DNA of 24,733 nucleotides from a virus (IMGVR_UViG_3300005512_000312:1-24733); one strand, 5' to 3'. Counted from the first letter of the stretch, positions 1 through 24,733 are shown. A program made the numbers and translations. The notes: generated by a model not told the origin, from the letters alone.

Positions 1-2010
1 CATGATGTGTTTCTGCAAAGCCATCGCCACAGGAGGCATACCAGCAACCATCGGCGTTGAACCAAAAACCATATGCGACATAATATGCGCTTGATGATTT
101 TGCCCCTCGAAGGCTTCGAGTTGTGCCATGTCGAGTGCATCAATATTCTCCTGTGCAGGGTCCGTGGGCCGCGAGTCGTCTTCCGGAGCCGCCTTCATGA
201 TCCGATCCACATCCTTCACGCCTAACGCATCGTACATATCGCGGTAGACTTCATACATGTTGTGCAGTTCCGGAGCGGCTCCTGCCAACTGAAGTTTTGT
301 CTGCGCTAATACAATCCGCTGTGCCTGACTGAATACGTTCGGATCAGAGACTGGGATCACGTCCACACGGTCATCAAAGTCTGTTGCCATGACGGCAGAG
401 TCTTCGCCTTCCACAGAGTATGGATATTCTTGCGGTAAGCTCTCTGCCATGACGCGCGCCAGAATCCTAAACTCAATCCGCATCGCATAATGCAACCGCT
501 TATGGATTGCCGACATGACCCGCGAGCCTTGCTCCAGCATCGCGATTGTCGTGCCCACAGCGGCGTTCTGGTTGCCGTCACCTACCTTCATGTCTGTAAT
601 GGTCGCAAACCGCTGTCCGGCCTCTACAACGAACCCTAGGAGGTTGTATAGCGTTGGATCGGGGCCTTTGAACGGCAGAGGCATCAAGCTGTCGCGAATC
701 GCACCGCCGGGAGCGTCCACATCTCGGAATTCACCGGGCTGAAGCGGGTCATCGTCGTCCCTGATCCGTAGACCGCGTGCTTTGAAGCCTGCCGGCAGGT
801 TCGAGAGCGTTCCTGCGTCGATCAACTGGCGAAGTGCAGAAGTTGCCGTGCGAGACAGGCCACCAATGGTGTGAATCAAGCCCAAACCATAGAAACCAAA
901 GCCGGGTAAGAACTTGTAATGCACAAAATACTGGATTTTCTTACGGAATTCGTCGTCTTCAGCGTAATTCCGACGGATTGCAAGGATTTCGCCGGTGTCG
1001 TAGCTTAAAGTCACGATGTAAGGGATCTTGATGCCGGTCAATTCGCCTTCGTCATCAATATCTTCGTAGCCTTCGAGGTCCAAATCGACGTGACACTCCA
1101 ACAAAGTGGCGTCGTAATCAATCTGAGAGGCGGTTACGCCATCGATCCGGTTAATTTCGTCGGTGACAGAGTCGCTCTGACCCTCGCCCGGAGTAACCGG
1201 AACGTCCAAATAGAAGCCAGATACCTGCTGTTTCCGCAAATCGTTCAAAGACATCCGCACTACTTGCGTAATATTCGGGCATGTTTCCAAATCAGAGGTT
1301 TCATAAGGCACAACAAGGTTTTCGGCGGGCACAAACTTGCTCACCGCGCGGTTTAAATTCTCATCAAAATATACTTTCTTGAAGGTAGAACCGGCTAGAG
1401 GTAGATAGAACAGCATCTGATCCATGTCAGGCGTGTAATCTTCCATCACGTTGGTGATGTAATAGTTCATGAACTGGCGAACGCGCCGTGCCTGACCTTC
1501 TTTTTCCTTGGTCTTATCGCCCATGACGGTAGTGCGGACAGGGCCAGAAGCCGGTAATAGCTCGTTAAACGCCTGCGCTTGGAACTGCGTCGCCGCTTCG
1601 GCCAACAAAGGATGCGTTACACCGCTTGATCCACGGAAAGGTTGCGTCCGCTCTTCGTAGTTAAAGCCCAGTAGTTCCAAACCGCCGGCATAGGCGTCTT
1701 CCCACTCCTGCCTTGATGCCTTATTGGCATCAAACTCTTCCAGAAGTTGTGACGCAACTCGAGCTAACTCGCGATCCGGTAGCTCTTCAGCAAGGTTGGC
1801 GTAGAAACCACCTTCTCCGCCCATCTCGTCTTGCGGTTCAAAATCGACTTCAACCCCGCCATCGTCGGTTGGGGAGATTTCAATCTCGCCGATATCCTCG
1901 CCCTGAAACATCGCAAGGACATTGTTCTGGGAATCAGGAAGCTCGATCTCGATTTCAGCTTGTAAGTCCTCAACATTGAGTTGGGAAGGTACATTTCTTT
2001 CAATAGCCAT
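1..2010 (-). CDS. Phage portal protein (3' end outside the window)
   Basis: Missing from the ORF track because it has no stop in the window. Manual translation from ATG at 2010 gives MAIERNVPSQLNVEDLQAEIEIELPD...SRQEWEDAYAGGLELLGFNYEERTQPFRGSSGVTHPLLAEAATQFQAQAFNELLPASGPVRT, and the same frame is open at base 1 (...MALQKHIM). The motifs match P22-like portals of aquatic podoviruses, and the gene lies downstream of terL. Confidence 0.9.
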   Translation of the reverse strand, partial: MAIERNVPSQLNVEDLQAEIEIELPDSQNNVLAMFQGEDIGEIEISPTDDGGVEVDFEPQDEMGGEGGFYANLAEELPDRELARVASQLLEEFDANKASRQEWEDAYAGGLELLGFNYEERTQPFRGSSGVTHPLLAEAATQFQAQAFNELLPASGPVRTTVMGDKTKEKEGQARRVRQFMNYYITNVMEDYTPDMDQMLFYLPLAGSTFKKVYFDENLNRAVSKFVPAENLVVPYETSDLETCPNITQVVRMSLNDLRKQQVSGFYLDVPVTPGEGQSDSVTDEINRIDGVTASQIDYDATLLECHVDLDLEGYEDIDDEGELTGIKIPYIVTLSYDTGEILAIRRNYAEDDEFRKKIQYFVHYKFLPGFGFYGLGLIHTIGGLSRTATSALRQLIDAGTLSNLPAGFKARGLRIRDDDDPLQPGEFRDVDAPGGAIRDSLMPLPFKGPDPTLYNLLGFVVEAGQRFATITDMKVGDGNQNAAVGTTIAMLEQGSRVMSAIHKRLHYAMRIEFRILARVMAESLPQEYPYSVEGEDSAVMATDFDDRVDVIPVSDPNVFSQAQRIVLAQTKLQLAGAAPELHNMYEVYRDMYDALGVKDVDRIMKAAPEDDSRPTDPAQENIDALDMAQLEAFEGQNHQAHIMSHMVFGSTPMVAGMPPVAMALQKHIM

Positions 2011-4288
2011 TCGTTGCTCCGGTCATATAAGGAACGTATTGCATAATACCATTGGACCGCGGTCCGCGGGTCATGTTCACTGCGCGGTCTTTCAAGGATA
2101 CAACTCCGCCGTCCGCCATGCCTTCTGGATCCATCTTGGACGTCGTCGTCATAACCGTTTCTGTTACCATGCGTTGTAATTGTTCGGGGTCCGTGACTCC
2201 CACTTCATTACGAATAAACTCTATCAGACGGTCTGTCACCAGTTTTTGATTAAAAACTTGTTTAAGTTCCTCCGACGGGGTTACTCCAGCTTCTTTACCT
2301 TGTATATCCAAACGGAGGTTTTGAACATCAATTTGTTGGCGAATGTCGTTTAAAAGTTGAGTAACTTCTTTCTTTGAGATTCTGGGAGCTACCTCGCCCA
2401 TCTTTTCGGGATTGATGAACAAATCTGCACGATTAACGAATGTTTGCTCCGGCGAATACAGTTGCTCTACTAGCCGTCCAGCAATTGTCGGAATGTTGTG
2501 ATTAAACACCGGCGTAGTTGGAGACAGCAAAGACAGTTGCCTTTCGGGCTCCATAAACATATCCAAATTTAATCTTCCACCTCGGCTTATGTTGTCAGGT
2601 CGTTTTTTACTAGGTGTCAAATCAGACGGAAGTTTACTTAAATCTCCGTGTTCTTTTTTAGCACGACCGGCGGCTTTAATAAGTTCTGGGTCAGAGTTTA
2701 ATGAGTTATTAAGCGTCGTGTTTAAGTAATCATTTAACTCTTGTACTTCCTGCTTAATTTTTACCTCATCAGGCGTGGTTAGGTTACGTTGAATAATTAA
2801 AGGTTCAGATTTGCCCTTAACCAAGTTCAAAGTATCTATCGGGGATTCTTTAAGGCTTCGATTTCCGCGAAAACGCTCTTGAACTGCGCGAGATTCGATT
2901 TCCCCGCCTAAGTTTTTATATAACTCATACGAGCGGTCTCTTGCAGATTTTGTTCTTCCGAGAAGAGACTCCATCGCTTTAACTGTGTCGTACCTATCGC
3001 CTAGTCCTTGCTTTGCTTCTTCTTGAAGTTTTAACAGCTTTTTCAGTTCTTTTGCTTCTTGTAACGCATAGTCTTCGGGCAAGACCCCCGGATCTTGACG
3101 ACGCATTAGCAAATCAATTTCCCTTTCCAAAGAAAGCAATGATTTCCCGAAACGTTTAAGTTTTGAATCAAACTTAAACCCGTTTTTTTCCGCCATATTT
3201 TTTGCAAAATCTATAGCAAACTGAGCGGATTGCTCTGCCCCATCAATAGAATCGGGCAGAAACATCTTTGAATTGCCGCCCCGATTTAGATCATCCACAT
3301 ATTGAGCATAATGCTGAATCTCATGGAGTAAGACGGAAACAACATCTTGCTCAATGTCTTCTTTTGAAGCCTGCCCAGTTTCTTGCATTCGTTTTTTTGC
3401 AAAGTCGTCAGCCGAAACATACATACCTGCTTCGGGATTCATTTCTATCTCAGGCCGTCCTCGCGGCCCCTTTGGGTTAAAACCAGCAAGCCGTTTGATA
3501 TTATCTGGAAGCGCAGATATTGGAGTTTCCTTCATGAAAGGGTACACTTTGTATAACTCTGGATGATCAAGAATGTCCCCCAAAACCTCGGGCTCGCTCA
3601 TTCCTAATGGAGAATCTTTTAAAGGTCCTAAAAGACCTTGTATTTTTCCTTTGTAGACCTTTCCAATTACTTCTTTTGAAGCGTCATCAAATTCGTCAAC
3701 GGCGTCGTATTGTTTATCCCCAAACTTAATTGGGAAACGTAACCGCGCTTGACTGTCGTCAATCTCAAACCGCAACTGTTTGTCTAAGCCGGGGAAAATA
3801 CCCGTCTGTTCAAAAACCTCTTTGTCGGTTGCCCCTTGCAATTTTAAAGAACGTGCCTCAACGGCTTTAGCGCGTATTGGTGCAGGGGTGTACAAACCTT
3901 CCGCCGCACCCATAATGGAAACAACTCCGGGGGCCGCGTTGCTTGCTCCCTTTAAATACACCGCGGATGCAGAAGGACCAACAAGATCTAAGGTGGCGGC
4001 GGCTAACTGCTCATCCGAAACGGGCAAGCCTTCAAGCTTTCGGTCAAACATAGCCAAACCGCGGCCCGCCATGCCCATGATCCCACCGGCAGGATCAAAC
4101 TCGTAAGGCTCTTCTACTTCGCCATATAATGGATGAGGAACGGTTTCTGCGCGGCTTCTCGGCGTAAAAAGGGTATCGTATACGCGGCCCGGTTGTTGAG
4201 TAACGTCTTGCTCAAATTGAGAAGGTTCCAACCCAGCATCGGATAGTTGCCTTTCAAAGTACCCAATACCCTGATTTCTTTCAGCCAT
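2000..4288 (-). CDS. Polyvalent protein with LPD23-like domain and HExxH zincin-like metallopeptidase motif; probable virion-delivered protein
   Basis: TGIFPGLDKQLRFEIDDS (LPD23 signature), LGDILDHPELYKVYP, VLLHEIQHYAQ..GG (HExxH), YKNLGGEIESRAVQER. 11-nt overlap with the portal start. Confidence 0.75.
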   Translation of the reverse strand: MAERNQGIGYFERQLSDAGLEPSQFEQDVTQQPGRVYDTLFTPRSRAETVPHPLYGEVEEPYEFDPAGGIMGMAGRGLAMFDRKLEGLPVSDEQLAAATLDLVGPSASAVYLKGASNAAPGVVSIMGAAEGLYTPAPIRAKAVEARSLKLQGATDKEVFEQTGIFPGLDKQLRFEIDDSQARLRFPIKFGDKQYDAVDEFDDASKEVIGKVYKGKIQGLLGPLKDSPLGMSEPEVLGDILDHPELYKVYPFMKETPISALPDNIKRLAGFNPKGPRGRPEIEMNPEAGMYVSADDFAKKRMQETGQASKEDIEQDVVSVLLHEIQHYAQYVDDLNRGGNSKMFLPDSIDGAEQSAQFAIDFAKNMAEKNGFKFDSKLKRFGKSLLSLEREIDLLMRRQDPGVLPEDYALQEAKELKKLLKLQEEAKQGLGDRYDTVKAMESLLGRTKSARDRSYELYKNLGGEIESRAVQERFRGNRSLKESPIDTLNLVKGKSEPLIIQRNLTTPDEVKIKQEVQELNDYLNTTLNNSLNSDPELIKAAGRAKKEHGDLSKLPSDLTPSKKRPDNISRGGRLNLDMFMEPERQLSLLSPTTPVFNHNIPTIAGRLVEQLYSPEQTFVNRADLFINPEKMGEVAPRISKKEVTQLLNDIRQQIDVQNLRLDIQGKEAGVTPSEELKQVFNQKLVTDRLIEFIRNEVGVTDPEQLQRMVTETVMTTTSKMDPEGMADGGVVSLKDRAVNMTRGPRSNGIMQYVPYMTGATNGY

Positions 4289-4307
4289 ATATCACATTTC
4301 CAGAATG

Positions 4308-5780
4308 TCAATAGTATGCCGCAACTTTAACAGATTGATCGGTATCTTCCCAATCATCTGTGGGCAACTGAATGAAATTCCCCTGCCGGTAGCGCATCAA
4401 GGCTTGGGTCATGGAATCGACCAAATCGTCATGCTCGCCATTAGGGAAGGCCGCGACTTCCTCAACAAGCTCCTCGGCCCAGACTTCGTCGGGGGCCCAA
4501 ACCATACCGGCTTCAAACAAGGGTGAAACAGCATGTACCCGTGAGATCTTATCGTTGCCCTTAGAAGGGGTGAAGTTAACGACGGGAATCCCTGTCTGAC
4601 GCATTTCATGAGTCAACGGCATACCCGATGCCTTAGCCTCCACGATGACGGTGTCGGGGTCCCAAAAATGATATTGTTCAAAAGCAATCGCCTTGAGTTC
4701 CGGAAAATCCCACCGCCCCTTCTTGGAGTCGAGCAAGATAATATTTGGCTGGGAACCTTCGTTAGGGTAGAACACCCCCCACGTCGTAATCGCCGAATAG
4801 TCGGCCGTCTCGCGTTTTGAAAACGCCGTGTCATAACTCTGAATGACAAACTGCAACTGAGGAACCGTATCCTTTTCCCAAACATTCCACCACTCACGTT
4901 TGATGATCGCGTTCTCTTCGCCAGTCGGATTCTGCTGATACTGAGCATTCCACTTGCTTGACGGTATCGATGCCCGGACCCTCGTTAAATCATCTAAAGA
5001 CCAATACTCAGGCCAGCAGGGTTCCTCATTCTCCTCGCCAGAATTAAAAATTGCAGGTAATTCAACGACTTCCCACTGGTCAGCAAGGGGATCCTTAGCC
5101 ATCGCTTTCAATAACTGACCCGTCATATCCTTCTCAGACCAACGAGTCTGGACCAAAACAATACTACCGCCCGGTTGCAAACGCTGACGTGGACCACCGG
5201 TATACCAGTCCCAAGCATCGTCAAACCCAGAATTGGACATCGCCGTCTGCTCCGAATGCGGGTCATCAATAATAATCAGATCACCACCACGTCCCGCGAG
5301 GTTTGACCCCACACCAACAGCGTAGTACATCCCACCCTTATTCGTGTCCCACCGGCCAGACGCTTTGGAATCTGCCGCTAACTGCACTTCAGGGAAAATC
5401 TCTCGATATTCATCGGATTCGATCAGGTTTTTGGTCTTACGGCCAAAATTGACGGCTAGTTCTGTCGTGTGTGTCGCTTGAATGATCTTCTTGGACGGAG
5501 CACGGCCCATGAACCACGCTGGAAACAGGTAAGACGCGAATTCTGACTTGGTATGACGTGGAGCCATATTGATGATTAGACGTTTCAGTTCACCTCGTGC
5601 AACGCGTTCCAGTTTTTCTGCAATGATTTTATGGTGCCGCCCTGCAATGAACTCGGGCCAAACGGTTTTAACAAACGCCAAAAAATTATTTTGACAAGTT
5701 TCTAACTTCTCTAGTTGAGCAAGCCGCAAACGAAGCTTTAGCTCTTTGTCGGATAGCAGTTCTAAGTGCTCTGATTCCAT
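4308..5780 (-). CDS. terL: Terminase large subunit (~490 aa)
   Basis: Walker A INMAPRHTKS, Walker B LIIIDDP, motif III VQTRW, RNase H-like SYDTAFS...ADYSA, IVEAKASG, FPNGEHDDLVDS. Likely start is the ATG at 5780 (MESEHLELL), not 6194. Confidence 0.95.
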   Translation of the reverse strand: MESEHLELLSDKELKLRLRLAQLEKLETCQNNFLAFVKTVWPEFIAGRHHKIIAEKLERVARGELKRLIINMAPRHTKSEFASYLFPAWFMGRAPSKKIIQATHTTELAVNFGRKTKNLIESDEYREIFPEVQLAADSKASGRWDTNKGGMYYAVGVGSNLAGRGGDLIIIDDPHSEQTAMSNSGFDDAWDWYTGGPRQRLQPGGSIVLVQTRWSEKDMTGQLLKAMAKDPLADQWEVVELPAIFNSGEENEEPCWPEYWSLDDLTRVRASIPSSKWNAQYQQNPTGEENAIIKREWWNVWEKDTVPQLQFVIQSYDTAFSKRETADYSAITTWGVFYPNEGSQPNIILLDSKKGRWDFPELKAIAFEQYHFWDPDTVIVEAKASGMPLTHEMRQTGIPVVNFTPSKGNDKISRVHAVSPLFEAGMVWAPDEVWAEELVEEVAAFPNGEHDDLVDSMTQALMRYRQGNFIQLPTDDWEDTDQSVKVAAYY

Positions 5781-5994
5781 GCCGGGGGACCCTAAATGTA
5801 TGCGAATGTATGGGTAAATATAAGGTAGTAAGCGACGATATGGAATATCTGATGAATATTTGTGAAAAACATGGCCCTTGACCCAGTAGCAAATGACCGG
5901 CGTCCGCGCGCCGCGAGCGGCTGTCGATCTGTCGGGAAAATTGATTAGCCTCGATTGGGCGGGGAACCTAGAATCACGGCTCACGCCTCGCGAT

Positions 5995-6105
5995 TGTGGA
6001 TAACTGACTGTGGATAACTTCGGATTTTGTCCACAGGCTAAGTCGTTGAAAGTATGCGAGAAACGCAACCCCAGGAGCTGCAAAACGCGCACCCTATTAT
6101 CCACA
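5995..6105. promoter_or_regulatory. Cluster of DnaA boxes with an IHF-like site
   Basis: TGTGGATAA at 5995-6003 and 6009-6017, TTATCCACA at 6097-6105 (all perfect), TTGTCCACA at 6027-6035 (1 mismatch). TTTCAACGACTTA on the minus strand at 6039-6051 is 1 mismatch from WATCAANNNNTTR. Confidence 0.75.
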
Positions 6106-6327
6106 GAAAACGCGCCGCGCTCCGTTACCGATTTGAACCGCTCCGCCGCTCCCGATCCGCCGGCATCGATCCGCTCGACTGGATAGCGCGCCACGCTCCG
6201 CCGATCCGATCCCCTGCCACGCCGAAAACGAACCGATAACCAGTGGCCAGTTATCCGCGGATCACGGCTCGCGGTACGTTTGGCAGGGAGCGCGGCCGAC
6301 GGCTCGCGGCTTGATTTACTACCGGCG

Positions 6328-6360
6328 AAAAAAAGGCCGGCGGGATCGCTCCGGCCGGCC
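6328..6360 (-). terminator. Intrinsic terminator, repeat copy 1 of 3
   Basis: AAAAAAAGGCCGGCGGGATCGCTCCGGCCGGCC: GC stem-loop with a U-tract on the minus strand. Confidence 0.85.
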
Positions 6361-6379
6361 GTGGGTTGACTGGTTGCGG

Positions 6380-6745
6380 TTAGTCGCGATCAGTCCGACA
6401 AACGAAAGCTAGCTCCGTTAGGCGTTGGGTGTTCAGGTTGAAATAAACGCGCTCGAATTCGCCGGTCTCGATCACGTCGCGCCCGATAATCAGCACTGGC
6501 TCCCAGTTGCGTTGAGCGAACCGGTAGTCGATCCCGTAGAAGTTAAGAACGCCGTTCAACCGCTCGCGAGTTGTAACAGTGTTCCAACCTGCCAACGTTA
6601 ACGCGATGATGTCAGCGTCGCCGGTTTTCCACGCGATAGCGTTACCATGTAACCAAATGGTGTCGCCATCGGTGCAAGTGTTGCCGACTGTCAGACTGTC
6701 GCCACGCGCCCAAGCTTGGACAATTTCTCGAGTAACTTTTCTCAT
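6380..6745 (-). CDS. Conserved phage hypothetical protein (121 aa)
   Basis: LHGNAIA and GWNTVTTRERLN motifs recall a widespread small phage protein family. Has its own leader, promoter and terminator. Confidence 0.8.
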   Translation of the reverse strand: MRKVTREIVQAWARGDSLTVGNTCTDGDTIWLHGNAIAWKTGDADIIALTLAGWNTVTTRERLNGVLNFYGIDYRFAQRNWEPVLIIGRDVIETGEFERVYFNLNTQRLTELAFVCRTDRD

Positions 6746-6788
6746 TTTCTATTCCCTTTAAGTTGCCGGCCGTTATTGGCCAGTCGTG

Positions 6789-6818
6789 AGTATAAACAGT
6801 GCTATGCGATAAACGCAA
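6789..6818 (-). promoter_or_regulatory. Sigma70-like promoter overlapping the TATGCGATAAACGCAA motif
   Basis: TTGCGT-N18-TATACT on the minus strand, directly after a terminator. Confidence 0.6.
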
Positions 6819-6819
6819 T

Positions 6820-6850
6820 AAAAAGGCCGGCGGGATCGCTCCGGCCGGCC
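6820..6850 (-). terminator. Intrinsic terminator, repeat copy 2 of 3
   Basis: 31 bp identical to 6330-6360. Confidence 0.85.
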
Positions 6851-6868
6851 TCGCGGTTGCTGTCTGGA

Positions 6869-7339
6869 TCAGCTCACGTCAATGGACAAAACGATGTCCC
6901 CGTCGGTGATCATCTCACGCACCACATCGCGGACTGCCGCATCGAATGAACTGTCGCCGATAGCGTCCCCGATCCGCTCGTCCACGTCGTCGCCGTCAAT
7001 AAACGATGAACGATCAAAAGCATGCTCGATTTCTTTCTCGACTCGATCATCGACAATCGACTCGACGGCGCGCTCAAAATCGTTGCCGTTCAATACGTCG
7101 TTCATCGCTTCATCAACCATGGACGTGAAAGCCGCCAGTATCTCAGGCTCAAGCAATGCGAACATACCCGCCGTGATGTTCTGGTTTTTTTCAAGGTAGG
7201 AGTTAGCACGGGTGCGCTCCCGCTCGATCTCGATCTCGGCGACGTGCAATTTATTGCGGTATTTCTCAATCTCAGCGCGTAGATCGTCCGGAGTAAACTC
7301 GGCTTTCAACACGTTAGTCATTTCGTTTAAATCAGTCAT
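6869..7339 (-). CDS. Acidic coiled-coil hypothetical protein (156 aa)
   Basis: ORF with leader CAACTACGGGGAA; N-terminal heptads and a very D/E-rich C-terminal half. Confidence 0.8.
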   Translation of the reverse strand: MTDLNEMTNVLKAEFTPDDLRAEIEKYRNKLHVAEIEIERERTRANSYLEKNQNITAGMFALLEPEILAAFTSMVDEAMNDVLNGNDFERAVESIVDDRVEKEIEHAFDRSSFIDGDDVDERIGDAIGDSSFDAAVRDVVREMITDGDIVLSIDVS

Positions 7340-7380
7340 TTTAAATTCCCCGTAGTTGCGGCCGGTATTGGCCAGTCCCG

Positions 7381-7410
7381 ATTATGCGATAAACGCAACC
7401 CTCAATGCAA
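7381..7410 (-). promoter_or_regulatory. Sigma70-like promoter with TATGCGATAAACGCAA motif
   Basis: TTGCAT-N18-CATAAT; motif at 7383-7398. Confidence 0.55.
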
Positions 7411-7412
7411 AT

Positions 7413-7438
7413 AAAAAGGCCGGAGTTATTCCGGCCTT
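7413..7438 (-). terminator. Intrinsic terminator
   Basis: AAAAAGGCCGGA-GTTAT-TCCGGCCTT. Confidence 0.85.
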
Positions 7439-7442
7439 CTGG

Positions 7443-7619
7443 TTAGCTATGGGTATAGCCGTCGGGTTCAATCCCGAGCCACATACCACACCATCGAATC
7501 ATATAACTGGCGTCAAACGTCGCACGCATTGCACGACGTCGAAACTCCAGAAACGATTGCGCTCCATCGGGATCACGACAGAATACGCGGTGCAGTGATT
7601 CCAATTGCTGTCTGTTCAT
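7443..7619 (-). CDS. Small phage hypothetical protein (58 aa)
   Basis: Start moved to the ATG at 7619 (MNRQQLESL...WCGMWLGIEPDGYTHS), adjacent to the upstream gene's stop. Confidence 0.75.
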   Translation of the reverse strand: MNRQQLESLHRVFCRDPDGAQSFLEFRRRAMRATFDASYMIRWCGMWLGIEPDGYTHS

Positions 7620-7620
7620 C

Positions 7621-7821
7621 TCACATTTCCCCCCAACCGGCCGAGCGTAACCAAGCGTTATCGGCCTCGCTGTCGTCCATAATCCGGCGAACTCGATCCG
7701 AATCCTCACAAGTGTGACACCACACTGGATTGCCGTCGATGCCAGTCGATCCGCACCGGTACTTAACTTCGCGGTAGCTATAACCGCGAGGGACATATTT
7801 CACAATGGTGTTTTCGCACAT
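7621..7821 (-). CDS. Small Cys-rich, possibly Zn-binding protein (66 aa)
   Basis: Start moved to the ATG at 7821 after the AACTACGGGAG leader; MC...CGSTG...CHTC. Confidence 0.75.
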   Translation of the reverse strand: MCENTIVKYVPRGYSYREVKYRCGSTGIDGNPVWCHTCEDSDRVRRIMDDSEADNAWLRSAGWGEM

Positions 7822-7855
7822 TTCAATTTCTCCCGTAGTTATGAAATGAGTTGCC

Positions 7856-7884
7856 AATATCGCATAGCTATTTTCGATGGTCAA
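7856..7884 (-). promoter_or_regulatory. Sigma70-like promoter
   Basis: TTGACC-N17-GATATT with an extended -10 TG; TATGCGA core at 7860-7866 in the opposite orientation. Confidence 0.6.
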
Positions 7885-7885
7885 T

Positions 7886-7916
7886 AAAAAGGCCGGCGGG
7901 ATTGCTCCGGCCGGCC
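7886..7916 (-). terminator. Intrinsic terminator, repeat copy 3 of 3
   Basis: One substitution (in the loop) relative to 6820-6850. Confidence 0.85.
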
Positions 7917-7933
7917 TGTATTAGTCGCGGTAA

Positions 7934-8524
7934 TTAAGCGGCGACTTTGTCCAGTAGTTTACCGGCGCGACGCTCAATCTCGATCCGGTTATCTTGGTGC
8001 GGAATATCACGGGCAATGGCGGTAATCGCCTGAGCCGCATCCCACACTGATTCCATGGGACGGCCTTCCTCTTTTTCATGCCGTTGCATAGCGGCCTTGG
8101 CCATGCGCTGAGACAGCCCCGCACGCTTGGTCAGAAAGTCCAACCGATCCTCGTCGGTTTTGGCGACGTTCGCTGACTTAGCTTTCTGCACGCCTTCCAC
8201 AAAAGTAGACGTCGCACCAGTCGCAAACGATTGCAGGGCAGGGCGCGCCTCAATGGCGAAACGATCCGGAGCGAACTTGGTGTGGCGAATCTTGATCTCA
8301 TGGAAATTCTCGACGCCCCATAAGTTGCGATTCATACATACGCCACGCAGGTACATGTGAGTATCGACGATCCGAGACTTCATCTGACCGGCGTCGATCT
8401 TCTTGTGAGCCAACATGTCGTCGAGTGTAAGGAAGCGTTCATCTTCAGGGCGGTTGAACCAGTTAGATGAAACAGCAGAGTTGCCGATGCCATGTGCAAA
8501 GGCGTTGGTTTGATAGGTTGTCAT
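7934..8524 (-). CDS. DUF932-family protein, apparently with a large in-frame internal deletion (196 aa)
   Basis: N-terminal VSSNWFNRPEDERFLTL and C-terminal YLRGVCMNRNLWGVENFHEIKIRH...EEGRPMESVWD..QAITAIARDIPHQDNR match the two ends of DUF932 proteins. Central motifs are absent. Start at 8524 follows the AACTACGGGAG leader. Confidence 0.75.
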   Translation of the reverse strand: MTTYQTNAFAHGIGNSAVSSNWFNRPEDERFLTLDDMLAHKKIDAGQMKSRIVDTHMYLRGVCMNRNLWGVENFHEIKIRHTKFAPDRFAIEARPALQSFATGATSTFVEGVQKAKSANVAKTDEDRLDFLTKRAGLSQRMAKAAMQRHEKEEGRPMESVWDAAQAITAIARDIPHQDNRIEIERRAGKLLDKVAA

Positions 8525-8570
8525 AATAAATACTCCCGTAGTTATGACCGAGCAAAATTGCTCACTGGTA

Positions 8571-8599
8571 ATAGTCTGATAAAACGCAACACAATGCAA
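8571..8599 (-). promoter_or_regulatory. Putative promoter with a degenerate operator motif
   Basis: TTGCAT-N17-GACTAT; spacer contains GATAAAACGCAA. Confidence 0.45.
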
Positions 8600-8616
8600 G
8601 TAATTTTTTACAAAAT

Positions 8617-8642
8617 AAAAAAAGCCCCGACTGGCGGGGCTT
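8617..8642 (-). terminator. Intrinsic terminator
   Basis: AAAAAAAGCCCCG-ACTGG-CGGGGCTT. Confidence 0.85.
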
Positions 8643-8647
8643 AGTGG

Positions 8648-8746
8648 CTAGCGACGACGTTTAGGTTTCGGCCGCTGTTTTTTATGTGCCTTTTCCCAAG
8701 CGTCTTCACCATAAAAAAGCTTGGCTAGCCATTCAATCAAAAACAT
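8648..8746 (-). CDS. Small protein (32 aa) with a basic tail
   Basis: Below the ORF-track cutoff: MFLIEWLAKLFYGEDAWEKAHKKQRPKPKRRR. Start overlaps the upstream stop, GGGGAG RBS, followed by a terminator. Confidence 0.7.
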   Translation of the reverse strand: MFLIEWLAKLFYGEDAWEKAHKKQRPKPKRRR

Positions 8747-8997
8747 CAATCATTCTCCCCTTTGGCGTAGTCCATGATAAAGCCGAGTTTCTCGCATAGT
8801 CCGATCACGTCCGCCGGCAATTCATATACGCCGTCATAGTCAACCAGAACGACGCCGTCAAACCACAGACCGCCGCTCCCCCCTTCATCACCTAACTCGG
8901 CATGTTCAAACCCAATCGGCGTCCCCTTTTCATCAAGGTATACCGTCCAGTCTTTCCGAGTTATGTAGCGATTCAAAATGCTTTCAACGATTTTCAT
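8746..8997 (-). CDS. Phage hypothetical protein (83 aa)
   Basis: MKIVESILNRY...GLWFDGVVLVDYDGVYELPADV; start probably 8997 (alternative 9012). Confidence 0.75.
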   Translation of the reverse strand: MKIVESILNRYITRKDWTVYLDEKGTPIGFEHAELGDEGGSGGLWFDGVVLVDYDGVYELPADVIGLCEKLGFIMDYAKGEND

Positions 8998-9127
8998 CCA
9001 ATCCCGCCTCATTGATGTCCACGTTTTCGATCTTTACCCAAATACAACCGTCTTCATCAAAAACTTCAATCAATTCAGCGTCTAAATCGATTTCGGCTAA
9101 AGCGTCAAATATTTCTTCAATGGTCAT
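8984..9127 (-). CDS. Small acidic protein (47 aa)
   Basis: Below cutoff: MTIEEIFDALAEIDLDAELIEVFDEDGCIWVKIENVDINEAGLDENR. GGAGG RBS and TAATG coupling to the upstream gene. Confidence 0.7.
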   Translation of the reverse strand: MTIEEIFDALAEIDLDAELIEVFDEDGCIWVKIENVDINEAGLDENR

Positions 9128-9561
9128 TACAGAATCCTCCCGTCTTCAAGGAACAAGTGTTCATTCATAGACAAGAAATCCTCGAGACCTTCATCGGAAT
9201 ACCGAAACTCCCCGCAGTCGTGACAGACCTTGAGAACAACAGATTCAAGCTCGAGGTGTTGCGCGCTTTTGATCACACAATAATCAGACCACATGCCTGT
9301 CAAAGGACAATCGTCTGCATTGAGTTTGTTCAAGAGGGATTGATTGAAACCGCTAACGCGGATGAATTCGCCGCGGTCGGGGACACTTGAGATTGAATAA
9401 TCCAACGTGCCATCAATGTGATCTGCCAAAGCCTTGAGCGACTGAACAATGTCTTCAAGGTCTACGTCCGCCAAATCGTGCCAGTTGTCCCGCACCCATT
9501 CAAAGACGGCTTCTTTGTTTGGGTGCGAGTCGATTGTGTAAGCCTTTAGTGTGAGTTGCAT
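9127..9561 (-). CDS. Conserved phage hypothetical protein (144 aa)
   Basis: CPLTG and YSDE...NE..F.EDG motifs; ATG at 9561 coupled to the upstream stop. Confidence 0.8.
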   Translation of the reverse strand: MQLTLKAYTIDSHPNKEAVFEWVRDNWHDLADVDLEDIVQSLKALADHIDGTLDYSISSVPDRGEFIRVSGFNQSLLNKLNADDCPLTGMWSDYCVIKSAQHLELESVVLKVCHDCGEFRYSDEGLEDFLSMNEHLFLEDGRIL

Positions 9562-9773
9562 CACAGAAACTCCCAATCAATAGCCGAATCAATCACGTCC
9601 CAGTTGATGCCGTAATTAGCATCAAAGTCGTGACAGATTCTTTCCATAATTGATTCGATCTGATCCATAGTCAGATCAGAATGACCCATCGCTTCCGCCC
9701 GTTCGCGGATGTCGTCTGGATACCAAAGGTCTTCAATGACTAGCGTGCCATTGCGTTTAACTAATTTACTCAT
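9561..9773 (-). CDS. Acidic phage hypothetical protein (70 aa)
   Basis: ATG at 9773 after CAACTACGGGAGG; DFDANYGINWDVI motif. Confidence 0.8.
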   Translation of the reverse strand: MSKLVKRNGTLVIEDLWYPDDIRERAEAMGHSDLTMDQIESIMERICHDFDANYGINWDVIDSAIDWEFL

Positions 9774-9807
9774 CGCCAATTCCTCCCGTAGTTGTTAGCG
9801 AATTTGC

Positions 9808-9836
9808 AGACTATGCGATTAACGCAAAGAAATCAA
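9808..9836 (-). promoter_or_regulatory. Sigma70-like promoter with operator motif
   Basis: TTGATT-N17-TAGTCT; TATGCGATTAACGCAA at 9812-9827. Confidence 0.65.
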
Positions 9837-10280
9837 CCCCCAAAGTTTTTTCCAGTCAACAGGAAACCCGCTACGGAATACCGGATCTACCTTGGTGATT
9901 CCCTCCATCTTCAGATCCAAAGCGTCTTTACCTTTGTAAAGCAGGACTTCCGGTTCTGAGTTCTTAGGCTGTCTTTTGATAAGCACCCAAGTAGAAGCAT
10001 GACTATGAGTGTTGAGGAAGGCGACTTGATGCGGCCGCAAGTCCACGGTATTTCCCCGAGTAACTTTCAGTTCAATTAAGTGGAAGCGGCCTTGATCGTC
10101 ACAAACAAGAAGGTCGGGTATCCCTGCGGTCAGCCAAGTTTCCAACCGCGTCAGGATTATCTTTTGATCAAGCTTCTTCGTCCCTTCCCGAATCTGCTTG
10201 TAGAAGTTGCTTTCCGTCGTATTCGTCTTCTTCTTGGTCGCTTCCTCCCACGGGAGTGACATCGACGATGCTTGACTCAT
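9819..10280 (-). CDS. PD-(D/E)xK nuclease (VRR-NUC / Holliday junction resolvase-like)
   Basis: ESNFY...GIPDLLV...LIELKV...LRPHQVAF catalytic pattern; start may be 10280 or 10262. Confidence 0.85.
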   Translation of the reverse strand: MSQASSMSLPWEEATKKKTNTTESNFYKQIREGTKKLDQKIILTRLETWLTAGIPDLLVCDDQGRFHLIELKVTRGNTVDLRPHQVAFLNTHSHASTWVLIKRQPKNSEPEVLLYKGKDALDLKMEGITKVDPVFRSGFPVDWKKLWGLISLR

Positions 10281-10758
10281 AACTCTTTCTCATTTCATCC
10301 AGTGCTTTCATGACTTCTTCTTTGCTCATTTGATCAATGGAGCCATGTCTAATTTCTGATTTATTTACATAGATATCGCCATGTGCTTGGCCACGCCGAT
10401 ATTCTGCTTGGACTGCCGCAGAGTAAGCCCCGTTCTGCAAAGCTTCATCTCGAATACGCTGAAGGTCTCGCAAATGCCGCTGAAAGTTCACACCATATTT
10501 AGCATCCAGTTCATCACGATATTCTTTGATCGCCGCTACAACGTGGGGACAATATTGAGGGTTGGTCATTTCATGCGCTCGAACATGTGCGCTTGCCGGT
10601 GGATAGCCGGCATTGATCGCCGCTTCACGCATGGTGATCTGGCCGTCATTGCTGACCAGTTCTTTCACAAACAGTTCTTGCTTCCGCGTGAGCTTTCTTT
10701 GTCTCAACTTATCCAGTTCAGCTTTATTCGCCACTGGATCTCTCTTAATTCTAGGCAT
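10168..10758 (-). CDS. terS: Terminase small subunit
   Basis: LTRKQELFVKELV...AAINAGYP..SA...PHVVAAI is the HTH pattern of the Terminase_2-like family; IDQMSKEEV tail. Confidence 0.85.
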   Translation of the reverse strand: MPRIKRDPVANKAELDKLRQRKLTRKQELFVKELVSNDGQITMREAAINAGYPPASAHVRAHEMTNPQYCPHVVAAIKEYRDELDAKYGVNFQRHLRDLQRIRDEALQNGAYSAAVQAEYRRGQAHGDIYVNKSEIRHGSIDQMSKEEVMKALDEMRKSYESSIVDVTPVGGSDQEEDEYDGKQLLQADSGRDEEA

Positions 10759-10888
10759 TGCCCCTCCGAACAGTAAATAGTCGTATCAGAGTTAAAATAT
10801 AGCCTTCTTTCTTATATAGATCAAAATTCAAAAGAAATATTTTTTTCATTTCCCCCCGCCTAACGCACTTTTGATTTATTGATTTCTT

Positions 10889-11049
10889 GGTTACATATTT
10901 GTAGTTACATGGTGTAACAGTTTATGTAACCACTGAAAGTCTTGCTATATAAGGGATAGAGCGGTTCGGTTACACGGTTACACCGGTTACGGCTATTTTT
11001 TGCAAATCTGGAACCTTCCTTTTTCTGAGCCATATAAGTAACGAGTAAC
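10889..11049. repeat. Non-coding GTTAC/GTAAC repeat cluster with dyad symmetry (origin- or pac-like)
   Basis: GTTAC at 10890, 10904, 10969, 10977, 10986; GTAAC at 10914, 10926, 11038, 11045. Confidence 0.7.
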
Positions 11050-11055
11050 TTAAAG

Positions 11056-11355
11056 CTATTTCATCCAAGGAAGCTTACCTTCTCGGTAGTCTTTCAACAT
11101 TGCCCGAACCGCTAGAACCCGCCGTATAGAAGGGTCGTACCGTGTTCCGCGATCCGCGGAGCGTGTTAATTGATACAACCATCCTGCCGAAACATTTTTG
11201 CCGTAGTGGTTACACACTGTGTCCGCGATTTCTTCAAAAGTGTTCTTTTTGACTAGTTCTTGAACACCGGTTCGTGTGCCGCGAATCATGGAATCTGCGC
11301 CACCGTCGTTGTCTTCTGGATTAAAAACGAGGTCGTTGAGTTCGTTGTGGGTCAT
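11056..11355 (-). CDS. Hypothetical protein, possible XRE-like HTH (99 aa)
   Basis: AGGAGG RBS; TFEEIA...VSAGWLYQL...DPSIRRV resembles an HTH followed by a P-S/T motif. Confidence 0.6.
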   Translation of the reverse strand: MTHNELNDLVFNPEDNDGGADSMIRGTRTGVQELVKKNTFEEIADTVCNHYGKNVSAGWLYQLTRSADRGTRYDPSIRRVLAVRAMLKDYREGKLPWMK

Positions 11356-11415
11356 ATAGCCTCCTATTTTTTATTATTTTAAATAAAACGTCGGAGGCTG
11401 TCGAGGATAAATAGA

Positions 11416-11754
11416 TTACGCGGCGCGTTCCATCTGCCGTTCCATTTTTTTCCTTAAAGAGGCGGCTTGATCTTTTTCCCATTGCAGATAACGCTCTTGA
11501 TCTGAGCAGGTGACCGTGAGCCACGCATCGTGATCCTTGGCCATTTCATTTTCGATCATGGGGTTTAGATTGTGGGACTTCATACCCAGTTCGAGTTCCA
11601 TTTTGTAGAGATTGGCTTCGGCGAGCCAGTCGAGGGCGAGTTCATGCTCGCCTTTCATCTCGTATTCTTCAGAAACAAATTTGCAGAAGTCGTAGCAGGA
11701 CTGTCCGGTCAGCAGACCGCAGTAGTCCCTGTGAAGTGTAGGTCGTTTTTCCAT
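11416..11754 (-). CDS. Hypothetical protein (112 aa)
   Basis: ATG preceded by the AACTACGGGA leader. Confidence 0.75.
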   Translation of the reverse strand: MEKRPTLHRDYCGLLTGQSCYDFCKFVSEEYEMKGEHELALDWLAEANLYKMELELGMKSHNLNPMIENEMAKDHDAWLTVTCSDQERYLQWEKDQAASLRKKMERQMERAA

Positions 11755-11767
11755 CGGTTGATGTCCC

Positions 11768-11817
11768 GTAGTTTAAAAATTACAGTTTGTACAACAGAGT
11801 TGTAGCTTTTAGGCTAC
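11768..11817. promoter_or_regulatory. Pair of 16-bp palindromic operators (GTAGYTT-NN-ARRYTAC)
   Basis: GTAGTTTAAAAATTAC at 11768-11783 and GTAGCTTTTAGGCTAC at 11802-11817. Confidence 0.7.
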
Positions 11818-11847
11818 AACCCGTTGCGTTTATTGCGTTTACTTCGT

Positions 11848-12024
11848 TTAGCTCCGAGGTTCTTTGGGTCTAAACATGTTGTGTGGGTCGATGTTTTTCA
11901 TCATCGACTCATGGAACATTTTAACATAGGCGTTGTATGCTTCGAGGGCGAATTCGTTTTGTTTTTCTGAGGGGACAAACAAGGCTTGGAATTCCTCTGG
12001 GGTCATATCAATTGTGATCTTCAT
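11848..12024 (-). CDS. Small hypothetical protein (58 aa)
   Basis: Below cutoff: MKITIDMTPEEFQALFVPSEKQNEFALEAYNAYVKMFHESMMKNIDPHNMFRPKEPRS; GGAG RBS, TAATG coupling. Confidence 0.75.
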   Translation of the reverse strand: MKITIDMTPEEFQALFVPSEKQNEFALEAYNAYVKMFHESMMKNIDPHNMFRPKEPRS

Positions 12025-12308
12025 TATAAGTTCTCCGGTTCTGATCTGAAGTTGAGGTCGATCCGGTCGCTAATTGTCGGATCAACCATGATCAGCGGAT
12101 AGCTTTCCTCGGTCGTTAAGTCGTAGACATACACCGGCATGTCGTCGTCCACGACAGATGCCATTGCTTCTATCAGCTCTTGAACGGTTATTGGAGCTTG
12201 CATGGCTCCGAGACGTTCTTTCAATTCTGCAATTTCTTCCCGTAGGGCTTTGGTTTGCAGACGGAGTCGCTTCAGTTCGACGCGTTCGAGATCAGTCATT
12301 AGTGTCAT
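12024..12308 (-). CDS. Hypothetical protein with N-terminal coiled coil (~94 aa)
   Basis: Start moved to the ATG at 12308 (GGGAG RBS, ATGA overlap with the upstream gene). Confidence 0.75.
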   Translation of the reverse strand: MTLMTDLERVELKRLRLQTKALREEIAELKERLGAMQAPITVQELIEAMASVVDDDMPVYVYDLTTEESYPLIMVDPTISDRIDLNFRSEPENL

Positions 12309-12571
12309 TGTCGAATCTCCCGTGGGTTGAACTCTGCTTTGAGTTTTTGCAAGGCTGTGGTTAGACGGACGATATCGTCGAGCGTTAAAGGGTGGTAGCC
12401 GTGGCATACACCATCAATCAACGATTCATGCACCTGATCCAACACCTTCATGGTTTCATCAAGGGCGTCTACGCAAGATTTTGGTAGCCGTGTTTCGCGG
12501 ATCGAGGCCACTCGCTTGTTATGCTTGGCCACCATTTCGTTGTGCTTTTCAACCCATTCATTCTGGTTCAT
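12305..12571 (-). CDS. Hypothetical protein (88 aa)
   Basis: Leader CAACTACACGGGAG and its own promoter. Confidence 0.8.
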   Translation of the reverse strand: MNQNEWVEKHNEMVAKHNKRVASIRETRLPKSCVDALDETMKVLDQVHESLIDGVCHGYHPLTLDDIVRLTTALQKLKAEFNPREIRQ

Positions 12572-12600
12572 TTCGGTTCTCCCGTGTAGTTGAGATTTAG

Positions 12601-12629
12601 AAGGTAATCGTTTATCGCATACATGTCAA
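12601..12629 (-). promoter_or_regulatory. Sigma70-like promoter with an inverted operator motif in the spacer
   Basis: TTGACA-N17-TACCTT; spacer contains TATGCGATAAACG on the minus strand. Confidence 0.7.
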
Positions 12630-12640
12630 CACCCCAGATG

Positions 12641-12703
12641 AAAAAAAGCCCCGAAAGTCATAGGGAACTAACGGGGCTTTGGAGTCAACTACGGGAATAG
12701 TTG
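12641..12703 (-). ncRNA. Putative ~63-nt antisense sRNA (two hairpins, ending in an intrinsic terminator)
   Basis: CAACUA-UUCCCG-UAGUUG-ACUCC-AAAGCCCCG-(18-nt loop)-CGGGGCUUUUUUU. Upstream TTGCAC-N16-TATAGT (12736-12709). UCCCGUAGUUG is complementary to the leader shared by many genes in this window. Confidence 0.6.
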
Positions 12704-12709
12704 TGCAAA

Positions 12710-12928
12710 CTATATCGCTTTATGAGAATTGTGCAAACGTTTTTCGATAACCTTTCGTTCGTTCTCTCTGGCAATCTCACCCACAAGGCGCGCAAATTCT
12801 GTCAGCTCTTCCAGATTTGCAATGTAGCCACGGCATCCGTTCCGCAGGGCGAGTAATGTTCTGTCTTCATCCTTGACGATACCGGCCTTAACGGCCAAGT
12901 CATGGACGATCTGTGCTTTTTTGTCCAC
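12710..12928 (-). CDS. Hypothetical protein (72 aa)
   Basis: ORF tiling with neighbours; GTG start. Confidence 0.65.
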   Translation of the reverse strand: MDKKAQIVHDLAVKAGIVKDEDRTLLALRNGCRGYIANLEELTEFARLVGEIARENERKVIEKRLHNSHKAI

Positions 12929-13118
12929 TGGTATCTATAACGGTCATTCGGCATTGAAAACAATACCGCTTAGTAGAACCGTGATCCGTGATCCGCGTAA
13001 GGTCTCCCATGCAACGCGGGCATTGATTGTTCCGCAGTCGTTCACCGACGGCGTCACTCAATTCGTTTTCTAGCGGTTGTGGATTAAGATCCAGTTGTTC
13101 CTCACTCTTTATCGTCAT
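12900..13118 (-). CDS. Zinc-ribbon protein (72 aa)
   Basis: CPRC...CFQC. Confidence 0.75.
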   Translation of the reverse strand: MTIKSEEQLDLNPQPLENELSDAVGERLRNNQCPRCMGDLTRITDHGSTKRYCFQCRMTVIDTSGQKSTDRP

Positions 13119-13362
13119 CGGTCAGGTCTTTCAGGATGGTTTCAATTTCTTCGGCATCGACTGGCGCGTACAACGCTTCAATTTCTTCGGGCAGTACAAC
13201 CATCAACTGCTCGTCTGAATCGATGGCGTATCCCATTGCACGCAAGAAGTGAGTCAATTCGTACAGCATCGCGTCCAATCCCAACTGTTCGTCGATAACG
13301 AATTGAACACTGCGTAGGCCTTTATTATTGCCGTTTTGGCGAGTGTAATTAAGGGTAATCAT
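13102..13362 (-). CDS. Acidic hypothetical protein (86 aa)
   Basis: AGGAG RBS; FLRAMGY motif common in small phage proteins. Confidence 0.75.
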   Translation of the reverse strand: MITLNYTRQNGNNKGLRSVQFVIDEQLGLDAMLYELTHFLRAMGYAIDSDEQLMVVLPEEIEALYAPVDAEEIETILKDLTDDDKE

Positions 13363-13526
13363 GTGTGCTTCTCCTGTTTTTCAATTTCACGAAGTTCGAG
13401 TTCGAGCCAAATTGCTTTGTCCTCGAGTTCGTATGCGCGTTTCATTTTCTTTCGAGCGTAAGCGCTCAGCATTTTGACGTGTGTGCGTAGTAATTTTTTG
13501 CGGATTTTAGTAACAAATTTGTTCAT
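13359..13526 (-). CDS. Small basic helical protein (55 aa)
   Basis: Below cutoff: MNKFVTKIRKKLLRTHVKMLSAYARKKMKRAYELEDKAIWLELELREIEKQEKHT; ATGA overlaps at both ends. Confidence 0.7.
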   Translation of the reverse strand: MNKFVTKIRKKLLRTHVKMLSAYARKKMKRAYELEDKAIWLELELREIEKQEKHT

Positions 13527-13624
13527 AACGGTACGAATCCAAAAAACGTATAATGGAAAACATATATTAGCCCGATTATTAAAGGCATTAACCAGATTAG
13601 ATCAGGATCGAATTGCGGTTTCAT
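13523..13624 (-). CDS. Small membrane protein (33 aa)
   Basis: Below cutoff: MKPQFDPDLIWLMPLIIGLIYVFHYTFFGFVPL; fills the gap exactly, with an ATGA overlap downstream. Confidence 0.6.
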   Translation of the reverse strand: MKPQFDPDLIWLMPLIIGLIYVFHYTFFGFVPL

Positions 13625-13814
13625 GACGTTCCATTCCCGTCTTGAGCGCGTCGTTAAGTAAAACAATGAGTTGCCACTTATAGTTGTACTCAAATTCTTC
13701 GACGATAATGAGTTCGGGGTTTTCAGATTCGAGTTTGTATTTCCGAATGCGTGGAGGGGAATCGGCGTAAAACTGTGCGTCAGTTCCGTTGTCTGTAATT
13801 CTGTAAACTTTCAT
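13602..13814 (-). CDS. Hypothetical protein (70 aa)
   Basis: AACTACGGGAG leader. Confidence 0.75.
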   Translation of the reverse strand: MKVYRITDNGTDAQFYADSPPRIRKYKLESENPELIIVEEFEYNYKWQLIVLLNDALKTGMERHETAIRS

Positions 13815-13838
13815 TGAACTTCTCCCGTAGTTCCGTGA

Positions 13839-14036
13839 TCAATCGTATACGTTCATCCGACGTGGATCTTTCTTTGGGTTATACGAATGCTTTTTGTCAT
13901 AACCTTTATCAATATAGGTTTCAAAAATCAGTCGCAGTTGTCCAGAAATTGTTCGGCCTTCAGTTTGCGCGATTTCTTTAATGTCTTCATACACATCACG
14001 AGGCACGAGGACGCTTTTCCAACGTTGGGTATCCAT
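13839..14036 (-). CDS. Ribbon-helix-helix (Arc/CopG-like) DNA-binding protein
   Basis: KSVLVPRDVYEDIKEIAQTEGRTISGQLRLIF fits the beta-helix-G-x-S/T-helix pattern; AGGAG RBS. Confidence 0.75.
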   Translation of the reverse strand: MDTQRWKSVLVPRDVYEDIKEIAQTEGRTISGQLRLIFETYIDKGYDKKHSYNPKKDPRRMNVYD

Positions 14037-14059
14037 AAAACTCTCCTAAGATATCTGCG

Positions 14060-14088
14060 ATTATATGCGAACCTATGGGAACATACAA
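14060..14088 (-). promoter_or_regulatory. Sigma70-like promoter of the RHH gene, with tandem TATGSGA sites
   Basis: TTGTAT-N17-TATAAT; TATGCGA at 14064-14070 and TATGGGA at 14074-14080. Confidence 0.7.
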
Positions 14089-14099
14089 GATTTATGCAT

Positions 14100-14122
14100 A
14101 AAAAAGCCGCCCGAAGGCGGCT
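14100..14122 (-). terminator. Intrinsic terminator (UUCG tetraloop)
   Basis: AAAAAAGCCGCCCGAAGGCGGC, identical to 14421-14442. Confidence 0.85.
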
Positions 14123-14143
14123 CTAAGATCCTGGGATTATTTT

Positions 14144-14341
14144 TTAAAAAGTTACCAGTTTTTCTCCTGCATACAGTTGAGCTTTACCGGCTTCATACTT
14201 CTTAACCTGTTGAATAGCTTCCAAGGCGCTTAAATACTTTCTCTTCAGCGGCGGAAATTTATACTCTTTCTCCGCGATGAAGGTGTAAGTTCCTGTTTTT
14301 TTATCAAATTTAAGAAAAGGACTTTCTAACTTTACGTTCAT
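14144..14341 (-). CDS. Hypothetical protein (65 aa), AT-rich moron-like cassette
   Basis: Leader CAACTATGGGAG; flanked by two identical terminators. Confidence 0.7.
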   Translation of the reverse strand: MNVKLESPFLKFDKKTGTYTFIAEKEYKFPPLKRKYLSALEAIQQVKKYEAGKAQLYAGEKLVTF

Positions 14342-14420
14342 TTCGTTTCTCCCATAGTTGTGAAATGAATCTGAAGTGTAACGGATTTGACAAACTAGTA
14401 TATTAATACTTTAGTCTAAT

Positions 14421-14442
14421 AAAAAAGCCGCCCGAAGGCGGC
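14421..14442 (-). terminator. Intrinsic terminator downstream of the DNA polymerase gene
   Basis: Same sequence as 14100-14121. Confidence 0.85.
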
Positions 14443-14483
14443 AATCATCAAGGGAGTCAAATGAAATCGAAGCAGTAGCTTGC

Positions 14484-14520
14484 GTAGTTTTTAAACTACA
14501 GGTAGTAGCTTAAAAGCTAC
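14484..14520. promoter_or_regulatory. Second pair of 16-bp palindromic operators
   Basis: GTAGTTTTTAAACTAC at 14484-14499 and GTAGCTTAAAAGCTAC at 14505-14520; half-site GTAGCTT at 14475. Confidence 0.7.
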
Positions 14521-16409
14521 ACTGCTTCGCCCCAACTGGGTCCGATTTCTACATCGCACTTGTTAGGTACTTCCAAAGATACCGCAGACTCCATAATGTG
14601 TGCAATTTGCAGTGCATCATTTTTGTCGGTGACTGACATGGCGATTTCATCATGCACTTGCACCAGTGGGATACGCCCCGTTTTGTAAATATTGACCATC
14701 GCTTGCTTGGTCATATCGGCCGCCGACGCTTGAATCAGGCGATTCAAGGCTTTGTATGTGAACGCACGCTTGAGTCGCGTGGTATCGCCATACTCTTTCA
14801 CGGCATCACGGTAGGGCAAGGCTTTGTGCATGACGAAGCTGTCTGGCTCCCACAGGTCAAAGCGACACTTGCGGCCTAGAATCGAGCGGATCGATCCAGA
14901 CGCATCTTTTTCGTTTAGTCGATTCATTACGCCGTTCATCAAACCTTTCACAAAAGGTACGCGGTCGTGGTACTGGTTAATCAAGCTTTTGGCTTCCTCA
15001 ACCGGTATGTCCAACTGATCGGCCAGTTTATTAACGCCCATCCCGTACATCATGCCCAAGTTAATGGTTTTGGCTTGCTTCCGTCCAATACCGGCCATCT
15101 CCGCCACCATCGTATGGAAGTCAGTGCTTGGGTCGTCGTTGTATTTCTGCACGAAATCCTTGGCTCCCTGCAATGGGATACCGCGCGCTTTGCCATACAC
15201 ATGGGCATAGTGAACCAAGATCCGTGGTTCCTGTTGCGAGAAATCGATGGCCGCCCACTGCTCACCTTCTTCCGGTAAGAACAAACTGCGGATCATCGGC
15301 CCCAGTTCTGGATCGCGGGCCGGTATCTGTTGCAGGTTGGGGTTGTTCATCGACAGCCGGCCTGACACCGTGCCGCCTTGATCAGACCGGTTTTGGTTGA
15401 TGTGGCCGTGGATGCGTCCATCGTTGTTGCAATATTTTAAAATATTATTGATAAACGTCCCCGACGTCTTATTGATGTTGCGTGCTTCAACAATCAGTTT
15501 TGCAAAAGGGTTTTGTTGCTCTGCGAGAAACGTCTTCGTGAACGAAGGCGCGCCTTTCTCCGTCTTAGGATACGCAATCCCGAGTTCGTCGAACGCTTTA
15601 GATAACGATTGTGCCGCCCAGATTTCAACGCCGAACCCCGCTTGTCGCTTGATTTCTTTGTGTAATTCCGCCTCGCGCTTTAACAAGGCGTCGCGTGTAC
15701 GCTCGGTTTTGTCCATATCAACGCGGACACCACGGTAGGTCATGTCTACTAAACACGGCAGGAGGTCGAGTTCGAGGTTGACGATATCCCAAAGCCCCTG
15801 CTTGCCCACTTCCACACGCATGTAATTCCAGAGTTCGAGCGCCAACTGCGCGTCAACTTCTGCATAAGGCCCAACATACATGGCCGGCATCTTCCACATC
15901 TCTGCTTTTGGATCGAGACCGAAGGTGCGTGCCGCTTCAACCAAGTCTTTCTCTGATTTGGTTTTACCTAAAATGTCAAACGACAGCGCATTGAGGCTGT
16001 AACTAAAGCGGTTTTCGTCCAACAAACTGGCAATCAACATCGTATCGACAATGCGGCCGTTCAACTGAAAGCCTTCTCGTTTGATCCAACCGGCATCGTA
16101 CTGCGCGTTATGCATGACTTTTTCACAAGGCAGTTCAAAAACCTTCTTGAGCCACTTGCTTATAATTCTTTTGTCTAAGTTACCGCCGCCTTTATGCCCG
16201 ACAGGAATATAACCAGACCAATCCTCGGTCGCGATAGCATAACCAACCACCTCGCCGTTACCTGTCGCCCATCCCGGACCCATCGTTTTGATGTCCGGGT
16301 CGCGCGTTTCCACATCGATAGCAATACGAGTCGCACTGCTAAGGTCAGGTAGCTCGGCCGGAGGCACCCATTCTGTTTTCGGCGTAAACATCGCCATTTG
16401 CAAACTCAT
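14517..16409 (-). CDS. polA: Family A DNA polymerase with 3'-5' exonuclease domain
   Basis: Exo motifs IDVET, HNAQYD, YAEVDA; SGRLSMNNPNLQQIP; motif A DFSQQEPR; motif B RKQAKTINLGMMYG; motif C VHDE. Confidence 0.97.
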   Translation of the reverse strand: MSLQMAMFTPKTEWVPPAELPDLSSATRIAIDVETRDPDIKTMGPGWATGNGEVVGYAIATEDWSGYIPVGHKGGGNLDKRIISKWLKKVFELPCEKVMHNAQYDAGWIKREGFQLNGRIVDTMLIASLLDENRFSYSLNALSFDILGKTKSEKDLVEAARTFGLDPKAEMWKMPAMYVGPYAEVDAQLALELWNYMRVEVGKQGLWDIVNLELDLLPCLVDMTYRGVRVDMDKTERTRDALLKREAELHKEIKRQAGFGVEIWAAQSLSKAFDELGIAYPKTEKGAPSFTKTFLAEQQNPFAKLIVEARNINKTSGTFINNILKYCNNDGRIHGHINQNRSDQGGTVSGRLSMNNPNLQQIPARDPELGPMIRSLFLPEEGEQWAAIDFSQQEPRILVHYAHVYGKARGIPLQGAKDFVQKYNDDPSTDFHTMVAEMAGIGRKQAKTINLGMMYGMGVNKLADQLDIPVEEAKSLINQYHDRVPFVKGLMNGVMNRLNEKDASGSIRSILGRKCRFDLWEPDSFVMHKALPYRDAVKEYGDTTRLKRAFTYKALNRLIQASAADMTKQAMVNIYKTGRIPLVQVHDEIAMSVTDKNDALQIAHIMESAVSLEVPNKCDVEIGPSWGEAV

Positions 16410-16492
16410 TTACCTCTCCCTAGCCACCAATACCAAATGGGGCAGATGAATATAATTGTCCAAAGAATAAAATTAGCCCATGTCTCGTGCAT
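16406..16492 (-). CDS. Small membrane peptide (28 aa)
   Basis: Below cutoff: MHETWANFILWTIIFICPIWYWWLGRGK; stop overlaps the polA start (ATGA). Confidence 0.5.
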   Translation of the reverse strand: MHETWANFILWTIIFICPIWYWWLGRGK

Positions 16493-16691
16493 CGTTTGAA
16501 TCTTCTTTAAGCTCAAACTTAAAACTTAGACTTGGTGCTTTTGGATTCGCCCCTTCCTTGCGCTTCCACGCGGCAACCCAGTAGTCCTTGCCGTCGATAC
16601 TGGCTTCACCTTTGAAGTCTGGGTGCGTGTCTTTTGCTTTGTCTTTGTTGCCCCAGATCGCTCCGCGGTTGGCGTTGTCGTATTCAGTCAT
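16473..16691 (-). CDS. Small DUF736-like putative ssDNA-binding protein
   Basis: GAIWGN...HPDFKG...YWVAAW...LSFKF pattern. Confidence 0.65.
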   Translation of the reverse strand: MTEYDNANRGAIWGNKDKAKDTHPDFKGEASIDGKDYWVAAWKRKEGANPKAPSLSFKFELKEDSNDARDMG

Positions 16692-16932
16692 TTTCGATCA
16701 CCTCTACCTCTGCGGTGGTTTGTATCCAGACGTGGGCTCCGCAATCTAGCGGCTTTTCGGGGTCGTACACAACAGCCGATGGCCCGTAGATATGCACAGA
16801 GTTACCCTTTTCGTTACCTTTTGTATGCTTGACGGTAAAGATGGATTTCGGGTCGTCCGGATTCTTTTTGTTATGCCGGACGTTGTGTTGATTGACGTGT
16901 ATCCGTTTGATAACACCTTGTTTAATTTTCAT
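16684..16932 (-). CDS. Conserved phage hypothetical protein (82 aa)
   Basis: IHVNQH...GPSAVVY..KPLDCGAHVWIQT motif. Confidence 0.8.
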   Translation of the reverse strand: MKIKQGVIKRIHVNQHNVRHNKKNPDDPKSIFTVKHTKGNEKGNSVHIYGPSAVVYDPEKPLDCGAHVWIQTTAEVEVIEND

Positions 16933-17188
16933 TTGTTATCTCCCCACCTAATGCCGCATAGCCGGCGATGTCCACCCAAGAATCTTCATGCCGCGGCATT
17001 TCGCACAGCCTACTCATCTTCACCGCAATCATGCACAGCACCACCTCTTCTGCCGTGACGTCCACACCAAGGACGGCAGACCACATTTCTGCAATCCGCT
17101 CGTGATTCTTCCGCGGGTCGCCGTAAACCTCGTCGCGTGTTGCAGAGATAAACTCATCTGCTTTTTCTAAAATCTCTCTGCGATTCAT
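16922..17188 (-). CDS. DUF6378-like protein
   Basis: RDEVYGDP..NHERIA.MWS...KMSRL...HEDSWVDIAGYAALGGE. Confidence 0.8.
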   Translation of the reverse strand: MNRREILEKADEFISATRDEVYGDPRKNHERIAEMWSAVLGVDVTAEEVVLCMIAVKMSRLCEMPRHEDSWVDIAGYAALGGEITNEN

Positions 17189-17439
17189 AAATACTCCACC
17201 TCTCGTATATCTGCCATTGGCATACCGTCCTCATACACTGACTTCCACACGGGACTGCCTATCGACAAATCCAGATCGGGAGCATTCATTTCCTGCTCTT
17301 CAACTTCAATCGCTTCTAGCGAAACATAATCCGGCATCTCTGGATAATTGCGTTCATGCAACCACGTTGCACAGATGACATACTCTCGATCCTCTGCATC
17401 CCAATACCAGTGTGTCCCGTAGTATTTACCTGTTTTCAT
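17185..17439 (-). CDS. Hypothetical protein (84 aa)
   Basis: Start moved to the ATG at 17439 (GGAGG RBS): MKTGKYYGTHWYWD... Confidence 0.7.
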   Translation of the reverse strand: MKTGKYYGTHWYWDAEDREYVICATWLHERNYPEMPDYVSLEAIEVEEQEMNAPDLDLSIGSPVWKSVYEDGMPMADIREVEYL

Positions 17440-17535
17440 GTGTTCTTCCTCCGCTAGGCAGTTTAAAAATATGCCGATATGCGTAGTATGAGTACGCAAA
17501 TAACCAATTTGTTAAACCGGTGTTGTGATCGCCGC

Positions 17536-19047
17536 TTATAGTTCGTAGCTCCTCGACACATCTTCTGGTTCAACAATAAACAGGTTTTCTCGCGCCCGAG
17601 TCACTCCGACGTAGAACACACGATGTAAATCATCAGGATTGTTCCGCGCCGCTTTTTCGGCCGCCGGAGATAAATCTGTAAAAAGTACAACGTTGTCGGC
17701 CTCCCCACCCTTTGATCCGTGAATCGTGGACACTGTAATGCGAGGCTCACCATTGAACTTTTCCCCGCGACGCAAGAGCGCGATGATGTACGCCCGATCT
17801 TGCTCCGGTAGCTTATCCATTGCGACGTGCCAGATCATCTCTTTGTCAGCGTTAAGGCCGTGGTCCGCGATCAGCGTATCGAGATCCACCATATCTTCGT
17901 CGGCAAGCGCGGGCAGTTTTTTGAACCCCCGTGCGATCCGCTCTTTAGCGCTCATAAACGAGTAAATGTTGCGCGCGGTTTTGCCGGAGACTTCGCGTCC
18001 TTTTCTCAAAGCTTCCCAACCGTTGACGGCGTCTGCCACCTTTTCAGAGATGGACCGGTGTCCGCGGTAGTTGAACAGATAGCCGTTTGACTTGAGGTCG
18101 GTCGCAACTGGCGACAACTGGTACCCCGCTTGAGACAGGATCAGCCATGATCCGTCAGCCATGTCGATTCCATCGATGGTGGATATCCGCGTTACTTGCC
18201 CCCGATCTGACTTTGGCTCATAACGTTTCGGAAACCGTCGGCTAATCCGGTTGGAGATGTTCTCTGCTACAGCGTGAACTGACGACGGTATGCGGTAGGA
18301 CTGTGCAAGGATTTCAGATCCGCCATCCAGATTGATGAAATGATCAACGTCTGCCCCTGCCCAACGGTAGATGGCTTGGTCGTCATCCCCCGCGCAATAC
18401 ATTTTATCGGACATGCCGTCCAGAATATGTGCGATGTCCCACTGGAGTGGAGACAAATCCTGTGCTTCGTCTAAGAAGGTCAGCTTGAATCGATGTTTAA
18501 AACTAGGCGCTTGCTCGACAAACAGCTCTAACATGTCTGTAAAATCGAATAGTTTGTACATTTCTTTGTACTTGCGTAAGGATTGATCCACATAATTAAC
18601 AGTGTTCCAATCTCGATCCAGTTCGCTTTCGTTGTACTGCTCGCGCAAATCTACCTTCCGTAGACGCGCCAAGTTAATCAGCCCAAGGATCGGATCACTG
18701 GTTTTCGCTAGATCCATAAAATCGTCAGATCCCCGCGTCGAACCAAAGAGTTCCACGCCGATGGCATGGCTTAGTTCTTTGTAGTTTTCCGGTTGCATGA
18801 TCTGACCCGAACTAATGTCGGTCATTGACAAGGCAAGGCTGTGCAATGTCCGAAAGTAGACAAGGTCGTGCTTGGCATCAAGCCCGAACCGCTCTGCCGC
18901 GCGCTCTTTTGCTTCTGTCGCCGCTTTCTTGGTGAAGGCAAGGAAGGCAATCTCTTGTGGCAATACGCCCGATTCGAGAGCCTTATCTACCATATTAAGA
19001 AGCGTTGTTGTTTTTCCTGTTCCCGGAGGCCCGAAGATTCTGAACAT
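17536..19047 (-). CDS. UvrD/Rep-like superfamily 1 helicase
   Basis: GPPGTGKT, AFTKKAA, DEAQD, GDDDQAIYRWAGA, QSYR, STIHGSKGGE, YVGVTRAR. Confidence 0.95.
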   Translation of the reverse strand: MFRIFGPPGTGKTTTLLNMVDKALESGVLPQEIAFLAFTKKAATEAKERAAERFGLDAKHDLVYFRTLHSLALSMTDISSGQIMQPENYKELSHAIGVELFGSTRGSDDFMDLAKTSDPILGLINLARLRKVDLREQYNESELDRDWNTVNYVDQSLRKYKEMYKLFDFTDMLELFVEQAPSFKHRFKLTFLDEAQDLSPLQWDIAHILDGMSDKMYCAGDDDQAIYRWAGADVDHFINLDGGSEILAQSYRIPSSVHAVAENISNRISRRFPKRYEPKSDRGQVTRISTIDGIDMADGSWLILSQAGYQLSPVATDLKSNGYLFNYRGHRSISEKVADAVNGWEALRKGREVSGKTARNIYSFMSAKERIARGFKKLPALADEDMVDLDTLIADHGLNADKEMIWHVAMDKLPEQDRAYIIALLRRGEKFNGEPRITVSTIHGSKGGEADNVVLFTDLSPAAEKAARNNPDDLHRVFYVGVTRARENLFIVEPEDVSRSYEL

Positions 19048-19198
19048 TCTTGTAATCCTTCAAGTTATCTTCAACATGTTGAACGATTTGACGTACTCGC
19101 TCGCGCGACAGGCCCATACGTTTCCCAATTGCGGTTAGCGTCATGTAATACTTTTTCCGCATTTCGTAGATCTGAAAATTTCTGTCTTTTTTATCCAT
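18995..19198 (-). CDS. Sigma70 region 4-like HTH protein
   Basis: MTLTAIGKRMGLSRERVRQIV. Confidence 0.85.
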   Translation of the reverse strand: MDKKDRNFQIYEMRKKYYMTLTAIGKRMGLSRERVRQIVQHVEDNLKDYKNVQNLRASGNRKNNNAS

Positions 19199-19445
19199 TG
19201 GATTCCACCCACTCCTCTAACTCTTTGATTCCTTGTATGCGCTCTACAAATATCGGCGTATGTTCCCCGATGTAAGAACCCAGAATATTGAAATTGAAAT
19301 ACTCAACGGCTTCCCAAATCTCGCACTTCAATTCTCGTTGAACCGCTTGTATTGATAAGTCGATGTCGTACACGACAACTGTCGGTTCCCCGCATCGGTG
19401 ACCAACACCGATAATCGCATCGTCTAGTCCGTCTGCCTTCAACAT
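19191..19445 (-). CDS. Conserved phage hypothetical protein (84 aa)
   Basis: LKADGLDDAIIG...AVEYFNFNILGSYIGEHTPIF. Confidence 0.85.
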   Translation of the reverse strand: MLKADGLDDAIIGVGHRCGEPTVVVYDIDLSIQAVQRELKCEIWEAVEYFNFNILGSYIGEHTPIFVERIQGIKELEEWVESNG

Positions 19446-20977
19446 CAGAATGGGGCCTCTTCTTGGTTAAACTTAGGTTTCAAATCCACGTCTGCTGATT
19501 CAAACGCCGGTATAGACCACACGCGGACGGCACGTCCTTTGATCTTCAGCACCGTGCTTTCGCCGCTGATATCGCGTAAGCGTTGAGCGATTTTGTGTGA
19601 TTTAAATTCAAAAAACTTATTCTTGCGGAGATGCGCTTCAAAGTCCCGCAGTCTGAAATAGGTCTTATTGGAGTCCTCGTCGGTCCACGGGCGGCGAAGC
19701 AAGATTTCTTCTTTGTCCTGCGCTTGCTGTAGGTGGCGACAAAACTCTTCGAGGTAATCATAGAACTGCCCCGAGGTCGACGCGTCCTGCGCCACTTCCA
19801 TTACCGCGCTTTCGTTGTCCCGCATTTCAGACATTAGAGTGCTAATTCGACTCTCCCAGTTCTGCTTCGAGACCGTGCGCGGCATAAAATTAAGTTGCTC
19901 CATACACGCTTTTTGAAAAGTAGGTTGCGAAAGGAGCGCGTCAGTGTCGAGTTCCAAAGGCTCCCCGTTAACGTCCATAAACCAGACAGGCGGTGTCGAG
20001 TTGTATTTTCGCAAATTTGCAACGGAAGCCCCTGCCGCCGCCGAAGCAATACCGAATTTACGCGTCTGGCAGAGATCTTTGTTGCAGTGCGCGCAGATCG
20101 GGGCATCAGAACATCGGTATGCGTAGTCCTTTTTCTCAAGTTGTTTCGCAACAGTGTTAACTTCGTTGAGTGGCAACGGCGGGTCCAGAAACTGCCCGTT
20201 ATATTCGAGTATCTTGCTTTCCCATTCATCGGGATAAGCTTTCCGTAAGTAGACGCCCAAGTTGAACAGCCCATTGTTTCGGCCTCCTTCTGAAATCTTT
20301 TGTCTGCATAAATGCTGTAAGCATGGCGGACCGTCTTTGACGATGATATCCGAGCTGTTGGTATCTTGCGTTAAGGTTCCGATCTGCTCCGGAGTCTGCA
20401 CATGCGCGTCGTAGAGCTGATAAAACTCTTCCAGAGTAGCTGAGGTGCCGTCATCTTTAATTGCGTAGCGTAGGCCGTCCTCTGCGTCGTAGTAAGGCAA
20501 ATTAAGAAAGTTACCAATGTCGCCCCGATCCAGATGAAGTTTCACCTGCTTTGGAAAAATTTCGCTATTACCGTAACCGAGAGCCGTAGAAATGTGTTGC
20601 AAAGTCTCCTGCATCACCTTGGCTTCAATCCATTCGGTCGTAAACAAAAAGCAATGCGCGCCGCCCGATTTAGATCGGCATACCACTAATGGCAGTTTCG
20701 CTTGGCGTATCTTCGCAACAAGGTCTGTGTGATCAAGCGGATACTGGTCGATGTCGATACATCCCCAGACGCAACAGTTATCCTCGTTAATCGGAATAAT
20801 ACCGATGCCCTTGCCAGTTCCTGACAAGTGACCTTCCCATAGTTCCGTGGTCCGCGTTTCGCGAATGACGGCCGCTTTACCGGCGTTCTTGCCGCTTTGC
20901 GTCTGTTTTTCTATTTTGAAAGTTCCGTATGCCTGTTCTAAACCGGCAAAGATGGAACTAAATTTTTCGACTGACAT
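19445..20977 (-). CDS. Archaeo-eukaryotic primase-family protein with PriCT-like domain
   Basis: WGCIDID (DxD), CRSKSGGAH, NFLNLPY, PPCL...EGGRNNGLFN. Confidence 0.85.
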   Translation of the reverse strand: MSVEKFSSIFAGLEQAYGTFKIEKQTQSGKNAGKAAVIRETRTTELWEGHLSGTGKGIGIIPINEDNCCVWGCIDIDQYPLDHTDLVAKIRQAKLPLVVCRSKSGGAHCFLFTTEWIEAKVMQETLQHISTALGYGNSEIFPKQVKLHLDRGDIGNFLNLPYYDAEDGLRYAIKDDGTSATLEEFYQLYDAHVQTPEQIGTLTQDTNSSDIIVKDGPPCLQHLCRQKISEGGRNNGLFNLGVYLRKAYPDEWESKILEYNGQFLDPPLPLNEVNTVAKQLEKKDYAYRCSDAPICAHCNKDLCQTRKFGIASAAAGASVANLRKYNSTPPVWFMDVNGEPLELDTDALLSQPTFQKACMEQLNFMPRTVSKQNWESRISTLMSEMRDNESAVMEVAQDASTSGQFYDYLEEFCRHLQQAQDKEEILLRRPWTDEDSNKTYFRLRDFEAHLRKNKFFEFKSHKIAQRLRDISGESTVLKIKGRAVRVWSIPAFESADVDLKPKFNQEEAPF

Positions 20978-20988
20978 AGTTGATCCTC

Positions 20989-21026
20989 AAAAACGAGATG
21001 TGTACACATTGTGTGTACACATCCCG
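20989..21026 (-). terminator. Long hairpin with U-tract between the SSB-like and primase genes
   Basis: GATGTGTACACA-TTG-TGTGTACACATC is a perfect 12-bp inverted repeat (20997-21023), followed by a T5 tract on the minus strand. Confidence 0.6.
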
Positions 21027-21033
21027 CATGTCA

Positions 21034-21810
21034 TTAAAACGCTGGGTTGTTATTCGTTTCCTCATCATCCCCATGTTTAACAACAACGTCACCGGCCATA
21101 ATGCTTTCTGCAAACTGCTTGGCTTGCATATACAAAGCACCGTCAGACACTGGCTCTAAACGTGACATTTCCCACCCGTGCCATGAACCTTTTGAGTTCT
21201 CTTCTGACAGGGTTTTCAGCAGGTAAGTGTAAGCAAATCGCGCCGGAGTGAATGGCCCATTGGCTCCCTGCATCTTTGCGGATGCAACCATTGAGTTCCA
21301 CTTGCGTGACTTCTTCAACTGTGTTGATTTCATTGCAAGTAACGCTGTTTCAGCAGAACCGTCCTCATTGAGTACGATAACGAAATGCTGATGCGTTTCT
21401 TCAATGTATTCGCCGTTCCCGCCGTCTACATACTCGCGGTTATCCGATGGATCGCGAGTTGTTTTTGGACGATCTTCGTTTGGCGCGTAGATCGCTTGTG
21501 GAGCACCACTACCTTGACCACGGGGAGCCCACTGAATAAAACGACGCTGATAGGCACATGGGATCACCCGAATACCTTCCTTGCCGCTGTACACTGTGCC
21601 GCTAACCGTGTTGTAGATGTCGCCCTTGCGTCCTTCAAAGTTTTCGTCGTCGAGCAATGGGTCGAGCGCCGAAACAATTTTCAGGAAAGGTAGGGCAAGA
21701 TCTTCTTGCTCCATGCGAGTTCCGATGCCGGCATCGGCCTCGAACATTGTTGGGTCAAATTCCGCAATTGCCCCTGATTGCTTTTCAGCTACTGCTTTTG
21801 ATGTTGCCAT
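21034..21810 (-). CDS. Putative phage single-stranded DNA-binding protein
   Basis: DLALPFLKI, MKSTQLKKSRKWNS, acidic tail ending in F; located in the replication module. Confidence 0.65.
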   Translation of the reverse strand: MATSKAVAEKQSGAIAEFDPTMFEADAGIGTRMEQEDLALPFLKIVSALDPLLDDENFEGRKGDIYNTVSGTVYSGKEGIRVIPCAYQRRFIQWAPRGQGSGAPQAIYAPNEDRPKTTRDPSDNREYVDGGNGEYIEETHQHFVIVLNEDGSAETALLAMKSTQLKKSRKWNSMVASAKMQGANGPFTPARFAYTYLLKTLSEENSKGSWHGWEMSRLEPVSDGALYMQAKQFAESIMAGDVVVKHGDDEETNNNPAF

Positions 21811-22397
21811 TATTTAGTCCTCTTGATTACTGCACGTTGTCCTACCCAAGCGCCGAATAGCTCCATTGGGAAGTCGTCACCGTTTTCTACGCGTTCCTTG
21901 ATAAAGGCTCGCAAAGTTTGTGGGTGAATATCAGTCTTCTGCTCCGCCGCTAATCCCTGCTGTGATGCAAGGGCCTTGAAGGCAGATGCCTGATCGTCTT
22001 CGCCGCGGCCAAAGATACACATCACTTGATTCTTGATGATGTCGTCATAGCCGTTATCGCGAAGCCACTCGAAAGCCTGTGGCTTATCGTCAATGCGGAT
22101 TGATGCCCCATACGTTTGCTTTACAGTAACGTTTGAGCCGTCGTCCAAGGTCATTGATGACAAACCAAGTTCGGCCAACATGGTCGGCAAGTCTTCGTCA
22201 GTCATTTTTAAAAGAGCGTTTTTCTCTTTCTTGAGTTTGGCCTCAAGATCTTCGATTTCTGCTTCTTTATTTCTTATTGCTACGGCCATTGAGGCAACAG
22301 TATGAAGCCCTTCTTGGTCTAGCGTTTCTATGCTCGATTCGGCAGTGTCCTGCTCCATCATTCTCAGCAGATCTGCTGATTGGTTAAGATCGCTCAT
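21810..22397 (-). CDS. Conserved phage replication-module protein (195 aa)
   Basis: Coiled coil, then AFEWLRDNGYDDIIKN and IHPQTLRAF motifs; GGAGG RBS. Confidence 0.8.
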   Translation of the reverse strand: MSDLNQSADLLRMMEQDTAESSIETLDQEGLHTVASMAVAIRNKEAEIEDLEAKLKKEKNALLKMTDEDLPTMLAELGLSSMTLDDGSNVTVKQTYGASIRIDDKPQAFEWLRDNGYDDIIKNQVMCIFGRGEDDQASAFKALASQQGLAAEQKTDIHPQTLRAFIKERVENGDDFPMELFGAWVGQRAVIKRTK

Positions 22398-22433
22398 GCG
22401 CTTTCCTCCGTTGTTGAAGGCACCGTTTGGGCC

Positions 22434-22474
22434 TTGACATTTCTATATATAATCCTATGATTAGCAAGAGTCAA
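22434..22474. promoter_or_regulatory. Overlapping divergent sigma70-like promoters
   Basis: Plus strand TTGACA-N16-TATGAT (22434-22461); minus strand TTGACT-N17-TATATA (22474-22446). Confidence 0.65.
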
Positions 22475-22486
22475 GGGGAAAGTGAC

Positions 22487-23941
22487 ATGAATTTTGAAAA
22501 CTACGAATTTAAGACCAAGCCGTATGACCATCAGCTTAACGCGCTACGCGACTCGTGGGCCGCGGAATACTATGCGCTGTTCATGGAGATGGGAACGGGG
22601 AAGTCGAAAGTTGCTATTGATACAATGGGTATGCTGTATGAAAAGGGTCATATCGACGCGGCGCTCATCGTTGCTCCGAAGGGTGTTTACGATAACTGGA
22701 TTCAGAAAGAAATAAAAGTTCATTTGCCGGAACGTATAACGCGGAACGTTATACGTTGGACACCAAACTCAGGAAAGGCGTACCAAGAAGATTTAGCTCA
22801 ATTGGTATATAAAAAGTTTGATGGAATCAAAGTGTTAGTCATGAACGTCGAGGCGTTTTCCACTCCTCGTGGTACACGATTAGCCGAAGAGTTTTGCGAT
22901 AAGAACCCGAACAACCTAATTATTGTTGACGAATCGACAACGATTAAGAACAGGAAGGCACAGCGGACCGCGAATATTATGTCGCTGATGAAGAAGAGTA
23001 AGTATCGTCGTATCTTAACTGGTTCGCCAATTACCAAGTCACCGATGGATTTGTTTAGTCAATGCGCGTTTTTGTCGCCCAAGGCTCTGGGTATCAATTC
23101 GTATTACGGCTATCAGAATCGGTACGCCGTTGTGCAGAAGCGGACGATGGGTCACAAAAGCTTTAATGAGATCACCGGCTACCGTCGTCTGGATGAGCTA
23201 AACGAAAAACTCGATAAGTTCAGCAATCGCGTGCTGAAGTCAGACTGTTTGGACTTGCCAGATAAAGTGTACATGCGGCGGAACGTTAGCCTGACCGATG
23301 AGCAAGCCAAGGCGTATAAACAGATGCAGAAATTGGCTCTGGCAAAGCTGGAGTCCGGTGAGTTATCCACAACTGCATCCGTTTTGACTCAGATTATGCG
23401 CTTACAGCAAATTTGTTGTGGACATCTTCCTGACGATGCTGGTGATTTGCATACTTTAAAGAGCAATCGTTTGTCAGAACTGCTTGATATTATTGAAGAA
23501 ACGTCTGGCAAAATTATTATCTGGGCGACATTTACTCATGACCTGAAGTCAATTCACTCAGAGCTGACCAAGCGGTACGGGGGGGGCTCGTCCAGTATCT
23601 ACTTTGGTGAGACGCCGCAGGATGAACGGCAGGCGATTGTTGATCGGTTCCAAGATCCCGACAGCGAGCTACGATTCTTTGTTGGTCAGCCTCGAACTGG
23701 CGGTTACGGCATTACTCTGACCGAAGCAAGCACTATGATCTATTACAATAACGGTTACGACTTAGAAATACGCTTGCAGTCAGAAGATCGCGCTCACCGG
23801 ATTGGTCAGGAAAAGAACGTCACCTACATTGATATCGTCACGCCAGACACCGTGGACGATAAAATCCTTGGTGCCTTACGCGAGAAGATTGATATTGCCG
23901 GTCAAGTGCTTGGGGAAGACACTAAGACTTGGTTGATCTGA
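22487..23941 (+). CDS. SNF2-family (SF2) helicase
   Basis: MEMGTGKS, DEST, LTGSP, RLQQI, GGYGITL, QSEDRAHRIGQ; start moved to the ATG at 22487 after GGGGAAAG. Confidence 0.95.
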   Translation: MNFENYEFKTKPYDHQLNALRDSWAAEYYALFMEMGTGKSKVAIDTMGMLYEKGHIDAALIVAPKGVYDNWIQKEIKVHLPERITRNVIRWTPNSGKAYQEDLAQLVYKKFDGIKVLVMNVEAFSTPRGTRLAEEFCDKNPNNLIIVDESTTIKNRKAQRTANIMSLMKKSKYRRILTGSPITKSPMDLFSQCAFLSPKALGINSYYGYQNRYAVVQKRTMGHKSFNEITGYRRLDELNEKLDKFSNRVLKSDCLDLPDKVYMRRNVSLTDEQAKAYKQMQKLALAKLESGELSTTASVLTQIMRLQQICCGHLPDDAGDLHTLKSNRLSELLDIIEETSGKIIIWATFTHDLKSIHSELTKRYGGGSSSIYFGETPQDERQAIVDRFQDPDSELRFFVGQPRTGGYGITLTEASTMIYYNNGYDLEIRLQSEDRAHRIGQEKNVTYIDIVTPDTVDDKILGALREKIDIAGQVLGEDTKTWLI

Positions 23942-24632
23942 GCAAAGATCCGATGCCCGAGTTCACTGCTCCGCCTTTGGCGAATGTTCGCTCAATGCCG
24001 ATGCCTAATCCGCTTGGCGTATTACCGGCATAAAATCCACCGCCTAATTGTACTCGGCCCGACGCTAAAGCTTCCTGAAGCGCCTGTGCCGGAGTAGTTG
24101 GTGTGGTAGCTCGGTTAAACTCGTTAACCTGCTGACCAAACGCGCCAAAACTGGTGTTCATTCCTAAAGGCGCTTGCCCCACAAAGTTTTCTGGATTGAA
24201 AGGAGTTGTTCCTGTTACCGGAGCTAAAACCTCGGGGTTTCTTACGTTTGAATTCGGTAAGTTGCCGAACATTCCGCCGGGAGGAATTGCATCACCAAGA
24301 GGAGTACCTTGATTAGACAGGTTGACCTGCCCTGCAAAATCTCGAGAGAAGTCTGTAACCACCACACCGTTTGGAAGCGTTTTCGTATAATTAGGAGTGC
24401 TTGTTACCGTAGCAGGTGTTGTGTTGAAGTTCACGACGTTTCCACGGCTATCAATCCGGGTGTTTTCTCCGGGTTGCGTGGTCCGCGATCCCTGCCCTGT
24501 TTGCTGATTTGAATAGGCATTATCGGTGTTGCTTCCACCGCCACCGCCGCCACCGCCTCCTCCGAAGCAGTACATGGACGTTTCTGGATCGAATCCGCGC
24601 TGTCTAACTTTTACGATGCCATCTTCAAACAT
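23922..24632 (-). CDS. Hypothetical low-complexity protein, probable virion/ejection protein
   Basis: N-terminal YCF followed by G10; G/N/T/P-rich body; C-terminal FAKGG motif. Confidence 0.65.
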   Translation of the reverse strand: MFEDGIVKVRQRGFDPETSMYCFGGGGGGGGGGSNTDNAYSNQQTGQGSRTTQPGENTRIDSRGNVVNFNTTPATVTSTPNYTKTLPNGVVVTDFSRDFAGQVNLSNQGTPLGDAIPPGGMFGNLPNSNVRNPEVLAPVTGTTPFNPENFVGQAPLGMNTSFGAFGQQVNEFNRATTPTTPAQALQEALASGRVQLGGGFYAGNTPSGLGIGIERTFAKGGAVNSGIGSLLRSTKS

Positions 24633-24733
24633 AATTCATCTCGTCTCTTTGCTATGCGTCCCAAGCGGTCTTTTGCGTACCGAAAAAAGTGACACTCACC
24701 TTTGACGTCACCGTACTGGCGTTGCAAAGTCCT
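24611..24733 (-). CDS. 3' end of an upstream gene (partial)
   Basis: Open frame from the window edge: RTLQRQYGDVKGECHFFRYAKDRLGRIAKRRDELCLKMAS*, overlapping the next start. Confidence 0.5.
   Translation of the reverse strand, partial: RTLQRQYGDVKGECHFFRYAKDRLGRIAKRRDELCLKMAS

Follow-up and report, generated by a model that had tools for sequence, protein, structure and literature searches.

A contig of 24.7 kb from an uncultured marine phage carries, on its minus strand at positions 12641 to 12736, a real, conserved and structured element. It is fairly likely that this unit is transcribed, as predicted, into a small RNA (sRNA) of about 64 nucleotides, and that the seed of this RNA, UUCCCGUAGUUG, pairs with a leader, CAACUACGGGAG, found before eight to ten of the phage's own genes, by doing so occluding their Shine-Dalgarno (SD) sequences. 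Because the core of the RNA mirrors the leader tag, and because both change together in relatives, it is likely to be an sRNA that turns the translation of those genes down. The unit is probably, in other words, a multi-target phage sRNA with a seed that co-evolves with a start-associated leader, and repression, as the usual outcome of pairing at an SD sequence, is its presumed effect. Behind this reading stand direct observations of the anatomy of the unit, its conservation, the compensatory changes in its helices, the invariance of its seed core and the lineage-specific match between seed and leader.

Genome context and anatomy of the unit

The window (the whole stretch of DNA that was analysed, 24,733 nucleotides, which is the entire record for this genome) has a G+C content of 48%, and nearly all of its genes lie on the minus strand. 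They are arranged in the order primase, helicase, polA-type DNA polymerase (16409..14517), approximately 8 kb of small ORFs, small terminase, large terminase and portal. Searches with megablast and blastn found no DNA match to the window among 50,697 phage records; the nearest cultured polymerases are those of Phage DSL-LC04 (56%) and Pelagibacter phage HTVC023P (51%), and the CRP-901 roseophages lack the polA-type polymerase of the window. Relatives of this polymerase are encoded in an estimated ~2100 IMG/VR stretches. A 67-aa ORF at 18995-19198 on the minus strand is made up of nothing but a sigma-70 region 4 domain (PF04545, 32.2 bits against a cutoff of 24.1), and a small 'sigma-G factor' gene in DSL-LC04 is its syntenic counterpart.

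All of the elements that the original prediction had described (a promoter, a hairpin, a linker and a terminator) are present on the minus strand, and are given here together with their immediate neighbours:

12710 to 12928, minus strand: upstream ORF of 72 aa, without a match to any family; the sRNA promoter overlaps its 3' end
12731 to 12736, minus strand: -35 hexamer TTGCAC of the predicted, sigma-70-like sRNA promoter
12709 to 12714, minus strand: -10 hexamer TATAGT, separated from the -35 hexamer by a 16-nt spacer; the TAG stop of the 72-aa ORF (12928..12710) falls within it
12641 to 12704, minus strand: predicted sRNA of ~64 nt, its start placed by the spacing from the -10 hexamer and its end by the T-tract
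12686 to 12703, minus strand: 5' hairpin CAACUAU-UCCC-GUAGUUG (DNA CAACTATTCCCGTAGTTG), from the fold
12686 to 12697, minus strand: seed UUCCCGUAGUUG, the antisense of leader CAACUACGGGA(G) and the 'opposite copy' of the plus strand
12681 to 12685, minus strand: single-stranded linker ACUCC (AC[UC]C[CU] in relatives), from the fold and from comparison
12641 to 12680, minus strand: intrinsic terminator AAAGCCCCG-loop-CGGGGCUUUUUUU (GCCCCG-N18-CGGGGC-T7), with stems that vary by compensatory changes in relatives
12601 to 12629, minus strand: next promoter, TTGACA-N17-TACCTT, with a TATGCGATAAACG box in its spacer, which drives the first leader-bearing gene downstream

Five nucleotides separate the -10 hexamer from the hairpin CAACTATTCCCGTAGTTG. 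The 73-nt stretch folds as two hairpins (-25.2 kcal/mol, z = -6.4), and none of 200 shuffles folds as well. The hairpin had originally been drawn with an exposed 'UUCCCG loop'; the hairpin itself stands, with a stem of 7 bp and a UCCC tetraloop, so that the supposed six-base loop is in fact closed by a U-G pair. Judged in silico, the unit has the attributes that define an sRNA gene, namely its own predicted promoter and an intrinsic terminator, without a conserved ORF.

Read on the plus strand, the copy at 12686 might instead be the ribosome-binding site (RBS), or a promoter-like element, of a real gene (TTG at 12701, 51 aa) that begins 4 nt after a GGGAA. This is very improbable: the start is a TTG and the spacer is only those 4 nt, the ORF ranges from 22 to 93 aa and is missing in one relative (L006), its N-termini are dissimilar between two subgroups, and it has no PHROG hit and runs antisense to a conserved ORF. 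A plus-strand gene served by this copy, which the original prediction had named as a possible objection, is not borne out, and since the ORF is not conserved that objection falls away.

A second pyrimidine-rich stretch, AUACCCAUAGCUAA, lies at approximately 7447-7460 on the minus strand, in the 3' end of ORF 7443..7619 and just before a terminator (7440-7414). It is also found in L026, complements CUAUGGG only, and is probably a chance occurrence.

Leaders before the phage's own genes

Seven minus-strand genes (starting at 14341, 13814, 11754, 9773, 8524, 7821 and 7339) have the leader, (C/T)AACTACGGGAG, at 7-9 nt before their ATG, and variants of it precede one to three more. Gene 12571, directly downstream of the unit, has a variant with a 2-nt insert, CAACTACACGGGAG, and genes 12308 and 6745 have weaker look-alikes; with these set beside the seven clear leaders, the '8-9 genes' that had been proposed to share it is a fair figure. 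The eight leaders are given below, each with the net energy of its pairing with the seed (the hybrid energy plus both opening energies):

14349 to 14360, minus strand: leader CAACUAUGGGAG of gene 14341..14144, net -11.0 kcal/mol
13822 to 13833, minus strand: leader GAACUACGGGAG of gene 13814..13602, net -7.1 kcal/mol; in a 5-nt intergenic gap, without a promoter
12579 to 12592, minus strand: variant leader CAACUACACGGGAG of gene 12571..12305, net -3.1 kcal/mol
11763 to 11774, minus strand: leader AAACUACGGGAC of gene 11754..11416, net -5.8 kcal/mol
9783 to 9794, minus strand: leader CAACUACGGGAG of gene 9773..9561, net -10.7 kcal/mol
8533 to 8544, minus strand: leader UAACUACGGGAG of gene 8524..7934, net -6.4 kcal/mol
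7830 to 7841, minus strand: leader UAACUACGGGAG of gene 7821..7621, net -8.7 kcal/mol
7347 to 7358, minus strand: leader CAACUACGGGGA of gene 7339..6869, net -8.9 kcal/mol

When AACTACGGGA is sought with at most one mismatch, the window has 12 matches against 1.27 expected, a number that none of 100 shuffles reaches. Of six exact copies the minus strand holds five; the sixth, on the plus strand (12687-12696), belongs to the single opposite copy (12686-12697). Because the leaders stand 7-9 nt from the ATG, and because one of them (13833) sits in the 5-nt gap inside an operon, the motif tracks start codons and not promoters. Three more near-matches (7950, 17415 and 20835) fall within ORFs. Inside the primase gene, a leader-like GGAACTATGGGAAGGTCAC (20827-20844, minus strand) is followed by an in-frame TTG that would give a 460-aa form, and may represent an internal start or chance.

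The predicted targets, small ORFan genes, are dispersed over 8 kb in the region that separates the DNA polymerase from the terminase. Family hints were obtained for only 3 of the 10, all of unknown function (Kyano_Gp96, above the Pfam cutoff, and DUF932 and CotH, below it), and the label of an 'early or host-takeover regulon' that the original prediction had attached to them is unsupported. Of that interpretation as a whole, what holds is the conserved, structured, ORF-less unit resembling an RNA gene, with its covarying seed; the 'early or host-takeover' role finds no support.

The eight leader genes have net energies of -3.1 to -11.0 kcal/mol, against -1.9 kcal/mol or weaker for the other 30 starts (the two weak look-alikes among them, at -1.0 and -0.5 kcal/mol), a contrast that arises partly by construction. 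The UCCC loop is free, and in the clade of the window the hairpin stem takes up 7 of the 12 seed bases; opening of the 12-nt seed costs 5.7 kcal/mol. Under this energy model, pairing between seed and leader is feasible despite the stem. In a single metatranscriptome run, which consists of contigs only (0.15 word share) and so cannot reveal a small RNA, contigs from relatives extend over most genes in 11000-14500 and cover next to nothing of 12638-12754.

The spacers of promoters in the window carry a palindrome-like box, TATGCGATAA(A/G)CG(CATA), as in TTGACA-tgTATGCGATAAACGat-TACCTT at 12601-12629 (minus strand). Reversed forms of it, TTGCGTTTATCGCATAAT and TTGCGTTAATCGCATAGT, lie upstream of the leaders at 7358 and 9794 (minus strand), and the box is also found in promoters of distant polymerase relatives; it looks like an operator for a regulator.

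Conservation and covariation in relatives

The exact 18-mer hairpin is present in 24 IMG/VR stretches, in 23 of them within a context like that of the window; the occurrence in L021 was set aside as an unrelated coding match outside that context. The 23 have in common the order TTGCA[AC]-N16-TAT[AC][GA]T, hairpin, AC[UC]C[CU], variable terminator, TTGACA promoter and leader-bearing gene. Searches that were blind to the hairpin led to the same unit. A search with the pattern of the downstream promoter returned 19 contigs, all with the hairpin, and a search with the upstream 72-aa protein returned 25 loci (protein 55-97% identical), 21 of which have the identical 18-mer. The other four (G006-G009) have no such unit, hairpin and leaders both being absent, and since the polymerase of G006 is only 52.6% identical this absence is a weak test of co-occurrence. 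Each of five larger relatives (G001-G005) has exactly one exact antisense copy, accompanied by four to six exact sense copies in four of them and by none in the 27 kb of G002. A search of IMG/VR for variants of the loop (CAACTA-N6-TAGTTGAC) gave 118 loci, among which only five TTCCCG matches lay in context; the rest were unrelated coding matches and were discarded.

The promoter is likewise retained. TTGCA is found in 18 of 18 distinct relatives, with -10 forms of TATAGT or TATCAT (TATAAT, TATATT or TATACT in more distant homologues). The upstream ORF of L265 and L266 has an earlier stop, so that the hexamers there lie in non-coding DNA, outside any ORF, and yet TTGCA-N16-TATAGT is kept. In L266 (a contig of L011), a tandem duplication of ~33 bp at ~1900-2060, in which tgtcttttaaatcaaagaaaaaatgagcgcga occurs twice, cuts the upstream ORF short; it sits immediately upstream of the sRNA promoter.

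A wider survey, of 81 loci linked to the polymerase, looked for a CCGTAG core that is rich in pyrimidines and has a terminator after it, with the conserved terminator loop GGTTGCCCCC as a second anchor independent of the seed. Of the 45 related marine phage contigs with at least 2.5 kb beyond the polA-type polymerase, at least 37 have a homologous unit 0.3-2.3 kb downstream of the polymerase; this census is a curated one, because both automated terminator detectors were noisy (26 and 33 of the 45). No unit was found in six of the 45 (L056, L059, L087, L093, L101 and L104), and that of L066 and L075 is uncertain. Each of the 27 units that were folded, from 27 loci, consists of a 5' hairpin, a seed region and a terminator, and homologous units are preceded by a sigma-70-like promoter of the form TTGC[AT][AT] ... 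TATAAT-like. When 23 representatives are aligned, no block other than CCGUAGU is invariant outside the terminator.

The helices of the unit are maintained by compensation. In the largest clade (ten sequences), 98.3% of the 180 cells are paired (24-55% when the partner is slid) and four pairs have changed on both sides, while for the terminator of the CUCC clade (eight sequences) 94.4% of cells are paired (33-56% when slid) and three pairs have changed on both sides. Only the gene-sense strand accommodates the G-U pairs and the T-tract. A fold of the mixed 23-sequence alignment with RNAalifold, in which the seed pairs with the terminator (four pairs, -2.08 kcal/mol), was rejected as a misalignment artefact. 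Two loops are conserved in their own right: GGUUGCCCCC is the invariant terminator loop of the CUCC-type lineages (L047:12345-12433, L030, L049, L052, L058 and L060), where it mostly follows UUC or UAC, and GCCCCCAAG is shared by the 5' hairpins of the largest UCCC clade (L054, L063, L077 and others). These loops could be second seeds or protein-binding sites.

Given this arrangement, the unit might act solely in cis, as the 3' end or terminator of the upstream operon or as the attenuator leader of the next gene, with its complementarity to the leaders having no function in trans. The stop of the upstream ORF lies inside the -10 hexamer with the hairpin immediately after, and in CUCC-type lineages the RBS of the next gene abuts the terminator without a promoter of its own, both as such a reading would have it. 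However, the promoter hexamers are retained where they are non-coding, the gene upstream of the unit differs between clades, the clade of the window has a separate strong promoter after the terminator, and a plain terminator needs no invariant CCGUAGU that tracks the leaders of its genome; a purely cis-acting unit is therefore considered unlikely.

The units carry one of two seed alleles, (U)UCCCGUAGU and (U)CUCCGUAGU. The count of their association with leaders takes in all loci with a readable unit and at least one start-associated CUACGG leader, to which L031 was added by hand. At the 14 loci with a UCCC-type seed, UCCCGUAG, there are 36 CUACGGGA leaders and no CUACGGAG leader; at the seven with a CUCC-type seed, CUCCGUAG, there are 20 CUACGGAG leaders and no CUACGGGA leader. 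Seed type thus agrees with leader type at 21 of 21 loci, through a double compensatory change (GGGA:UCCC to GGAG:CUCC) that is common to the seed and to at least four dispersed leaders per genome. On a FastTree phylogeny of the polymerase a single change (support 90) suffices to account for both alleles, so that the concordance of 21 loci is one event and not 21 independent ones. The question posed at the outset, whether the loop changes to match when the leader changes in relatives, can accordingly be answered in the affirmative, with the main switch counted as a single evolutionary event. Relatives that keep the leaders and lack the antisense element, which would have spoken the other way, number none among the 15 loci with at least two leaders.

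Further matches are specific to single lineages. In L077 the leaders are xUACUAC (four of four) and the seed is GUAGUAG, and none of 37 other seeds fits as well; L086 has leader AUACGGGAG with seed CCCGUAU, a match that rests on one leader, and in L029 seed and leader match perfectly over 13 bp. Pairing is retained through two G-U wobbles, despite mismatches at the level of DNA, both in L045 (seed CUUCGUAGUUGA, leader UCAACUAUGGAG) and in L068 (seed CUCUGUAG, leaders CUAUGGAG), and throughout the family a U of the seed stands opposite the last G of the leader. Within one allele type the match of the flanks is weak (10.8 contiguous pairs for a phage's own seed against 10.2 for other seeds), the own seed being better than seeds of the same type at 14 of 22 loci. 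Wherever seed and leaders can both be read, the seed of a phage is complementary to the leaders of that same phage, except that no clear match is seen in two cases: the homologue in L073 has a divergent seed and no clear matching leader among 19 starts, and for L088 the available 1.5 kb contains no leader that matches. In silico, the unit shows a conserved seed that matches its predicted targets and varies with them, as expected of a trans-acting base-pairing sRNA.

Covariation of this kind might also arise if the motif were the site of a sequence-specific protein, which might bind DNA or might be a translational regulator that binds RNA, of the RegA/CsrA kind, with the reversed copy as one more such site, and if sense and antisense copies had changed together because the specificity of that protein had changed. 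The single switch on the tree would also follow from such a change, a separate palindromic box in the unit promoters indicates that protein regulators are clearly at work, and the phage encodes the protein with sigma-70 region 4 only. Nonetheless, the sense copies stand at SD spacing, even within an operon, and the reversed copy is always housed in a promoter-hairpin-terminator unit with compensatory helices, neither of which is what a protein site would call for. In L045 and L068, moreover, seed and leader differ as DNA and still pair through G-U, the seed U opposite the last G of the leader is kept throughout, and an RNA-binding protein would not bind the complement of its site. A sequence-specific protein as the reader of the motif is thus held to be improbable, and an sRNA that pairs with the leaders remains the preferred reading.

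Proposed action and comparison with known systems

The proposed sequence of events is as follows. Host RNA polymerase would transcribe the unit from the TTGCAC-N16-TATAGT promoter. The C-rich free UCCC loop, or else the linker, would nucleate on the GGGAG of a leader, after which the 7-bp stem would open and pairing would extend over CUAC(AA), covering the SD sequence, so that translation of the dispersed small ORFs would be lowered. The RNA could in this way serve as a common dial, or timer, for the small genes between DNA polymerase and terminase. In the CUCC-type lineages, in which the next gene comes right after the terminator, it may double as the attenuated 5' leader of that gene.

The timing of phage gene expression is usually attributed to promoters, sigma factors and protein repressors. 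If the reading offered here is correct, a leader common to many of the phage's own mRNAs would let one RNA address them, as a compact post-transcriptional switch, in a widespread family of marine polA phages (an estimated ~2100 IMG/VR stretches with a linked polymerase). Its natural seed alleles, UCCC and CUCC, would provide a ready-made orthogonal pair for reporter experiments, and possibly for synthetic control of translation.

Concerted control at the ribosome-binding sites of many mRNAs has a precedent in phage T4, in which the translational repressor RegA and the endoribonuclease RegB act at the RBSs of many of the phage's own mRNAs for their joint shut-down. Those effectors are proteins, whereas the effector proposed here is an RNA, with specificity in a conserved leader. 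A second precedent is the c4 RNA, which is processed from an operon transcript, has its targets within the immI operon and is, like the predicted product of this unit, a phage-encoded antisense RNA directed at a ribosome-binding site. The c4 RNA of P1 and P7 is described as acting in trans, its exposed sequences blocking the RBS of its target, the ant mRNA (PMC12197685); as far as that account goes, it differs from the present unit, which has 8-10 dispersed predicted targets with a shared leader over 8 kb.

A covariance-model scan against Rfam 15 gave no hit at gathering score in the whole window, in agreement with the earlier impression that the RNA does not belong to a recognised named family; C4 was absent both from the matches at that score and, in 12540-12800, from those with E up to 10. 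The best sub-threshold match is to sX13 (RF02232), over its full length, at 21.5 bits against a gathering score of 50, and it was not reproduced in L054 or L047 (E up to 1). The sX13 RNA of Xanthomonas is described as a multi-target sRNA whose exposed C-rich motifs repress mRNAs with G-rich motifs at the RBS, and, in common with Spot 42 and alpha-r7, as being encoded beside polA in bacteria (PMC3771888). From that description, it resembles the present unit in setting a C-rich motif against a G-rich RBS and in its polA neighbourhood (here, 0.3-2.3 kb downstream of the polymerase), and departs from it in being a bacterial gene with three stem-loops and a 4C/4G match, in contrast to a leader-specific seed of 9-13 nt. 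The sRNA2 of PAK_P3 was considered as an RBS-targeting analogue and dropped, as the relevant part of its own paper contradicts this. Literature searches outside subscription journals returned no description of a phage regulon of leaders and sRNA of this kind.

In the cultured phage with the closest polymerase, DSL-LC04 (L267), the CUAC leader is absent. A different RBS context, ACATAC(A/T)GGAGAAA, is repeated there before three to five genes (positions 23296, 23885 and 24790), with no reversed copy in the 25.8 kb examined.

By arrangement, the closest analogue is found in the start-associated sequences (SAS/ESAS) of Cluster K mycobacteriophages (Pope et al. 2011, PMC3203893). In the sections of that report drawn on here, SAS is an asymmetric 13-bp sequence, GGGATAGGAGCCC, that includes the SD core and lies 3-7 bp before the starts of 11-19 non-structural genes; nearly all copies share one orientation, the K1 phages having a single opposite site away from gene starts, and approximately half have an upstream promoter or inverted-repeat element. 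The same sections leave the partner of SAS as 'either RNA or protein' and propose no RNA partner, and passages from 2024 and 2025 still call the role of SAS unknown (PMC11373665, PMC12699233). The two systems are not members of one family: the SAS consensus GGGATAGGAGCCC is unrelated to the leader CAACTACGGGAG, and so is the host. Unlike the opposite site in the SAS description, the reversed copy in the window is part of a defined promoter-hairpin-terminator unit, and it changes together with the leaders.

The genome of the Cluster K phage Anaya (JF704106, L268) has 16 sense copies of SAS at up to two mismatches. Its sole reversed copy, GGCCTCCTATCCC (59870-59882 of the record), is on the gene strand, in a gene-free gap of 385 bp between gp96 and gp97, just after a GC-rich hairpin. 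By analogy, this copy may mark an anti-SAS RNA, which is to be taken as a lead and not as a test. It is possible, if not quite probable, that leaders combined with one anti-leader sRNA represent a general and repeatedly evolved phage device, a self-addressed translational regulon by which a phage gates its own dispersed genes. The abundant marine polA-phage family, in which seed and leaders co-evolve, would be one instance of it. If so, the lone reversed SAS of the Cluster K mycobacteriophages would be accounted for in the same way, and their start-associated sequences are thereby provided with a testable hypothesis.
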